From a virus (lineage: Duplodnaviria > Caudoviricetes): a stretch of DNA of 63,973 bases. Below are positions 1-63,973 of the stretch, one piece after another. The position numbers were made by a program, and so were the translations under genes. Every line of letters starts with the position of its first letter. Within the stretch, counting starts at the first letter, position 1. Where the stretch lies: IMG/VR virus record IMGVR_UViG_3300008114_000027, positions 1 through 63,973 of that record; one strand, 5' to 3'. The notes beneath the pieces were generated by a model, which was not told where the DNA came from, did not search any database, and saw only the letters and a program-made list of their open reading frames with translations.

Positions 1-320
1 GGTCAACTTGGTGCCTTGTGGACTCACCCCGCACCGCCCATTATCTTCCGCTCTCGCGTCCCGAAACGCGCGCGTCCATGGTGTGCGTGTGCGTGTGTGT
101 GGTGACCTTCGAGCGCCCCTGTTTCGCTCCTGATTGCCTCGTATATTTTTCACGGGTACCCGACCTGACTGTATGTTTTTTCGGCGTATCCTTCGCTCTG
201 AACGTATAGTGTTTGCAAGGGTTTGGTGTATTTTACCGCTCTGCAGCCCGCGTCAACACTCGGAAAATAAAAAAAGTACCCGCATAAATTAAGGGTTTCA
301 GAGTTTTTATGTAAAATTTA

Positions 321-353
321 TTTGGAAATTGAAAATAGTTGATAGCATATTTG
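321..353 (+). promoter_or_regulatory. Probable early promoter, Bacteroidota sigma-A type
   Basis: TTTG at 321-324, 21-nt spacer, CATATTTG at 346-353 (one mismatch to TAnnTTTG). AT-rich upstream; precedes the whole + strand gene run. Confidence 0.55.
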
Positions 354-529
354 CACCGTCAAACAACGACAACGTGCTTTTACCCTCTCACGGTTAATCA
401 AGAGGGTCAGCCCTGAGGCAACAAGGGGACGGGAGGCAGCCCGATAATACAGTCAACATGCTGTAGCAATTTAATTAGCTAAACTGCCCTGAGCCGCACA
501 AATAGTGCGGGAGCCGAGACAAGCGAATA

Positions 530-591
530 GGCTAGCTGCACAGGGCAGCGCGCAACGGCGTAAGGTGGTTCGACTCCACCGCTAGCTACTA
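530..591 (+). ncRNA. tRNA-like element (acceptor stem plus T-arm, no normal D or anticodon arm)
   Basis: GGCTAGC (530-536) pairs with GCTAGCT (581-587). T-arm GGTGG-TTCGACT-CCACC (564-580). 3' end reads A-CTA. Only 62 nt. Confidence 0.6.
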
Positions 592-607
592 ACCAAATTT
601 CAATACC

Positions 608-967
608 ATGTACAAGATTGCATTTCACCTAGCGCGCGGCGCTAACTTTCAAAAGTTTCAAATTCGTGACGCTAACAACGAAGCGACCTATATTGAGCCT
701 AACGACTTCGACATTATCCTGCACAACTGCAAACTCAAAAATCAGAAGGGCGCGTCACTGCGTATATTCAAGGGCGGCGACAAGGCACGCTGCGCGTGGA
801 TAGAGTTCGAGCGCTACGAGGTCGTAGCTAAGGGTAACTACACGTCCGAGGTCGACGTGCGCTTCAATCCTAGGGTATCACCTACGTGGAACGTCGGCGG
901 CGTCGACAATCAGGACGACAGAACATTCGCTCAACTGCGTACCAACGGCCGCAAGGTCTACAAGTAA
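608..967 (+). CDS. Hypothetical early protein (119 aa)
   Basis: ATG after AT-rich leader; first ORF of the co-oriented run. Confidence 0.8.
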   Translation: MYKIAFHLARGANFQKFQIRDANNEATYIEPNDFDIILHNCKLKNQKGASLRIFKGGDKARCAWIEFERYEVVAKGNYTSEVDVRFNPRVSPTWNVGGVDNQDDRTFAQLRTNGRKVYK

Positions 968-973
968 AAACAC

Positions 974-1013
974 AGCCCCGCCACGAGAGTGAGCGGGGCT
1001 TTGGCAGTATAAC
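974..1013 (+). repeat. Intergenic bulged-hairpin motif, copy 1
   Basis: AGCCCCGC-CAC-gaga-GTG-a-GCGGGGCT-TTGGCAGTATAAC. Confidence 0.85.
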
Positions 1014-1033
1014 TAAATCAATTTTTTTTTATT

Positions 1034-1396
1034 ATGAAAGTAGAGTTAAACATTGGGCTTGGCAACAATCCCTTCGACGCGTCAGGCGCGGCAATGCTAG
1101 CAGCTAACGTGCTAACTAAAAACGGTGCAACAGAACTTGTGTTCCGCACCTCACAGGGCACCTACGAAGAGCAGGCGGAGCCCAACGTCATCATGAAGTT
1201 TGAATGGGACGTCGAGGGCGCCAAAGCGTTCCACGCCATGTCATTTCAGGACCTGCTCGAGGCGCTCGCAGTCATCATGACTCAAGAGTGTATCGCCTTC
1301 TACGTGCAGGAGTGGAGCGACGGCGGGCTAACGTACCGCACAGGTTGGGACGGCGACCGTCTAGACTTCTCGCTCGAGTACTTCGAGCGCTTCTAA
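1034..1396 (+). CDS. Hypothetical early protein (120 aa)
   Basis: ORF bounded by two hairpin motifs. Confidence 0.8.
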   Translation: MKVELNIGLGNNPFDASGAAMLAANVLTKNGATELVFRTSQGTYEEQAEPNVIMKFEWDVEGAKAFHAMSFQDLLEALAVIMTQECIAFYVQEWSDGGLTYRTGWDGDRLDFSLEYFERF

Positions 1397-1401
1397 TCTA
1401 C

Positions 1402-1443
1402 AGCCCCGCCACTAGCAAGTGTGCGGGGCTTTCTAGGTGTAAC
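1402..1443 (+). repeat. Intergenic bulged-hairpin motif, copy 2
   Basis: AGCCCCGC-CACT-agca-AGTG-t-GCGGGGCT-TTCTAGGTGTAAC. Confidence 0.85.
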
Positions 1444-1461
1444 CAATTAAATAATTTTATC

Positions 1462-1752
1462 ATGAGCAACATGCTATCAATTCACGACGAACTAAACAAC
1501 TTCGTTGACTACTACAACTCAGATGACGAACTGCGCTTTAAAATGCGCTCAGCCGTTATCGACTACCTCCAAGAGGTGCGCGAAGAGCCGCCCACGGTTA
1601 TATTCACGAAGATTTCGTACAAGGGCGACGACGTGTACGAGAAACACTTTGTGGGCAGCCTTGACCCGTGCAAAGAAAAGTTCCTGCTCACTGACCTGTC
1701 GGCCATGGTGCACAAGTACCAAGCGCTAGGCTGCGTGGTAGTCATCCGTTAA
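1462..1752 (+). CDS. Hypothetical early protein (96 aa, MSNMLSIH...)
   Basis: Start moved to ATG 1462, which follows the repeated leader TAACCAATTAAATAATTTTATC. Confidence 0.8.
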   Translation: MSNMLSIHDELNNFVDYYNSDDELRFKMRSAVIDYLQEVREEPPTVIFTKISYKGDDVYEKHFVGSLDPCKEKFLLTDLSAMVHKYQALGCVVVIR

Positions 1753-1758
1753 TTAACA

Positions 1759-1800
1759 AGCCCCGCCGCTCACCGCGTGCGGGGTTTTGTCAGTAGAAAC
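1759..1800 (+). repeat. Intergenic bulged-hairpin motif, copy 3
   Basis: AGCCCCGC-CGC-tcacc-GCG-t-GCGGGGTT-TTGTCAGTAGAAAC. Confidence 0.85.
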
Positions 1801-1814
1801 AAATACAAATCACA

Positions 1815-1949
1815 ATGAAGTTTACACTCCTTATCGCTTCACTAGCATGCATGGTGACAAGCGCAATCATCGCTGACCTTTTCCTCTTCGGGATATCCGT
1901 AGTGTCAGTGTTCAGTTCAATCCTATTAACCTTTCAAAAATCAAAGTGA
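1815..1949 (+). CDS. Small hydrophobic membrane peptide (44 aa; not in ORF track)
   Basis: MKFTLLIASLACMVTSAIIADLFLFGISVVSVFSSILLTFQKSK; TGATG coupling to the next gene. Confidence 0.7.
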   Translation: MKFTLLIASLACMVTSAIIADLFLFGISVVSVFSSILLTFQKSK

Positions 1950-2245
1950 TGAAAAATCCATTGGAAAAGTACGCGCGACTTGACAGCGCAACAGGCAAGG
2001 GTATGAACGAGGGCTTCTGCGTCAACGACGGCGAGGCTTACTTTGCCGAGCGCGAAGACCTTATCGCTTACCTGAGAGCGCGCAATGTCGACGAGTACAA
2101 CATACTCTCGGACGACTTCATACTCGACGAGGCTTACGAACTCGAAGACTACTACTACACCGAATGGGAGGTCGAAGATGAGGACACCTACTACATTGAG
2201 GTCAACGGCGAGTGGCTAGAGGTCATCAACGCAAAGGTTAACTGA
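1949..2245 (+). CDS. Acidic hypothetical early protein (98 aa)
   Basis: Very D/E-rich C-terminal half; its stop TGA lies inside the CTGATGA core of hammerhead 1. Confidence 0.8.
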   Translation: MKNPLEKYARLDSATGKGMNEGFCVNDGEAYFAEREDLIAYLRARNVDEYNILSDDFILDEAYELEDYYYTEWEVEDEDTYYIEVNGEWLEVINAKVN

Positions 2246-2285
2246 TGAGGCTTGAGTAGCCGAAACGCCGCGAGGCGTCTTAACC
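2236..2285 (+). ncRNA. Hammerhead ribozyme, type I, copy 1
   Basis: GGTTAA-CTGATGA-GGCT-tgagt-AGCC-GAAA-CGCC-gcga-GGCG-TC-TTAACC. Complete core; predicted cut after C2279. Confidence 0.95.
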
Positions 2286-2302
2286 AATCAATAAATTTTA
2301 TC

Positions 2303-2773
2303 ATGAAAGCAAACGCAACACGCATGACTGCTGAGGCAGTTAAACAACACAGCAAACGTGGGTACAATCCTCCACTATGGGAAGAGACAGTTGACCGCTA
2401 CCTGAAGTATGACAAGGTCGAGTTCTACCTGCTAGACCGCGACAAGCACAAGTCATACGATGAGTTCTTTGTCATCTACACCTTGCCTAGCGGCTTGAGG
2501 CTCATGGGCAGCCTTTCCTACAGTTCATCACTGACAAGCGCAGGCTTTTACGAGCTAAACTTGTTAGACCACGACATGGACGCGCTTATCGAGGATGTGC
2601 TAGCAGGCAAGCCCGTAGACATGAAGGACTACCTGTTCGACACTGACAGGGTGCTGCTGCAATCCCGCACAGACGTGACCTATAAAACGACGCCCGAGGC
2701 GCGTGACTACATGACTGAAGGCAGCACTAGGTTCGGCTTCATATTCACCAAGCAATACATTCACACAGCCTAG
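2303..2773 (+). CDS. Hypothetical early protein (156 aa)
   Basis: Start moved to ATG 2303 after the ribozyme and conserved leader. Confidence 0.8.
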   Translation: MKANATRMTAEAVKQHSKRGYNPPLWEETVDRYLKYDKVEFYLLDRDKHKSYDEFFVIYTLPSGLRLMGSLSYSSSLTSAGFYELNLLDHDMDALIEDVLAGKPVDMKDYLFDTDRVLLQSRTDVTYKTTPEARDYMTEGSTRFGFIFTKQYIHTA

Positions 2774-2780
2774 TACAACA

Positions 2781-2820
2781 AGCCCCGCCGCGTAAAGCGT
2801 GCGGGGATTTGTGGGTACAA
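2781..2820 (+). repeat. Intergenic bulged-hairpin motif, copy 4
   Basis: AGCCCCGC-CGC-gtaaa-GCG-t-GCGGGGAT-TTGTGGGTACAA. Confidence 0.85.
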
Positions 2821-2831
2821 ATCAAAATACA

Positions 2832-3017
2832 ATGACAAAAATCATCATGCTCTTTTGCCTGTTCACCGGAAAGGTTCAGCAGGTCGACAACCTCTACACC
2901 GTGCACGCCGGCACCGGCACCTACGAGTATGCCTGCGAGGGCGAGGTACTCCATTGGATAGAGACAGGGACATTCAACTACGACGACAGCCTGTGCGGCT
3001 GCGGCGAACTTAACTAA
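2832..3017 (+). CDS. Small hypothetical protein (61 aa)
   Basis: ATG 2832 after an A-rich leader. Confidence 0.7.
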   Translation: MTKIIMLFCLFTGKVQQVDNLYTVHAGTGTYEYACEGEVLHWIETGTFNYDDSLCGCGELN

Positions 3018-3037
3018 TCAAATCAAATCAAATCACC

Positions 3038-3166
3038 ATGAAAAAAGTAATCATTTTAGCAATCATCATCATCGCGCTCGCGTCATGCAGCACCAAGAAA
3101 CTTACACACTCACACTACACCAAGGGGGTAACGCACGGGCAGGACGGCTGCGCGTGGCACCGATAG
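3038..3166 (+). CDS. Small predicted lipoprotein (42 aa; not in ORF track)
   Basis: MKKVIILAIIIIALAS-CSTKK...: basic N-region, hydrophobic core, LAS-C lipobox. Confidence 0.75.
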   Translation: MKKVIILAIIIIALASCSTKKLTHSHYTKGVTHGQDGCAWHR

Positions 3167-3223
3167 GTTAACTGATGAGGTCTGAGTGACCGAAACCTAG
3201 GGCTCGCGCTCTAGGTCTTAACC
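3166..3223 (+). ncRNA. Hammerhead ribozyme, type I, copy 2
   Basis: GGTTAA-CTGATGA-GGTC-tgagt-GACC-GAAA-CCTAGGGC-tcgc-GCTCTAGG-TC-TTAACC; cut after C3217. Confidence 0.95.
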
Positions 3224-3240
3224 AAATAAATAATTTTATC

Positions 3241-3414
3241 ATGACAACTTACTTCATCTGCAACACAGACAGCTACGGGCAAAGAACAGGCACCTACCGC
3301 TCCATTCAAATAAGCGAAGCCGATATAGAAACTAATCACCATGGATGGAAATTCTACAACGGCATGTTTCTTTACGAGAGCGAGCACCAAGTCATACTAG
3401 CCTGCCAAGATTAA
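3241..3414 (+). CDS. Small hypothetical protein (57 aa; not in ORF track), flanked by two hammerheads
   Basis: MTTYFICNTDSYGQRTG...ILACQD; ATG after the conserved leader. Confidence 0.75.
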   Translation: MTTYFICNTDSYGQRTGTYRSIQISEADIETNHHGWKFYNGMFLYESEHQVILACQD

Positions 3415-3464
3415 GGTTAACTGATGAGTCCTGAATGGACGAAACGTCGTGAGACGTCTTAACC
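3415..3464 (+). ncRNA. Hammerhead ribozyme, type I, copy 3
   Basis: GGTTAA-CTGATGA-GTCC-tgaat-GGAC-GAAA-CGTC-gtga-GACG-TC-TTAACC; cut after C3458. Confidence 0.95.
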
Positions 3465-3481
3465 AATTAAATAATTTTATC

Positions 3482-3856
3482 ATGAGCAAAACAACGCGCG
3501 CTATCGGACAGCGCAATTCATTCACCAAGGCTTCAGAGCCTGCACCATTCAAAGTTAACCGCTTCGAGGTAGCTAGACTAGTCAAAGCACAAACCGACGC
3601 GATAACAAGCGGCGTATGGGACTACCCAATGGATTATAAATTCGCCAACAGCGGCGAGTTATGGGACGCAGTCAACGCAGGCAAGAGCGTGCAAAAGTTC
3701 GTGCGAGAGTGCATGATTGAGTTCGGCACGATTACAGGCGCCCTGCTAGGGAGTCAATTCAACCACGTGTCGCACAGCAGCAAGCACGCCATTCGCAAGG
3801 GCGTCATGAGAGCACAGCAGTACAAACAAATCATCGAACAATTAAAAACAAAGTAA
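3482..3856 (+). CDS. Hypothetical early protein (124 aa)
   Basis: Start moved to ATG 3482 after the conserved leader. Confidence 0.8.
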   Translation: MSKTTRAIGQRNSFTKASEPAPFKVNRFEVARLVKAQTDAITSGVWDYPMDYKFANSGELWDAVNAGKSVQKFVRECMIEFGTITGALLGSQFNHVSHSSKHAIRKGVMRAQQYKQIIEQLKTK

Positions 3857-3858
3857 CC

Positions 3859-4227
3859 ATGGGATTCTTCAGTTGGAAAACATCGGACACGGACAAGTCC
3901 ATCAGCAACGCATACAGCAAGAGAGGTGCGTTCAAAGTTTATATGATAACACCTACAGACAGGTACCTAGAACAGGAGTACGAGGGCTACGGGGTATTCG
4001 GTGGCAAGGACTACTACGAGCTAGTGTACGAGCTAAACAAGTGCAGGTACCATGGTCCTGAGGACGTGGAAGACAGGTCCAAGGGGATAAGGATAGCCTT
4101 CGAAAAAAACAACAAGGGCAATCTAGTCCTGCCAAAGTTTGCCGAGAGCGAAGACGCTTCGTGGTTGGAGCTACCTGATAGCAGGATATGCGAACAGCAA
4201 GGATACTTTTACCAATCAATAATATAA
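3859..4227 (+). CDS. Hypothetical phage protein (MGFFSW..., 122 aa)
   Basis: ORF tightly packed behind the previous gene. Confidence 0.8.
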   Translation: MGFFSWKTSDTDKSISNAYSKRGAFKVYMITPTDRYLEQEYEGYGVFGGKDYYELVYELNKCRYHGPEDVEDRSKGIRIAFEKNNKGNLVLPKFAESEDASWLELPDSRICEQQGYFYQSII

Positions 4228-4237
4228 AACAGGACCA

Positions 4238-4280
4238 AGCCCCGCCACTGCAAAGTGCGCGGGGATTTGGCGGTAGAAAC
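4238..4280 (+). repeat. Intergenic bulged-hairpin motif, copy 5
   Basis: AGCCCCGC-CACT-gcaa-AGTG-c-GCGGGGAT-TTGGCGGTAGAAAC. Confidence 0.85.
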
Positions 4281-4301
4281 AATTTAAAAAACAAATACAA
4301 T

Positions 4302-4676
4302 ATGGGACGTTCAGTATCAACACTACACGGCGCTAGATTATCATCGTATATCAGCGTCGACGACGAGGCTAACCACGAATGGATGGTCGAGGACCTGCAG
4401 GAGGTAGGTCAGGAGTTAAAACTAACTAGCTGCCAACGATGGGACGGGCGCGAGGTTCAAATTATCATGTCTGGACATGGCGTAGAGGTCGGTATCTCGG
4501 AGTACTGCGGGATAGTATCGATCGGGATACGAACCGAGGAGGAGTCTGATCCGATCGGCGACAAGTGGATAGACAAGAACGGGCAAGAGATTATCAAAGC
4601 CTTTCACCATCACGGCACGCCGATACGCAGCGTCGGAACATTCAGCAACGGGGAAACTATTTACGAAAAAAAATAA
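4302..4676 (+). CDS. Hypothetical early protein (124 aa, MGRSVST...)
   Basis: Start moved to ATG 4302 after the motif and A-rich leader. Confidence 0.8.
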   Translation: MGRSVSTLHGARLSSYISVDDEANHEWMVEDLQEVGQELKLTSCQRWDGREVQIIMSGHGVEVGISEYCGIVSIGIRTEEESDPIGDKWIDKNGQEIIKAFHHHGTPIRSVGTFSNGETIYEKK

Positions 4677-4683
4677 TAGCACA

Positions 4684-4851
4684 ATGAACATTAAAGTTTA
4701 TTTCGAGACGCAATCACCCGCATACGCGGAGCACGTCGCAACATTTCACGACAGCGGGACCTACACGGCTTGCTTTCCTGCACTAGACAAACTAAGAGAA
4801 GCGAACGGTTTTGATATCATCACCGAGAGCGTAGAGGAGGACGAGTCATGA
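4684..4851 (+). CDS. Small hypothetical protein (55 aa; not in ORF track)
   Basis: MNIKVYFETQSPAYAEHVATF...; ATGA overlap with the next ORF. Confidence 0.7.
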   Translation: MNIKVYFETQSPAYAEHVATFHDSGTYTACFPALDKLREANGFDIITESVEEDES

Positions 4852-5201
4852 GCGGAAGAAAGTTTTACAACAGCGGCAGGATTGCCAACGTGTTCAGTCA
4901 TCAGGACAGGCAGCGCCTGCTACACCACCACTCGATGGTCTACAAGATTTTTGTGGAGCTAAGCGAGGCGGGCTACTGGATGAAGCCGTCACTCATCGCT
5001 GAGTTTGAGGCGTGGAGCGACGAGGTCGAGATACGCATGGGCAAGAAGCCCGACAGCGACTACAGCTACAAGGTGCTAGAAAACTGCGCGGACTACGGCC
5101 CACTCACGCTGGCCGAGTACTTCGAAACCTGTGCAAGGCACACGCTTGCTTTGTGCGAGAGCCTTGGGGCGGAGTACAACGACCACCTGCCACGGATTTG
5201 A
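4848..5201 (+). CDS. Hypothetical protein (117 aa)
   Basis: ORF in the co-oriented run. Confidence 0.75.
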   Translation: MSGRKFYNSGRIANVFSHQDRQRLLHHHSMVYKIFVELSEAGYWMKPSLIAEFEAWSDEVEIRMGKKPDSDYSYKVLENCADYGPLTLAEYFETCARHTLALCESLGAEYNDHLPRI

Positions 5202-5222
5202 TATTAGTTTGGTTACACCATC

Positions 5223-5263
5223 GCCTCGCCATCCTTCGGGAGGCGGGGTTTTGGTGGTAGAAA
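5223..5263 (+). repeat. Intergenic bulged-hairpin motif, copy 6 (divergent)
   Basis: GCCTCGCC-a-TCC-ttcg-GGA-GGCGGGGT-TTTGGTGGTAGAAA; c(UUCG)g loop, same 3' tail. Confidence 0.75.
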
Positions 5264-5287
5264 GTCATAATAAAACATAAACACAAC

Positions 5288-5455
5288 ATGAAAGTAAGGA
5301 CACGCACTATTTTAGCGGCGACATTCACCGCTTACTGTATCGCCATGGCGGTTACAATGAATGAGGCACACGAGTACAGCAAGACCAAGCGGTGCTTGGA
5401 AGAGTACGGCGAGGGCGACGTAGGGATGTGCATGTGCTATGAAAACTGTAAATAA
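5288..5455 (+). CDS. Small Cys-rich protein with N-terminal hydrophobic segment (55 aa; not in ORF track)
   Basis: MKVRTRTILAATFTAYCIAMAV...CMCYENCK. Confidence 0.65.
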   Translation: MKVRTRTILAATFTAYCIAMAVTMNEAHEYSKTKRCLEEYGEGDVGMCMCYENCK

Positions 5456-5473
5456 TTTAAACCAAATAAAAAG

Positions 5474-5803
5474 ATGAAGAGATACTTCACATACCAAAAA
5501 CAGCGCATGATATTCGAGAGCGCCATGACCCACGTCATAATCGAGGAGACCACCAATCAGACTCAGTCACTGAAGCTAAGGAAGGGGGTGCACCTCTCGG
5601 ACTGGATGATGACCAAGGAAGAGGGCGAGGCGAGGCTCGAAGAGATTGCCAAGTACGAGTGCGACGGGGCCACCATAGAAGGCGGCGCCGTCTCCAACGA
5701 GGGCAGCAGGTACCAACTGCACAGCATAGAGAACCTGAGCGAGATTGAACTACTCAAGATGTCGCGCGTGCTACCACTAACATTCAAAGTATATCAACCA
5801 TAA
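5474..5803 (+). CDS. Hypothetical protein (109 aa)
   Basis: ORF with A-rich leader. Confidence 0.75.
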   Translation: MKRYFTYQKQRMIFESAMTHVIIEETTNQTQSLKLRKGVHLSDWMMTKEEGEARLEEIAKYECDGATIEGGAVSNEGSRYQLHSIENLSEIELLKMSRVLPLTFKVYQP

Positions 5804-5807
5804 AGCA

Positions 5808-6044
5808 ATGAACATGAAACTAAAAGGGTATCAGCCTATGGCCATGAAGATTGGCAACGGCGAGGTCGGGCTAGACGACAACGACTTCATCGAGTGGAGA
5901 AATTTCTACAGGAACAAACTGAGCGGGATGTTTGTCGACTTCATGGTCGACGAGTTAGAGGCGGCCATGGAGATGGGCGAGGACGGCTTCACGCTCATGA
6001 TATATAACCAATACAAGGGGCTACTCACCCCTGCACTAAACTAA
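5808..6044 (+). CDS. Hypothetical protein (78 aa)
   Basis: Packed ORF. Confidence 0.7.
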   Translation: MNMKLKGYQPMAMKIGNGEVGLDDNDFIEWRNFYRNKLSGMFVDFMVDELEAAMEMGEDGFTLMIYNQYKGLLTPALN

Positions 6045-6050
6045 CACAGC

Positions 6051-6230
6051 ATGCAACAGGTAATCTCAAAGCAGGGGACGTTCCGCAAGGATAACTCCAT
6101 CACCGTGTTCGAGGGAGACGTCACGGTGAAAAGCGACGACAGGTACACCACCATATCGGGCACGCACTACAGGCACAACTACGATTGGGGTAACCATTGG
6201 ACAGTAAACGGAGGCAGGGTATGGAAATAG
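6051..6230 (+). CDS. Small hypothetical protein (59 aa; not in ORF track)
   Basis: MQQVISKQGTFRK...GGRVWK fills the gap between neighbours. Confidence 0.6.
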   Translation: MQQVISKQGTFRKDNSITVFEGDVTVKSDDRYTTISGTHYRHNYDWGNHWTVNGGRVWK

Positions 6231-6397
6231 ACAACCTAATACTCATCACGTTCCTGTCCTATTGGGGCAGCCTAATCCTGTTGGCTAGTCAATGGTCAAG
6301 AAGGAAACCAATCACGAGGGTATCACTCATACTCCTATCAATCGCGCTCGCGTGGTTGACAGGGTACCTAGCATGGAGTTCGATATGCGCTGGATGA
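6221..6397 (+). CDS. Small two-TM membrane protein
   Basis: Two hydrophobic stretches separated by SRRKPITR. Confidence 0.6.
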   Translation: MEIDNLILITFLSYWGSLILLASQWSRRKPITRVSLILLSIALAWLTGYLAWSSICAG

Positions 6398-6549
6398 CAT
6401 GGACAATATCTATAGCCGTCTCAGTCAGCGTGCTGTGCTGGTACTATAGCAGGGGTGGGAGGGGAGTCTTCTACCTGATAGCGGGACTCATAATGCTCAG
6501 CATCGTGAGGCCGCACGTGAACAGGGCAACCGCACGCAAGGTGTGGTAG
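6373..6549 (+). CDS. Small two-TM membrane protein
   Basis: Two hydrophobic stretches and a basic tail; start taken at ATG 6373. Confidence 0.55.
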   Translation: MEFDMRWMTWTISIAVSVSVLCWYYSRGGRGVFYLIAGLIMLSIVRPHVNRATARKVW

Positions 6550-6747
6550 CTTATCTAGGCGCATAAACTAGCGCGTGATTGATAACATCTATAAGAATTT
6601 AGGTATCGATTGAAATTATTTATAAGACTTTCGATCCCTAGTTCGTATAAAAAATGTAACTTTCAGCACGCGTTAGTTAGCGCACACTAAACCGTTTAAG
6701 TATATAAATTTCAAGCAGTTAATAAAATTAAAAACAAAACAAAACAG

Positions 6748-7152
6748 ATGTACAAGATACCAACAACATGTCTCGGGTGGATAGACCTCCTGCCCGCAGA
6801 GGTAAGAGAGCAGGCCATAAAGAACGCCAGCCCGAGGTCATTACAGGACGACTGCAACAGCATGTACGACGCATTGGCAATCTCATTCGTGTGGAAGAAC
6901 ACGCCCGAGGGCGAGGAGTACTGGAAGGATATGGCTGACAGTCACACACCAAACTTCCTCTCGTTCATAGTGCAGTTCAGGGACTGTATCAACCTGTCGG
7001 AGGTGGCTAGGTTCGGCGGCATAAAGCGCCAGACATTGGAGGACGCGCTGAGGGATGAGGACAAGCACACACCTGCCATGAACCAGCGCATCATGACGAT
7101 GTTCACTCAAATGCAGAGGGCACTCAACGAGATAAACAGCGATGAGGAGTAG
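6748..7152 (+). CDS. Protein with C-terminal HTH-like segment
   Basis: INLSEVARFGGIKRQTLEDAL resembles an XRE-type HTH. Confidence 0.55.
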   Translation: MYKIPTTCLGWIDLLPAEVREQAIKNASPRSLQDDCNSMYDALAISFVWKNTPEGEEYWKDMADSHTPNFLSFIVQFRDCINLSEVARFGGIKRQTLEDALRDEDKHTPAMNQRIMTMFTQMQRALNEINSDEE

Positions 7153-7369
7153 AGAGTCAAGGGCGCTGTCGATAATCAAGTTCTTCATAGACAACCCGAT
7201 CCCGTACAAGAGGGCAGCGAAGGTATTCTACCCCTCGCGTGAGAGGGCGCTGCTGATGAGGGTCTTCAAGAACAGTAACGACTACGACGACGAGGACTTG
7301 AGGGTGTGGGAACTAATCATAAAACAGATAAAAGAGTATGACAAGAAGGTCAAGAAAGAGGCGGGCTAA
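7142..7369 (+). CDS. Hypothetical protein (75 aa)
   Basis: Overlap-coupled ORF. Confidence 0.65.
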   Translation: MRSRESRALSIIKFFIDNPIPYKRAAKVFYPSRERALLMRVFKNSNDYDDEDLRVWELIIKQIKEYDKKVKKEAG

Positions 7370-7766
7370 CGCGGGACGTTACCGCCTGCCAAAGGAGAAG
7401 AGGTCGAGAGGCCCATCCAAACTAGCCATGCTGAGGGAGGAGCAGAGGGTGACACTCACGGTCCGAATGGGCGACGCCAAGGTCGAGCAGAGACTGGTCA
7501 GGACTATAAAGCAGGTCCTCGACAGGCTGGACAACCCGACGTACAGGACACCGCTTAGGATGGCGGTATACTTCGACCACCTGTTCGTCACCATCGAGCC
7601 TAACCACATGAAGCGCAAGCGCAGGCTGATGAAGATGTTCAGGCTGAGGCCCACGGTGGAGGACATAAGGTGGGTCAACCTCATATGGAAAGAGCAGAGC
7701 GCCATGGCCGTGAGGTCGAGAAGGCTTGGCATAAGGACAGGTATAATAAACAAACAGATATCATAG
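7338..7766 (+). CDS. Very basic, Arg-rich hypothetical protein (142 aa)
   Basis: R/K-rich composition; possible nucleic-acid binder. Confidence 0.6.
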   Translation: MTRRSRKRRANAGRYRLPKEKRSRGPSKLAMLREEQRVTLTVRMGDAKVEQRLVRTIKQVLDRLDNPTYRTPLRMAVYFDHLFVTIEPNHMKRKRRLMKMFRLRPTVEDIRWVNLIWKEQSAMAVRSRRLGIRTGIINKQIS

Positions 7767-7767
7767 C

Positions 7768-8400
7768 ATGAATTTACTACAGAAACTACAGGCCATCCAG
7801 TCAAAGGTTAGGGCGGTGGCAAAGGACAACGACACGCAGAGTCGTTTCAACCCGAACGGATTTAAGTACGTGAGCGGGGACAAAATCATCGGCGTCATCC
7901 GCCCGCTGATGGACGAGTACAAGGTGATCCTGAAGAGCGAGGTGCTGGCGATAAACAATTCAGTCCAGCAGTACACCACGAGCAAGGGCGCGACAAAGAA
8001 CGAGGTTCTAACCAACATCTCGATGAAGATGACTTGGATAGACACCGAGTCAGGAGAGCGCGAGGAGTGCATGTGGGGTGCCAACGGGATGAACGACTGG
8101 GACAAGGGGTTCGGAAGCGCCGTGACCTACGGTATCAGGTACTTCATACTCAAGTCATTCCTAGTTAGCACGGACAGCGACGACGTGGACGCTATCGTTA
8201 GGGACTACGAGGATCAGGAACGCGCCCCGTCTAACGCAGCGCCAGCGCCAGAATCCGACAAGCCTTGGATTGAGGACAACGCAGAGGCCATGGCCAAGGT
8301 CGAGGGCTTCATGTCCAGCGGCGGATCAATCGACGACGTGTACAAGAAGTACCGAATGAAGAAGGTTACAAAGGAACGTCTAATTAAACTAAGCAAATAA
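7768..8400 (+). CDS. erf: ERF-family single-strand annealing protein
   Basis: N-terminal LLQKLQAIQ...FKYVS and the DKGFGSAVTYGIRYFILKSFLVSTDSDD signature. Confidence 0.85.
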   Translation: MNLLQKLQAIQSKVRAVAKDNDTQSRFNPNGFKYVSGDKIIGVIRPLMDEYKVILKSEVLAINNSVQQYTTSKGATKNEVLTNISMKMTWIDTESGEREECMWGANGMNDWDKGFGSAVTYGIRYFILKSFLVSTDSDDVDAIVRDYEDQERAPSNAAPAPESDKPWIEDNAEAMAKVEGFMSSGGSIDDVYKKYRMKKVTKERLIKLSK

Positions 8401-8870
8401 TGAATCAAGTACAGCTATTCAACCAAGACCTCATGAGCAGGGATGGTATCAAGAAACTATCGGACGCCATCGTGCAGTCACTAGAGGACGGAGACTTCAA
8501 CCCGCTAGACTTTAAGCTAGCGGCCAAGGGCTTCGAGAAACTGATGGAGGCCGTGAAGAAACCGATCGACAGGGCGGCGATGACCGAGGCGGAGAAGTAC
8601 TCGGCAAAGAACTTCACCTACAAGGGCGCCGACATACAGGTGGCGGAGAACCTAGGCGTGTCTTACGACTACAGCGGATGCAACCACCCCGAGTACGTCA
8701 GGGTACTCGAAGAGTTCAACGCCATAGCAAAGCGAAAGAAGGAGATAGAGGCGCAGCTACAGGCTACTAAGCATAGCTTCACCATGGTCGACGAGGAGAC
8801 GGGCGAGGTGGTGACGGTGTACCCTCCAGTTAAGTCCTCCACATCAGGGATCAAGATTACCATAAAATAA
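8400..8870 (+). CDS. Hypothetical protein coupled to ERF (156 aa)
   Basis: TAATG coupling with erf. Confidence 0.75.
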   Translation: MNQVQLFNQDLMSRDGIKKLSDAIVQSLEDGDFNPLDFKLAAKGFEKLMEAVKKPIDRAAMTEAEKYSAKNFTYKGADIQVAENLGVSYDYSGCNHPEYVRVLEEFNAIAKRKKEIEAQLQATKHSFTMVDEETGEVVTVYPPVKSSTSGIKITIK

Positions 8871-8877
8871 TAAGCAC

Positions 8878-9111
8878 ATGAAACTAATGAAGGGAAAGGT
8901 CATGATCAAGCCAGTGCTTGAGAAGGCCAGCGAGCTGATCGATATCGAGCAAAGGCGCGTAACCAAGGCGGTGATTGTACAGACAGGCGAGTGCGAGTAC
9001 GTCAGGTCAGGTATGACGGTACTCATCAAGCCTACAGGGCTGAAGATGTTCACGCAGAGCGAAGACCAGACGCTGATCGTGGACGAGGACAGCATACTCG
9101 CAGAGGTATGA
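8878..9111 (+). CDS. GroES-like co-chaperonin (divergent)
   Basis: KVMIKPV...AVIVQTG...VRSGMTVL...LIVDEDSILA pattern. Confidence 0.6.
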   Translation: MKLMKGKVMIKPVLEKASELIDIEQRRVTKAVIVQTGECEYVRSGMTVLIKPTGLKMFTQSEDQTLIVDEDSILAEV

Positions 9112-9422
9112 ACACCACACCGTGCAAGTTTTACAGGGCAGGATCTATAGCACGATCCGCCCTTGACTTTGTTGATGCCGAGATGGGGCAGCTGGTCCAT
9201 GTGTACCCTGCGGACAACAACGAAAATCTGGCGCTCATCATTGACGAAAGGGGCGACTTCATCACTACCTTTGTTAGCTTTGTTCGTGTCACAGACGTGG
9301 GCAGGGAGGACAGGATAGAGAGGATGATATCCGAGATACTCAAAGTGTCAAGGTCCTACGTCCCGTCGATGATCAGGGACCAGTACGAGAGGGATATTAT
9401 AAACATAAAAAGAAAGCCATGA
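9108..9422 (+). CDS. Hypothetical protein (104 aa)
   Basis: ATGA coupling at both ends; start moved to 9108. Confidence 0.7.
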   Translation: MNTTPCKFYRAGSIARSALDFVDAEMGQLVHVYPADNNENLALIIDERGDFITTFVSFVRVTDVGREDRIERMISEILKVSRSYVPSMIRDQYERDIINIKRKP

Positions 9423-9787
9423 AAAAGAAACTAATTATAGGCGGGGTGATTGTGCTGATAGTCACAGCCGTGATACTAATCATGAGGGACGACAAGCCTC
9501 AGCTATCGGCAACCGACCAGCTCATACAGGATGAGATCGACCACATCAAGGAGCGGGTCGAGATGAGGGACGCCGTGATCAACGAGCTGGTGATCGAGCT
9601 AAGGATGAGGGACTCACTCATAGCAAGCATACAGCAGGGGAAAACTTCTATAACCAACAAATACTATTACGATGAAAAATTTATTCTTAGTTCTAGCGAC
9701 AGCGCTAACCGTTCTCTTCGCGTCAACAACCAACGAATGTTTGTCTCAGACTTCTTCAGCGGCAGATACGCTCCCAAATCTAAGTGA
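9419..9787 (+). CDS. N-terminally anchored coiled-coil membrane protein (i-spanin-like)
   Basis: MKKK followed by a TM helix and a predicted coiled coil; overlaps the next gene by 116 nt. Confidence 0.5.
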   Translation: MKKKLIIGGVIVLIVTAVILIMRDDKPQLSATDQLIQDEIDHIKERVEMRDAVINELVIELRMRDSLIASIQQGKTSITNKYYYDEKFILSSSDSANRSLRVNNQRMFVSDFFSGRYAPKSK

Positions 9788-10112
9788 TGACCAAGTATTC
9801 AACCTGTGCTACAGCTCACTGAATTATTGGTGGGGATACTCTAACATTCAGGACGCGCTGCTCCAGCAGTACATACAGAAAGTAAAACTGTACGAGAAGA
9901 TGACAGGGGTACAGGCACAGAGCGTCGAGGATCTGGAGAGACTCTACCGTATACGTGAGGCGCAGATAGCAGAGAAGGACAGCAGGATAGACGAGCTGGA
10001 GGGTCAGTTAAAAAAAGCTAACAGGCGCAAGTCTACCATAAAAGTTGGTATGTTTGTCATCACACCAGCAGCCCTATTAGCGGGCGTTTATATAGGAACT
10101 AAATTAAAATAA
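9672..10112 (+). CDS. Signal peptide, coiled coil and C-terminal TM protein (spanin-like)
   Basis: MKNLFLVLATALTVLFA signal; C-terminal GMFVITPAALLAGVYIG. Confidence 0.5.
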   Translation: MKNLFLVLATALTVLFASTTNECLSQTSSAADTLPNLSDDQVFNLCYSSLNYWWGYSNIQDALLQQYIQKVKLYEKMTGVQAQSVEDLERLYRIREAQIAEKDSRIDELEGQLKKANRRKSTIKVGMFVITPAALLAGVYIGTKLK

Positions 10113-10117
10113 AAGTC

Positions 10118-10411
10118 ATGAACGTAGGACAAGAAGTTGTATGTATCAAGGACCACTCCCGAGGCATAGTCAGGGAGGGTGAGATGTACACCGTGCAGGA
10201 TGTCACGGAGACCCCATGCTGCCAGACAGTACTCATAGACATAGGCAAGAGACACGGCAGCAAGATCATCATGTGCACGTGCGGGAATAAGTTCCCCATC
10301 GACGTGCCGATTCATTACCTAGCCGCCTTCCTGTTTGCCCCTCTGGATGACCTGTTCAACACGGAGATCTCGGAGCTGATGTCCGAGGTTGAGACGACAA
10401 TAGAATTATAA
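10118..10411 (+). CDS. Small protein with possible Zn-binding Cys pairs
   Basis: PCCQ and MCTCG motifs. Confidence 0.65.
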   Translation: MNVGQEVVCIKDHSRGIVREGEMYTVQDVTETPCCQTVLIDIGKRHGSKIIMCTCGNKFPIDVPIHYLAAFLFAPLDDLFNTEISELMSEVETTIEL

Positions 10412-10429
10412 ACCAACACACACATAACA

Positions 10430-10654
10430 ATGATAAACATTGAGAGCAAACCAAAGAAGACGATCCAACACTTTGATGGATCGATCACACTAGACAAGAC
10501 CTACACGTACACCGTATCGAAGTGTATCAACGGCGAGGTCAAGTACATTGTAGAGATGCACGATGAACTACCCGAGGCACTAACTAGTGCAATCATTGGA
10601 GGTATCCTCAACTACTGCACGACCATAGGTATAGGTCAGGTTGAAAACAAATAA
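10430..10654 (+). CDS. Hypothetical protein (74 aa)
   Basis: Packed ORF with A-rich leader. Confidence 0.7.
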   Translation: MINIESKPKKTIQHFDGSITLDKTYTYTVSKCINGEVKYIVEMHDELPEALTSAIIGGILNYCTTIGIGQVENK

Positions 10655-10665
10655 TTTCACAAACG

Positions 10666-11112
10666 ATGAAACAGACAGAAGAAATTTCACAAACAATGCA
10701 ACAGACAGAAGAGAAGAAAGAGCTGACCCTAGAGGAAGCTAAGAAACAGATGGAACGTAACAAGATCGTGTCGTTCCTCATGTACACCATAGTGATGGGC
10801 TACCTAGCCGATGAGCTAGCTGGCAAGTACATAACCAAGGATGTGAAGATGACCTTCAACAGGTTCTTTGACACGTTCATGAAGCGCAACAAGCACAACC
10901 TAGACCAGCTGTTCAACATGTCGATAGACGAGATGCCCGACAGAGGGGCCGCGTTCTTGGAGACACAGCAGATGATCGAGATGCTGGCGGGAAGGGTTGC
11001 CATGCTGCCAGTCCACGCCTACCCAGACATCGTCATGATCATAGACGCCTATGTCGCGGGGCAGGTTATAAGAGAAGGTGATACAGACACAGAAGAGAAG
11101 CCATCCGAATAG
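10666..11112 (+). CDS. Hypothetical protein (148 aa)
   Basis: Last + strand ORF. Confidence 0.75.
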   Translation: MKQTEEISQTMQQTEEKKELTLEEAKKQMERNKIVSFLMYTIVMGYLADELAGKYITKDVKMTFNRFFDTFMKRNKHNLDQLFNMSIDEMPDRGAAFLETQQMIEMLAGRVAMLPVHAYPDIVMIIDAYVAGQVIREGDTDTEEKPSE

Positions 11113-11123
11113 GGTGGCTTTTA
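11098..11123 (+). terminator. Terminator hairpin at the convergence of the two gene blocks
   Basis: AAGCCATCC-gaata-GGGTGGCTT followed by TTA. Confidence 0.55.
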
Positions 11124-11714
11124 TCTTTCCGCTATAAACTCTCGCACCACATACGAGGTAGCAGTCTTGGGCTGCTCCACGTCTGGTGACTTCTTAACCT
11201 TAACAACCGATCGGCCACCTTCTGGACAGAAGTAGTCGGCCATCCTCTCCTTAGTAACCCTCCTGCCTTGGTTCCCCAAGTTTGTCTTGAAGGTCTCGTA
11301 GCCAGACATGTCCACGCCTAGCGCGTACATCCGCATCTCAACGTCGGCTACCGTGTTACCCATCTCGTTGATTATACTATACCTATTGACGCCGTCGTGG
11401 CTGGACACCGCAAGTTCTGGGGTGCTATCCTCCACGCTCACGTCCATGCTCACGCCGTACTGTTTAGCAGCAAACATGAGCGCCACAATCTCCGCGTGGA
11501 TCGTCGGCACCAGACCCTTCTGGTCCATGCCAGCGTACTGACCACGGAACACCGGGCTATACTGACCTGTTCGCTTGTCGTAAAGCCTTACGGCTACCTC
11601 AATAATTGAATTGTAGCTTGTCCTGTCTACGCGCTCTACTATATAGCCCGCTTCCGAGAACAGGCCGTGAACTTTTAGCAGGTAGGACTGCTCTGTCTTT
11701 AACGTTACATTCAT
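11121..11714 (-). CDS. Hypothetical protein (197 aa)
   Basis: Long ORF, last of the - strand block. Confidence 0.75.
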   Translation of the reverse strand: MNVTLKTEQSYLLKVHGLFSEAGYIVERVDRTSYNSIIEVAVRLYDKRTGQYSPVFRGQYAGMDQKGLVPTIHAEIVALMFAAKQYGVSMDVSVEDSTPELAVSSHDGVNRYSIINEMGNTVADVEMRMYALGVDMSGYETFKTNLGNQGRRVTKERMADYFCPEGGRSVVKVKKSPDVEQPKTATSYVVREFIAER

Positions 11715-12288
11715 TTCCTATGTGTTTATTGTATCTGCTGACCTGATATATTGAGGACTGTAGCCTCTTGCGTTTCATCACGCTGTCGCCTGTGTTACTA
11801 TCCCTTGACCCACCGTCGTTGGTGTTCCCTTCTATGGTGTCGACCCACTTGTCTCCCCATGACTCTACAAAACCAGTGTGCCCGATCCTGTTTAGGTTCG
11901 GGTAGTACAGCGTGAACACGTCACCAGATTTTGGGGTGATAGTATTTGAGAGGGGCTTCCTCCTGTCGTAGATCCTGTTGATTGCTGTGGCAGACGGTGA
12001 CCATGCCGTTACCTTGTGCTCTATATTGCACGCGTCCAGTATGAACTTGACGAACGCCGCACACCATGGGGCTGGGGTTGTTATGCCCGCGTTCAGCAGG
12101 TACTCTGCCACTCGCTTGCCTCTGTTGTTGCCGCCCACCTCGCGCACGCCCACCTCCTTGTTAGCCTTCTCGACTACACAAGGGCAAGCATAGCCAGTAG
12201 AAATCCAAGCAAATACAACGACAAGAATAGCGCATACTTTCTTGGAAACCTTGGGGAACCTGATACCCAGTCCTTGTACTCTTTCCAT
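11599..12288 (-). CDS. CHAP-domain endolysin with N-terminal hydrophobic or signal segment
   Basis: PWCAAFV (catalytic Cys), GHTGFVE (His) and TIEGNT motifs; start uncertain. Confidence 0.85.
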   Translation of the reverse strand: MERVQGLGIRFPKVSKKVCAILVVVFAWISTGYACPCVVEKANKEVGVREVGGNNRGKRVAEYLLNAGITTPAPWCAAFVKFILDACNIEHKVTAWSPSATAINRIYDRRKPLSNTITPKSGDVFTLYYPNLNRIGHTGFVESWGDKWVDTIEGNTNDGGSRDSNTGDSVMKRKRLQSSIYQVSRYNKHIGNECNVKDRAVLPAKSSRPVLGSGLYSRARRQDKLQFNY

Positions 12289-12530
12289 ATAGAAGGCTGA
12301 TTATATTTTAACGCGCCATGAGCGATCGCGTTACCAAACATTACTGTGACCGACGCCATGAACAGGAACTGAATCCAGTCGTCCGGTATAATATGATTTG
12401 CCTCGGGGTCCATCACCAGATATCTCTGCGATAAGAACAGCGACAGGAACACCACGGGGATTGTGATAAACTCAGGGAAGAACTTGATAGTTCTTAGTAA
12501 CCACACGGCTAGAGACTTTGCTTTATTCAT
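12174..12530 (-). CDS. Putative holin (multi-TM)
   Basis: About three hydrophobic helices, directly upstream of the endolysin. Confidence 0.55.
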   Translation of the reverse strand: MNKAKSLAVWLLRTIKFFPEFITIPVVFLSLFLSQRYLVMDPEANHIIPDDWIQFLFMASVTVMFGNAIAHGALKYNQPSIWKEYKDWVSGSPRFPRKYALFLSLYLLGFLLAMLALV

Positions 12531-12789
12531 TGCCTTTCTTTTTTGCGTACCGTTTCTTAATCAAGTCAACAAACTTGAATGTCATTATAATCAAACCAAG
12601 AAGAGCGGTGACACTACCCATAGATACGCTTATTAATCTTATCCATTGCTCGAGATCAGGCATGAACGACGGCACCGTTAATACTGTTGTAGCAAACAAC
12701 CACTTGACACACACGATCGCATCGTCTTGGTTGCTATGTAATTGGCTAATTACCTCAGTAAATATGGTATGTCGCATCCTTTCAATCAA
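12523..12789 (-). CDS. Putative holin or antiholin (2 TM, basic C-tail)
   Basis: Hydrophobic helices and KKRYAKKK tail; TATTTTTG promoter element at 12800-12807. Confidence 0.55.
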   Translation of the reverse strand: MIERMRHTIFTEVISQLHSNQDDAIVCVKWLFATTVLTVPSFMPDLEQWIRLISVSMGSVTALLGLIIMTFKFVDLIKKRYAKKKGNE

Positions 12790-12853
12790 AATATTTCTAC
12801 AAAAATAAGTTAAAATTTGTATCGGTTAGTGTGTAATTTTATTTAGGTGAGCT

Positions 12854-15800
12854 CTATTGATCCGCCGCCTGAGCTACAAGATAGTTGATGTACTTCTCCT
12901 TGGCCGTGCTTGTCTCGTCAGACACAAACCCCATCTCGTTGTATGCGCCTTCGCCCATGTCGTAGATGTAGTACTCGCCGCCGAATATATTGCCCAGCTC
13001 GATAGCCTTCTTAACCTTGAAGCCTTGGTTCATGGTGATGTTCTGGCCTATGCTGTACTCGTACCTGCTGAGGATCTCGTCAACGTTCTTGAGCTGTTCC
13101 TCGTATGGTAATCCCTTAGTGGCAACCTTGATGAGTGAGTGCGCGTACTTGTTCATAGCTACCTGCTTGGTTACCATGTCTTGGTTCCTTGATATCGCGT
13201 GCTCCTTGATACCGTTCAGCACCTTGCCAACCTCGGCGTCTCTCTCCTCCTTGGTAATCTTACCAGCGCCCACCTCGTAGTCTAGCTTGTCAATCTTCTG
13301 CTTCGCGTCGTACTCCATGTCCTTGAACTCTTGGATAAAGTCCTTCATTCTCGGTGCAAAGTCGTCGGCCACGTTCTTACCGAACGCCCTGATCACGTCG
13401 ACAGATATCACGTTGGTCCCTAGGAGGTGGCGCACCAGCTCGTCGTTCACGTCCCGCTTGTAAGACTCCTTCTCGTAGTTCTTGTCCACGTCCGTCGCCG
13501 CAATAAAATCTTGAGTCGATTTAATGAAGCCGGGCTTGGACCTGTCTAACGCATAGCCAATTGTGTTGTACGTTAGATCCCAAAGGTCGTCGTTCATCGT
13601 GGTTATCTGCCCACCCCTGTAGTCCTTGTTAGTATATATCTCCTTGGCAACGCTGAGCACGGCCTCCTCGCCGAAGAACGGCTGGAGTAACTCGACCATC
13701 GCGGCGCCAGCTTTGGAGTCGTCTGGTCTGAACTCGCCGGTGTTAGAGTACGCGTTGTATGCCTTGGTCATAAAGTTGAAAGGGTTCATCCAGTCAAGGT
13801 CGACCATCGAGTATCCGCGCGCCGTCTTCTTTAAAACAATCTTTGTGTTATTCCTAGAGTACTTAGGTGCGCCCTCGTATATCACGCGCTCGTCGTCGTC
13901 GTCCTCATCTGTACCACCACATGCTGAGGCGATCAGCTGGGCGATGGTATTAACCGCAATAACAGCGGCGCCATACGACGTCAACCTCTTCACGCCTACA
14001 GCCATCTGTCTCTTGTTCTTGGTGGCCGCGCCCTCGTTTATATCCTTGACCGCACGCAATGGTATGGTCACCGATACACGCATAGCCTCGGCTACGAATG
14101 TAGGGAACGTGCCCAGAAGCGGTGATGCTGATAGCCTCTTGACAATCTCAGGCGCGTTGTCGTACACGATGTTGGTTTCCTTAAATCTAGACACCGCCAT
14201 GTCGCGCTGCTCTGCCTTTGACTTGGAAGGGAACATAAACTTGACGTCGGCAAGCTCAGCCTCGTACTGCACCACACGGTGGATGTTATCCATCATCTCG
14301 TACACGCCGACACTCGCATTCTTTACTGTAGATAAAGCCTTCTTGACCCTGTTGAACACGTTCTTGTAGTTCTCTTCTGGGTCTATGGTAAGGTTCACCG
14401 CGCCGTAAGCCTCCTCGATAACCTTCCTCATGACAGAAGAGTCAACGCCCGATCCTATAACCCCCGCCTCTATAAGGTCTAAGAGGTACTGGTCGTCTGC
14501 CTTGCCCAGCTCCTTGAACCCGTACTTAATACCTTTTGGCATCTTTGCAAACAGGCTGTACACGTGACCGTTAGCCAACGGCATCACGATGTTGGAGTAG
14601 AAGTTTCTTACCATAGACCTTGGGGAGAATACGGTCTGACCCATCTTCCATCCCGCAGCAATCTTACGCAGTGCAGGAATCTTATAGTTAGTGTCCACCT
14701 TGCCGAGCATGTCCGCGATCTCCGGGGTGGTGTACATTCCCATCAACGGGTCGTACTGGTTCTTGCTGCCCTTGATCTGCTCGCCGAACTCGCTCGACTT
14801 GGTGTCAAAAAATATCTTGTCCTTACCTATAGCCGCCACCCCGGTCAAGAACCTCTTGTTCTCGGCGAAGTGTATCATGTTGGCCATGGTGTTGTAGAAA
14901 TTCGTCATCGGGTCTGTGTATTCCCCAAGGAACGCCCTCAACACGTCTGGTATATCCTTACGCTTTCTAAGCATGTTGTCCATAGCCTTGCCCATCTCGC
15001 CACCAGTCCTTATAAACTCTGACAGGTCAAGCCCCTTGTCTACCCTAGCCATAGCAGCGAGCATGCTGTCGATGCTGCCTAGGTCTAGGTCAGGGTACTG
15101 AGACTGCAAGAATTTAAACGCCGCGTCATACAGCGCCTGCATCTTTGGTGACCTGTCCGCCTGACCAGCTGCCGTGCTCAACCCCTTTGGGAACATAGCC
15201 TTGTTCCAGCTTCCATTGCTGAAGGCCGCGTAGCTACGGTTCATGTACACCCCGAGGTTGTTGCTGATGGCACCGTACAAATTAGATGTCGGGTCGACAT
15301 AGGTCTGTACCTCGCCGGACATGTAGTCGATGTCCTGACGCATGCCGAGGACAATGTCCTGTAGCTCGTCTGATATTATATTGGAAGTACTAGGCTGTAC
15401 CTGACCCGTGAGTAGGCTGTTGATGTGGCTGATTGCCGCGTCGATCTCCGCCTGCGTCTTCCCCTTAAATTCTTTTTTAAACTGTGCGCTGAATCTCTTA
15501 GCCGTACCCTGCATCTCACGCATCCTCTTCTTGATAGAGTTCTCGGTAGCCTTGTTCATGTCGCGTATCTCGCTATGGAATCCTTTACCAAACCAGTAGC
15601 TGAGGAATGACTTGACAGAGCTGAATCGCTGAGGGACTAGCCAGTTCTTTGAGTTGCCCACGTACCTTGATCCTATGCCTGTCGCGTTGAAGTCCATCAC
15701 GCCGCCGGCTACGGATACCATAGCTGCCTCGGTGTCTAGCTTATCTAGCTGAGCGCTGGTGATCGTGGATATGGGGAAGTTACCCTCCAGATCCTTTGCT

Positions 15801-17101
15801 ATAATCTCGGCCAAGTCCTTCGCCTTCATCTTCATGAAGTCACGGTCTGATCCGAAGAGTGACCTAAGGAAGTCGCCGATCTTCTGCATCATGGTCCTGT
15901 TCTTACGGGCAAAGCCTGCGTCCTGAATCATGTTGGCCATCGCCTGATTGATGACGTCCTCCATCTCAGTGAACCTGTTGGTGGCCTGCACCTCGTCTAT
16001 GTAGGACTTGTTCTCTGGCTTCATGATCTCAGCCTTGAACGCCTTGTATATGGCAGGGTCAACCTTCTCCGCTATCTTCAACCATAGCGAAGACATCGCC
16101 GCTAGGGACGTGCTGCTATTCATCGACGCGGGGTTGATGTATATGTTACCCGACTCTATGACCGCGATGACATTGTCGAACGTGTCGTACACATTCACCG
16201 CGTCAGGGTTAGATGCCGCCGCAGTGTACTGCGCTTGGTTAACCGAGATCGATAGGTCTGGGAATTTCTTTGACATCATATCAAACACCACACCCGACGC
16301 TCCCGCGCTTGAGGATGATCCCCTGCTTGACTTGGTCTTTATCTTTCTGTTCTGCTTGAGCGCTGTGTACTTAGGGTTCTTGAAGGTCACCGTGTTGGCA
16401 ACCACCTTCTCGATAAGTATAGGCTTCTGTGGCTTGATAGACTCGGCACGTAACGCCTTGCCGCTTCTTAGCTTCCAGTCAGCCACCACCATGTCGAACC
16501 CTTTGTCCGCTGCTATCTTACCTACCCATCCCACCTGCTCGTTGAAGTCGAACGCCCTTGTGGGGTGTGCCTTTCTGAACTCCTTCTCTGCCTTTGGCAA
16601 GAGGTTAAGTGGGTCCTCATTGAACGGGTAAACCTTGTCCTTCGGGATGAGCACGGCGTGCTTGAACCCTCCGGTGAAGGACTCCGCAATGTCCGGGTCG
16701 GTGTAGTACATGCTAGCCTTGACGGTGCGTGACGCCTCGTCCCTGCCCGTAGCCCTGTTCTTGCCCAAGAATTTTGGGTCAATGCTTTTCTTTGTAAGGT
16801 CTTGGTCGCTGTAATGGAAGAACACGTAGTTACCCTCGCCATCCTCCACCATCATCGCGTCCTTCTTCGTGCCGTACACGTGGTTCTTCTTTGACTTCAC
16901 CTTGATAGGCGGCAGTGAAGACTTCTTTGGTTCGGCTGCCGTGACAGGCTGAGACTTGAACATCTCGGGCATCTCGCCCTTCATCTTGCTAGGGTCTAAC
17001 ACCCCAGAAGATATAAGGTTAGTGACCTCGCCGTTGTGCAGCATGGTCGCAAACTTTTCAAACGAGTGCTCCTCGCCTTTGTACTTTACCTTACAAGCCA
17101 T
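12854..17101 (-). CDS. Large putative ejected (polyvalent-like) virion protein, 1415 aa
   Basis: Position after the tail genes. N-proximal ART-like segment (FHYS...IDPKFLG...MYYT). C-terminal region reminiscent of LPD38-type domains. Confidence 0.65.
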   Translation of the reverse strand: MACKVKYKGEEHSFEKFATMLHNGEVTNLISSGVLDPSKMKGEMPEMFKSQPVTAAEPKKSSLPPIKVKSKKNHVYGTKKDAMMVEDGEGNYVFFHYSDQDLTKKSIDPKFLGKNRATGRDEASRTVKASMYYTDPDIAESFTGGFKHAVLIPKDKVYPFNEDPLNLLPKAEKEFRKAHPTRAFDFNEQVGWVGKIAADKGFDMVVADWKLRSGKALRAESIKPQKPILIEKVVANTVTFKNPKYTALKQNRKIKTKSSRGSSSSAGASGVVFDMMSKKFPDLSISVNQAQYTAAASNPDAVNVYDTFDNVIAVIESGNIYINPASMNSSTSLAAMSSLWLKIAEKVDPAIYKAFKAEIMKPENKSYIDEVQATNRFTEMEDVINQAMANMIQDAGFARKNRTMMQKIGDFLRSLFGSDRDFMKMKAKDLAEIIAKDLEGNFPISTITSAQLDKLDTEAAMVSVAGGVMDFNATGIGSRYVGNSKNWLVPQRFSSVKSFLSYWFGKGFHSEIRDMNKATENSIKKRMREMQGTAKRFSAQFKKEFKGKTQAEIDAAISHINSLLTGQVQPSTSNIISDELQDIVLGMRQDIDYMSGEVQTYVDPTSNLYGAISNNLGVYMNRSYAAFSNGSWNKAMFPKGLSTAAGQADRSPKMQALYDAAFKFLQSQYPDLDLGSIDSMLAAMARVDKGLDLSEFIRTGGEMGKAMDNMLRKRKDIPDVLRAFLGEYTDPMTNFYNTMANMIHFAENKRFLTGVAAIGKDKIFFDTKSSEFGEQIKGSKNQYDPLMGMYTTPEIADMLGKVDTNYKIPALRKIAAGWKMGQTVFSPRSMVRNFYSNIVMPLANGHVYSLFAKMPKGIKYGFKELGKADDQYLLDLIEAGVIGSGVDSSVMRKVIEEAYGAVNLTIDPEENYKNVFNRVKKALSTVKNASVGVYEMMDNIHRVVQYEAELADVKFMFPSKSKAEQRDMAVSRFKETNIVYDNAPEIVKRLSASPLLGTFPTFVAEAMRVSVTIPLRAVKDINEGAATKNKRQMAVGVKRLTSYGAAVIAVNTIAQLIASACGGTDEDDDDERVIYEGAPKYSRNNTKIVLKKTARGYSMVDLDWMNPFNFMTKAYNAYSNTGEFRPDDSKAGAAMVELLQPFFGEEAVLSVAKEIYTNKDYRGGQITTMNDDLWDLTYNTIGYALDRSKPGFIKSTQDFIAATDVDKNYEKESYKRDVNDELVRHLLGTNVISVDVIRAFGKNVADDFAPRMKDFIQEFKDMEYDAKQKIDKLDYEVGAGKITKEERDAEVGKVLNGIKEHAISRNQDMVTKQVAMNKYAHSLIKVATKGLPYEEQLKNVDEILSRYEYSIGQNITMNQGFKVKKAIELGNIFGGEYYIYDMGEGAYNEMGFVSDETSTAKEKYINYLVAQAADQ

Positions 17102-17104
17102 GTA

Positions 17105-17629
17105 TTATCCGAATAGGTTTTCTTCCAACATAAGTAACTCAAACTTGCTGCCGGTGTTAACGCCGAGCAGCTTGTTTATCATGTCGCTGTACTCAGCAAC
17201 CGCCTCCTTCTGTTTAACTCTATAGTCTTGTAGGAAGTCGAAGACGCACAGGTCGCCGATCTTAAATATCTTTGCGCTTGTGTCCTCGTACTCCTCATAC
17301 AGGGCGTACTCTATATCATACGCCTTGCCTATGATGTCTGTCAACCCCATGAACATTAGGGTAGGCTTCTCAATAACCGGCAAGTCCGGGACCACGTTCC
17401 AGTCTATGAGGTAGTCCTCAATCTTCTTGGCGTGAGCCAGCTCGTCCGTGCTCTCCTTGGCAAAGAACTCGGCAGCCTTCATGAAGCCCACGTTCTTGCA
17501 CCAGTTAGATGCTGATCGGTAGAAGTAGTAGGCCTTGAACTCGTCGCTTAGCCTAGGTAGTAGGAGACTGATGACCTCCTCTGGTAGTTGTACTGGGGTT
17601 GGTAGCATATCTTTTTTTATATTGGACAC
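17105..17629 (-). CDS. Ferritin-like protein
   Basis: E..AYYFY.S...W....G....AEFF..ES.DE..HA.KI..YL pattern, plus EY.LYEEY and FLQDY..KQ.E ferroxidase-type helices. Confidence 0.85.
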   Translation of the reverse strand: MSNIKKDMLPTPVQLPEEVISLLLPRLSDEFKAYYFYRSASNWCKNVGFMKAAEFFAKESTDELAHAKKIEDYLIDWNVVPDLPVIEKPTLMFMGLTDIIGKAYDIEYALYEEYEDTSAKIFKIGDLCVFDFLQDYRVKQKEAVAEYSDMINKLLGVNTGSKFELLMLEENLFG

Positions 17630-20562
17630 TGGTCATTTTTAGATGCCAGCCCTTTGTCTTCTAATTGTTTGTAAATGTACGACATATTATCAATTATATA
17701 TTTAGCGGACGGGCTGTCTGCTAATATATTTTTCAGCTCTTCGTTAGCCTTACGCTTCTTCGCTCCACCCTCTGCCGCCTGCACCTTGTTGTATCCCTTC
17801 TCGTACTGCTTGAACTTATCCTCCACGTCTACCTTATCGGGTACGATCTGGCCGGTGTCCTGCATATCTGTACCCGCTTGGGATGTTTCTTTGAGGGATT
17901 GTTCTACTGCTTTTACAAGTTCGGGATTGCTACCATCTGCTTTGGCTTTATGATAGGCTTCGGCAAGGGATTGTGGCGTAACCTCTCTTAATGTTTCTCT
18001 TTTACCAACATAAGAGTCCGTGATGCCAAGGTGTTTCGCTTCAGGGTTGTTTTCTTTTATTATTATACCGTCAATATTCGTAGACTCTTTAACAATGTCG
18101 GCAGCGACCTCCCACACATAAAACACCACGTTACCAAATCCGCTATTTATGTTGTCATTCACAAAGGACGGAACTTCTATCCCTTCGCTTTCAAGGAGCT
18201 TTTTTATTTTATTGAAACTTGTTCTATTATTTAAACCACGAAGGTCTATATATTTTGAAGTGTCTATATTAAGTTCTTTTACACTACCCTTATTTGCACG
18301 AGAAAACCAAGAGGCGTATTTTTTGTTTTTTGTGTGATAGACTATAGGTTCAGAGTCAACGTCACCAACACCTCTATAAAACACGTCTGTTCCGATTAGC
18401 TTTTTCATTGCTTCGGGACTCCTTTTCACCAATTCTTTCAACGCCTTAGCCGTAGCTTCCACATCTCCCCCTACTACTGCTTCTGCCATAGCTTCTGCCT
18501 TTCCTTCAGACCATACCCACTCCGGTAAAAGCCCCGTCTTCTGTTCAGCAAATACCGTATCTTTAACTGTAGCCTTCCTGTTCTTTTCACCAAACGGACC
18601 GTAGTTCAGCCAGCTGTTTTGACCTCTGGTTTCAGTGGTTATGGCAGCAACTGCCGGACCTGTGAACAATCTAACGTGTGCCTGCCATGCGTTCTCTTCA
18701 CCCCTTGCTCTAAAGGCAGCACCTTCTAGTCCGTGACCGAACGCGTCGTGAACCGCACGGAACAAATCGTTTGCTGTTACGGATTGTTCTTTCCCGTTCT
18801 GATCCTTCCATTTAAGCCCGGTGTCTTGGAGCATAGGGTTGTCTTCAACATTAGCGCCAGTTATACCTTCCGTCCCGTAACCAGCATAGGTTCCGTACAC
18901 CGCCATCTTCTTGTTCTTTCGTAGATCACGCATGGCCTCTGATGGGTTTTCATTATACGGATCCGTTTCATCATCAAAGAAAGAGAACTCATATCCCGCC
19001 TCAGTCAGTGCATCATACTGATCTTTTGTCTGACGAATCAAATCATTATACGCCTCCAATACCTTAGGGTTCTTTGGATCGTGCTTCATTTTTTCGTACT
19101 CGTCAGCTATTCTTTTAGCCCTGTCTACGTCCACTGCAACATACTCCGCCTGTCTTGTAAACGGAATGCCAAACTTCTTGGCATAGTTATCAGCAACACT
19201 TACTAAGTTTGGATCAGGACCTGTCACCCCTTCAATCTTTGGAGCGCCCGGCAGCGGTTCAAACTTCCCTATACCCTTAGATGACTTTGTTTTTATACCT
19301 GCTTTAATAAACGGCACTTGCCCGTGACCAGCCTTACCTAATGCAGATCTCTCTTCCATCTCTGATAGAGGTGTGCCTTTAGAGTCTGTCATAAAATCTA
19401 AAAAGTTCAGCCTGTCCTTAAGCATGTGTATTTTAACCCGCTGACCATCCACTGTTTTCATAACGCCAGCGTAAGCAATGTGACGCCTTTCGCTAGGATC
19501 TTTAGATGACTCATCTTCTAGTTTTAACTTAGAAGGAATTTCAATAACCGCGTAAGCAGATTGAGACGGCACTTCAGAAATGAAACCCTCTTCTTGAATC
19601 TTACCAAAGCTGTCTATTATATCCTCTTTATTTTTAAGAGGGAATCCCAATTTCTTACTTAACGATTCAAAGTTTATAAGATCTCCGTTTGATTTTTTAT
19701 CAAATATATTCTTTATCAAATTTGTAACAACTTGCTTTCTCTTTTCAAAAGATGAAAACTCAGCTTTCATAAACAAATCTTTAATCGATTTGTGCATATC
19801 TTTTCCGCTGATGTTCATTGGAAACAAATCCTTACCAGTGTATCCGCTTGTTTTAACAGCGCTTGACATCGCGTTCCTAAAAACAGATAACGGAATATCC
19901 CCGTCTTCCACCATGTAAGCTATTGTGTCTACAGTTGCAATCATTCCATCAACACTGCTGAGAACCTTCCTGTTAGACCCCTTGCTAACAACCACATACA
20001 CAGGAGGTCCGTTCTTATCGATGGCATCATTTACTTGTTTGATTATACTTCTGGCAATTTGAGGGGTGGACGCCCAAAAAGTACCGTCGTCATTAAATTT
20101 AACCGCGAAGTATATTCCGCCATTACCCTGAAGCACAACCCTGTCCTTGCTTCCTTTTGGCTGTTTAGTTTTCTCGTCGTAAACTATTTCTTTACCAAAG
20201 GATAAATCGCCTACCATTTTATTGTCGGGAACCATCGTAAAAACATTATCAGACCAAGCAAATGAAAACACATCAGCGTTATCTACGATGTAACCCTCCT
20301 CCCTTAACTTATCTAACTTAGTTTTACCTTGCTCATCGGTTAGATCAGCAAATAAGTTTACATTAAACTTACCGCCTACAGAGGACTTTGCTTTAAAAGT
20401 TTTTACAGTATCAACCACCTCCCTTCCTTCCTGCGCCTCAACCTTTGGAGTTTGGTCATACTCGGCAAGTATGTTCCTGTACTCACCGCCCGCAAGCAAC
20501 GACATGAACTCTTCCCTAGTGTAGGTCTTGTTGTTGTATATGTACTTACATCCCTTCGGCAT
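17617..20562 (-). CDS. Large multidomain putative ejected protein, 981 aa
   Basis: FRAVHDAFGH...GEENAW...ETRGQNSW domain, ART-like FYRG...YHT.N..YA segment, and AT-rich internal blocks. Confidence 0.65.
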   Translation of the reverse strand: MPKGCKYIYNNKTYTREEFMSLLAGGEYRNILAEYDQTPKVEAQEGREVVDTVKTFKAKSSVGGKFNVNLFADLTDEQGKTKLDKLREEGYIVDNADVFSFAWSDNVFTMVPDNKMVGDLSFGKEIVYDEKTKQPKGSKDRVVLQGNGGIYFAVKFNDDGTFWASTPQIARSIIKQVNDAIDKNGPPVYVVVSKGSNRKVLSSVDGMIATVDTIAYMVEDGDIPLSVFRNAMSSAVKTSGYTGKDLFPMNISGKDMHKSIKDLFMKAEFSSFEKRKQVVTNLIKNIFDKKSNGDLINFESLSKKLGFPLKNKEDIIDSFGKIQEEGFISEVPSQSAYAVIEIPSKLKLEDESSKDPSERRHIAYAGVMKTVDGQRVKIHMLKDRLNFLDFMTDSKGTPLSEMEERSALGKAGHGQVPFIKAGIKTKSSKGIGKFEPLPGAPKIEGVTGPDPNLVSVADNYAKKFGIPFTRQAEYVAVDVDRAKRIADEYEKMKHDPKNPKVLEAYNDLIRQTKDQYDALTEAGYEFSFFDDETDPYNENPSEAMRDLRKNKKMAVYGTYAGYGTEGITGANVEDNPMLQDTGLKWKDQNGKEQSVTANDLFRAVHDAFGHGLEGAAFRARGEENAWQAHVRLFTGPAVAAITTETRGQNSWLNYGPFGEKNRKATVKDTVFAEQKTGLLPEWVWSEGKAEAMAEAVVGGDVEATAKALKELVKRSPEAMKKLIGTDVFYRGVGDVDSEPIVYHTKNKKYASWFSRANKGSVKELNIDTSKYIDLRGLNNRTSFNKIKKLLESEGIEVPSFVNDNINSGFGNVVFYVWEVAADIVKESTNIDGIIIKENNPEAKHLGITDSYVGKRETLREVTPQSLAEAYHKAKADGSNPELVKAVEQSLKETSQAGTDMQDTGQIVPDKVDVEDKFKQYEKGYNKVQAAEGGAKKRKANEELKNILADSPSAKYIIDNMSYIYKQLEDKGLASKNDQCPI

Positions 20563-20574
20563 ACTTGTATCTTT

Positions 20575-23500
20575 TTAGAGTTCGCAATTTACTTTTAATT
20601 TTCCTTCCTTCACCATAGCCTTCTCAATTTTATCGAAGTTATCTATGATAAAGTCTAGGTCAGGGTTGGTCGCCGCGATCTGGTCGCGTAACCTGCCAGC
20701 CATGATCCTGTCGTCAACGCTCATGGCCGATGCCTGTGCCGCGTCAACGCCTGCTATCTGGGACGCAGACCTTCTAGACTGCTCCCTAACCTTAGCCTTG
20801 CTAACTGGCCTTGACTTTGCCAACTCCTTGGCGCGTTCCTTTGCCAGCCTCTTGCCAGCCTGTAGGTCGATAGCCCTGCCGGCAGCTAGTCCAGATGCCA
20901 TCGCGTTGATGAACTCGACCACATCCTTCTTCGTGGCGCGGTCGCTGAACACGTTCATGCCAGACACTGACCTGAACACGCTGTTCACTATGTCCTTGAA
21001 CTTGTCGACAAGGGTGGTTGGAAGTTCAAGCTCTTTATCCGTCACCGCAAGCTGGGCGGTAAGCTCTGTTATGAACTCCTCGGGAGACGATTCTTTGTTG
21101 TAGTTTTCTTCCGCCCACTTCTTCAACCGGTCGATAGTAGACCCCTCAAACATCTCAAGGACCTTGTCCCTAAACTTAGCATAAACCTCCGGGTCTTGAC
21201 CGAACACCTCGAGCAGGACGTTGTGCACGAACTCGTGCGGTGCTACGGCAGCGTCGGCGTTCTCCATGTTAATGTATATGCCGTACACGTTCCCGTCCTC
21301 GTCGTAAGCAAACGCCCCGCCCTCCTTTGGGTTAAAGTCTTCGTTTCTGCCCTGAGCAACTAACGCGTCGTGCATCTCCCTTGCTGTCTCGAATACAAAC
21401 ACCGGGGTGTCCTTGCCAAATGTTTTTCTGAACGCGCGTGCCGCCTTGTCTAGGTACTCAAGCACCGCCGCCTTCGGCTGTCCCTTGTACTTATCTTTAA
21501 GCTCAGTCTTGCGAGATGGTGTATACTCCCCCGGTTTAGTCGTCGCCGTCTCTGCTACGGGCTGCTGCTTTTCAGCTGCCTTTGGTATTGTAAACGCTTC
21601 AGTTGTAGCTATAGGTTTGATTACATCGCTATCACTAAAGTCCGGGTAAATGTTTTTAAAATTCTCCTTCGCCTGTTTTTCTAATATCTCTACGATATTA
21701 CTTGGAGTGTTTTCATTCAACTCATATGAAGCAAAGGAATAGTTGTCTCGGCCTGCCGTCTTATTCTTTCTTGATGTTGCTAATTTAAGGCCGACTACTA
21801 CATACTTTTTACCACCCTGTTTTACAACCGTGGCAAAGGATGCTTTCTTTTGAACGAGGGCCGCTACTTTTTTAGAAGATTTTGGATTGAACTCTGCGCC
21901 TTTAGACGCCTGCTCTATAGCCTCCTTCTCTTCACGGATCATGCCGACCGCCTCCTCTGGGGTGGCGCCCATCTGTACAAAGGCCGTCGCCGTGTCGAGG
22001 TCATCTCCCTCAAGCGTGTCGTCGAACTCTATCACAGACATCATGGCGTCGTCGTATGCCGCCGCGTTGTCCGTCTCCTCCTCTATTGTTATAGCAGGCG
22101 CGCCGTCGAAGTCTACTTCTTGCGTGCCTTGAACCACTCCACTTGGTGTAGTCGTCTCTGTGCCTGTTCCTTGGTCAGGTTGGTTTTGGACAGTGGTTTG
22201 TTGTCCTCCGACACCACCTGATACCCCTTGCTTGTTTTTCTGATCATCTGATTTTAGGTATGGTTGTTCTACATTAAACTCTTTACTTACCTCCTCGAAC
22301 ACGGTGTCGAACATAGCCTGAGGCGCAAGGCCTATGGTCTGCTCTGCTGCCTTGAGACCCACGTCGACGCTGAGGTCGTCGTCCATGATGGACAGGGTGT
22401 CGCCGTTCGGCAGCTTCATGTTAGCCACGTTGTTCTGGTCAGGCGCCCATGACGGGTTGCTCTCCGTGTTAACGAACTCGGCGTTAGAGTCGATGTCCTC
22501 CTGAGATCCTACAACGACAGCACCCTTGCGGCCTGCCCTGTTGTTGGTACCCTCAGGGACAAACACGTAGTTGCCCTCTGGTATGGTGTCGCCGACGTTG
22601 TCGACCATCTTACCATCGGACATCTTCATCGTGCCCTTCATGCCGTTGTACGCTACGGGTATTCCTTCGGCAGCTGCTGTTCTGACGGGGTTGGCTGCTC
22701 GTTCATTTGCTGCTCTAGCCTTCTCAATAGTTCCAGCTGCGCGGGCTTGGGTAGCTGTGCTACTTTTAGTCTTCGATCTATACTCATAGTTTTCTATTTT
22801 TTGAATCCTTTCTTCTATCACCCGAGACATGCTCAGCTTCTGTTGGTCTGTAAGATCCTCCCTCTTGTCGATGTCGTCCAGCAAGGTGTACAGGTTGTCC
22901 TCTGCGGTGGCGATGTCCTTGTCGTTGACAAACTCTTCGCCCTCCATCATCGTCTCCACCTTGCCTACTGTAGGGTACACGGTTGTTACCAAGCCTGACA
23001 TTACATCTGTCCCAACATCTGTAGGCTCTGGGGCTGGCTGAGCTGCCGTCTCTTTAATTATCTTGTCCTGCTCGTATATAGACATGATCTCTTTGTCGAT
23101 GCTTTCGATATCCTCCTTGTCTAATGGAAGCAGGCCAGTCTCTTTACGTGCGTCTACAATGCTATTCTTTAACTGAATAAGGTTGAACACCCTGTCCTTG
23201 TTATCTCCTGTAAGCTCTGCGTATGACGGTATATTGTTCAGCTCGTTGGCTAATTTTGTTAGCTCACCAAGGTCCTTCATCTCCTCTACCGTGGCACCAG
23301 AGTTTGCCCAAGCCACCTGAATATCGGCGCCGTTCTCCCCCATGTTTCTCAAGGTAGCCTGCTCCTGTGGTGTTCTGTACTTGGTACCAAACTTCATCAC
23401 GCCCAAGAACGCAGGAGGAAGTGATCCGGAAATTCCACTCTCAACAACAGCGCTCATGTTCCACCCCGCGTGAAGTACCTCCCTTCCAACAACACCGTTG

Positions 23501-26328
23501 ACAGCGTTGTTTACTGCTTGGTTCAACACCTCGGATGCGGACTCTTCCAGAAATTCTGGGGCAGCCTCGTTGAATATACTCTTAACATACTGTGGTGCCC
23601 AAGCGGTCACCCCATCCTCAAACCCTTTCTCTCTGATCAGGCTGCCTAAGCTATACCTCTGCGCAGGGTTGAAGACGTCGATCTCGTTGAATAAGCTCTC
23701 GCCTATTCCACTCATGACGCCCACCATGTTAGCTACCACACCAGCTTCTTGCTCGCTCATGCCGCTCTTTAGCGCCTGTCTGTAGGCGTCGCCTTGGCTC
23801 ATAAGGTAACCCTGCATAAATCCGGAGGTGACCTGAGCCGCCTTCATCATCTTCGCCCCGCCGCTCAATCCCTTCACAGCAAGTCCGCCCACGCCACCAA
23901 ACAATATGCTTGTCGCGTAAGAACCAAAAGCCTCAGCCGTCTTGTTCATAAACTTAAAGGCTGAGCTACCCTCTGTAATGCTAGTACCTGACTCTGAGAA
24001 TATAGTATTCAAGTCAGTGCTAAAGTCATATAATCTTTCAGCAAAAACTTCTACAGCCGCGTTTGATCCAGCGCCACCTAACGCCTCAAGGGTTACCTTT
24101 GGCGCCTGAGCAATACTGAAAACTGAAGTGGCTAGCGCTGATCCCATGGTGTCAAACAAGACACCTGCCTTTTCGCTGTACGTCCCCTCCTTTGCTATCC
24201 TATTCCTTTCTGCCTTTGATTTCTCGTAAAAATCCTTTTGTATATTAGATCTCCAATAGTCTTTATCTATAAACTCGTATGCCAGCTTAGACTGACCAAG
24301 AGAAGTGTAGGTATTATTTAAGCTGTTCAGCTTGTCTTCGGTAACGCCAGTGGTCTGCTGTACCTTATCATAATCCTTAGTCAGCGTGTTGTACTGCTCG
24401 TAAAGCCCTTGAAGTTTCTTACTGTTCACTCCCGGTACAAGGTTGCCGTTCTCGTCAAAGATAGAAGAGTACCTTGACTGGACCTCTTTAGCTTTCTCTG
24501 ACGCTATGTTGTACTGATCGATAAGTTCTTGAGCCTTTACTGCCTCGGTCGGGTTCAGGTCCTGCCTCATCGATCCGTCCTGCGCCATGAATGGCTTAAG
24601 CTGCGCTTCAATATTTTGAAGCCCTTGACCTATAGGGGTCATCTCGTCCTTGTACTTGTTGTACTTGACTATGTTCTCGTCGCCAGAAATGTTCAACAGC
24701 TTTGACTGGTCCTTGATCTGCTTCTCTACATTCTTCATGTCGTATAGCATACGCTGACCGTCAAGCTGGAATGTTCTCATGTCCATGGTAGACTCGATAT
24801 CACGAGCCGCCTTGAGATCGCTAAGCTGTCTAAACTGTAGCGCCTCCTTTGTAAACGAGCTTGCAAAATCCTCCTCCTCATAAGACAATTGCTGACCGTT
24901 GTTTCTCTTGTAGTCTATCTCGTCCATTCGACTCTTGTACTGAGAATATCTTGACGGGTTAGTCCCGTTAAGGTACATCATAAAGTCGCTCTCTAATGTT
25001 CTAAACGCCCTGTCAACGTTGCCCTCTGCTCTTAGTTCAGATATAAGACCGCCGCCCTTCTTCTTCGACTCAAGCAATAGCTCGTCTAGGTTTATATTTT
25101 TAAATGCATTGGGCGCATACTTTTGGTATTCAGCAACCTCCTGCATTTTTTTAGAGTGCATGTCGCGCATAGCCTGAACAGACATACCCCTAACCACTGG
25201 AGAGTCTGGGTCTAGATTTATTTCAGACGCCAGCTTAGACCTCTCCTGTATTTTGTAAACATCAAATTGTGAGTACAGGTCTGGCACGTCCTGCAATATT
25301 GTACGAGGTTTTTTATAGTCGTACTCTGTATCACCTATAGTAGGTACATAACCCGGAGAGTATATACCCTTGTCTAACTCATCCTGTCTCTCAGCTAAAG
25401 CGTCAAGATCTTTCTTAGCGCCGGCCAATTTTTTTTCTGCACCAACCTCTCCCGCTTTTACTTGAGACTCATACAGCCTGACCTCTTTTTCTTTGTCGGC
25501 GGTAAGCTCTGTAATCTTTGTGCGACTCAGAGCTTCTGTTGACTCGTCCAAGGGCATGGTAGATGCCAAGGAAGGGTTGATATAATACAGCTGCTTGTTA
25601 AGTAACTCTATCTTCTTTTGATATAGACTAGATATAGGGCCGCCCTCACGCTTAGACATTGCGTCTCCGTTAGATTCCAGCTGCCTAATCTTGCTGTCTA
25701 TTTTTAATATCTCTCGGTCCATAGAGGCAACCTTAGCCACGGCCTCACCAGAAATTCCCTTTAGATTATCAGCTACTGTGCGCTGCATATTAGCTGACTC
25801 TTTCTGCAAGTCAGGAACCTTAAGAGACATGGTGCCGGTCGGCGTGTACGTGCCAGATGGAATATCTTTCTTTTTTACATCGCCTTGATTTTTACCAACC
25901 GCCTGCTGAGACTTCTTTAGTTTTATAAGCTGCTGATTCTCCTGATCGGTGAGCCAGTTACTGTTTGTCTTTAGCGCGCTCTCGTACTTGGACTGGAGGC
26001 GGTCGATCTCCTGCTGTACAGGGTCAGACGTTGCGCCACTCGGTTCTGAAGGCTCGGGCTGCTGCGCTGATTGAGCGCTTGAGCTTGCCGCACCACTGCC
26101 CGAAGGTGAGGCGGGTTGCTTTCCCAAGCCGTACTTAGTTGTGATAGCGTTGTACCTCTCGTCCGTCAGCTCTTGGTCTGGGGCATACTTAGCATAGAAG
26201 TCAAGGAGTAACTGCCTGTCGTTACCCATATACTTGGCGTCAATAGCGGCCAATCTTTCGTCCGTTAATTCCTCGTCCGGCGCATACTTCGTGTAGAAGT
26301 CCTGCAGTAACTGTTTTCTATCTGGCAT
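20575..26328 (-). CDS. Giant putative ejected protein with zincin-like motif, 1917 aa
   Basis: PHEFVH followed by EEFITE near the C-terminus; Gly/Ala-rich hydrophobic mid-region; N-terminal tandem repeat. Confidence 0.7.
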   Translation of the reverse strand: MPDRKQLLQDFYTKYAPDEELTDERLAAIDAKYMGNDRQLLLDFYAKYAPDQELTDERYNAITTKYGLGKQPASPSGSGAASSSAQSAQQPEPSEPSGATSDPVQQEIDRLQSKYESALKTNSNWLTDQENQQLIKLKKSQQAVGKNQGDVKKKDIPSGTYTPTGTMSLKVPDLQKESANMQRTVADNLKGISGEAVAKVASMDREILKIDSKIRQLESNGDAMSKREGGPISSLYQKKIELLNKQLYYINPSLASTMPLDESTEALSRTKITELTADKEKEVRLYESQVKAGEVGAEKKLAGAKKDLDALAERQDELDKGIYSPGYVPTIGDTEYDYKKPRTILQDVPDLYSQFDVYKIQERSKLASEINLDPDSPVVRGMSVQAMRDMHSKKMQEVAEYQKYAPNAFKNINLDELLLESKKKGGGLISELRAEGNVDRAFRTLESDFMMYLNGTNPSRYSQYKSRMDEIDYKRNNGQQLSYEEEDFASSFTKEALQFRQLSDLKAARDIESTMDMRTFQLDGQRMLYDMKNVEKQIKDQSKLLNISGDENIVKYNKYKDEMTPIGQGLQNIEAQLKPFMAQDGSMRQDLNPTEAVKAQELIDQYNIASEKAKEVQSRYSSIFDENGNLVPGVNSKKLQGLYEQYNTLTKDYDKVQQTTGVTEDKLNSLNNTYTSLGQSKLAYEFIDKDYWRSNIQKDFYEKSKAERNRIAKEGTYSEKAGVLFDTMGSALATSVFSIAQAPKVTLEALGGAGSNAAVEVFAERLYDFSTDLNTIFSESGTSITEGSSAFKFMNKTAEAFGSYATSILFGGVGGLAVKGLSGGAKMMKAAQVTSGFMQGYLMSQGDAYRQALKSGMSEQEAGVVANMVGVMSGIGESLFNEIDVFNPAQRYSLGSLIREKGFEDGVTAWAPQYVKSIFNEAAPEFLEESASEVLNQAVNNAVNGVVGREVLHAGWNMSAVVESGISGSLPPAFLGVMKFGTKYRTPQEQATLRNMGENGADIQVAWANSGATVEEMKDLGELTKLANELNNIPSYAELTGDNKDRVFNLIQLKNSIVDARKETGLLPLDKEDIESIDKEIMSIYEQDKIIKETAAQPAPEPTDVGTDVMSGLVTTVYPTVGKVETMMEGEEFVNDKDIATAEDNLYTLLDDIDKREDLTDQQKLSMSRVIEERIQKIENYEYRSKTKSSTATQARAAGTIEKARAANERAANPVRTAAAEGIPVAYNGMKGTMKMSDGKMVDNVGDTIPEGNYVFVPEGTNNRAGRKGAVVVGSQEDIDSNAEFVNTESNPSWAPDQNNVANMKLPNGDTLSIMDDDLSVDVGLKAAEQTIGLAPQAMFDTVFEEVSKEFNVEQPYLKSDDQKNKQGVSGGVGGQQTTVQNQPDQGTGTETTTPSGVVQGTQEVDFDGAPAITIEEETDNAAAYDDAMMSVIEFDDTLEGDDLDTATAFVQMGATPEEAVGMIREEKEAIEQASKGAEFNPKSSKKVAALVQKKASFATVVKQGGKKYVVVGLKLATSRKNKTAGRDNYSFASYELNENTPSNIVEILEKQAKENFKNIYPDFSDSDVIKPIATTEAFTIPKAAEKQQPVAETATTKPGEYTPSRKTELKDKYKGQPKAAVLEYLDKAARAFRKTFGKDTPVFVFETAREMHDALVAQGRNEDFNPKEGGAFAYDEDGNVYGIYINMENADAAVAPHEFVHNVLLEVFGQDPEVYAKFRDKVLEMFEGSTIDRLKKWAEENYNKESSPEEFITELTAQLAVTDKELELPTTLVDKFKDIVNSVFRSVSGMNVFSDRATKKDVVEFINAMASGLAAGRAIDLQAGKRLAKERAKELAKSRPVSKAKVREQSRRSASQIAGVDAAQASAMSVDDRIMAGRLRDQIAATNPDLDFIIDNFDKIEKAMVKEGKLKVNCEL

Positions 26329-26330
26329 AA

Positions 26331-27728
26331 TTATATTGGGTTCTTAGGGTCAAATGTTTTTGTTTTCGCAGCGGGAGCGGAAGTGGACGCGCCTAACGAT
26401 GCGATCCATTTGTCGAACTCTTGTTGAACAGCAGAAGGGAATACAACCTTATTCTCCGGGGACATCGGCATGTATATGTCCTCAGCCTCGTGAAACTCCA
26501 CAACGTACTGGCCTGCGTCCTCTTTTAAAGATGCGCCAACGTCGCCTGCCTGCTTCTGACTTTCTAGGAATGCCGCAGCTCCTGACTGTTCCTCCTTCTT
26601 GAACACTCTCTGGGTGGTCTTAGAGCTGAACTTCTTGGCCTTTATCCTTCCAAACACTAAACCGTTTGCGTCCTCCATAGCGTAGAATCCTAAGGGGACA
26701 ACCTGCTCAGATTTTCCATCCTTTGATGTAAGTGTGATAGGAGTGTAGTCGACCTTCTTCTTGCCTACTATATTCTTGATGCCCATGAAGTTCTTTGGAG
26801 CAACCTTCAAGCCCGGGTATATATTCTTATCGGTAACGTCGGCGAAGTCCCATGTGGTCCCCTCCTCTGTCCCCTGACCGTAGTTCACGTATGTGCTGCT
26901 GCCCTCCTTGCCTGACGCCTCCTTCCTCTTCTCTCCGAATCCCATAGCGACGTCGGTGTAGTAATCGACAAACTTATCCGGGCTGTCCCAAGATCCTGCC
27001 TTGACCCCTTCCGCGTACACGTCGTCCCACTGGTTGTCCTGTGGGTTGAGCAGCGTCTTCTCTATCAGACCCTTTACGTCATTACGGTTCAATCCTGTAG
27101 TTGACTGAAACGTCCCGTTGCCGGTCTGTATCTTATTAACCTCTTCCTGTAGACCAAGGTCCTTGATGTACTTGACAGGGTCGAACACCTGCTGGTAGGG
27201 GTTGTTGTTGTAAAAATAATTCTTTCTATCCTTGAGTGTAGTCTGCTGTGCGTACCCCTTGTTGAACTCCACGAGGGCGTCCGGGTCGTACTTGGTAGGG
27301 TCGGCGGTCACCTTCGCCGTCATGTTCGAGTAGTCAGTCTCTAGCTGCTTGCCCTCATTTGATAGCATCTTTAGCTTCATTATGATCGGGGCTGCCTGCA
27401 CCTTGAACTCTGCGCTGTCCGGGTCTAGCCCACGCGCTGCGGCGTCTGCCATGATCTCGCTGAACGCCTCGACCTGCTCTGTGATCTCCGCCTGATTGGA
27501 GTAGTACACCTCGGCAGGGACGATGTCCTCGAACTTATACTTTGCCCACTTAGCCTTGTTCTCGAGCGCAGCCTTCTTAGCAAGCGCTCGCTGCTGCTGC
27601 TCTAGCGTTATAATGTTCGTAAAGAACTGGTTCGGGTCGAACGTGCTCTGGTCTAGAACAACTGCATACCCGCTGTTTCTTTCTGGCGCTATCCCTGCGG
27701 CGGGTGCGTTTGGTATTCCTAGTTCCAT
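26331..27728 (-). CDS. Putative internal virion or ejection protein (465 aa)
   Basis: Position in the cargo gene block; coupled to the upstream gene. Confidence 0.55.
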   Translation of the reverse strand: MELGIPNAPAAGIAPERNSGYAVVLDQSTFDPNQFFTNIITLEQQQRALAKKAALENKAKWAKYKFEDIVPAEVYYSNQAEITEQVEAFSEIMADAAARGLDPDSAEFKVQAAPIIMKLKMLSNEGKQLETDYSNMTAKVTADPTKYDPDALVEFNKGYAQQTTLKDRKNYFYNNNPYQQVFDPVKYIKDLGLQEEVNKIQTGNGTFQSTTGLNRNDVKGLIEKTLLNPQDNQWDDVYAEGVKAGSWDSPDKFVDYYTDVAMGFGEKRKEASGKEGSSTYVNYGQGTEEGTTWDFADVTDKNIYPGLKVAPKNFMGIKNIVGKKKVDYTPITLTSKDGKSEQVVPLGFYAMEDANGLVFGRIKAKKFSSKTTQRVFKKEEQSGAAAFLESQKQAGDVGASLKEDAGQYVVEFHEAEDIYMPMSPENKVVFPSAVQQEFDKWIASLGASTSAPAAKTKTFDPKNPI

Positions 27729-30241
27729 TATTTTTTATATCGATTTTCTATCATAGCCATGGTTGCGGGCATAGGTAGCATCGCTGTTTTCCATAGCTTG
27801 TTTTCTTTTGTTCCTTCAGTATTTACCCTTTCTATAAAAGTTTCTGCGGACATATTTTCATCAGATTCTTTGCTTATCCTAGGGAAATCATCCATGTACA
27901 CCATGCTTCCTATTGTTCTTCTTGCCCCATCTCTATCGTCATCACTTGGGCACTTGCCTTTCATGTTACACTCTTCCCCTTCGTAAGTCCAGTTACCTTG
28001 CATAAAATCTTTCCATGGGATGTTAGGGTCTGTAGCTACCTTACTGCTTGTTTCACTATCTCCAAATTTAAACGCAGCGCCCTCACTCGGTGTTGCTTTT
28101 GAAGAACCTATATAATTACCTTCGTCGTCTACTATGTCTGCGTATAAGTCAGGGTACTCTTCCTTCAACGCTTTAAGTTTAGGCTTCATTTTATTCTTAA
28201 CACTTTGCAAACTACCCTTAGGATGAGTCGCCCTCTCTAACCATTTCTTTTCGTCTTCACTTAGGTCTTCTTTGAATAAAAATTCAATTGCATTCTTTTG
28301 GTCTTTAGGTGACAAGCTCGTTCCTCTCTTCTCGTTTAGATCATCAATATCTTTGAAATATCCTTCTTGGTCTATTAAGTCACCCAACATAGGTATAGCA
28401 AACCACGCAGGGCTATGTGCAGACGTTGATGAATAACACTTGCCTGCTTTACAATCTTCGGAGTTTTGATAATTATTTACAGCAGCACGCCAATCCACAA
28501 CGCCATTTACCATAGGTAGGGGAACTTCTTTAGTGTATGGTTCCCAGCGTCTAGTTTGTCCCGGCATTGTGCCTAGCAACTCTTCGCTTTTATACGTCAT
28601 TGTCACCTCTCCATTTTCAGGCTCAGTCGACGCCTGCTCCGCAAACTTCTGAAGCGAAGGGGACGACTTGATAATGTCCATAGGAAGGCGAGATACCATC
28701 TGTATCGTAGATTGCAACGGGGTTATCTTTGAAATGGCAGGAGCCTCTGGAGCTACCACCGCTGGTGTTGCAGGTGCTGCCTCATTAGGATCTGGTGTTG
28801 CGTCGCTTATTAGCACCTCTTTTCTTAACTCAGAAAGTTGTTTGTATAACTTATCATCAAGTTCCTTATCTTTTCTGACAGAAGGATCATTCCGTTGTCT
28901 TTCCAACTCACGATATTTTTCATAGTCTTCTTTTGACTTCCATACATTTCCATTTGCCGATGTAAACGTATTGTCGCCAGATGACTTAACATCTCCACTT
29001 GGTGCTGCCGCAGCCGCAGCCGCCACATCCTGTGCCTGCATCTGATCCTTAATGTATTCTCCCTCTGGTATAGCGCCAGCCTGTACCGCGTTCATAGTCT
29101 GCTGAGCCTGAGCAAAGCCGGGGCTTACAATAGCTGGAGCAGGAACTGCTGGAGCAGGAACTACTGGAGCAGGAACTACTGGTGCGGGCTGAGAAGGGAT
29201 CACGGCTGTAGGCTGAACTGGTGCTGTATTTGAAACGACAGGGGGCGTGACATTTAGTGCACCTACACCTCCGTTGTTAGCCGTTCCAGTTGTAAAAGAA
29301 TTTCCACCAGTCGCCTGATTGACAACGTCGTTAAAAGGCTGCTGGTTAACTAACGGCGACTCAGCCAACCCGTCGGTAACTCCGGGGATTGTGTTGAACT
29401 GTATGCCTGTAGTCTGGCCCGGTATCACGCTTGTTGCGTTGGCATCGCCCATCATCGGGGAAGATGACCTTACCCTTTCCATTATACTCTTAAACTGTGG
29501 CTGGCCTATACTATTAAATCCTTGTAGGTTGGGGTTAAACTGAGGTGTGCTGGCAGGATTAAAAGACTTTAAAGTCCCGCCTATTCCTTGTACATTGGAC
29601 ATGCTCTGACCTACCGCGTTGTTGTAAGGTGTTAAATTTACACCCTGCTTGTTTATAGGATTATCAAACATCCCCATGCTCTTCATCATGAGAGCGTTCG
29701 CGCCCACACCGGCAAGACCCTTGACCGCCTGATAGGCGTTGATCTTCCCAGCCTCCGCAAGAGCAGATGCTGCCTGTGCCTCCTCGGCATAGGGCTGGTA
29801 CACGTTAGTCATCCACGCCTTGTCCTCGTACTCTCCACGGGTCATCAAGGCCTGCTGTGCTAGCTGGTCGCGGCGCTGGTAGTCCTGAGCCGCAGCCAAC
29901 GCCATCTGGTTCTGTGCGCCCATCTGTGCGCCGTAGACCCCTGTCATCGCTGCCAAGGCCTCTGGCCCAGACGTCGCGTTCTGTGTGATATTGTAAAGGG
30001 CGCCCGATGACGCCTGATCTATAGACTGTTGATAAGCATCCTGACCCGGCATCTGAAAAGAACTCGCCGCGTTAATAGCGCGCTGAGTTCCCTGCATGAC
30101 ACTCTGTGGAATCTCATACTGCGGGCGCTCTAAATTATCAAGCATCTTGCGGGCCTTACCACTCTGGATAAAACCCTGAACGCCTTGAACCACTGCGGGT
30201 ACGGCGGACATTGCAACCATTGCTCCTAATCCTACTGGCAT
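27728..30241 (-). CDS. Putative ejection or pilot protein with Pro/Ala linker (837 aa)
   Basis: Gly/Ala/Gln-rich helical N-terminus, first gene after the muzzle gene, PAPVV repeats. Confidence 0.55.
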   Translation of the reverse strand: MPVGLGAMVAMSAVPAVVQGVQGFIQSGKARKMLDNLERPQYEIPQSVMQGTQRAINAASSFQMPGQDAYQQSIDQASSGALYNITQNATSGPEALAAMTGVYGAQMGAQNQMALAAAQDYQRRDQLAQQALMTRGEYEDKAWMTNVYQPYAEEAQAASALAEAGKINAYQAVKGLAGVGANALMMKSMGMFDNPINKQGVNLTPYNNAVGQSMSNVQGIGGTLKSFNPASTPQFNPNLQGFNSIGQPQFKSIMERVRSSSPMMGDANATSVIPGQTTGIQFNTIPGVTDGLAESPLVNQQPFNDVVNQATGGNSFTTGTANNGGVGALNVTPPVVSNTAPVQPTAVIPSQPAPVVPAPVVPAPAVPAPAIVSPGFAQAQQTMNAVQAGAIPEGEYIKDQMQAQDVAAAAAAAPSGDVKSSGDNTFTSANGNVWKSKEDYEKYRELERQRNDPSVRKDKELDDKLYKQLSELRKEVLISDATPDPNEAAPATPAVVAPEAPAISKITPLQSTIQMVSRLPMDIIKSSPSLQKFAEQASTEPENGEVTMTYKSEELLGTMPGQTRRWEPYTKEVPLPMVNGVVDWRAAVNNYQNSEDCKAGKCYSSTSAHSPAWFAIPMLGDLIDQEGYFKDIDDLNEKRGTSLSPKDQKNAIEFLFKEDLSEDEKKWLERATHPKGSLQSVKNKMKPKLKALKEEYPDLYADIVDDEGNYIGSSKATPSEGAAFKFGDSETSSKVATDPNIPWKDFMQGNWTYEGEECNMKGKCPSDDDRDGARRTIGSMVYMDDFPRISKESDENMSAETFIERVNTEGTKENKLWKTAMLPMPATMAMIENRYKK

Positions 30242-30307
30242 AGTAAATATATTTATTACAAATGTAGTAAAAACATATCAACGAAGAGCGGCAACTAACA
30301 AAGACTT

Positions 30308-33300
30308 TTACTCTATAGCCTCGCTCGGGACGTAGTTAACCTTCGCGCTGATCACCACAATCTTATCTGCCGGTGAATCAAAGCTCACGGTGTGCGCCGC
30401 TGTGTAGCCACGCATCTCCTTGCCGTTCAGTCTAGCCAAGTCCACCGTGGCTAGGTAAGGTATGTCAACGTTCTCGTCAAGCTCGTCCCTCTGGTACTCA
30501 GCCCACACACCGTTCTCGTACTTCTCAAACAGTGAGGTGTCTATTGTGGTGGCCATCGCCGCATAGTTCAATCCCTCGGTGACGTTCACGTATACCGTAG
30601 GAACGGTGTTGGTTCTCAAGCCCAAGGCTAGTGGCCTCTTGACTAGCAACGGCGAGTGGTTGAACACGAACTCAAAGTCGAACGGGTACTGTACACCAAA
30701 GAAGTTACACTCCGTGCCCTCGTTGCACACATACAGCTGGGCGTCGTTGCCGAACTCTACAGCATACCCGCCAAGGTTCTCCGTCCAGTCTGGCACGTAC
30801 TGTAGAAATGATTTCCATCTGCCCTCGCCAAAATTAAACGCGGCACCGTATGAAGACTCGCCGTCTGTTATCCAAAACTTATACTCGGCGTTGAACTCGT
30901 CCACCCCGCTAACGGAATCCCATGCGGATGGTCCGCCATTCAGCGCAATAAAGTTAGTCAAGGATGTGGTGTACTTGTTGAACTTGAGCTTCTCGCTTGA
31001 GATGTCCTGCTGCCCATTGTTCAAAGACATAACAAACATACCAGAGTTGTAGTCGTAGTAGAACAGCTGACCCTCCACCACGCGCACGCTGCCCGGGTGT
31101 ACCGTTCCGTATAAGCTATCGTAAGGGTTGACACCACCGAATGTTCGGTCGGTGTAGCTAACGTTCTGTCCGCCGTCACCGCCAACAGCCATGGTGCGCT
31201 GTATGTAAACGCTCGTCTCCTTCCTTGCCTGTATGACCTTGAGGGTGTAGCCGTTTATGATAATACGATTGATCGATCCAAACTCCTCGCTCATGTCCTG
31301 CTTGTTCAGCAGGTTGAAGTCAAAGCTGCACAGGTTGTTGTTGTTGCTGTTGTCTATGTAAGCGCCGCCGTGTATGATAGATGCTGTAAGCTCGCGTCTT
31401 CTGAACAAGGTATCCTGTATACCTATCCTGCCGTAGTCACTCCAGTTACTGATGTAGTAGTCGGATACGCTAGGGTCCTCGACGTAGTACCTCCATAGCC
31501 AGAAGTTATCTGGTAGCTTGTTGGATATCCTTGGTCGGACATACACGTCACCGAAGTTTAATTCTAAAGTAGCAGGCGTGTCGTCCGTCTGGTTCGTGTT
31601 AAACGTGTAGGTGAGGTAAGTCAATCCGGGTGACGGGTCAGCTACGGTTATAGTACTCTCGTCGGCTACAGGGTCGTAAGAAACAAATGAAACCTGAACA
31701 ATAAATGAAAACCCTACCGCCGGCGTGAACGTGATCGTGTAGTCGCTACCCGAATCGGTAAGCACCGACAGGTCACCGCCCACGACAAAATCAAAACCTC
31801 CGGGCGCTGGGCTAGAGATAACATCCTTAGCCGCGTAGCTGTCCCCCTCGTGCTTCCTATTCGCCGTGTACGGGTTGAGGATGTTCTTGATCATCCCGAT
31901 CTCAAACCAAGGCTCGTTGATCGCATCCTTTCTAGGGGTGTATATCTCTATCAAGAATCCGCCAGACTCGTCTACCAGAGGCACGTAGTCAAACTTTGTT
32001 ACCCATATAGCCTCGGCACCATCCTGACCGCCAGCGGCGTCATAAGACTGCACCTCTACCTCTATATAGTTGCTAACATATGCAGGCAAGGTATCCACAA
32101 ATGAGGCGGACACGGTAAGGAATCTTACAATATCCCCCTTCTGCGGGGTGTGGTTGACGTTCGCTTGAAACGCGCTCTCGTAATAATTATCAAGGGTCAG
32201 CTTCCACAGCTGAGGGTTCTCAACATCAAGCTCTAGTATAGTAACGGTACGGTACTGAAAATTCAAAACCTCCGTGGTCTTCCTAGCTAGTATCTGGTAG
32301 TACCTAGCCCAGCTTGGAGGTTCATGCTTCACGTACATACGAGGGGATACCCAGTACGGTGAGTGAGTGTCGGCAAATTTATCTGTAATTTCTATCCCAT
32401 CCTGTGATGGGTATGGGACGTACACGCTTGCCGTGTCAGAAGTTAAAACACCCCCGCTTCTCATTCCCCTGTCGTAGTACTGTATACCGAACTCGTGAGT
32501 CGCGCCCTTCTTCAAAGACTGGTACGGCTTTGTAAGAATTAAAGTTTGACTCTGTCTTTGCCCCATAGCCTGAAGCCAGACCGTTGCGTTTGGTGCGCCA
32601 GTCGGCTCAATATTGCCAGTCAATAAACTGATTGCACATGGATATCCTGCGCTTGTTAGTGCAGTAACTAAGTCATCCCCTAAATTCGCTAATGTTCCGG
32701 CAGCTACATCTGCGGCTGTTATAACAAGATTAATATTAAAAAAAGTACCCGCGCTAATTGTAGGATCGTTCTGAAATTGAAAGGAAATAATATCACCCTC
32801 TTGATAAGGAAACGTTGTAAACACAGAATCAAAATCAACTTCTTGTATAACTCCAAATTGATTTTTAACATCATAAAAAATTATTCCACTCTGTGCAGTC
32901 GCGTTCCTAATCTCATGCAGCACCCTAGCCCCGTCTAAGTCAATCTCGATTGGATCATAACCCTCAACGAAATTACCGTAGCACAGCTGCTTGGTCGGGA
33001 GTAGCTCCATAAAGCCGGACACCTGAGGCACGCGGTCATAGTTTCTTAAGCCCTCGGCGAGGGTGATGGGTATGATAGCGTTGAGTCCGTTGAAGACAAC
33101 CTCATAAGTCGTGTCATCTGATATACCCTCGAGCGCCTTGTCAAGCTCGGTGAACATTCCAAACTGTCCGATGTTACCAGAGCGGACAGCGACCCTCAAC
33201 TTTTTTACAAGGAAGCTACCTGTCGGTACCTCAAGCGTTATGATGTTCTCTGCAAGGGAGTCCAAGTAGTTACGACCGCTGATGAACTCCTGCTCCACCG

Positions 33301-33988
33301 GGATCGGAAGCTCTGATATGGGGGACCACACACTCTCCTCGTCGTTCTCGTACACCCACTGTGTCATGAACTGGTATAGCTGCCCGTATAATTTATTTGA
33401 AAAGATGTTAGGGTCTGTGCCGTACTCTATTGTAGCCGCCGCGTATGGTGGCGGGTACTTGATGACGTCGAGTACCTGCTCGGTTATGCTAGGGTACCCC
33501 GCTATAGCGGAGTCGATGTTCAGCATGCGTGGGGGATTAAAATCCCAGTAGCCCTCGGCGTCTATGATATAGGAATTGAAGTAGCCGTCGGTCCAGAACA
33601 GTAGCCTGTTAGCAACCTTGGCGTCGTACACCTTGCTCGTCACCTTGAAGTTCAAGATGCCGTCCTGTAATATTAAGGTAAAGTCCTGAGTGGATATGTT
33701 GTACTTCCAGATGCTGTGGTCAAGGTCACTGTTGTGAACAAAGAACACGATCGAGTTATCCTCTACCCATGGGCAGCTGCCTATGACGGTGTTGATACCA
33801 GCCGCCAACTCATCGTTCTCGTACAGCAGGTTGCCAGCCATGGACGTGATCGCCCCGTTGTTGCTGTCCCCTGCGTTACCGCCACGCGCGTTGTTAGCTG
33901 ATCGGTAGTCCCCCTCGGGGATTAGCCTCTCCTCGTCGTCGGTGTTGATGCCCCCGTAAAAGAATAGATCCTGTGACTGCTTTGCCAT
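30308..33988 (-). CDS. Tail stabilisation or muzzle protein (P22 gp10-like), 1226 aa
   Basis: N-terminal F.GGINTD......PEGDYR.A.N.R; LFWTDG..NPPR; SLKKGATHEFGIQYYD; follows the ring genes. Confidence 0.75.
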   Translation of the reverse strand: MAKQSQDLFFYGGINTDDEERLIPEGDYRSANNARGGNAGDSNNGAITSMAGNLLYENDELAAGINTVIGSCPWVEDNSIVFFVHNSDLDHSIWKYNISTQDFTLILQDGILNFKVTSKVYDAKVANRLLFWTDGYFNSYIIDAEGYWDFNPPRMLNIDSAIAGYPSITEQVLDVIKYPPPYAAATIEYGTDPNIFSNKLYGQLYQFMTQWVYENDEESVWSPISELPIPVEQEFISGRNYLDSLAENIITLEVPTGSFLVKKLRVAVRSGNIGQFGMFTELDKALEGISDDTTYEVVFNGLNAIIPITLAEGLRNYDRVPQVSGFMELLPTKQLCYGNFVEGYDPIEIDLDGARVLHEIRNATAQSGIIFYDVKNQFGVIQEVDFDSVFTTFPYQEGDIISFQFQNDPTISAGTFFNINLVITAADVAAGTLANLGDDLVTALTSAGYPCAISLLTGNIEPTGAPNATVWLQAMGQRQSQTLILTKPYQSLKKGATHEFGIQYYDRGMRSGGVLTSDTASVYVPYPSQDGIEITDKFADTHSPYWVSPRMYVKHEPPSWARYYQILARKTTEVLNFQYRTVTILELDVENPQLWKLTLDNYYESAFQANVNHTPQKGDIVRFLTVSASFVDTLPAYVSNYIEVEVQSYDAAGGQDGAEAIWVTKFDYVPLVDESGGFLIEIYTPRKDAINEPWFEIGMIKNILNPYTANRKHEGDSYAAKDVISSPAPGGFDFVVGGDLSVLTDSGSDYTITFTPAVGFSFIVQVSFVSYDPVADESTITVADPSPGLTYLTYTFNTNQTDDTPATLELNFGDVYVRPRISNKLPDNFWLWRYYVEDPSVSDYYISNWSDYGRIGIQDTLFRRRELTASIIHGGAYIDNSNNNNLCSFDFNLLNKQDMSEEFGSINRIIINGYTLKVIQARKETSVYIQRTMAVGGDGGQNVSYTDRTFGGVNPYDSLYGTVHPGSVRVVEGQLFYYDYNSGMFVMSLNNGQQDISSEKLKFNKYTTSLTNFIALNGGPSAWDSVSGVDEFNAEYKFWITDGESSYGAAFNFGEGRWKSFLQYVPDWTENLGGYAVEFGNDAQLYVCNEGTECNFFGVQYPFDFEFVFNHSPLLVKRPLALGLRTNTVPTVYVNVTEGLNYAAMATTIDTSLFEKYENGVWAEYQRDELDENVDIPYLATVDLARLNGKEMRGYTAAHTVSFDSPADKIVVISAKVNYVPSEAIE

Positions 33989-34045
33989 CTAAAAGAAATT
34001 TGAACAAAGATAACAAAAAAAGACCCACCTTATTTTGAATAAAGA

Positions 34046-34783
34046 TTATCTCAAGTTCAGGCCGCTTCCCTTGTACAACTCGTCGAGTAGCTCTCTGAGT
34101 GTAGGAGATTTTGCGAGGATGTTGCTGTCCCACATAGAGTCCCTGTACTGTCTCTCCTTGTCCTTGCTCCTAGCGTAAGCCTTGTCGATATCGCTGTGCT
34201 CGTGTATCTGCCATATAAGATAGTTACGGAAAGCATCCACGTATGGGAGCGGGATGAAGGTGAACTCGCTTACATTCTTTCCGGCACTAAGGTACTCTAC
34301 AACCCCCCTGCCCACCGGGATACTCTCCGAAAATAATATGCGTCTATTCTCATGGTCAACCCTGTAGTAGTTGACGTTCTTTCCGCCGCCCTCTCCGTAC
34401 CTCACGTATGAGGCGTACCAGTAACCGGGCATGAAGTATCCGTCCCCCGTGTCTGATGTCTTTGCAGGCTCGCACACGCCGGGCACGTCGTTAAGGTTAA
34501 TCGTGTTGTCGACCGTCAGGTCCCATAGCCTGCCACCGTGAGCGTAAGCCACACGGCTGATCGCTATAAAGTCTGCTGGCATTGGCCACACCCTGTTCGC
34601 CAAGTTTATCTCGATAGGCTCGGACACCAGAGATGGCATCTCAAACCCGCGTAGTTTTTCTTGATAGAAGCTGACAGCTATCTCGAGTAGCCACATATAG
34701 TCAGAGCTTGATATCCCTAGATTCTTTGTTCTGGAGATGGTGCTGAGCACTAAGCTCTGTATGTTCTTTACTGGCTGGTCCAT
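34046..34783 (-). CDS. Tail ring or adaptor protein
   Basis: MPADF.AISRV and VEYLS...IP..Y.DA...Y..W pattern; synteny. Confidence 0.6.
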   Translation of the reverse strand: MDQPVKNIQSLVLSTISRTKNLGISSSDYMWLLEIAVSFYQEKLRGFEMPSLVSEPIEINLANRVWPMPADFIAISRVAYAHGGRLWDLTVDNTINLNDVPGVCEPAKTSDTGDGYFMPGYWYASYVRYGEGGGKNVNYYRVDHENRRILFSESIPVGRGVVEYLSAGKNVSEFTFIPLPYVDAFRNYLIWQIHEHSDIDKAYARSKDKERQYRDSMWDSNILAKSPTLRELLDELYKGSGLNLR

Positions 34784-35376
34784 TATTTAGCAGGCTGTGT
34801 TGGTTTATCCGTGTCCGCGACGCGGTTGTTGTATATCTCTTCAATCGGACTCGCCTGATCCCTCATCATCTGAAGAACCATAGAAAACATCTGGGACTGC
34901 ATACCCTCCACGCAAACGTTGTCGTTGTCTGATAGGGCATTAAAGTCTGGAAGTATCTGCAAGTCTATCTTGGTCTCGTTAGGGTTGGCGGAGAAGTACA
35001 TCTTGTTTCCAACTATCCTGTCCACGGAGCACTTGATCATTGGTAAGAGGTAGGACATAATGTTCGCCTCCTCAATCCCCTGACTCACCGGGAAGTACTT
35101 CTGCCCCTTGCTAACCCACACTATTCCTGCAAGGCCGTTGATTGGGCTTACCGGAAGTACTATGTAGTACTGACCGTTGGCGGTCATGACGGTGCACTCG
35201 TATGGCAGCGCCATGTTGCGTACCATCTTCTTATTCTGAGACGCCAAGTCTGCGTACACCATACTCACCAGCCTTGATATGACCGGCTTCGGGTACTTGC
35301 CCTGAAGGTCGCTAGGCGCGTCACCTCCAGCAAGGCGGTTCTGAATAAGTTCTAATAATACTCTCTTTGTTATCAT
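34783..35376 (-). CDS. Tail ring or adaptor protein
   Basis: Middle of three similar-sized coupled genes before the muzzle gene. Confidence 0.55.
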   Translation of the reverse strand: MITKRVLLELIQNRLAGGDAPSDLQGKYPKPVISRLVSMVYADLASQNKKMVRNMALPYECTVMTANGQYYIVLPVSPINGLAGIVWVSKGQKYFPVSQGIEEANIMSYLLPMIKCSVDRIVGNKMYFSANPNETKIDLQILPDFNALSDNDNVCVEGMQSQMFSMVLQMMRDQASPIEEIYNNRVADTDKPTQPAK

Positions 35377-36095
35377 TGACCTTGCTTAGTTTGTGAAGTC
35401 TGGTAGTTGAACTCGTCTCTAATCTTGATAGCGTACTCTCTCACGATGAGGTTAACCAAGTCCTCGTACACCGCCTCTGGAAACTCGAACTCTACACTCT
35501 CGCTCGGCGTCCCTACTGGGAGCACGGATGAGTTTGTGTGCACCGTCCCCGGTGGTAAGTATATCGGCCTCCCGCCAATGATGTCGTAGTCGAACACCGG
35601 CGTGGCTGGCCTGCGTACATAAGTAAATCCTATATAAGTTATGCCCGTTGGTCTTACAAGGAATCGATCGTTCTCGTCAACAGCTATTGGCTGCTCTAGT
35701 GTCGGGAACATTAACTCGGTAGACATCCTGTAGCCAAAGTCTTGCTGGTTAAGGAACTCGACCATTCTCAAATTCTCCGTGTATGTACCGCAAGAGTTCA
35801 AAAACTGACTGTATGAGGATCTTGCCGTGTAGTAATAATCGTCCGGATACTCTCCGTACCCGTAGCTATCAAGCTCTATAGCGGGAATGTTTGGGCTGCC
35901 CACGGTCACGATGAAGGGGTAGAGATCTCGTGAGATCTCCTGCTTCTCCTCGAACACCTTGAGCAGCTCGTTTATCTTATACACGCATATCCAAGGGAGC
36001 AGGGCGTTGAAGTTGTTCGGGGTAACATAACCACCGAACTGATCCTTGCCTAGCTTCTCTAGTGTGCGAGCGTATATGTCCCCTAAGTTGAGCAT
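35373..36095 (-). CDS. Tail tubular or ring protein (P22 gp4-like)
   Basis: KDQ.GGYVTP..FN, YPDDY, YVRRP..P and EFPE...EDLV motifs. Confidence 0.65.
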   Translation of the reverse strand: MLNLGDIYARTLEKLGKDQFGGYVTPNNFNALLPWICVYKINELLKVFEEKQEISRDLYPFIVTVGSPNIPAIELDSYGYGEYPDDYYYTARSSYSQFLNSCGTYTENLRMVEFLNQQDFGYRMSTELMFPTLEQPIAVDENDRFLVRPTGITYIGFTYVRRPATPVFDYDIIGGRPIYLPPGTVHTNSSVLPVGTPSESVEFEFPEAVYEDLVNLIVREYAIKIRDEFNYQTSQTKQGQ

Positions 36096-36113
36096 TATAT
36101 TTAATCTTTATTT

Positions 36114-38375
36114 TTAATACTGTCTGTAAGCAAAGCCATCTATAGCGTAGAAGGTATTACCAATCTCCGAGCTTGAAACTACAATGACAGTGTTTGTGTT
36201 GAACGGAAGCGAGGTGACTGGGTCAATATTAAAATCTCCTATCACCGCCAATGCGCCGCCAATATTAACCGTACCGCCTATCTTCCAGACACCGTCGGCT
36301 GGAACATAGCACAAGTTAAATTGTATATCATAAGCGTTATCACCAACCACTAGTCCAAATACAGTTGTGTTAGTATTTGAATTTACAAATTTTATTTCAG
36401 TCGCTACGTCTGAAGCTGTTCCCTTTATATTAAACTTGTAAAATATTTTTTCATTTAACCAATCGGCTGGAATGAATAAATTGGCAGAGCCTTCCTCATC
36501 AACATAAAAGCCTAGCATTCTAAATTTATGCAAGCCGTTAACGGTAGTCGTTAAAGTGTTTACTTCGTTTGTTAGGTCTAATAAATCATTATACAAGTTT
36601 GAAATGACCGTCTGAATGTCGGTAAGCCAAGCGTTGATTAAATTTATTTGATTTCCTAAACTAGTCACCTCGTTGAGTATGATGGCAATAACATCCCAGA
36701 TGTCTTGAATATCATCAAGGTATGTGCTAGGAGTTAATGACGCTAAGAATAATTGAAGTTGGTCTATTGCATCTTGAATATCACCAGCCGCGTTTTGAGA
36801 TTGAGTTAAATACGTGGCAATGTTTACTGTGTATTGAGAATATTCTGGGAAATCCGCAATGAAAGCATCAAGCAACGCCACTATCCCGTTTAAGTCCGTT
36901 ACGACAAATCCAAACGAAACCTCCAAAGCATTTGTCCAAACCTCTAGCTGGTCAACATCATCCGCAAATGTTGAAGACGTTGGGTCTAGCGCTAGAGCTG
37001 CTGATTGTATCTGAGTTACTTGCGCTAAAATACCAAGAAGGTCTGCATCGTATGAAGCAATAGCCGCAACAATGGCGTTGTAAGCCTCTAGAGCGTCTGC
37101 ATTTTCTTGAACCGCATTACCAAGCCCGATGACTTGAAGGTTTAAATTATCAATCTCTGACTGTATCTGAGCGATTATAGACGTTGCGTCTAGGTTGCTG
37201 TTGTCAACCCAGTAAGGTACGTCCTGATTCTCATCGCAACATCCGCAGCTGCACTCTCCGCTCTCGTCAAGCACAGACTCTAGCTGAGCCACAGTCGCAG
37301 CGTACATGGCGTTGTTCCCACAAGTCTTGTACTCCTTAGCCAAGGCATACAGCTGAAGTACCATAAGTATGGTAGCCTCAAGACCGCTCGCCTGACCTCT
37401 CTGGAATGACGCGTAGTACTTGTCCTTTAAGCTCTCGATGCATGGCGTGAGACCACAGAGTGTTCCAACGCATGTTACAGCCGTCTCGCCCGTATCCCTT
37501 ACAGTGTAAGTGTAGACAAGCCCGTCGTCTTGGGTCACGCTCATGTTCAAAACAAGCACGTGAGTCCATGTGCCGACAGCAAGCTCGTTAAAGGTTAGGC
37601 TAGGAGATGTCGTGGTAACCGGGTTTGTATCAGGCTCTGGGTACAGACCGTTAGGGTAGTATCCGCTAAGTGATCTGCTCACAATAACCTGACCCGTAGG
37701 GATCACAGAGCTGTCCGCAAATATGATCTGGCCGAACTGTGTGCTCTCGCAGTCGTATGTTGTTGTCACCGCAGGGGTAACAAAGTTGCACCCGTTCCAT
37801 GTGTAAGTGCTGCCAGCAAAGGCTGCGCGGGTAACGTCAAAGGAAAAAGTTCCAGTCGGTATACCCTCGTTCACTAGGGTAGTCTGTGTGACTACGATTG
37901 TGGATATATCATCGCCCGTATCATAAGTAGCCGTAGCTACAGTGAACGTGCCGTTGTTCTCGGTCTCCGTGTTGCCTGTAGTCACGATGCTGTCTCCAGC
38001 TATCAGCACCCTACCAGCCTCGGTTAAGTCAAAGTTAAACGTTGAAGGGGCGTTCACCTCGTCAACAGACCCGCCCGTGATAGCGTATCTCAACGAGTAT
38101 GTGAACGAGTAAGTCCCGTTCAGGATCTCCCCGTTAGAATCTAATGGCAGGTTGAACCATGCGCTGTTCGTGGTGGACATCAAGTTCACCAGAGGGCTAC
38201 CAACCGTTGTCCCGGTGTAGATCGCCACGCCGGTAGGCCCGGTGACAACACCAAGACCTTTAGCGTTCAGAGCCGATAGGCTTATCCCCTCAGCCACATA
38301 GTTTGATGCGTCAACAATTCTTCCTTTCTTTGTTACCGCGTTTATTTCAAGGTATACGTTAGCTGTTAGAGCCAT
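36114..38375 (-). CDS. Structural protein with beta-rich N-terminus, CSCGCC cluster and acidic coiled coil (753 aa)
   Basis: Composition and location among tail genes; own TATTTTTG element at 38396-38403. Confidence 0.6.
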   Translation of the reverse strand: MALTANVYLEINAVTKKGRIVDASNYVAEGISLSALNAKGLGVVTGPTGVAIYTGTTVGSPLVNLMSTTNSAWFNLPLDSNGEILNGTYSFTYSLRYAITGGSVDEVNAPSTFNFDLTEAGRVLIAGDSIVTTGNTETENNGTFTVATATYDTGDDISTIVVTQTTLVNEGIPTGTFSFDVTRAAFAGSTYTWNGCNFVTPAVTTTYDCESTQFGQIIFADSSVIPTGQVIVSRSLSGYYPNGLYPEPDTNPVTTTSPSLTFNELAVGTWTHVLVLNMSVTQDDGLVYTYTVRDTGETAVTCVGTLCGLTPCIESLKDKYYASFQRGQASGLEATILMVLQLYALAKEYKTCGNNAMYAATVAQLESVLDESGECSCGCCDENQDVPYWVDNSNLDATSIIAQIQSEIDNLNLQVIGLGNAVQENADALEAYNAIVAAIASYDADLLGILAQVTQIQSAALALDPTSSTFADDVDQLEVWTNALEVSFGFVVTDLNGIVALLDAFIADFPEYSQYTVNIATYLTQSQNAAGDIQDAIDQLQLFLASLTPSTYLDDIQDIWDVIAIILNEVTSLGNQINLINAWLTDIQTVISNLYNDLLDLTNEVNTLTTTVNGLHKFRMLGFYVDEEGSANLFIPADWLNEKIFYKFNIKGTASDVATEIKFVNSNTNTTVFGLVVGDNAYDIQFNLCYVPADGVWKIGGTVNIGGALAVIGDFNIDPVTSLPFNTNTVIVVSSSEIGNTFYAIDGFAYRQY

Positions 38376-38438
38376 GGTCTTTAATATATTTTAAGCAAAA
38401 ATACAAAAACACTTTGTTAGTACAACGAATTAAAAAAG

Positions 38439-38464
38439 AAATTCCCCTCACATTGGAGGGGAAT
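38439..38464 (-). terminator. Intrinsic terminator
   Basis: ATTCCCCTC-acattg-GAGGGGAAT with a + strand A-tract, which reads as a U-tract on the - strand. Confidence 0.7.
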
Positions 38465-38533
38465 CTCTGAACCAAATAACAAATCAATTAACAAATCAAT
38501 TAACAAACCACTTTAATAGAACCACAAATATAG

Positions 38534-39592
38534 TTATCCTCTGAGTGTCTGACAAATTTCTCCTGTTAAAATATTATAATAACCGCTGTAGCTATCATTC
38601 TTTCCCTGTGCTGGCATGAACTCTATGTACAGCTCAAGGATAGCCTGACCGGCAGCAGGATCGTAGGTTAGCGTGTGCTCCACCGCGTTGTACACTGCAT
38701 TTCCTTCCGCCTCGACTAGAGATATTGATCTAGAACTAGGGTCAGACTTTAGGTATCTGCGCTTGAAGCTCTCACCCTCATTGCCGCTTGAAAGGCTTGT
38801 GGTGTCACCAACCTGCCCGTTATTATAAAGTCTCCACTCGACCACATAGTCACGGCCAGTCATGTTGTAGCTTGTCTTCAACGATCCAATCTTGTAAAAG
38901 TCTGAGATGACCCCGTTGATAAATATGTTGCCGTCATACACACCACCTGTTGCCGGCGTGATCTGAGGAAAGATGTTTGTGAAGCAAGTCGCAGGGTCCC
39001 TGTTCTCTACAATCACAACAGTCTTTGAACGCTCGATCACTTCCTCTATCGGGATAGAAAGCATGGTAGCTATCTCGTCGTGGGTCATGTAGACATCGCG
39101 TCCTCTGTACTCACAGACAATGGGCATGTTATTCTCTCTCTCAATAGTCCAGCCGCCCTCGACCTCGTTTATCTTTAGCACCTCCTCGAATACGTCATAG
39201 GTAACCTTGTTCGCGTGAAGCCAGTTCTCTCTCTGCATATGGAACACGTGAGATGATTCCTGTTTACCCTCGTAAGTGTACCCGTGCTCGTGTATAAGAT
39301 TGTGCACAAAGTTCAAAGCATAGGCGCCGTAAGGGTCCTCAATCTTTTGAGGCGTCGTGTACACCGTCTTCCACTCGTAGAACGATGGGGCTTGCGGGCG
39401 AGGCGTCTTGTTTATGCGTGACGCTGCAAGGTCCGCCTTGTACTGTGCCTGTATCTCAGCTATTACCGTCGGAGACTTTCTCGTGTAAACCTTGTTGATC
39501 ACAAACTTACTGGAGATTCTCTTGACAATTACCGAGTTTTCCAATTCCTTTAACTCAAGAGGTAGCCCGAGCGTGTTAAAATCTAGCGTCAT
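38534..39592 (-). CDS. Hypothetical protein (352 aa)
   Basis: Long ORF with no recognisable motif. Confidence 0.75.
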   Translation of the reverse strand: MTLDFNTLGLPLELKELENSVIVKRISSKFVINKVYTRKSPTVIAEIQAQYKADLAASRINKTPRPQAPSFYEWKTVYTTPQKIEDPYGAYALNFVHNLIHEHGYTYEGKQESSHVFHMQRENWLHANKVTYDVFEEVLKINEVEGGWTIERENNMPIVCEYRGRDVYMTHDEIATMLSIPIEEVIERSKTVVIVENRDPATCFTNIFPQITPATGGVYDGNIFINGVISDFYKIGSLKTSYNMTGRDYVVEWRLYNNGQVGDTTSLSSGNEGESFKRRYLKSDPSSRSISLVEAEGNAVYNAVEHTLTYDPAAGQAILELYIEFMPAQGKNDSYSGYYNILTGEICQTLRG

Positions 39593-39643
39593 ATATATTG
39601 TTTATTTGTTATACCTAAAACTTATAGCCCTTGGTATAGTTAA

Positions 39644-39919
39644 TTAAATTTCATTTGGTGGTATCTCTAAATCTGGAATTGGCTCTAACACATCAACGCC
39701 CTTTACAATCGCGTTGTATTGAGCAAGAGTCAATGTCTCGGTGTTCTCCGTACCAACAAAAGTTTTTGAATAGATTAAGTACATCTGCTGCTGTACTATT
39801 AGCTTAGTATCCTCTAAACTTGTGGGATAGTCAACATCCTCACACTTCTGGGTAATAGACATCACTACTTTTTGGGAGTCGTTATCATTGAACGTGTATG
39901 TGTACTTGTAGTATATCAT
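39644..39919 (-). CDS. Small protein after tail fibre (possible fibre chaperone)
   Basis: ATGA-coupled to the fibre gene. Confidence 0.5.
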   Translation of the reverse strand: MIYYKYTYTFNDNDSQKVVMSITQKCEDVDYPTSLEDTKLIVQQQMYLIYSKTFVGTENTETLTLAQYNAIVKGVDVLEPIPDLEIPPNEI

Positions 39920-42162
39920 CGTTTTAAATTAAAGGATTCACCACACCAATCAACTGATGCAGACCTAGTGTTTAAAGTTCCTGCCGAGCCTCCTAGTCTA
40001 TAAAAAGGAAGTCCACCATAGTTACCAGACACCCTTGTAAATCTATAAGCAAAGGAGTAGGTTATGCCGTCTGTTGAATAGAAGAAGATAGCGTCACCGC
40101 TATTTGACGAGGTAATAAATATTCCTAGATAGATGTAAGTAGCGGCGGTAATTGGTACTGTAGTCGCTGTTAGTATAGTTAATGAATTGGCCACATTTGT
40201 AATTCGAATATTCCAAAAGGCGGGGGTCACACCACCTGATGCAAATGTCGGCATCTCCCACATTAATCCCGTCTGCCCGTTTGTTGCTACCGTAGATGTT
40301 GAGGCGTTCAGTCCAGCATTAAAATTCCAATCCTGCGCAGCCGTTGGCACCGTGTCAATCTTTACTTTTGATACCCATAGCTGGGGACACAAGCCATTAA
40401 CCCCGAATACAGTACTTCCTCCAAACCTTCTATAGTCCACACTTGCATATAAAAATCCGGTGATAGTTGTTCCTGCACTCAACCTCATTACCCCCCAATC
40501 TGTATTAGTCTCAGCGCCCGACGCTAGACCAGATCCGGTACCAGAAGTTACCCCGTAAAACATTTTAGTTGCCTGAGAACCCGTGGTAGGGTTTATATTT
40601 TCAAAGTCATCATAGAAGTCAAAGCCGCCCTGATTTGGGTGGGTGTTAAATTGTGACCATCTTGTTCCCGTGTAAAGAAAGGTTATCTCCCTTTCAGGCA
40701 TCAAGAAGTATGGAGACTTTTGTGCTAACTTAAATCTATTTGTGGCGGTTGATGTAGTAGCCTCGTTCTCAATAATAACTACATTATTTGTTGAACTGTT
40801 TACTATTGTAACTATTTTACCAGCCGACGGGTTTGCTAGTCCACCTAAACTTATAATGTTGTTTGTATTGTTTGGGGTAAAGTCAATAACCTTTACTACA
40901 TCTACAGCGCCGGGCCATCCCGTAGGTGCCCAGTTATCCTCTCTAGCATTGGTAGATGTAGCGGATATAACAGCAAGGTCCACGTTGGGTACATACTCGT
41001 TTGACCATACCCCGGCCACCGAGTCGTACAATAAAGTCTGACCCGTTAACGGGGATGATATGAGAACGTTGTGAAGCTCGTCCAGCTCATAGCCGTTGTC
41101 TACCTTCACAAATATTTTTCCATGAATTGCGTGGGCGTACTCCACGTACCCCACAATGACAGAGTGCTGCGGCGCCGTCGGCTTAACGTTGGTGATGGCG
41201 CCAGCTGTCGTCGGGGAAAGGTACAGGACCTGACCGTCCACCCACGTCTCTCCCTGTAAAGAGCCTGTGGTGTTGATTTCCTTTACCTGACCAGACACGG
41301 TAATAAAACCTTCCTGATTTCCAAGAATAGTCTCGGTCACTATACCAAGGGTACCCGCCGAGTTGGCGTCGTTATCACCCTGTGCAAGCCTAACCGAAAG
41401 TCTCTGTCCCGTGGCACCGGTAACCAGCACCACCTGATAATTAGCCTCCAACAAATCTATTAAAGGTGTCGTCTTGTTGACCACCCTAGCCACTAACTCT
41501 TGACCAATTTGAAGAGTCACGTTGTTACCCTTCAGCCTCAAATCCATCGTGCCGTCGGTATCGTTCCATCGCATTCTCCCTACCTGTAAAGCATTAGTAG
41601 GAGTAAGGTCAGCTTGAAAAAAGTCTGACGTGATTCCGTGAGTACCCAAGTCAACGTCGCCTGTCGCCCCGGTGTACGGAACAAATCCTCCGCCAGAAGA
41701 TCCACCTACCTGAACATACGCGGAGCCGTCCCAACGATAGAGGTAGTTAGTGTCCTCTGCTATGTAGATCACATCCACAACCCCGGTTGCTGGGAATGAC
41801 GCCAAGTCCGGATAGGACCTCACGCTGAGTGTTCCCAGATCCGTACAGCAGCTAACAAACAAGGTAGAGTTAAGGTACTCGTAAACTTCCCTAACCTTCA
41901 GTATATAATCGTTGACATCAAAGTTAGGCTGAGGCAATGCGGTATAAGGCTTGCCGTCTATATCGATAAGACCTATCACGGTAAACACGTACATCGACTC
42001 GCCGTTCACAATAGCAAACAGCTTGTTAGTCGCCATGTTGATCTCTATCTGGTCGGTAACCTTCAAGGACAGGACAACCACGTCGTTCGTGTTTATAAAC
42101 AAGATACGACCCGTGGCGGTCTTCTCTATAGACTTTAAGTCAGCCTCGATGTTGTATACCAT
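39916..42162 (-). CDS. Tail fibre or receptor-binding protein
   Basis: YPDLASFPATG...IYIA.DTN.LYRWDGSAY, FVPYTGATGDVDLG and LDELHNV motifs; Thr/Gly-rich AT-richer C-terminus. Start moved to ATG 42162, downstream of the promoter element at 42167-42174. Confidence 0.7.
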   Translation of the reverse strand: MVYNIEADLKSIEKTATGRILFINTNDVVVLSLKVTDQIEINMATNKLFAIVNGESMYVFTVIGLIDIDGKPYTALPQPNFDVNDYILKVREVYEYLNSTLFVSCCTDLGTLSVRSYPDLASFPATGVVDVIYIAEDTNYLYRWDGSAYVQVGGSSGGGFVPYTGATGDVDLGTHGITSDFFQADLTPTNALQVGRMRWNDTDGTMDLRLKGNNVTLQIGQELVARVVNKTTPLIDLLEANYQVVLVTGATGQRLSVRLAQGDNDANSAGTLGIVTETILGNQEGFITVSGQVKEINTTGSLQGETWVDGQVLYLSPTTAGAITNVKPTAPQHSVIVGYVEYAHAIHGKIFVKVDNGYELDELHNVLISSPLTGQTLLYDSVAGVWSNEYVPNVDLAVISATSTNAREDNWAPTGWPGAVDVVKVIDFTPNNTNNIISLGGLANPSAGKIVTIVNSSTNNVVIIENEATTSTATNRFKLAQKSPYFLMPEREITFLYTGTRWSQFNTHPNQGGFDFYDDFENINPTTGSQATKMFYGVTSGTGSGLASGAETNTDWGVMRLSAGTTITGFLYASVDYRRFGGSTVFGVNGLCPQLWVSKVKIDTVPTAAQDWNFNAGLNASTSTVATNGQTGLMWEMPTFASGGVTPAFWNIRITNVANSLTILTATTVPITAATYIYLGIFITSSNSGDAIFFYSTDGITYSFAYRFTRVSGNYGGLPFYRLGGSAGTLNTRSASVDWCGESFNLKR

Positions 42163-42174
42163 AGTACAAAAATA

Positions 42175-42204
42175 AATAAAGGCGGTCAATTAACCGCCTT
42201 TATT
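42175..42204 (-). terminator. Intrinsic terminator
   Basis: AATAAAGGCGG-tcaattaa-CCGCCTTTATT inverted repeat. Confidence 0.7.
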
Positions 42205-42222
42205 ATAGTTATTTTTAATCAA

Positions 42223-43155
42223 TTACTGTAGAAGACTCTGCAAGAACTCCACATCCTTTGGGCTGACGTTCAAGAACTCTAGGAGACCAAGCTCCTTCTC
42301 TGTCTTGTTCTTACCCTTGGACTCGACGATGGTCTTAACCTCGGCGCCGTTCTTGTTCTTCACTGTCCAGAAGCCATCCTTCTCTATCAGCAAGCCTTCC
42401 TTGGTAAGGGACTTGATAAGAGAGTTCACGTTAGACTCACCCTTGCTAGAGTTTGCCATGGCGTCCACGTTAGCAACGGCACGGTCAAGTCTCTCTCTGA
42501 AGCCGTCCCTGTTAGCAATGGCACGGTCGTACAACAACGTGCGGTCGTCGTCCTCTACACCTGTAGGCGTGAACGCGAGCAAGATCATCACGTTGTTCAG
42601 CTTCGAAGAACTCATGCGAGTCTCGTCCACCAGCAACATAGACATGTACTTGTGCTGAACGCTTACATTAGCGATACGAGCCTTGGCCTCGGCAGCTGGT
42701 ACCAAGAAGTAGAACCTTCCGGCAGGGTTAGCCACCACGTTGTTTGTAAAGTTAGAGCTGTAGAAGTACAGTGCCACCAGCTTCTCAAGGTTAGCCACCG
42801 GGTCGATAGGCATGCCGTTGTGTACCGGGATGTGCTTTGCATTAAAGATAGGCTCGCCAGTCTTGCTGAAGGTTGGCTGCGTCTCCGCATACATCCACTG
42901 GTGCATCATACCGTCCTCGCCCAAGAACCTGCCCGTAGGCTTGACCATGGTCGGCAATCCCTGAACCTGCTTGGTGCCCAGAGGAACATCTGTAATTCCT
43001 GCCCTGAACGTGGTGATTGATTTAAGACCAGCATTGTTCAAGTTGATGATGACTGGAGCTTTCTTCTTCCCTGTGAATGAGTTCGGGAAGATGCCCTTTA
43101 AAATTTCCAACTCTTTAGAAAAGTCGGTCTGTCTTTTTCCGTCAATATATAACAT
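42223..43155 (-). CDS. Hypothetical protein downstream of capsid gene (310 aa)
   Basis: Synteny only. Confidence 0.7.
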   Translation of the reverse strand: MLYIDGKRQTDFSKELEILKGIFPNSFTGKKKAPVIINLNNAGLKSITTFRAGITDVPLGTKQVQGLPTMVKPTGRFLGEDGMMHQWMYAETQPTFSKTGEPIFNAKHIPVHNGMPIDPVANLEKLVALYFYSSNFTNNVVANPAGRFYFLVPAAEAKARIANVSVQHKYMSMLLVDETRMSSSKLNNVMILLAFTPTGVEDDDRTLLYDRAIANRDGFRERLDRAVANVDAMANSSKGESNVNSLIKSLTKEGLLIEKDGFWTVKNKNGAEVKTIVESKGKNKTEKELGLLEFLNVSPKDVEFLQSLLQ

Positions 43156-43188
43156 GTTGCATTTAATTTATGAGACAAATATAAAACA

Positions 43189-43216
43189 AAAAAAGGTAGC
43201 CTTGGCTACCCTTTTT
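43189..43216 (-). terminator. Terminator after the major capsid gene
   Basis: GGTAGC-cttg-GCTACC flanked by A and T tracts. Confidence 0.7.
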
Positions 43217-43238
43217 ATATATGATTCCTGTACTAGGA

Positions 43239-44648
43239 TTACAATGAACTGTCGTACATGTAACCGCACTGCTTCAATGAGAAGAAGTCAAGACCGAAGT
43301 GAGTCAAGTAGTGAGTCAATCGGTTGTCGATGTCGTTCGTTGGAACAGGCGCGTTAGCTCCAGTCTCCCAAATCTTCAACATACGATCCTGACCGTTGTC
43401 ACCGTTCACACCGTAAGCAAGCTCCATGTGACGGCGGGTCATACCCTGAGCGTCTACACCTGAACCTGAAGGCATGAAGTATGCTGTGTTAGCAAACAAG
43501 TTGCCAGACACACCACCAACACCGAACACTTGTGGGTCATAAGACAAGTCAAATGAGCGAAGGTTGAAAACCATACCCTCCTTAACAACGCACTCGAAGT
43601 CGAATGTTGCGTACATGCTCTCAACGTTCTCAGCTGCTCCGAAGATCATCTCAGCAGACTGACGACGAACAGCAGAGATGTTAGCGTTCTGGAACTCAGT
43701 AGCCAACGCAGCTTGAAGTGGACGGTTGATACCGCGACATAGCCATCCCATGAAGTTGTTGTCAGGGTTGTTAGGCTTCAATGCGTCGATCAACGCGTTC
43801 AAGTCCTCAATACCAACACCTGCACCTGTAGTGTCAACGTTCACACCGTTTGCCAATGTAGCGAAGCGGTCCATCATACCGTGAGTTGTCTGTGACAACG
43901 ATGACTGATCAGACTCGATACCTAGGATAAGCTGACCGATAGTCGACTTAAGGTGACGGAACTCAGCCTGCGTGCGCTGAACACCACCCCAGTTACCTAC
44001 GAAGTTTCCGTTCTCGTCAGTCTCAGGGAATAGCTGGTCAATAGCAGCGTTACCTGTGATAAGTGCAGAAGTCTTCAAAGTCTGTAGCTTGAATGAGAAC
44101 TTGTCCCATGAGCTAGACTTTGCGTTTGGCTGTCCACTGTTCTCGTTGTAAGCGTTTGAGTAGATAGCGTACTGCTTGCCTGCTGTAGGCACGGTCCAGC
44201 TTGTTCCTGTCAAAGACTTTGCTGTAACAGTAACATCACCAGATGATGGGATGTCTACAGTTATTACTTGACCACGTGTGTTTGTAGCCATGTCCATGAT
44301 AAGGTCACCCTCTGTCACGTACACTGTGCGTGTAGATCCAACGGTCTCGATCTGAGCGTCAGCAATTGTGAACTCAAGAGTTCCTCCAGTTGAACCAGAG
44401 TCAGCCTTAACTTGGATGTAAGTGTCGTAGAAGCTCTCCTCGAAGTGGAAACCGCCCGATGCGTTACGGATAGGGCGTGTAGCTTGCATACGCTTCAAGA
44501 GCAACAAGTCGTCCATGAACTGACCGTACTGCTTGAATAGTTTTGTCTGAAAGTCTGGACGTACAAAGTCAGACACCGCAAGGATGCTCGACTGCTGATA
44601 GCCAGAGGTGTTAGGGGCCACCGAGTTCGGTGAATATTCTAATGCCAT
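43239..44648 (-). CDS. Major capsid protein (469 aa)
   Basis: Position two genes after portal, size, apparently strong codon bias, and a terminator directly after. Confidence 0.75.
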   Translation of the reverse strand: MALEYSPNSVAPNTSGYQQSSILAVSDFVRPDFQTKLFKQYGQFMDDLLLLKRMQATRPIRNASGGFHFEESFYDTYIQVKADSGSTGGTLEFTIADAQIETVGSTRTVYVTEGDLIMDMATNTRGQVITVDIPSSGDVTVTAKSLTGTSWTVPTAGKQYAIYSNAYNENSGQPNAKSSSWDKFSFKLQTLKTSALITGNAAIDQLFPETDENGNFVGNWGGVQRTQAEFRHLKSTIGQLILGIESDQSSLSQTTHGMMDRFATLANGVNVDTTGAGVGIEDLNALIDALKPNNPDNNFMGWLCRGINRPLQAALATEFQNANISAVRRQSAEMIFGAAENVESMYATFDFECVVKEGMVFNLRSFDLSYDPQVFGVGGVSGNLFANTAYFMPSGSGVDAQGMTRRHMELAYGVNGDNGQDRMLKIWETGANAPVPTNDIDNRLTHYLTHFGLDFFSLKQCGYMYDSSL

Positions 44649-44677
44649 TTTTTTTTAAATTTTAATTATTGGTTGGG

Positions 44678-45826
44678 TTATCTATTCTGCTTCCAGCTCT
44701 CCATAGCCTGTTCTGCTGGGCTGATCACCTTACCCTGTTGACTTGGTGGTGTCACTCTTCCATTTGTTATCGGGCCGAGATTGTGCTGTTCTCGCACAAT
44801 TTGTTCTCTTATCTTGCCCTCAGCCGCCTTGATAGATTCGCGGATTATGTCGTCCATCTTTGCCAACCGCAAATTGGTCTCCACCGCTTGTCGTACAGCC
44901 GCCACCCCTTCATCGTCCGGGTTGGCATAGTTGAATATTCCTACCGCCATCAGGTTTTTAAGTTCAGCCCCGACCTCCGCATCGCTAACCGCGATATTAA
45001 CTTGGACAGCGCCTACTCCTTCAATACCTGTGTCAACAGCCTTGCTGATCGCCTTGATAGGTGTGCCTATTGACGGAACTAGAGAGTCCCACTTCGCCTG
45101 ACGCACCGCATAATCTTGCTCTTGAGCCTTAGCTTGTTGTTGCAAATTTACAAAATAATTATCATTAGATACATACTGCTCTCTTTTTTTTGTGATAGCG
45201 TCCAACGCGTTGGTTGCCTCTATCTTTAAAAGGGCAGGGTACTTAGTGTCTTCGTTCACATACGACAGGTCGATGTTGTACTTTTGGGCAACACCCTCCA
45301 TCAACTCATCAAGTCCAACAGATGCCAGCTTCGGGTTGCTTAGTAGCATCTCAATAGCGATAGCCTTTACAGGATCATTAGTAAGGTCGTCGTCTGTCGT
45401 GTTGATTACCGTGGTCGCAAGGTTCAAGTCGTTGATCCCTGTTGCCTTACTGAAGTTGTTGATCTGTCTGATAGACTCGTTAGCGAACGGGTCCTTCACC
45501 ATGTTCAACACCTTCATCTCCTCCTGAACTTGACTGTACTGACTCGCAATACTCTCAAGCTCATTGAACCTGTTCAGCTTATTCTGTAGGTCATCCTCGC
45601 CAGACAAACCAAATCTCGAGAAGTCAAATCCCTGTGGCGTTAAGTCAGCTGCTGGCGCAATGTCTCCCGCCGGTGCTGGCTCAGCCGCTGGTATATGTTC
45701 TGGTGTAGGCTCTGCCGCCGGTGCAGGATTCTGTGCCGCGTATGCCGCCGCCATGTCGTCCGCGCTCGCGTTAGGGTTGCTAGAGCTGTAGCTCATCGCA
45801 AACTCTGCTGGTACTTGTGTGTTCAT
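44678..45826 (-). CDS. Putative scaffolding or head assembly protein
   Basis: Acidic, Pro/Ala-rich N-terminus, helical; lies between portal and capsid. Confidence 0.55.
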   Translation of the reverse strand: MNTQVPAEFAMSYSSSNPNASADDMAAAYAAQNPAPAAEPTPEHIPAAEPAPAGDIAPAADLTPQGFDFSRFGLSGEDDLQNKLNRFNELESIASQYSQVQEEMKVLNMVKDPFANESIRQINNFSKATGINDLNLATTVINTTDDDLTNDPVKAIAIEMLLSNPKLASVGLDELMEGVAQKYNIDLSYVNEDTKYPALLKIEATNALDAITKKREQYVSNDNYFVNLQQQAKAQEQDYAVRQAKWDSLVPSIGTPIKAISKAVDTGIEGVGAVQVNIAVSDAEVGAELKNLMAVGIFNYANPDDEGVAAVRQAVETNLRLAKMDDIIRESIKAAEGKIREQIVREQHNLGPITNGRVTPPSQQGKVISPAEQAMESWKQNR

Positions 45827-45841
45827 GTCTTATTGTTTGTT

Positions 45842-48181
45842 TTATATTTTACCTGTAATCTCCCTTCCCTGTGCCGCCTGTAGCCTTCCCTCTAAGGTCA
45901 TGGTCTCCAAGTCGGCGTTCTTCTGCGCCTCAATCTCTGCGAGCTTAGCTTGGAGCTTGTCTGAGATCTCCTTGCTCTTCTCGTTCATCCTCATCTCGGT
46001 AAGCATCTGCTCACCCTGAACTCTAGCCTGCTCAGCTGCCTGCGCGGCCTTCATATTATTCTCCGCATTTATTGCGGACATTCTCTCCTGATTCTCCTGA
46101 TTCTTTTCGTCGGCTCTTTGCTCTGCAAGCGCCAGATACCAAGCGGCAAGCTCGTCGTTCCCGTCCTCTAAAGTCTTCTCAACATACAGCGCATCTGCGG
46201 TGTTGATACCCTTCATGCCGTTCCTTCCAGCAGCCAAGCTCTGCTCAATAAGCCCCATAATATAAGCCTTGCGCTGAGCTGTCGTGGTAGCCTTGAGCTT
46301 GATCCCGCACTCGTTAAGTGTCAGATCCTTCAAGCCGTTAACAGCCGAGAAGTATACCGTGCCCAAGTAGCCCTCGTAGTAGTCGGCGCATTTCTTGTCC
46401 GCCGCGATGTTTACTCGTGCCTTCTGAATAATCTTGCGTGCAGCCTTCTCCTTGATACGGATGATAGCCTGTCTTATGTTGTACAGCGCGTTGTTCGTGC
46501 TGTCGAGTTCCATCTGACCAACACCCACCAGCTTCTCTGGTGACGCGTTAGGTGACGCGGACGCCGTGTCTGTTATGCCTGCGATCCTCTTCATCTGACT
46601 CTCGATAAACATCTGGTAGTTAATCCACTCGTCGAGCTGTCTGCCGACACCGTTCTCCAACTCCACCATGGCGTTAGCCCCGCTAAACTTCTGACCAAGC
46701 TCTAGCCTTGTTGCGTAGAACTGATTACCCGTCTCACGGCGGATACGCGCAATCTCAAGGGCGCTGACCTTGCCAAGACCTAAGTCCATGTTAGCAAGTA
46801 GTCCCACGTCTATAGCCATACCCTTCGGAGCTGCCGCAAGTATTGCCGCCCTTAACTTTAAGGTAGCTATCTGCTGGTCGTCAAGAAGACTCTGCCATCT
46901 CTCGACCACAGACTTGCCCGCGATACGCTCGCTGAAGTATGAAAGGGCGCAGCTGCCGTCGCCGTTCTTGATCATGTTCTTCTGTAGACCGTAGTCGTAC
47001 ACATAACTAGAACCAACAACCCAGCACCCCTCGTATATATTCTGCTGGTATACCTTGTCCGTCTTTCTCTCTCTACCGTCCGCGTACTTTGTCTTCACGC
47101 GGTCCTCTTTTTTGTACACGTAGTTGCCGTTGCCGGTCTTTCTACCAACATACAAGTTGAAGTCGTCGGTCTTGTACTCGAAGTCTAGCACGTCTACAAG
47201 GAAGTCGTACCATGTGTACCTCTGTGTCACAGGATCCTTTGATGTCCACGCGTAGTTTGTAGGGTCGCTAATATTATTTGATGTGCTGTACATCCTAGCC
47301 AAGCCTTCAAGCTCCTTGTCCGATAGACCCGGCAGCTTGTCTTTTAGCTCGTGAATAGGTACACGCTTTATGTAGCCGGCAAACGGAGGCTCAGCCTCAG
47401 GGTTGTCGTCGTCCCACACCGTGATGTACATTGACGGGTTTATATACTTGACGCCAACGGCGCCTGTATTGTTAACGTATATCCTTCCACATATAAAGGA
47501 TGTCTGCAAGGCAGAGTCGATCATCTTGTCGCGTACCTTGTTCCAGTCGCTGATATCAAATCCGTGCTCCGCGATCATCGACAGTCCAACCTCTATAGGC
47601 AGGCGTATGCCGTGATACTTCTCATACAGCTCCATCTCTGACTTGCTCTGTGGCTCCCAGTCCGGTGTCTTGTATGGTATACCAAGCTCCTGCTTCAGCG
47701 GGTTGGTGACCTTGGCGTCTATGTACATTTTCCACTTGATCTTTTCTTTAAGATACTTATCTGACTTGGATGTGGAAGACACGACGACCTTGTAATCACT
47801 CTGCGTTAGCAAGCCCTTTATTACGCTAATCAATAGCGGGGCGCTGCTCACGATGCTGTTCTGGTCAAAGCCTATGTTGTTGTAACCCTTTCTTGTATTC
47901 TCGTTGTAACCGTCTGTCCCTGCGGAGTTCGGTTTGGAGATCTCTCCACGGTATATCTTCTTGTACTTTAATGTACTCTGTCTACCCTCTGAGTAACTCT
48001 TGAGCATATTGAAATAGCCAAGGTTACCGTACACCGTGCCGCCAGAACCGTATGGTATAGGCGCCGAATACCAGCGGCCGTATATAGCCTGAGCTGCTGA
48101 CACACCCCATGCCATGTCCTTCTTTTTATCGGGCGAAATTGAGTCTGATGGGAACGGTGAAATCTTTCCAGTAGGTATCAT
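45842..48181 (-). CDS. Portal protein (779 aa)
   Basis: N-terminal FPSD.ISP..K, IAGIT....ASP and LVGVGQM....TNNA motifs, C-terminal coiled coil; follows TerL. Confidence 0.8.
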   Translation of the reverse strand: MIPTGKISPFPSDSISPDKKKDMAWGVSAAQAIYGRWYSAPIPYGSGGTVYGNLGYFNMLKSYSEGRQSTLKYKKIYRGEISKPNSAGTDGYNENTRKGYNNIGFDQNSIVSSAPLLISVIKGLLTQSDYKVVVSSTSKSDKYLKEKIKWKMYIDAKVTNPLKQELGIPYKTPDWEPQSKSEMELYEKYHGIRLPIEVGLSMIAEHGFDISDWNKVRDKMIDSALQTSFICGRIYVNNTGAVGVKYINPSMYITVWDDDNPEAEPPFAGYIKRVPIHELKDKLPGLSDKELEGLARMYSTSNNISDPTNYAWTSKDPVTQRYTWYDFLVDVLDFEYKTDDFNLYVGRKTGNGNYVYKKEDRVKTKYADGRERKTDKVYQQNIYEGCWVVGSSYVYDYGLQKNMIKNGDGSCALSYFSERIAGKSVVERWQSLLDDQQIATLKLRAAILAAAPKGMAIDVGLLANMDLGLGKVSALEIARIRRETGNQFYATRLELGQKFSGANAMVELENGVGRQLDEWINYQMFIESQMKRIAGITDTASASPNASPEKLVGVGQMELDSTNNALYNIRQAIIRIKEKAARKIIQKARVNIAADKKCADYYEGYLGTVYFSAVNGLKDLTLNECGIKLKATTTAQRKAYIMGLIEQSLAAGRNGMKGINTADALYVEKTLEDGNDELAAWYLALAEQRADEKNQENQERMSAINAENNMKAAQAAEQARVQGEQMLTEMRMNEKSKEISDKLQAKLAEIEAQKNADLETMTLEGRLQAAQGREITGKI

Positions 48182-48260
48182 GTATGTACTATTACGGCAA
48201 AATTACTATAAATTGGTATAAAGATACAAAATTAGTTAATTTTCTTAACGACAGCTAAAA

Positions 48261-48288
48261 CAAAAACCCCTCACGGTGGAGGGGCTCT
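48261..48288 (-). terminator. Intrinsic terminator
   Basis: CCCCTC-acggtg-GAGGGG with a + strand A-tract. Confidence 0.65.
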
Positions 48289-48296
48289 TGTCATCT

Positions 48297-48581
48297 TTAA
48301 CCTGTATAGCTCTTATTTAAGGCCGTTGCCTTACTAATCAACTTGTGAATGGACTCGTCCTTTCCCTTGTACACAATAGGAAAGTCAAACATTACATAGG
48401 CAAGTTTCTGTGTGCTGTTCTTTGCAGTCACCTTGCTGTTGAACACCGCGTTCATGTTCTTGACTACGGCGCTAACTGTCTCTAGAACCTCGGACTGCAT
48501 AAGCATCTCCCCGTTCTTTGCAATGACAGACACTCGAAATCCATTCTTTGCGTCCTTAATTTTTACGTGAGTTTGTTTCAT
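48297..48581 (-). CDS. YegP/DUF1508-like small protein
   Basis: KDAKNGFRVSVIAKNGEMLMQSE pattern. Start moved to ATG 48581, downstream of TATATTTG at 48602-48609. Confidence 0.55.
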   Translation of the reverse strand: MKQTHVKIKDAKNGFRVSVIAKNGEMLMQSEVLETVSAVVKNMNAVFNSKVTAKNSTQKLAYVMFDFPIVYKGKDESIHKLISKATALNKSYTG

Positions 48582-48616
48582 TTTAAAAAATTTTGTGTCT
48601 ACAAATATATACAATG

Positions 48617-51007
48617 TTAGTCATACATCTCTATAAATCCGGAGAAGTCAGATGACGTGTTATCTTTTTTTATCATATCCGGGTAAGCACTCTCAGCCCC
48701 AAGCAGCGCCATGCCGCACGCCGCGAAGACGTCGAGGTCTGTCATGTCGCTAAAGCTCTGTGCACTCTCGATCTCCTCGAGCAGCTCTATGTGCCTTGCC
48801 CTGTGACCCGTGTTCTTCACGTAATCACCGAACTTGGCAAATATCTTTTCTTGTACAGCTGGCCCGGTCCTCACCCCCGGGATCGGGTCGATCTTTCCAG
48901 TGGTCGGGTCGATCATGTGCATGAGGTATCCCTCCGCGTGGTGATCCCTGAAATACTTTATGACGTGCGAGACGTTACGCTCGGTGTTCACCATCGCGCC
49001 GCAGTACACTGCAGCAAGGAGCATGTCCTCGCAGTACTCATCCGTAGTATCCACACGGTTGTTGTAGGTCATGACGAAGTCGCCGGTCACGTGCTCCAGC
49101 GGGTCCTTGTCGCTCCCGTCCACCAGCGGGTCGTTACGCATGTACATGCCTCCACCACCGTTAGACTTCTTCTTCCCGCTGACGTCCTTGGTGTCGTAGC
49201 TGAACGGGTCACACCCGAGTACATACCTTCCCACCACATCCGGGCTTGGCCTGTATGTCTGGTTACGGTCGTCGTACATGTACTTGTTTGTCATCTCCGG
49301 TATAGGGCGCAGGCTTATTATCCACTTGCCGGGTTTAGCTGGCGTGCCGTCCACTATCCTAACAGAAGACCAAGGGCCGTTTACCCACTCCAAGTTCACG
49401 CTAACCGTCCTCTTGTCCCCAAACTTCAATGCGCTGATCCTTCCCTTCAGCACCCCCATGTCCCAGTAGTTCGAGCGGTTAGCCTTTCGGCCAGCTTCTC
49501 TTAGGTTCCACGGGTTGTTCCTTATCTCGTTGTTCAGAGAGTTCCAGTCCTTTATCTCCTCGTAGTATGCGCGGGTTTTCTTGAGCGTGGACTTTGCGCC
49601 CTCGTCAATAAGCTGACCCTCCAAGTTCATGTAAGGCTTCTCAGGATCCTCTATCACAGACATGCCGTACATGTCTACCCTTCCGTCGTACCCGTCGTAT
49701 GCAGGGACAAACAAGGTCACCAAGCCAGAGGCTGTGATCCCGTTGTCGTTCCTCTTGTGGGAATAAGACTTCACACACAGCTCAAAGTACTCCTTACCAC
49801 CGCCGCTCTCGAACTCACCGAACGTTGACGTGTACAGGGCAAAGCCGTGTATGTTCTGTCCCTGAGCGAGTGAGTTTCTTATGGTGTCGGTGAACTCGTG
49901 GAAGACATTCCCAGACTGCTTCTTGCCCGACTCGTCATTCAGGTAGGCGTGCAGCTTGTTACCGTCGAACGCCTTGTTGGCTGACGACCTTGGCCTGATC
50001 CACCCGCCATGCTCCACCGTGTCCCCGGAAAACGTCACGCTTCCCTTCTTGGTAAACACGAGGGCGTTGGTGTCTGCGGTAGAGGCGCACGGTTTCAAGA
50101 ACCATGGGTAGTGCCTCCAAGGCGCGAGTATCTTCTTCTGGTAAACGTCCTCGATAGCCGTGTCCTCGGTCAGCGCCTGTATCGCAAACGTGCCAAGCGA
50201 ATTGTCCACGGCTATCCTCATGCCCACGTGCGATCCCATGAAGGTTGCACCGACACGTCGACGTTTAGGGAAGACCACGCCGAACACTGTCCTGTAGCCC
50301 ATGTCAACGTAGTAACCCTCGTCATCTAGGATGTAGGAGTCTATCGCCTCGGTACGGACAAACTGTGCAGCGGTTGCCTTGTTGTTAAAATATTTCTGCC
50401 TTACACTAGTGCCCTTCCTGTAGGTGAGGACATACTTGAACTTGGACCACGTGGTGGTGTAAGCCCACCTAAAGAATATAAATATCCTGCGGTCCACGTC
50501 CCGGTAATCCGGAAGCCTGTCCCTCCTGTTGTCGTTGTCGATCGGGGTGTAGCACAAATAGGTGTAGTGCCATCCGTCGATGTATGTAGGCGTGCCGTTG
50601 ATGAAGCACCAGTAGCCACGTCTTGCCCGGTTATTGGTCGTGCGTATGAACTCTATCTCGTCCTTATAAAAAAGAGGATCGGACTCCACCTCGTCGAAGT
50701 AGTCCTCCGGGAACAGCTTATCCTTAGCCTTGAGGTTTCTCTTCCTCCTGATAATCTCCTCTATACCCTTGAGCTTGGCGGGCAGGGCAAAGAACTTATT
50801 GTTCCGGTAATGGTCAAAGGTCTGATCCTCTGGCGCCATCCCGTACCCGTCAATCTCTTTTATCGCCTCGTCCCATGGCTTACCAAAGAACGACTCGACT
50901 GAGGGCAGCTCCACGCGGATAGCGTTCTCGCCGCCAAGGTCCGGGTCATCCTCGTTGTACATGACATGGGCCTGTTCCTTTTTATATTTCTCGTGGTGCT
51001 GTGACAT
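48617..51007 (-). CDS. terL: Terminase large subunit
   Basis: KRRRVGAT (Walker A type), YLNDESGK (Walker B), YTST, nuclease LGCDPF, NTERN and D.DVFAACG. Confidence 0.85.
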   Translation of the reverse strand: MSQHHEKYKKEQAHVMYNEDDPDLGGENAIRVELPSVESFFGKPWDEAIKEIDGYGMAPEDQTFDHYRNNKFFALPAKLKGIEEIIRRKRNLKAKDKLFPEDYFDEVESDPLFYKDEIEFIRTTNNRARRGYWCFINGTPTYIDGWHYTYLCYTPIDNDNRRDRLPDYRDVDRRIFIFFRWAYTTTWSKFKYVLTYRKGTSVRQKYFNNKATAAQFVRTEAIDSYILDDEGYYVDMGYRTVFGVVFPKRRRVGATFMGSHVGMRIAVDNSLGTFAIQALTEDTAIEDVYQKKILAPWRHYPWFLKPCASTADTNALVFTKKGSVTFSGDTVEHGGWIRPRSSANKAFDGNKLHAYLNDESGKKQSGNVFHEFTDTIRNSLAQGQNIHGFALYTSTFGEFESGGGKEYFELCVKSYSHKRNDNGITASGLVTLFVPAYDGYDGRVDMYGMSVIEDPEKPYMNLEGQLIDEGAKSTLKKTRAYYEEIKDWNSLNNEIRNNPWNLREAGRKANRSNYWDMGVLKGRISALKFGDKRTVSVNLEWVNGPWSSVRIVDGTPAKPGKWIISLRPIPEMTNKYMYDDRNQTYRPSPDVVGRYVLGCDPFSYDTKDVSGKKKSNGGGGMYMRNDPLVDGSDKDPLEHVTGDFVMTYNNRVDTTDEYCEDMLLAAVYCGAMVNTERNVSHVIKYFRDHHAEGYLMHMIDPTTGKIDPIPGVRTGPAVQEKIFAKFGDYVKNTGHRARHIELLEEIESAQSFSDMTDLDVFAACGMALLGAESAYPDMIKKDNTSSDFSGFIEMYD

Positions 51008-51732
51008 TAGCTCTTAGATTCTGGGAACACTACCCCAGCCTTGGCGTGGGATGGCGGCACTGATTTTATATTCATCATCACGATCTCCTCCGGCCTGATG
51101 CCAAGAGAGGTATACGCCATGAACTCGTCGATGTCCGACTCTATAAGCCGGGACGTCTCGCCGTCAAGTATGCGCGTTCGTGATTCGCTTATCGCCTGTC
51201 TGAGAAGCTCGACCGTCTTTACGCGGTGGCTCTGCTTCAGCGGGTCGTCCGGCATCGGGGTGCCGAGAACCTCCTGCAAGTCCTCCTGACTCTTGAGCAT
51301 GATGGCCCAGTCTGCGGGCTGCTGAAGGGTGAGGAATGTTGATAACTTTCTAAGTATCAGCCTGTTCTGATTCAGAAGCAGGTCGAGGTATTTGTTGTCG
51401 TACTTGTTGAACTGGTCGGTCTGCACGCCAAGCTCGTCGAGAACCCACGTCTTGCGCTTGCCTATCTGCGGGTACTTCTCTATCGCCGGGCTACCTGCCG
51501 AGTACATCAGTATAATGTACCTCATCACGAACTCGTTGTCAAGCCCGCCAAGGTCAACGTTGATCGTTCGCCTAACTGGCTTGCCCCTGTCGTCCTCCTC
51601 GGTCACTATAAACGGGTGCGATGTCGCGTGGAATATCGGCACGGCGTTGAGATCCGGGAATGAGTTGACCACACTCTCGGATTCGTCCAGCCTGTGGAAC
51701 GGGTACCTTATGTTTCCGTAATTCTTAGTCAT
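51007..51732 (-). CDS. Hypothetical protein coupled to TerL (possible small terminase)
   Basis: TAATG coupling with terL; start taken at ATG 51732. Confidence 0.5.
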   Translation of the reverse strand: MTKNYGNIRYPFHRLDESESVVNSFPDLNAVPIFHATSHPFIVTEEDDRGKPVRRTINVDLGGLDNEFVMRYIILMYSAGSPAIEKYPQIGKRKTWVLDELGVQTDQFNKYDNKYLDLLLNQNRLILRKLSTFLTLQQPADWAIMLKSQEDLQEVLGTPMPDDPLKQSHRVKTVELLRQAISESRTRILDGETSRLIESDIDEFMAYTSLGIRPEEIVMMNIKSVPPSHAKAGVVFPESKS

Positions 51733-52414
51733 GTATTGCTGTGATATCTGCTGACCTGAAGTAGACGTACTCCTGATCAAGGTGCATGTTGTACTTGTCC
51801 TCTAACTCGCCGACAGTCCTGCCGCTGCCCATGACCATCACATTGTCGCCCGGGGCGCACTCGTTGATATGGCGACCGTTGTCGTACTTGCCATTGAATG
51901 ATGGAACGTACACCACCTCGTACTTGTCCTTGATAGGCTCGCCCATGCTGGTGAAGCTGAGGTCTAAGAACGCGTGAGCCTTTGGCATCACCTTCTTTCC
52001 GATCACCCTGTCGTTGAGTCCAACATACGTGTCCCCAGACTTCTTGAGCAGGAGCTCTGCGTATGGGATTACCATGAGGGTATCACCCTCGCACTCGAAC
52101 ATAACAAGCTCGCTGTTTCTGTTCTTTAATATCTTGCCTATCGCGGACTGGCTCCACCACACCTTGTCGCCGGGTGACACCTCAAGCTCGGACTTGAACG
52201 AGTAGTTAAGGTAAGGTATGTCTGTCTTGCTGGACAGCTTTACCACCTCACCACAACGTGCGGACATCTCCGCGATAGACGTGGTGGCTATAGTCTTCAC
52301 TAGGATTTCATTTCCTGATAGGTTCACGCTCTCCTTGGTCAGCTCCTCGATACGTACAAGTACGCGACCCTCCCGCATTAGCATGCGATCTAACTGTTGT
52401 CTTGTAATTTGCAT
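51725..52414 (-). CDS. Tandem GroES-like domain protein
   Basis: Two repeats of RVL...GEVV...V.PGD.V (EVSPGDKVW and ECAPGDNVM). Start at ATG 52414, downstream of the promoter element at 52419-52426. Confidence 0.55.
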   Translation of the reverse strand: MQITRQQLDRMLMREGRVLVRIEELTKESVNLSGNEILVKTIATTSIAEMSARCGEVVKLSSKTDIPYLNYSFKSELEVSPGDKVWWSQSAIGKILKNRNSELVMFECEGDTLMVIPYAELLLKKSGDTYVGLNDRVIGKKVMPKAHAFLDLSFTSMGEPIKDKYEVVYVPSFNGKYDNGRHINECAPGDNVMVMGSGRTVGELEDKYNMHLDQEYVYFRSADITAIHD

Positions 52415-52429
52415 GAGACAAAGATATAA

Positions 52430-52458
52430 AAAAAACCCTCCCACGTTAGGGAGGGTCT
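52430..52458 (-). terminator. Intrinsic terminator
   Basis: ACCCTCCC-acgtta-GGGAGGGT with a + strand A-tract. Confidence 0.7.
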
Positions 52459-52538
52459 CTTTAAACAAAACACAAAACACATATAAGAACGTAAGACAGC
52501 GAAGCTGCCAATGCAAAAGTACACCATAGGTGCTTCCG

Positions 52539-53069
52539 TTACATCTTTTTTATTTCCTTTATACGTGCCCTGTAATGCTGTATCATCTCCTTTATCTCGG
52601 GGATCGTTATGTTCAGGGGAAGGCTCGACTTTGCGTCAAGCTCATTGAGGCGGTCCAGACCTATCCTAGATATCAGACCCTCGCGGTACGCTATAAGGTT
52701 TCCGTGCTTGTCCCTGTTACAGTAAACGCACTGGCCGTGTACGTTGTGCTCGTGGTATCTCAGGTTTGGATAGCTGCCCACGCTGTAGTAATGGCCGGCG
52801 TCGTACTTGTTACCAAGCGGACGGGCGCAGCTGATACACGCGGTGCCCTTGTCCCTCATGCGGATGAACGTGTTGAACACAGCCTGAAGCTCTCTCCTCC
52901 ACTCTGACGCTGGCTTTATCTTCTCCTTCCACTCCTTCTTCTCCGCAGCCCACTCCTTCTTCTTGACCTTCTGGGAATACTCTATAAGGCACGATGGTTT
53001 CTCGCACGTCGCCTGAAGCGTGCTGAAGCGTGGGGTAAACTTTTCCTTGCACACCTTGCACCTTTTCAA
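52539..53069 (-). CDS. ninG: NinG/Rap-like recombination endonuclease
   Basis: CKVC...C...C, FNTFIRMRD...CISC, DAGHY and N.HGQCVYCN...GN...YR.GL motifs. Confidence 0.85.
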   Translation of the reverse strand: MKRCKVCKEKFTPRFSTLQATCEKPSCLIEYSQKVKKKEWAAEKKEWKEKIKPASEWRRELQAVFNTFIRMRDKGTACISCARPLGNKYDAGHYYSVGSYPNLRYHEHNVHGQCVYCNRDKHGNLIAYREGLISRIGLDRLNELDAKSSLPLNITIPEIKEMIQHYRARIKEIKKM

Positions 53070-53242
53070 TTCAACCCCCTTATAGAGACCAGCTCATACA
53101 TGTTGTATCCGTAACATATTTCACAAAATAGAAAGCGTCTACCACTATATTCTGGAGACTTGAGATCCTCGACGTGCACGTAACGTGACGTGCCATCGTG
53201 TTTATCAATCCACATTATAGAATGGTAGACGCGTTTTTTCAC
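53066..53242 (-). CDS. Small hypothetical protein (about 58 aa; not in ORF track)
   Basis: Open frame from GTG filling the gap and overlapping the ninG start. Confidence 0.4.
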   Translation of the reverse strand: MKKRVYHSIMWIDKHDGTSRYVHVEDLKSPEYSGRRFLFCEICYGYNMYELVSIRGLN

Positions 53243-53250
53243 ATCATATG

Positions 53251-53574
53251 CTAAAAGGGCAAGTCATCTCCTAGATCTGCTTTAGCCTTTACTGGGGCTG
53301 GTGTGCCCGCAGGGGACATCGCATCAATCTTCCAAGCTGACGCCTGAGTGAACCACTTGCCGTTCCATTCTCGGCTGCTGATGTTTGCTCCAACGGTCAC
53401 GGTATCTCCGACGTTCACGCCATCAACCAAGTCAACCTTGTTGTTGATAAGCTCGAACGCTAGGTCGTCCTTGTACTGCCCGTTTTGAATTTCAATTACA
53501 AAGATTCTCTTTGTAAGTTTTTCAGAGATGACGTCCGCGCCACCAATGAAAGTAACCTTTCCTTTAAATTCCAT
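53251..53574 (-). CDS. Single-stranded DNA-binding protein (DUF3127 type)
   Basis: MEFKGKV...SREWNGKWFT...AWKI and acidic DDLPF tail. Confidence 0.85.
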   Translation of the reverse strand: MEFKGKVTFIGGADVISEKLTKRIFVIEIQNGQYKDDLAFELINNKVDLVDGVNVGDTVTVGANISSREWNGKWFTQASAWKIDAMSPAGTPAPVKAKADLGDDLPF

Positions 53575-53575
53575 C

Positions 53576-53845
53576 TTAAGATGTTTTTATGTTGTTGTTT
53601 GTAAATATTACACTCGCGTTCTCTTCCTGAATCATCAGTAGTTCTTCGCTGTTGTATTCGATTTTAATGTAGGCCCACTTGTCAAAGGCTACCGTGTCGC
53701 CGGGCCTTGACTCCGCCTTGTCGCCGGCAAACACAACCTCACCCGCGTAGGGCTTGGACATGATATGCTCTGGCGCGATTATAACTGTTGACGTCACCTC
53801 CGGTGGAAGCTGGCGTACAATGATTATGTTTCCTATTGGTCTCAT
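53576..53845 (-). CDS. groES: GroES-like co-chaperonin
   Basis: MRPIGN.IIV...GEVVFAG.....PGDTVAF.K......I.....E.LMI.E. Confidence 0.75.
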   Translation of the reverse strand: MRPIGNIIIVRQLPPEVTSTVIIAPEHIMSKPYAGEVVFAGDKAESRPGDTVAFDKWAYIKIEYNSEELLMIQEENASVIFTNNNIKTS

Positions 53846-54231
53846 TTGGTTAAGAAATAAAATGATATAGCAGACAACACCACGACAGCTATCTCGGTTA
53901 TCAGCACCGTCACGGCAAATGACTTCAGGCTCTTGTGCATCATCTGCATATCCTCGTCACACTTAAGGATGACTGTGTCCCTTAGCTTTACCCTATCCTT
54001 TTCTTTACTGAGAGAATCCTGCAAGCCAGATATCTCGTAGCCCATGGCCTCGATCTGCATACTATACTGTTCATTCTTTAGCGGCATGTTTACAATCCTG
54101 TCCGCCACATCCTCGTACAGCTTGACATTCTTCTTCTTTGACAGCTCGTTGTCGTTTACCGAAAGCAAAGTATACTTTACTTTTACGAACGATCCGTTGC
54201 TAGTCGTTGTTACTGTTCCTAAATCTTCCAT
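53842..54231 (-). CDS. Coiled-coil protein with C-terminal TM
   Basis: Hydrophobic C-terminus FAVTVLITEIAVVVLSAISFYFL. Confidence 0.6.
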   Translation of the reverse strand: MEDLGTVTTTSNGSFVKVKYTLLSVNDNELSKKKNVKLYEDVADRIVNMPLKNEQYSMQIEAMGYEISGLQDSLSKEKDRVKLRDTVILKCDEDMQMMHKSLKSFAVTVLITEIAVVVLSAISFYFLTK

Positions 54232-54272
54232 CACATTTATTTTTTTACAAACTTAAAACAATGTTTGACATA

Positions 54273-54815
54273 TCATGACTCGTTAACAAAAATTGTACTT
54301 ATTCCGGGACATGACATCTTTGTCACGTCAACTATTGACTGGCAAAGTTTAGAGTGCTTCAGCTTCCTTTCCATGACAAGCTCCGGTATATAGTCAACCA
54401 TTCTCGTGTACTCGTAGTTGGTTAGCCTGCTCATATCAAAGGAGTTAGTGCTGAATGATCCGGTTACCACAGACCACACGTCGTCGTGTTCTATGTAGTA
54501 AGAGCCGTTGCCAGAGATGATGTACGAGCACGTCTTATAACTGTTACCAACAAAGTAGCTGACCGTGACCAGCAGCTTGTTAGACACACCAAAGTCCGCG
54601 TAACCGTATAGCTGGTCGTTATCAATCTTCATCTTCTTCATAACGTATGACGCCTGCCTCTCGCTGTTACACTTCTTGCACAGGCAGTCGAACTCTCCCT
54701 TATACACCTTAGTGATCCTCTCGTGGTAGAACGTGTCATTGCCGCACACGATACATCTCTTTACCGTGTACTCAGAATGGAGCCTTGTCTGATGTTGGGG
54801 TCTCGTCTTGTTCAT
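54273..54815 (-). CDS. Hypothetical protein with N-terminal Zn finger
   Basis: CIVC...CKKC. Confidence 0.6.
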   Translation of the reverse strand: MNKTRPQHQTRLHSEYTVKRCIVCGNDTFYHERITKVYKGEFDCLCKKCNSERQASYVMKKMKIDNDQLYGYADFGVSNKLLVTVSYFVGNSYKTCSYIISGNGSYYIEHDDVWSVVTGSFSTNSFDMSRLTNYEYTRMVDYIPELVMERKLKHSKLCQSIVDVTKMSCPGISTIFVNES

Positions 54816-56721
54816 AATCTTCTTTGTAAATTGTTTCTGTCTTTAAGAATTGATTGTTTGGTCTCATGCTGTACTTCTCCACGTCCAGCTCCACCTTCTG
54901 CGACTCGGGCTTTGGGATGGGTATGGAGGACTGGCTCGGTGTAAGGTACATCTCCACAGCCTTGCCCATCTCGTCGACCCCTCCAAACAGGAACCTCCTC
55001 TGCCTGAAGTCGTACTCGATGGTTATCGTCCCCTTGATTCCGGTGATCTTCTGCTTCTTGATCTTGAGGAACGCCACCTGAGCGGTCGGGTCTGTCGGGT
55101 CCTCTTGGTGGTTGGGCCTGTGGTACATCATTATGTTGTCCACCTTGTTGTTCCACATCGCCCCGCCGGCAAGGTCAAACACCCCGGGCATCGGGTAGTT
55201 CTGGCTGCCCTCCTTCCTCATCGCCTTGGGGTGGGCAACGATGTCCATGTAGACGTTGTTGATCTGGGCGAACCTCTGCACGTCGCTGAGGAATGTCTCG
55301 AGGTACTTGTCGTCCCTGCCGCCGGACTTGGAATAATCGTTCGCCATCTGATTGAACGGGTCTATCACGCACCCGTCCACGCTCTCCTTGATGATGAGCT
55401 CCAAGAACTTCTCCTTTATGTAGTCGGGCGTCGGGGTGATCGACACGGGGTCCAAGAAGAAGAAGTGCTTCGATACCCAGTCGTATGCCCACTCGTACCT
55501 TGCCCTGTTCGGCCTGTTCGGGTTAGCAACGTCGGTGCTGGCACCTAGCAGCATCTCCACTAGGTCGATGTAGAACTCCTCTGCGGGGTTATCCTCCGGC
55601 GCAAATATCGCCCACTTCTCCTTGAACATGATAGACCTCAAGAGCATCAGGTACTTTGACCACAGACCCTTCCCGTAGTTACCTATACCGGACAGCAGGG
55701 TGATCTCCTTCTTCCTGCGCTTGAAGTGCTTGTCAAGCATCGGTATGTTCCATGGCTTGACAGCCTCACGGCCAGAGTCGTATATCTGCATGGCGTTCTC
55801 CTTCACGTCCTCGCCGTACAGCACATCCTTCGCCTTGACGCTCGGGTCGTAGAAGTCGTCGCTCCTTGAGATCACGACCTCGTCACGTGACTTAGAATCG
55901 ACTAACACACCGTTAGTCATAGTAGCGGACCCGAAAATGTTTTGAGGCGATTTATAGGCGCTCTTAATAGCCGACACGCACTCCTGCTCGCTGAACGATG
56001 AGTTGTTTATCGCGTAGCTTCCAACGATCAGGTACACCGCGTTGGTCTCCGGGATGCCGTAGCGGCAGCACGCGGACGCCAGCTTGTAGATGTACGAGTT
56101 CCTCTCACCTGTACGGAAGGCGTCGTTGCGGTTGGCTAGCCACTTGATGATCGTCTGGTATATCGCCGTGTAGTCCGTCACCACCTCGACAGACTTCACC
56201 TTGGTCTGGCTTAACAGCTTAGTGAACACCTTGGCGTCTTCCCTTACAAGAATCTCCGGGTCGTGTGACTCGTAGCACACACGGCTGACGTTCACGCCAG
56301 ACCTGTCCACTGTCGGGAACAGCTCACGCAGGGCATCAAAGTGTTCGCGGTGTTTGGACCCGTCGGCTATGCGTACAAGAGCCTTGACGCCGTTACCTCC
56401 CGGGCTTACCCAGCACGCGTAGATGTACTCCGTGGTGAACAGGTTACGCTTGAAGTCGTCTACATCCTCCACGTCGTCAAAGTCTAGGACGATGAACCCG
56501 CTGTGCTCGATCAGCCCGCTGTCCACCCGCTCGTTAAACTTTCCGCTGAAGCATACACTGGGCAGGTTCTTCTTTAAATTGTTTGCCCTGTCCTTGTCGA
56601 TCTGTGTCCTGATCTCGGCTATGCGCTCGGCGCTCTTGCCCTTGCGTATGCGGTCTATCGCAACCTCAACGCTTACATAGTGTGGCGTCCTGTCGAATAT
56701 GTTTGAGAATATTGTTATCAT
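54772..56721 (-). CDS. BT4734/VirE-N-type primase fused to PriCT and SF4-like helicase
   Basis: KKNLP.V.FSG.F, HSG.IVLDFD, SPGGNGVK and SR.CY.SHDP; GERN..IYKLA (PriCT); GIGNYGK, VIDPFN, VAHP.K and LAGGAMWNNKVDN. Confidence 0.85.
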   Translation of the reverse strand: MITIFSNIFDRTPHYVSVEVAIDRIRKGKSAERIAEIRTQIDKDRANNLKKNLPSVCFSGKFNERVDSGLIEHSGFIVLDFDDVEDVDDFKRNLFTTEYIYACWVSPGGNGVKALVRIADGSKHREHFDALRELFPTVDRSGVNVSRVCYESHDPEILVREDAKVFTKLLSQTKVKSVEVVTDYTAIYQTIIKWLANRNDAFRTGERNSYIYKLASACCRYGIPETNAVYLIVGSYAINNSSFSEQECVSAIKSAYKSPQNIFGSATMTNGVLVDSKSRDEVVISRSDDFYDPSVKAKDVLYGEDVKENAMQIYDSGREAVKPWNIPMLDKHFKRRKKEITLLSGIGNYGKGLWSKYLMLLRSIMFKEKWAIFAPEDNPAEEFYIDLVEMLLGASTDVANPNRPNRARYEWAYDWVSKHFFFLDPVSITPTPDYIKEKFLELIIKESVDGCVIDPFNQMANDYSKSGGRDDKYLETFLSDVQRFAQINNVYMDIVAHPKAMRKEGSQNYPMPGVFDLAGGAMWNNKVDNIMMYHRPNHQEDPTDPTAQVAFLKIKKQKITGIKGTITIEYDFRQRRFLFGGVDEMGKAVEMYLTPSQSSIPIPKPESQKVELDVEKYSMRPNNQFLKTETIYKEDYEQDETPTSDKAPF

Positions 56722-57530
56722 CCGTTGTATGGTATCTTGTTTATGTTATCGTCTGTCTTGAACTCCCCGTGCTCGTAGCACTCGTACCGCTGCCCGTCCT
56801 TTGACCACTGCTTCCAGAACACCTTGCGTTCCGTGTCGTAGAACACCCCGGTCGCCCCTCGCTTTACAGACCCGCTCTTCGCGTCTAGCCTGTAACGGTC
56901 GTTCTGCTCCCTGCTGATCCAAGACTGCATCTTGTTCTTCCAGCTCTTGACCTTCTTACCCTCTGCGTCTATCCACCCACACCTGTCGTAGTAGTCGAAG
57001 AACAGCTTTGCGAATACGGAGTCGAACCCGTTCTCTTTTGCATACAGCTCGACCGCAGAGAACTCTGGTATGACAAACATTTTTGTTTTTCCCTTACTAT
57101 CATTTATCTTACTATTAGTATTAATATTACTATATGTCGGATTGCCATCCGACCCGGATTCGGATTGCCATCCGAGTTTGCTCGGATTCAGATCCGAGTT
57201 ATCCGGATTCAGATCCGAGTTTATTCTAGAGTTCCACTCGTTACAAACGGGTAACATCCTGTACAAATCCTTGTTGTCTTTTTTAATATATTCAATAAGC
57301 CCAAGATCTTTTAACCTTGTGAACCATCTATACACCGTGTCTGGCTTGCTCGTGATGTATGGTATGTCAGAGACTACCTTGCCCCTGCTTACCCACTTGT
57401 ATACCTTGTCGTCTACTAGTACGTCATTAGCCCAAGTCAACGACTCGCGCAAGTAACTTAGGAAGGCAGACTGTTCGATAGTGAGTTTGTGTTTGACCAT
57501 AAACTCCGCATCTATGTTAATGTATTTCAT
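56718..57530 (-). CDS. Replication initiator (lambda O-like architecture)
   Basis: N-terminal winged-HTH-like region, central repeat-encoded linker, C-terminal FFDYY...GW......VKSWK; directly upstream of the primase-helicase. Confidence 0.7.
   Translation of the reverse strand: MKYINIDAEFMVKHKLTIEQSAFLSYLRESLTWANDVLVDDKVYKWVSRGKVVSDIPYITSKPDTVYRWFTRLKDLGLIEYIKKDNKDLYRMLPVCNEWNSRINSDLNPDNSDLNPSKLGWQSESGSDGNPTYSNINTNSKINDSKGKTKMFVIPEFSAVELYAKENGFDSVFAKLFFDYYDRCGWIDAEGKKVKSWKNKMQSWISREQNDRYRLDAKSGSVKRGATGVFYDTERKVFWKQWSKDGQRYECYEHGEFKTDDNINKIPYNG
57137..57218. repeat. Four iterons, putative replication origin
   Basis: CGGAT-N4-ATCCGA units starting at 57137, 57160, 57182 and 57203, next to an AT-rich tract at about 57080-57135. 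Confidence 0.75.
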
Positions 57531-57540
57531 ATTATTAAAA

Positions 57541-57640
57541 TAAAAAAACCCCTAGGTACGAGCTAGGGGTTGAGTTAGGCAAGGTTTTTAATCTTACCTG
57601 CCCAAACCCTAGAAGGCTCGTACTTCTTCTAGGGACTGGG
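57541..57640 (-). promoter_or_regulatory. Structured leader or attenuator of the replication operon
   Basis: Three hairpins; the last is a terminator with a U7 tract just before the ATG. TATATTTG element at 57668-57675. Confidence 0.7.
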
Positions 57641-57710
57641 AATATGCTATATGTAAATATGCTGTCGCAAATATATGATAAACTCGCTACAAAATAAAAT
57701 ACAACAAGTG

Positions 57711-58151
57711 TTAAATACTTCTTTGGTCTTCATGTGTTGCCCCACAATTTTCACAATCCTCAAATCTCATTTCTGCAAAATCACTTGGGTTAATGCACAT
57801 GTTTATTACCCTTATTGTGTAGTCACTTGGCATGAATGATATTAAGTTTACCTCGTGTTCACATCGCTTGCAAGGTATTTTTTTATAAACTACGCGATTC
57901 TTTTTTTCGTAAAACAGTTCGTCGGAATCTGAAACGCCTTTAATACATATACTAACCATTCCTTTGCAATCTACTTTCACCAACTCCCCGTCTACCTCTT
58001 TCTTCATTTGACGATCTTGTACCTCAGCCACAATAAAGTCATCTACAATACTTCTAACCACCTTGTAGTTTGGGCTTTTACCAACAACGCTTATCTCCAT
58101 AATAACTACGTTAGTGCCTACTGTTATTTCGTTTCCTTGTGAATCTTTCAT
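57711..58151 (-). CDS. Hypothetical protein with C-terminal Zn ribbon
   Basis: CKRC...CENC; low GC. Confidence 0.65.
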   Translation of the reverse strand: MKDSQGNEITVGTNVVIMEISVVGKSPNYKVVRSIVDDFIVAEVQDRQMKKEVDGELVKVDCKGMVSICIKGVSDSDELFYEKKNRVVYKKIPCKRCEHEVNLISFMPSDYTIRVINMCINPSDFAEMRFEDCENCGATHEDQRSI

Positions 58152-58178
58152 TTTGTTTTTATTGTTTAACAAATATAA

Positions 58179-58466
58179 TCAAACTTCTTGTCTAATTGTT
58201 TTGTGGTACTTGCCATCCTTGTTGATGGTTGTCCGGATAGTGGGCACGGGGTGCAGGTCGTAGCACACGTTAAGCTCCACGACCTCGCCGTACACGTCGA
58301 CTTTTTTATTTCTTACCACGCGCGTTTCTAATAGGTACGTGTCGCCAACCTTGTACTTGGTGTTCTCCTCAATGAACTTCTTCTCCAGCGCGACCATGGC
58401 GGCGCGGATTTCCATGTGCTTCTTGTGTGACCTAGACCTGTAGTCTAGCAATTCCTGTGGTGTCAT
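58179..58466 (-). CDS. Hypothetical protein (95 aa)
   Basis: ORF in the - strand run. Confidence 0.7.
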   Translation of the reverse strand: MTPQELLDYRSRSHKKHMEIRAAMVALEKKFIEENTKYKVGDTYLLETRVVRNKKVDVYGEVVELNVCYDLHPVPTIRTTINKDGKYHKTIRQEV

Positions 58467-58630
58467 ATGAACTGATTTATGTTGTAAGGTTTTAACTCCC
58501 CCGTGTCGTCGATGACAAGGTAGTGAGGGCTGTTCATCACAGCCTTGACGGTGTAAGACACCCCGTGCGTCAGGCGACGGGATGTCGGGTTGTGGGCTAC
58601 CACAACAAATTCTTTAAAGAACAGGTCCAT
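58463..58630 (-). CDS. Small hypothetical protein (55 aa; not in ORF track)
   Basis: MDLFFKEFVVVAHNPTS...; ATGA coupling. Confidence 0.6.
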   Translation of the reverse strand: MDLFFKEFVVVAHNPTSRRLTHGVSYTVKAVMNSPHYLVIDDTGELKPYNINQFI

Positions 58631-58673
58631 CTATTTAAAGGAAGGGGCTATTTGTTTAATTAGGCAAGCGAGA

Positions 58674-59693
58674 TTATTTCTTCAGCCATTCAGATACCGA
58701 CCAGTAGGGCGTGATCTCGTGCTTGTCAGGGTCTAGGGTGAAGCACGGGAAGTGGTCCTGATGCTTTAGGGAGAACAGCCTCTTGCCGTAGCCGCTGTTC
58801 TGCAAGCTGCCGCTGTTCAACGCCACGCGAGTGGTGCCGCCCTCCATGTACTTGATTAGCCCGGCAACGTGGCTGTCCCCTGCCGCGCAGATCTCACGGT
58901 CGTTAGCCTCCATTCGCATGTAGCGCATCTGCCCGTGTACAGGGTTCATCATCGTGCGGCCCCTGAAGAAGTGAGCCACAGCCAGCTTGTACACCTGCTT
59001 GCCAACCTTCATGTCCACGTGGCCGATCCCTGAATGGTAGATGGTGTGGCGCTTGAATATCTCCGCATACGCAGAGTACCCCACAGCGTTCTCCTCACGC
59101 ATTACAGAGTGGTTGTCCCACGTTGAGCAGATAACCTTGTGCTTGACAGACATTAGCCAGCTCTCCAAGAAACGGATCTGCCAGTAAGGAGGCAGCGCGT
59201 TGTCGGAAACTTCCAGCACACCGCGTAGTTTTATGGACATTTGAAGCAAATCTCCGACAAGGATCACATACAAATTAGGCGTGTTTATGATCTCATCCGT
59301 GATGGCGATCAGCTTGTCGTAGTCGGTAGCCCAAGAACCCATGTGCGTGTCCCCTAATACAAGGACGCATATAGGCTTTTTTGATTTAATCTCCCAGCTC
59401 GCGTAGTCTTGAGATCCCTTGTGGGTCTTGAATATATTCTGAAAGTCTTGCAAGGGCTTGATAGCGTTCCTCCAGTCGAACTCCCCCATCTCTACCTTGT
59501 CGGTGCTGATGTCCTCGGTGCCGTACTGCTTGAGGTCGCGCCCCTTGCGGACTATGTTCTCGTTGTACTTGGTTGCAATGTTACTCGGCGTGGTGTTATA
59601 CTTTGGAGCTAGGCGCCTGCCGTATGCCCTGATAGATTCGCCGGCCATGAAAGGCTCCTGCTCAAAAATTTTCTCCCAACGTTTTTCTGCCAT
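58674..59693 (-). CDS. Calcineurin-like metallophosphoesterase
   Basis: GDTH, GDLL, DNH, AH and GDSH motifs in the expected order. Confidence 0.8.
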   Translation of the reverse strand: MAEKRWEKIFEQEPFMAGESIRAYGRRLAPKYNTTPSNIATKYNENIVRKGRDLKQYGTEDISTDKVEMGEFDWRNAIKPLQDFQNIFKTHKGSQDYASWEIKSKKPICVLVLGDTHMGSWATDYDKLIAITDEIINTPNLYVILVGDLLQMSIKLRGVLEVSDNALPPYWQIRFLESWLMSVKHKVICSTWDNHSVMREENAVGYSAYAEIFKRHTIYHSGIGHVDMKVGKQVYKLAVAHFFRGRTMMNPVHGQMRYMRMEANDREICAAGDSHVAGLIKYMEGGTTRVALNSGSLQNSGYGKRLFSLKHQDHFPCFTLDPDKHEITPYWSVSEWLKK

Positions 59694-59701
59694 GTGTGTT
59701 A

Positions 59702-60028
59702 TTATTTTTCGCCATCGGCGAGTATGAATGAATCAACGCCATACTTCTGTACTGACCATGCCTTTATAAAGGACTCGTACTCCACGTCTATAAGGTACTC
59801 AGCCCCAGTCATCGTTGTGATGTGGGCTATCATCTTCTCCTTCTTACCTATCACGCACTCGATACACTTTGCGGACTCGATGCACTCCATGTCAATCGCT
59901 ATGGCGTACCACCCCTCCTCCACGTCGTCATCGTTCACGGGTATGCCAAGCCTTGAAGCCTCGTCCTCAACGTCGCTGATGTTTGACCATAAGTAATGAG
60001 TAATCAAGATTCTCGCTTTGTCGGACAT
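59702..60028 (-). CDS. Hypothetical protein (108 aa)
   Basis: Start at ATG 60028, downstream of TACTTTTG at 60047-60054. Confidence 0.65.
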   Translation of the reverse strand: MSDKARILITHYLWSNISDVEDEASRLGIPVNDDDVEEGWYAIAIDMECIESAKCIECVIGKKEKMIAHITTMTGAEYLIDVEYESFIKAWSVQKYGVDSFILADGEK

Positions 60029-60087
60029 GGGCGTAAGTGTGAGTAGCAAAAGTATAGAACAAATCGACGCGATAAACACAGCGCGTG

Positions 60088-60531
60088 TTAAAAAAGTTCT
60101 ACCTGCTCGTTAGGGTACGGGACCTGAACGTCAAGTGTCTCGGCAGCAAAACGGATCACGCGGTCGACGTAGTCGTTGAACTCCACCGTGCTCAAAGACT
60201 TGGTTTCTTTTATCACGCTAAGCACCTCACCAGTCTCCGGGACTATGTACTCGCGGCGGCAGAACCTGTCCTTCAAGAAGTCGTGGGTCTCCTCGACCGT
60301 GACGTCCCAGCCATACTCCACCAGACGCGCATACACAATAGGTACGACGACAGCCCAGTAGTAGCTGTTCTGCTTGCCGGACCGTCGCCTTGCCCTCTTC
60401 TGTATGGTGACCTTGAGGTCGGTGTCGCCAATGTTCCTGATGTAGCTGAGCATGTCAGCCCTGTTGTAGATTATCAGCCTGCCGTCCTTTGACTCGCCAT
60501 GGAATGATACCTTCATGACCTGATCCTCCAC
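60088..60531 (-). CDS. NinB/YbcN-like protein
   Basis: RRSGKQNSYYW, E..HDFLK..F and TKSLST.EF.DY...V..FA motifs. Confidence 0.75.
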   Translation of the reverse strand: MEDQVMKVSFHGESKDGRLIIYNRADMLSYIRNIGDTDLKVTIQKRARRRSGKQNSYYWAVVVPIVYARLVEYGWDVTVEETHDFLKDRFCRREYIVPETGEVLSVIKETKSLSTVEFNDYVDRVIRFAAETLDVQVPYPNEQVELF

Positions 60532-60785
60532 ACGTGCTCGCTCTTCCCGTACATCCCCTTCTTCTTGACGTCAGACTTTATGAGGTAGCCACGCGCCGTC
60601 AGGTCCGTGAGGGTGCGGCGTATGCTCGTGATCGGGTACACCTTTAAAGCCTCGTAGATGTGTGAGGGCTGCCACTCGCCAACAGACTGGAACAGTCTTA
60701 GCACCACGGCCTCTTGCTTCTCGTTCTTCTGAATAGACACGGAAAGATCCGCGCCTGTCTCGTTTGTTGTGTTGTAGTATGTCAT
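60513..60785 (-). CDS. Winged-HTH protein
   Basis: PITSIRRTLTDLT..G.L.K......G.YG. Confidence 0.65.
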   Translation of the reverse strand: MTYYNTTNETGADLSVSIQKNEKQEAVVLRLFQSVGEWQPSHIYEALKVYPITSIRRTLTDLTARGYLIKSDVKKKGMYGKSEHVWRIRS

Positions 60786-61663
60786 CCTTCAAAATTTAAT
60801 TCTAACTCTGTCTGACTTCTCTGTGATAGATCGTTGACCCCGCACATCCCGTTGCACTCGAATAGAGGCTCGACGTTGCGCCTTGGCATGTCGTCTATGC
60901 ACTTGTTGTTGGGGTAATCTTTGTGAGGCTTCAAGAACACTAGGTGACTCTTAGGGTCGTGCTTCTTATTCTCCATGGCATCATACGACTGGTCCTTTAG
61001 CATCGTAACGGGTTCACCCTTCAGCTCGGTAAGCTCGTGCTCCAGATCAGCCATCACGTTGAACTTGTCGGGGAAGTCGACCTGCATCTTCTGCCAGTAA
61101 CCTATCCCGCCCTGAACACATCCCGTGTTGAAGCAGTTGTTGTTCTTAAAGCCCAGCCTGTACATCAGGGGAACTTCTATGCCAGCCTTCTCGACAAGGT
61201 CGATACAGTCCTGCTTGTTGTACCCAAGCATGAGCAGCGGGTATATAGCCTTCGTCCTCTTGCCGTGATTCATTGTCATCGACAGCGCCCTGTTAAACTC
61301 TTTCCTCTCGAACTCGAAGCCGAACACTTGGTGCTCGTACTCGTTCTGCTTCTCCCACTTCTCCCTTACAAGCCTCTTAAGGTTCGTTGAGCATATAGCC
61401 CCGGTAGCCGTGTTCAGAGACTTGAACCTGCGCCACACATCAAATATGTTCCCGTACTTCTCACCTATACCGGTGATCACCTCTATGCTCAAGCCATACC
61501 ATTTCTCGCAGTCATCCTTGAAACGGTACGTGTCGGGGTGCTCGTTCTGTGTGTCGATCATGACAACCCTGCACCTGTCCTTTCCGTACAGATCAATTGC
61601 AACCTTGCAGGCCACTGCGGACGTTACGCCCCCGCTCCACCAGCATACTATGCTATTACTCAT
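60782..61663 (-). CDS. PAPS-reductase-like, PP-loop family protein
   Basis: WWSGGVTSAVA PP-loop, EHPDTYRF, C...LK, NNNC..GCV.GG.GYW and C-terminal C...C. Confidence 0.75.
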   Translation of the reverse strand: MSNSIVCWWSGGVTSAVACKVAIDLYGKDRCRVVMIDTQNEHPDTYRFKDDCEKWYGLSIEVITGIGEKYGNIFDVWRRFKSLNTATGAICSTNLKRLVREKWEKQNEYEHQVFGFEFERKEFNRALSMTMNHGKRTKAIYPLLMLGYNKQDCIDLVEKAGIEVPLMYRLGFKNNNCFNTGCVQGGIGYWQKMQVDFPDKFNVMADLEHELTELKGEPVTMLKDQSYDAMENKKHDPKSHLVFLKPHKDYPNNKCIDDMPRRNVEPLFECNGMCGVNDLSQRSQTELELNFEG

Positions 61664-61674
61664 TGTATTGTTTT

Positions 61675-61875
61675 TTAATTTATGCACACAGCGTTAGGGT
61701 TCTCGCTGTTCATCTCGTAGTCCCTTCCACTGAAGGACCCCTTACTCACGGCGTGGTGAACCAATTCAAAATCATTCCCCTCGTCATCGCACGCGAAGAT
61801 AACATCAAAATCTAATGCGTCGGGGTTTTGTTTTACAAACTGATTGATTAAATCAGCGTACTGTTTTAGTGTCAT
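61675..61875 (-). CDS. Hypothetical protein (66 aa)
   Basis: Coupled ORF; DDEGN motif. Confidence 0.7.
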   Translation of the reverse strand: MTLKQYADLINQFVKQNPDALDFDVIFACDDEGNDFELVHHAVSKGSFSGRDYEMNSENPNAVCIN

Positions 61876-62126
61876 TATATATCGAATTTTAAATTATAGC
61901 ATGATATTATTTCCCTGATCCTGTCCCTCATCTTCAGGGCAAGTTCCACCTCCTCCTCTGACGCTTCGCCTCCCGGGCTGACTATGCTGGCGCCGTACTT
62001 GACAACGCCGCGAAGTTCTTGGTCGAGGTCCTGCATGGCGTTAACCCAGCACGTGGACTCGAGGGCGTGGCGGGCGTTGATCTCGTCCCCGTCTTCAAAC
62101 TCCAAGGTAACCTTAGGCATTGTCAC
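61875..62126 (-). CDS. Hypothetical protein (about 81 aa)
   Basis: Coupled ORF. Confidence 0.7.
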   Translation of the reverse strand: MTMPKVTLEFEDGDEINARHALESTCWVNAMQDLDQELRGVVKYGASIVSPGGEASEEEVELALKMRDRIREIISCYNLKFDI

Positions 62127-62511
62127 CTCCTATGCACTTAGGGAACGTGCAGCTGTTGTTGCGCGTACAGCTCTCACCCTCTTTCTTTACCCCATTCCAA
62201 AAACACTCGTCATCAAGATTACCTTCATAAACATAGTTGCCTACCCAGTCATTACTGACAGAAATTACTTCTCCAGTAGCTGGCATATACATGCTATAGC
62301 CTGCAGAATAAACATAGATTCCGATAGGCAGTGTCCATACACCCTCTTCCAGTGGAGGAAGCAACGGTATCCCGTGAAGAACCTCAGAGTCTTTTAGTGG
62401 GAGGTGGGCAAGTGTTCTGGATAAAATATCTTGTGGATTGTTTTCATCTACCGTAGCCTTAGGGTCTACAACAAGTAGATACTTTTCGGTGTTAATTATT
62501 TTATGTATCAT
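62113..62511 (-). CDS. Hypothetical protein (132 aa)
   Basis: Coupled ORF. Confidence 0.65.
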   Translation of the reverse strand: MIHKIINTEKYLLVVDPKATVDENNPQDILSRTLAHLPLKDSEVLHGIPLLPPLEEGVWTLPIGIYVYSAGYSMYMPATGEVISVSNDWVGNYVYEGNLDDECFWNGVKKEGESCTRNNSCTFPKCIGGDNA

Positions 62512-62729
62512 TGCTCGTCTTCTTTTGTTGGAGGAATAATTGGTAGATAATCTTCGTGGTGTATTGTCTGCACACCCTCTAGGTATGCCTCCACAATCTG
62601 CTCGCGTTGCATTACCTTAGCCTGTTCAATCAGTTCATCAAATGTTGACCAGTCTAAACTTAGATGTGAGGATGAGCCATATTCTTCAAGCTGTTCCTTT
62701 AACCAGTCTACTGCTGTTAGTTTACTCAT
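62508..62729 (-). CDS. Small hypothetical protein (TAVDWL...EQAK.M.REQI..AY type)
   Basis: ATGA coupling; motif I associate with Bacteroidota phage small genes. Confidence 0.7.
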   Translation of the reverse strand: MSKLTAVDWLKEQLEEYGSSSHLSLDWSTFDELIEQAKVMQREQIVEAYLEGVQTIHHEDYLPIIPPTKEDEQ

Positions 62730-62747
62730 TGTGTTATGTGTTACTTG

Positions 62748-62903
62748 TTAATCCCATCTATTCTCCTCGGACTCTACCTGCCTGCGTACATTGTTCTCGT
62801 CAAGCTCCAGCATGCGAACAAACGCATCCTTGGGCGCAAGCCTACCGTTCCTCAGATCCCGGCAGCGGGTGTTCTTCTTGGGTAAGTGTCTCGGTACTCC
62901 CAT
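62748..62903 (-). CDS. Small hypothetical protein (51 aa; not in ORF track)
   Basis: MGVPRHLPKKNTRCRDL... fills the gap. Confidence 0.5.
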   Translation of the reverse strand: MGVPRHLPKKNTRCRDLRNGRLAPKDAFVRMLELDENNVRRQVESEENRWD

Positions 62904-62907
62904 GGCC

Positions 62908-63117
62908 CTACACATTATATACCGACACGTTTTCTATGTCACCCCACCACTCTACCATGCCAGCCTTGACGTTGCCAGTCAGGCGGGAGTATAGCGGGTC
63001 GGATGGCGAGATCCTGCTGCTGCTGTTCAACTCCTTGATCTCGGACTCCTCGAGGTCTAGCTCCTGATAGACCATCACCTCTACCTTGTACTGTAATCTT
63101 ACTTTCATAGTGTTCAT
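62908..63117 (-). CDS. Hypothetical protein (69 aa)
   Basis: ORF downstream of TATGTTTG at 63174-63181. Confidence 0.65.
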   Translation of the reverse strand: MNTMKVRLQYKVEVMVYQELDLEESEIKELNSSSRISPSDPLYSRLTGNVKAGMVEWWGDIENVSVYNV

Positions 63118-63214
63118 TATTTATATATGTTCCACCGTGCATTATATGCACACTGCACCGTGCTGCTGTGACGCAAACATACAAACAAGATCGCAACCAC
63201 AAAACCAAAAATTG

Positions 63215-63718
63215 TTAACGGCGAACAACACTACCCGGGTAGCCTCGAACCCTAGATCCCCTGTAACAGTAAGACGGGTTCACCCAGTAAACGTCCCTGT
63301 AACCGACAACCCCCAGTATGAAGCCGTACCGCTCCAGCTCCTCCACGCCAGCCTTGTAAGTATTTAAACTTACACCGGACTCCGATAGATACCTTGGCAC
63401 GTTAACCCACACGTACCCCTTGTTCAGATCCAGCTCGAACGTCACCCACACGAACAGCCTCAGAGCAGGGTTCCCCAAGTTCATCCACAGCAGCCTCCTC
63501 CCTCCACCCACATACAAAGACACCTTGTCGTCGCGCTCCAAGTCCGCAGACGCAGGTAACCACAGACCGTCACGGTCCTGCTCGTAACGACCCTCCACGA
63601 CGATAGAACTCACCGGGATCTCCACACCCCTAGATAACGGATTAACACCGATGCGCGAGTCGTCAACGTCGGGGCGGTAACTGCGCCTGTCAAAATTTGA
63701 TTTTTTGGAAGTAGCCAT
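63215..63718 (-). CDS. HTH protein, RepL-like C-terminal pattern
   Basis: GVSLNTYKAGVEEL...GFI......YWVNP.Y.YRG. Confidence 0.55.
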   Translation of the reverse strand: MATSKKSNFDRRSYRPDVDDSRIGVNPLSRGVEIPVSSIVVEGRYEQDRDGLWLPASADLERDDKVSLYVGGGRRLLWMNLGNPALRLFVWVTFELDLNKGYVWVNVPRYLSESGVSLNTYKAGVEELERYGFILGVVGYRDVYWVNPSYCYRGSRVRGYPGSVVRR

Positions 63719-63973
63719 AACGTGCTGATAGTGTTTGTGTTACAAGGGTTTTTGGGGTCAACTCGATTCGGCCTATAAGGATATTCTATAAGGACGAAAC
63801 GAGTGGGTGCGAAAATACGCACGGAGCCCTACATACACAAGCCCTTTAGCGTTTTTTAACTTTGTCAAATTTTGACAGCACTTTTCCGGGGACGAGGGGG
63901 TGCGATCATAACCGCGCGTTATCTGGGGACACGACACGCTTGTACCGGGGTGGTAACACGCGTATGTCGGGGT

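Follow-up and report, generated by a model that had tools for sequence, protein, structure and literature searches.

The window analysed here is a 63,973-nucleotide stretch of DNA from a virus of the Caudoviricetes (IMG/VR record IMGVR_UViG_3300008114_000027). Three giant open reading frames, P0001, P0002 and P0003, lie on its minus strand (Table 1), and upstream of them are found the terminase and the portal of a structural block. An earlier note made on this DNA had quoted the ends of the three proteins, and all three are present with ends that read as quoted. It had also proposed that the first protein carries a module at its C-end only, the middle one a module at each end, and the last one a module at its N-end only. 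This layout was borne out by profile matches at these ends. Taken together, the three giants amount to 4313 residues (1917 + 981 + 1415). One point was overlooked in the earlier note: the 981-aa and 1415-aa genes are not adjacent, as a ferritin-like gene sits between them.

Table 1. Positions in the window of the giant genes, of their end modules and cysteine codons, and of the ferritin-like gene.
Feature	Position	Strand	Basis or remark
P0001, first-type giant, 1917 aa	20575..26328	-	ORF; without N-module, with C-module
P0002, middle-type, 981 aa	17617..20562	-	ORF; N-module and C-module
P0003, last-type giant, 1415 aa	12854..17101	-	ORF; with N-module, without C-module
Ferritin-like gene, 167 aa from ATG	17105..17608	-	PF00210, E 3.1e-20
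C-module of P0001, last 64 aa	20578..20769	-	profile match 20581-20766, E 1.7e-15
Cys1915 codon of P0001, third residue from end	20584-20586	-	sequence read
N-module of P0002, first 50 aa	20413..20562	-	profile match 20419-20562, E 1.2e-16
Cys5 codon of P0002	20548-20550	-	sequence read
C-module of P0002, last 64 aa	17620..17811	-	profile match, E 8.5e-25
Cys979 codon of P0002	17626-17628	-	sequence read
N-module of P0003, first 50 aa	16952..17101	-	profile match 16955-17101, E 4.4e-21
Cys3 codon of P0003	17093-17095	-	sequence read

The modules extend beyond the stretches quoted in the earlier note, to some 60 aa for the C-module and some 40 aa for the N-module. The quoted N-module stretches are preceded by MPKG in the 981-aa protein and by MA in the 1415-aa protein, so that the Cys is residue 5 of the former and residue 3 of the latter. 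Local BLOSUM62 scores were 53 for the two N-modules and 46 for the two C-modules. Among 5000 random 40-aa pieces of the three giants, none reached the N-N score with either query; the C-C score was reached by none with the 981-aa end as query, and by 18 with the 1917-aa end. The proposed partner was each module's best non-self terminal match among the 69 window ORFs of at least 100 aa, and when the window was translated in six frames, profiles made from relatives detected two modules of each kind and no more, all at these ends. We conclude that the matching end modules of the three giants are genuine, beyond chance. Identity between the two C-modules of the window is 26%, and the same value holds for its two N-modules. 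In a clade with proteins beginning MACVIT..., near-identical modules are found on the first, middle and last types, meaning that there they would be unable to impose an order and might permit rings or polymers.

Both modules recur in polyvalent proteins of uncultured phages. All 68 N-module matches start at most 6 residues from the N-end, all 82 C-module matches finish at most 6 residues from the C-end, and no internal copy was present in 262 proteins (503,421 residues). Two classes of modules can be distinguished, the second belonging to distant, high-GC phages. A comparison between classes shows related C-modules (hhalign probability 95.4%, E 1.9e-8) and N-ends whose relation is less clear (64%, E 6.5e-5): the first-class N-module profile does not detect the second-class N-ends, and an M-x-x-C pattern is common to both. 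Even where identity falls to 26-30%, the modules remain conserved as protein, and their P, N and C do not vary. The AlphaFold2 model of the P0002 C-module (mean pLDDT 85.3) consists of four helices, then a floppy 12-residue tail of low confidence in which the Cys is placed; that of the P0003 N-module (mean pLDDT 63.3) consists of a beta-hairpin then a helix, the Cys standing just ahead of the first strand. As modelled, the placement of Cys in both modules suits strand addition. A Foldseek comparison of the C-module model with solved structures gave no match at E ≤ 0.001, and no docking domain figured among the 21 matches listed at E ≤ 10.

The giants are nearly devoid of Cys, with 5 in 4313 residues against a content of 1.18% in the other 64 ORFs of the window. 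P0001 has one (residue 1915), P0002 two (residues 5 and 979) and P0003 two (residues 3 and 1061), of which Cys1061 is missing in a 94%-identical homologue. No Cys beyond that of the modules exists in 112 of 122 module-bearing proteins (50 of 54 C-only, 27 of 28 both-ended and 35 of 40 N-only). These module Cys lie either 1-3 residues before the C-end or at residues 3-5, and each module has one Cys and no CxxC. More generally, 150 representative relatives (383,797 residues) contain 78 Cys in total, and 101 of these proteins contain none; 34 of the 150 have a Cys in their last 5 residues, compared to 0.15 expected.

Terminal Cys might be catalytic or processing sites, for enzymatic ligation of the chains by a peptide bond, for intein-like chemistry, or for a cleavage exposing an N-terminal Cys. 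Some C-ends have Asn-Cys (GNCP, VNCEL) and a small residue stands ahead of the N-terminal Cys, which resembles splice or ligase motifs, and the P0001 and P0002 genes are in the same frame, with a TAA and four codons between them. We give this explanation very little credence. The Asn is not conserved (QCPI, VICP and AECP in others), no recoding signal was seen at the TAA stop, and the modules are too small and lack a solved look-alike (none of the 21 listed Foldseek matches of the C-module model was at E ≤ 0.001). In addition, the Cys is at the wrong end of the module for a split intein. Split inteins are matched modules, at a C-end then at an N-end, with a Cys at the junction, that rejoin a split protein; the N-fragment begins with the junction Cys, and the C-fragment ends with His-Asn, followed by Cys, Ser or Thr. 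The phage Cys, in contrast, is at the far end of the C-module, and the N-module lacks a terminal His-Asn with a following Cys, Ser or Thr. A split intein was rejected on this layout, in which the Cys comes 1-3 residues before the C-end of the first protein and at residues 3-5 of the next, and His-Asn is absent.

A test proposed in the earlier note was that a C-module gene be followed by an N-module gene. At all 22 junctions (11 clusters at 70% identity), the gene with the C-module is indeed followed, on the same strand, by a gene encoding an N-terminal Cys, and this order is also found in the distant high-GC second class. With the two class-A profiles, C- and N-modules are equal in number: 2+2 in the window, 2+2 in locus L001, and 1+1 in each class-A locus with downstream DNA. 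Many of the 22 junctions share descent, and gene order could be inherited synteny.

Middle proteins with both ends range from 664 to 1009 aa, with the same ends around variable contents. This is consistent with the suggestion made earlier that extra effectors can be inserted into the chain, and shows how effector cassettes could enter a delivery chain. In one clade, domain borders repeatedly carry the linker motif KKGISSS[RK]. These middle proteins and this linker would also be found if the gene ends were boundary cassettes for whole-gene swapping by recombination, without any role as proteins. We consider this explanation highly improbable: the modules are kept as protein across two classes and at the low identity given above, a level much too low for DNA recombination. 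Only 26% identity exists between the C-modules of the window itself, and there is no DNA-level reason for the lone-Cys pattern.

Segments of P0001, P0002 and P0003 match, in this order, a single 3694-aa structural protein of a cultured Flavobacterium phage, a protein with no Cys. Collinearity was also observed for 4 of 5 metagenomic single-chain giants matched by at least two of the three proteins. Because the three giants are collinear with unsplit giants, we read them as one split protein. In a cultured Pseudoalteromonas phage, two proteins that form such a split pair (3421 and 1027 aa by annotation) are without modules, and Cys is absent from the second one and from the last 400 residues of the first. 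This means that splitting is possible without modules. P0003 is related, through its C-terminal half, to proteins annotated as virion structural in cultured Cellulophaga phages (phrog_22602, E 8.3e-24). Another of its domains (residues 66-227) is found in a wide range of architectures, and a domain in the middle of P0002 (about residues 430-695) reappears inside giants of 2000-5200 aa (4719 matches at E ≤ 0.001). By the P0003 match and by the position of their genes in the structural block, after terminase and portal, the giants are candidates for proteins carried in the virion and delivered along with the DNA.

Large polyvalent proteins are giant multi-domain proteins of phages and conjugative elements, predicted to be virion-packed and injected (Iyer, Burroughs, Anand, de Souza and Aravind, 2017, PMC5512222). 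A likeness in Pfam families is seen in the module-bearing relatives, as 5 of 8 proteins scanned have ART-PolyVal, Kinase-PolyVal, ddrB-ParB, LPD23 or LPD38 families, but not in P0001-P0003, where no Pfam family was found at E ≤ 0.01. A zincin-type HExxH peptidase is often present in polyvalent proteins, according to that paper. In P0001, HExxH occurs at residue 1698, and relatives have comparable motifs; no profile matched it. The giants studied here differ from those described there in being split into two or three genes with dedicated Cys end modules, and the words 'cysteine', 'disulfide' and 'split' do not occur in the main text of PMC5512222.

Folding the C-module together with the N-module gave ipSAE values of 0.45, 0.60 and 0.43 in three runs, against 0.01 for the best control. 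Of 80 solved complexes, 58 passed the mark used, as did 2 of 110 mismatched pairs; among these passes, only 7 of the solved complexes but both mismatches had an ipSAE of 0.60 or less. According to the tool's own note, a pass at such values is more often wrong than right unless the pairing is likely beforehand. We count the complex modelling proposed in the earlier note as a weak pass (0.45 versus 0.01). Contacts agreed to at least 81% among the three runs, with a partner pLDDT of at least 73. The pLDDT of the partner was 74-81 with the cognate chain compared to 52 with an unrelated chain, and that of chain 1 was 61-66 with the cognate compared to 44-46. As for the idea that the ends are docking domains, gene order, terminal position and near-sole Cys all speak for it, and the fold adds weak support for the binding.

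A weak pass is also what would be expected if the modules did not bind each other, each one anchoring instead to a third part of the virion (portal, inner capsid wall or core protein) via its terminal Cys. Cys are available for this in the portal protein of the window, which has 5, and in its other structural proteins. Short terminal signals loading cargo into capsids are known in other systems, such as the capsid-targeting sequence of T4 and the cargo peptides of encapsulins. We consider anchoring unlikely. It does not account for a first protein without N-module and a last one without C-module, nor for the equal numbers of C- and N-modules per locus, nor for the constant C-before-N gene order, and both chains gained confidence only when folded together.

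We propose that docking modules, with a reversible link between their Cys, put the pieces of a split giant ejection protein back together end-to-end, a proposal to which we give an even chance of being correct. One giant 'polyvalent' virion (ejection) protein would be split into separate genes, and a matched module pair would bridge each break. The C-module would be a helical bundle of about 60 aa with a floppy tail ending ...C-x(1-2), and the N-module of the next protein would begin with M-x(1-3)-C, followed by the beta-hairpin and the helix. Docking would bring the two lone Cys together, and this pair would then be linked reversibly; the simplest such link would be an interchain disulfide, present while the virion is oxidised. 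The product would be a nearly linear 4313-residue thread, packed and pushed through portal and tail like an unsplit giant, and taken apart by the reducing cytoplasm of the host. As the bacterial cytoplasm is reducing, the disulfide would need to form in the capsid or after lysis. The binding of the modules, the chemistry of the Cys link and a role in packaging or ejection are what we infer here; we found no description in print of end-module coupling of split phage giants.

Partial parallels exist. In polyketide and non-ribosomal peptide synthases, docking domains are short C-end and N-end modules that set the head-to-tail order of giant subunits, and divergent pairs within one system can give specificity. 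The phage modules are similarly confined to the upstream C-end and the downstream N-end (68 of 68, 82 of 82, and 22 of 22 junctions), and the 26% identity within each kind of module in the window recalls such divergent pairs. In contrast, no likeness of sequence or fold to synthase docking domains was found (Foldseek, C-module model), and the latter are non-covalent, serve substrate hand-over rather than transport, and have no lone-Cys signature. AB toxins with an interchain disulfide, for instance diphtheria toxin, consist of two chains that a single disulfide keeps together; they go through a narrow channel in unfolded form and are freed by reduction in the cytoplasm of the target. They resemble the proposed thread in mechanism only, without homology to the phage giants; the phage link would be end-to-end, between separately made proteins, and the channel would be the phage tail. 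Cargo and ejection proteins of podophages and crassviruses are large, stored in the capsid and partly unfolded on extrusion through the tail ahead of the DNA, and the authors suggest that exit order depends on packing and mutual interactions (PMC10172136). The available part of that paper describes no end-to-end coupling modules, the disulfides reported there linking the tail hub to ring proteins.

The proposed coupling bears on how podophages pack several huge proteins and send them through the tail in order. If it is true, ordered ejection would have a simple physical basis, in a terminal coupling pair whose link is sensitive to redox conditions, and the near-absence of Cys in the giants would be explained. 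The coupling would also help annotation, by marking neighbouring giant genes that act as one unit, and would supply two small natural modules, of about 60 aa and 40 aa, with which proteins could be joined end-to-end reversibly.

The ferritin-like gene of the second junction matches PF00210 with 73 bits, for a cut-off of 24.5, and its best solved structure is 5c6f_A (E 9.9e-16). In 11 phage ferritins, 26-65% identical, the equivalents of E17, Y24, E50, H53, E94 and Q127 (Helicobacter pylori ferritin numbering), which we take to be residues of the di-iron site, are invariant; E130 is aligned to Ala in the protein of the window. On the basis of its PF00210 domain and of these residues, the gene inside the second junction is a ferritin. 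Of the 22 junctions, 18 (9 of 11 clusters) have such a gene between the one with the C-module and the one with the N-module, two second-class loci included; the four junctions without it are the first one of the window, its counterpart in L001, and those of L012 and L013. The plain disulfide model leaves the conserved ferritin gene unexplained.

These invariant residues and this frequency at junctions would be accounted for if the link were made by iron rather than by a disulfide, the docked thiolates, perhaps of two junctions, holding an iron ion or an iron-sulfur cluster, with ferritin as supplier, buffer or hub. We regard an iron link as quite unlikely, given the four junctions devoid of ferritin, the single Cys and missing CxxC of each module, and the absence of the MLHDG-stretch His from middle-type N-modules; ferritin could as well be a metabolic passenger kept by synteny. 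A joint reading, which we find improbable, would combine the elements above: split ejection giants stitched by their end modules into one thread of more than 4000 residues, covalently through Cys or via iron, with the junction-encoded ferritin as oxidant, iron donor or hub. Other Cys would be purged to keep the chemistry specific and the thread linear, and the reducing cytoplasm of the host would undo the stitch and free the effectors. If this reading is true, proteins that travel through a virus tail would be coupled by a redox-switched system. Separately, the conserved junction ferritin may tie iron chemistry to virion assembly.

The window looks like an apparently whole podophage-type genome, with a minus-strand structural block that has the terminase and portal genes at its head and three giant genes, coding for P0001, P0002 and P0003, at its end (see table). 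The most striking result is the cysteine pattern of these giants. P0001 has a single Cys in 1917 residues, at position 1915, P0002 has two, at 5 and 979, and P0003 has two, at 3 and 1061, Cys1061 being lost in a 94%-identical homologue. This makes 5 Cys in 4313 residues, versus 182 in 15,376 (1.18%) for the other 64 ORFs of the window. Among the relatives of P0002, 150 representatives (383,797 residues) have 78 Cys in total, and 101 of them none; 34 proteins of this set had a Cys within their last five residues and 12 within residues 2-7, where the set's own Cys frequency predicts about 0.15 per five-residue stretch. The unsplit 3694-aa structural protein of the Flavobacterium elemo phage has no Cys, nor has the 1871-aa giant gp129 of Cellulophaga phi19:3; one tail protein of phi19:3 has nine. 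This near-absence across the giants points to a protein class purged of cysteine, junction ends excepted.

Coordinates of the features discussed (window positions unless a locus or protein is named)
Feature	Position	Strand	Remark
Terminase large subunit	48617-51007	-	phrog_6681, E 2e-54
Portal	45842-48181	-	phrog_6547, E 1.4e-58
P0001, 1917 aa	20575-26328	-	giant gene
P0001 N-end repeats	26130-26328 (residues 4-66)	-	two copies
In-frame gap, window	20563-20577	-	TAA + four codons
In-frame gap, L012	6193-6198		
In-frame gap, L013	6169-6174		
P0002, 981 aa	17617-20562	-	giant gene
Ferritin-like gene, 167 aa, between 981- and 1415-aa genes	17105-17608	-	PF00210, E 3.1e-20
Ferritin inside junction, related loci	L003-L011, L014, L015, L018, L020, L022-L024		
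P0003, 1415 aa	12854-17101	-	giant gene
Linker motif, P0002	19273-19293 (residues 424-430)	-	motif match
Linker motif, P0003	16319-16339 (residues 255-261)	-	motif match
Linker motif, relatives	P0007-P0023		motif match
Mini-protein, 125 aa	L024 3329-3706		N-module
Cys-poor giant class	P0028-P0177; L030 2782-13866; L002 30376-35991		Cys counts

The terminal Cys belong to two modules, a C-module that ends P0001 and P0002 and an N-module that begins P0002 and P0003. The protein ends quoted in the earlier note agree with the three sequences, apart from some corrections: the N-ends do not start at the Cys (MPKG precedes it in P0002, MA in P0003), and the modules, whose likeness stands, are longer than the stretches quoted. 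This likeness is above chance. The N-N local score of 53 was reached by none of 5000 random 40-aa pieces drawn from the three giants, with either query, and the C-C score of 46 by 0/5000 when the query was the 981-aa end and 18/5000 when it was the 1917-aa end. For each module, the top non-self terminal match in the 69 ORFs of at least 100 aa was its proposed partner. The two C-modules of the window are 26% identical to each other, and so are its two N-modules.

Relatives were gathered with residues 1-260 of P0003, the entire P0002 and a profile of each module. A module is carried by 122 of the 262 proteins (54 C-only, 40 N-only, 28 both), and 112 of these have no Cys outside the modules. All profile matches were terminal (68/68 for N, 82/82 for C); with no internal match in the 262 proteins (503,421 residues), an ancestral fused C-plus-N domain within unsplit giants was rejected. 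The C-module is about 60 residues long, with invariant Pro, Asn and Cys, and its AlphaFold2 model (mean pLDDT 85.3) has four helices followed by a 12-residue tail of low confidence, in which the Cys lies. The N-module is modelled (mean pLDDT 63.3) as a hairpin (4-7, 10-13) and a helix (14-32), the Cys standing immediately ahead of the first strand. A second, distant class is found in high-GC phages, with C-ends reading ...INC[DKP] and N-ends made of M-x-x-C, a longer hairpin and a helix. The C-modules of the two classes are related (hhalign probability 95.4%, E 1.9e-8); the relation of the N-ends is weaker (64%, E 6.5e-5), and the first-class profile did not detect those of the second class. 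Neither module matched Pfam or any of 50,697 GenBank phage records, a scan of prokaryote genomes gave one incomplete match only, and Foldseek found no solved structure at E <= 0.001 for the C-module model. Middle proteins with the same ends range from 664 to 1009 aa, which is consistent with the exchangeable inserts proposed in the earlier note.

DNA around C-modules was then compared in viral and metagenome contigs; a metagenome scan with a narrower alignment gave 7 loci. Downstream DNA was available for 22 junctions, the window's two included, which form 11 clusters at 70% C-module identity; three further loci (L019, L021, L025) were uninformative because the contig ends before the downstream gene. 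If the modules chain the giants head-to-tail, as had been proposed, a C-module gene should be followed by an N-module gene, and at all 22 junctions the next large same-strand gene indeed has an N-terminal-Cys module. By profiles of the first module class (class A), C- and N-modules are equal in number in the window, in the related locus L001 and in the class-A loci with downstream DNA. Between the 981-aa and the 1415-aa gene lies a ferritin-like gene, which the earlier note had missed. Inside 18 of the 22 junctions (9/11 clusters), two distant-class loci included, is a ferritin gene that codes for about 165 aa; the four direct junctions are the window's first, its L001 counterpart, L012 and L013. 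Gene order is partly inherited synteny, since many of the loci are kin, and this shared descent of the junctions is a weak point of the docking reading; the conserved order nonetheless extends to modules that are only about 26-30% identical.

At the ferritin-free junctions, the downstream gene keeps the frame of the upstream gene, and the gap holds the stop plus between one and four codons. This may be left over from a nonsense change that split a gene, or be due to chance. Read-through of the TAA, fusing the 1917- and 981-aa proteins, was considered and rejected: the frame is the same, but the stop is a TAA and relatives keep both ends as genuine termini.

Judged from their sequences, P0001 to P0003 appear to be the pieces of a single protein. 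Residues 1684-1820 of P0001, 142-393 of P0002 and 66-227 of P0003 correspond to 1529-1662, 1748-2041 and 2074-2232 of the elemo 3694-aa protein respectively, in the same order. Two or more of the three proteins matched each of five metagenomic single-chain giants, collinearly in four and not in the fifth. The module-bearing relatives have ART-PolyVal, Kinase-PolyVal, ddrB-ParB, LPD23 and LPD38 families, and an HExxH motif occurs at P0001 residue 1698, which makes the three giants probable polyvalent proteins (Iyer et al. 2017). In its C-terminal half, P0003 matches proteins that carry a virion-structural annotation. According to a preprint, a virion proteome includes an LPD38-bearing 2811-aa protein, for which a role as ejection protein is proposed there. 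Modules are absent from Cellulophaga phi19:3. A linker motif recurs where domains meet: the window has the form KTKSS[RK]G, a related clade the form KKGISSS[RK] (22 sites, 13/262 proteins). It could mark cleavage sites of the HExxH peptidase or joints of domain shuffling.

We give even chances to the reading that a giant ejection protein was split and is rejoined end-to-end by docking modules and a reversible Cys-Cys link. The C-module would dock the N-module of the next protein, and the two lone Cys would form the link, most simply a disulfide made in the particle. Each Cys is at most 5 residues from the chain end, so the joined product would be nearly linear and could pass the tail as an unsplit giant could, after which the reducing host cytoplasm would separate the pieces. 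The P0002 C-module and the P0003 N-module, each with its own alignment, were folded as a complex. Scores of 0.45, 0.60 and 0.43 were obtained, versus 0.01 for the best control, which lends weak support to the docking foreseen in the earlier note: the mark was reached by 58/80 solved complexes and 2/110 mismatched pairs, and at 0.60 or below by only 7/80 together with both mismatches. Contact agreement between runs was at least 81% and partner pLDDT at least 73; pLDDT with the cognate versus an unrelated chain was 74-81 versus 52 for one chain and 61-66 versus 44-46 for the other.

With only 26% identity between them, the window's junction pairs would favour a set order of the proteins and make it less likely that the middle one closes into a ring. 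Against docking stand the near-identical modules on first, middle and last types (C-module only, both, N-module only) in the MACVIT... clade, for which no loci were found. Also against it stands the cultured Pseudoalteromonas phage vB_Pun_Y3, whose split pair lacks modules: Cys is absent from the 1027-aa protein and from the C-terminal 400 residues of the 3421-aa one. A split intein, a ligase-like Asn-Cys motif and a lipobox were considered and rejected because of layout and non-conservation.

The docking reading also leaves the ferritin unaccounted for. By its sequence, the junction gene product is a genuine homologue of ferritin. Across 11 phage copies, with identities down to 26%, the residues that align to the di-iron site do not vary. 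It had no match in the 50,697 GenBank phage records. Its presence inside junctions of both module classes suggests a tie to the Cys chemistry, as iron bridge, oxidant or hub; the four junctions without ferritin argue against such a role, and the gene may be a passenger.

Terminal docking pairs are a known kind of device; what would be new here is phage ejection proteins as carriers and the lone-cysteine signature. We found no paper on such modules. In Iyer et al. 2017, the main text contains none of the words 'cysteine', 'disulfide' or 'split', and the portion of the crassvirus atlas (PMC10172136) covered here leaves the order of cargo exit open.

Other Cys-bearing ends were seen. The mini-protein of locus L024 has the C-end ..LKQLIDCIWL, which resembles ..LKDLISCLKK, a third kind of Cys-bearing C-end found in several giants. 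The mini-protein may serve as a short linking adaptor. A group of 1400-1700 aa (P0089, P0142, P0145, P0166, P0167) starts with M-x(1-3)-C and ends with ..F-x-C-x on one chain. Both module profiles missed it. A search for loci of a class with both ends on one protein gave only unsplit giants. If it is the same device, ring closure or polymerisation would be possible. The N-end of P0001 has two copies of a repeat of about 30 aa (..LLQDFYTKYAPDEELTDER..), and many giants of the first and unsplit types have a similar opening, 'Y-D/N-x-G-S/T-x-E/D-D/E-F', at the N-end; gp128 of Cellulophaga phi19:3 has one too.

As a class, giant polyvalent/ejection proteins are nearly Cys-free; in the same phages, the Cys content of tail proteins and of other structural proteins is normal. 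Right after the last giant gene, in L005, L006, L020, L022 and L023, small proteins with 11 Cys in 221-222 aa are encoded, in sharp contrast to the Cys-free giants, and the next ORF has 4-6 Cys and collagen-like G-x-x repeats.
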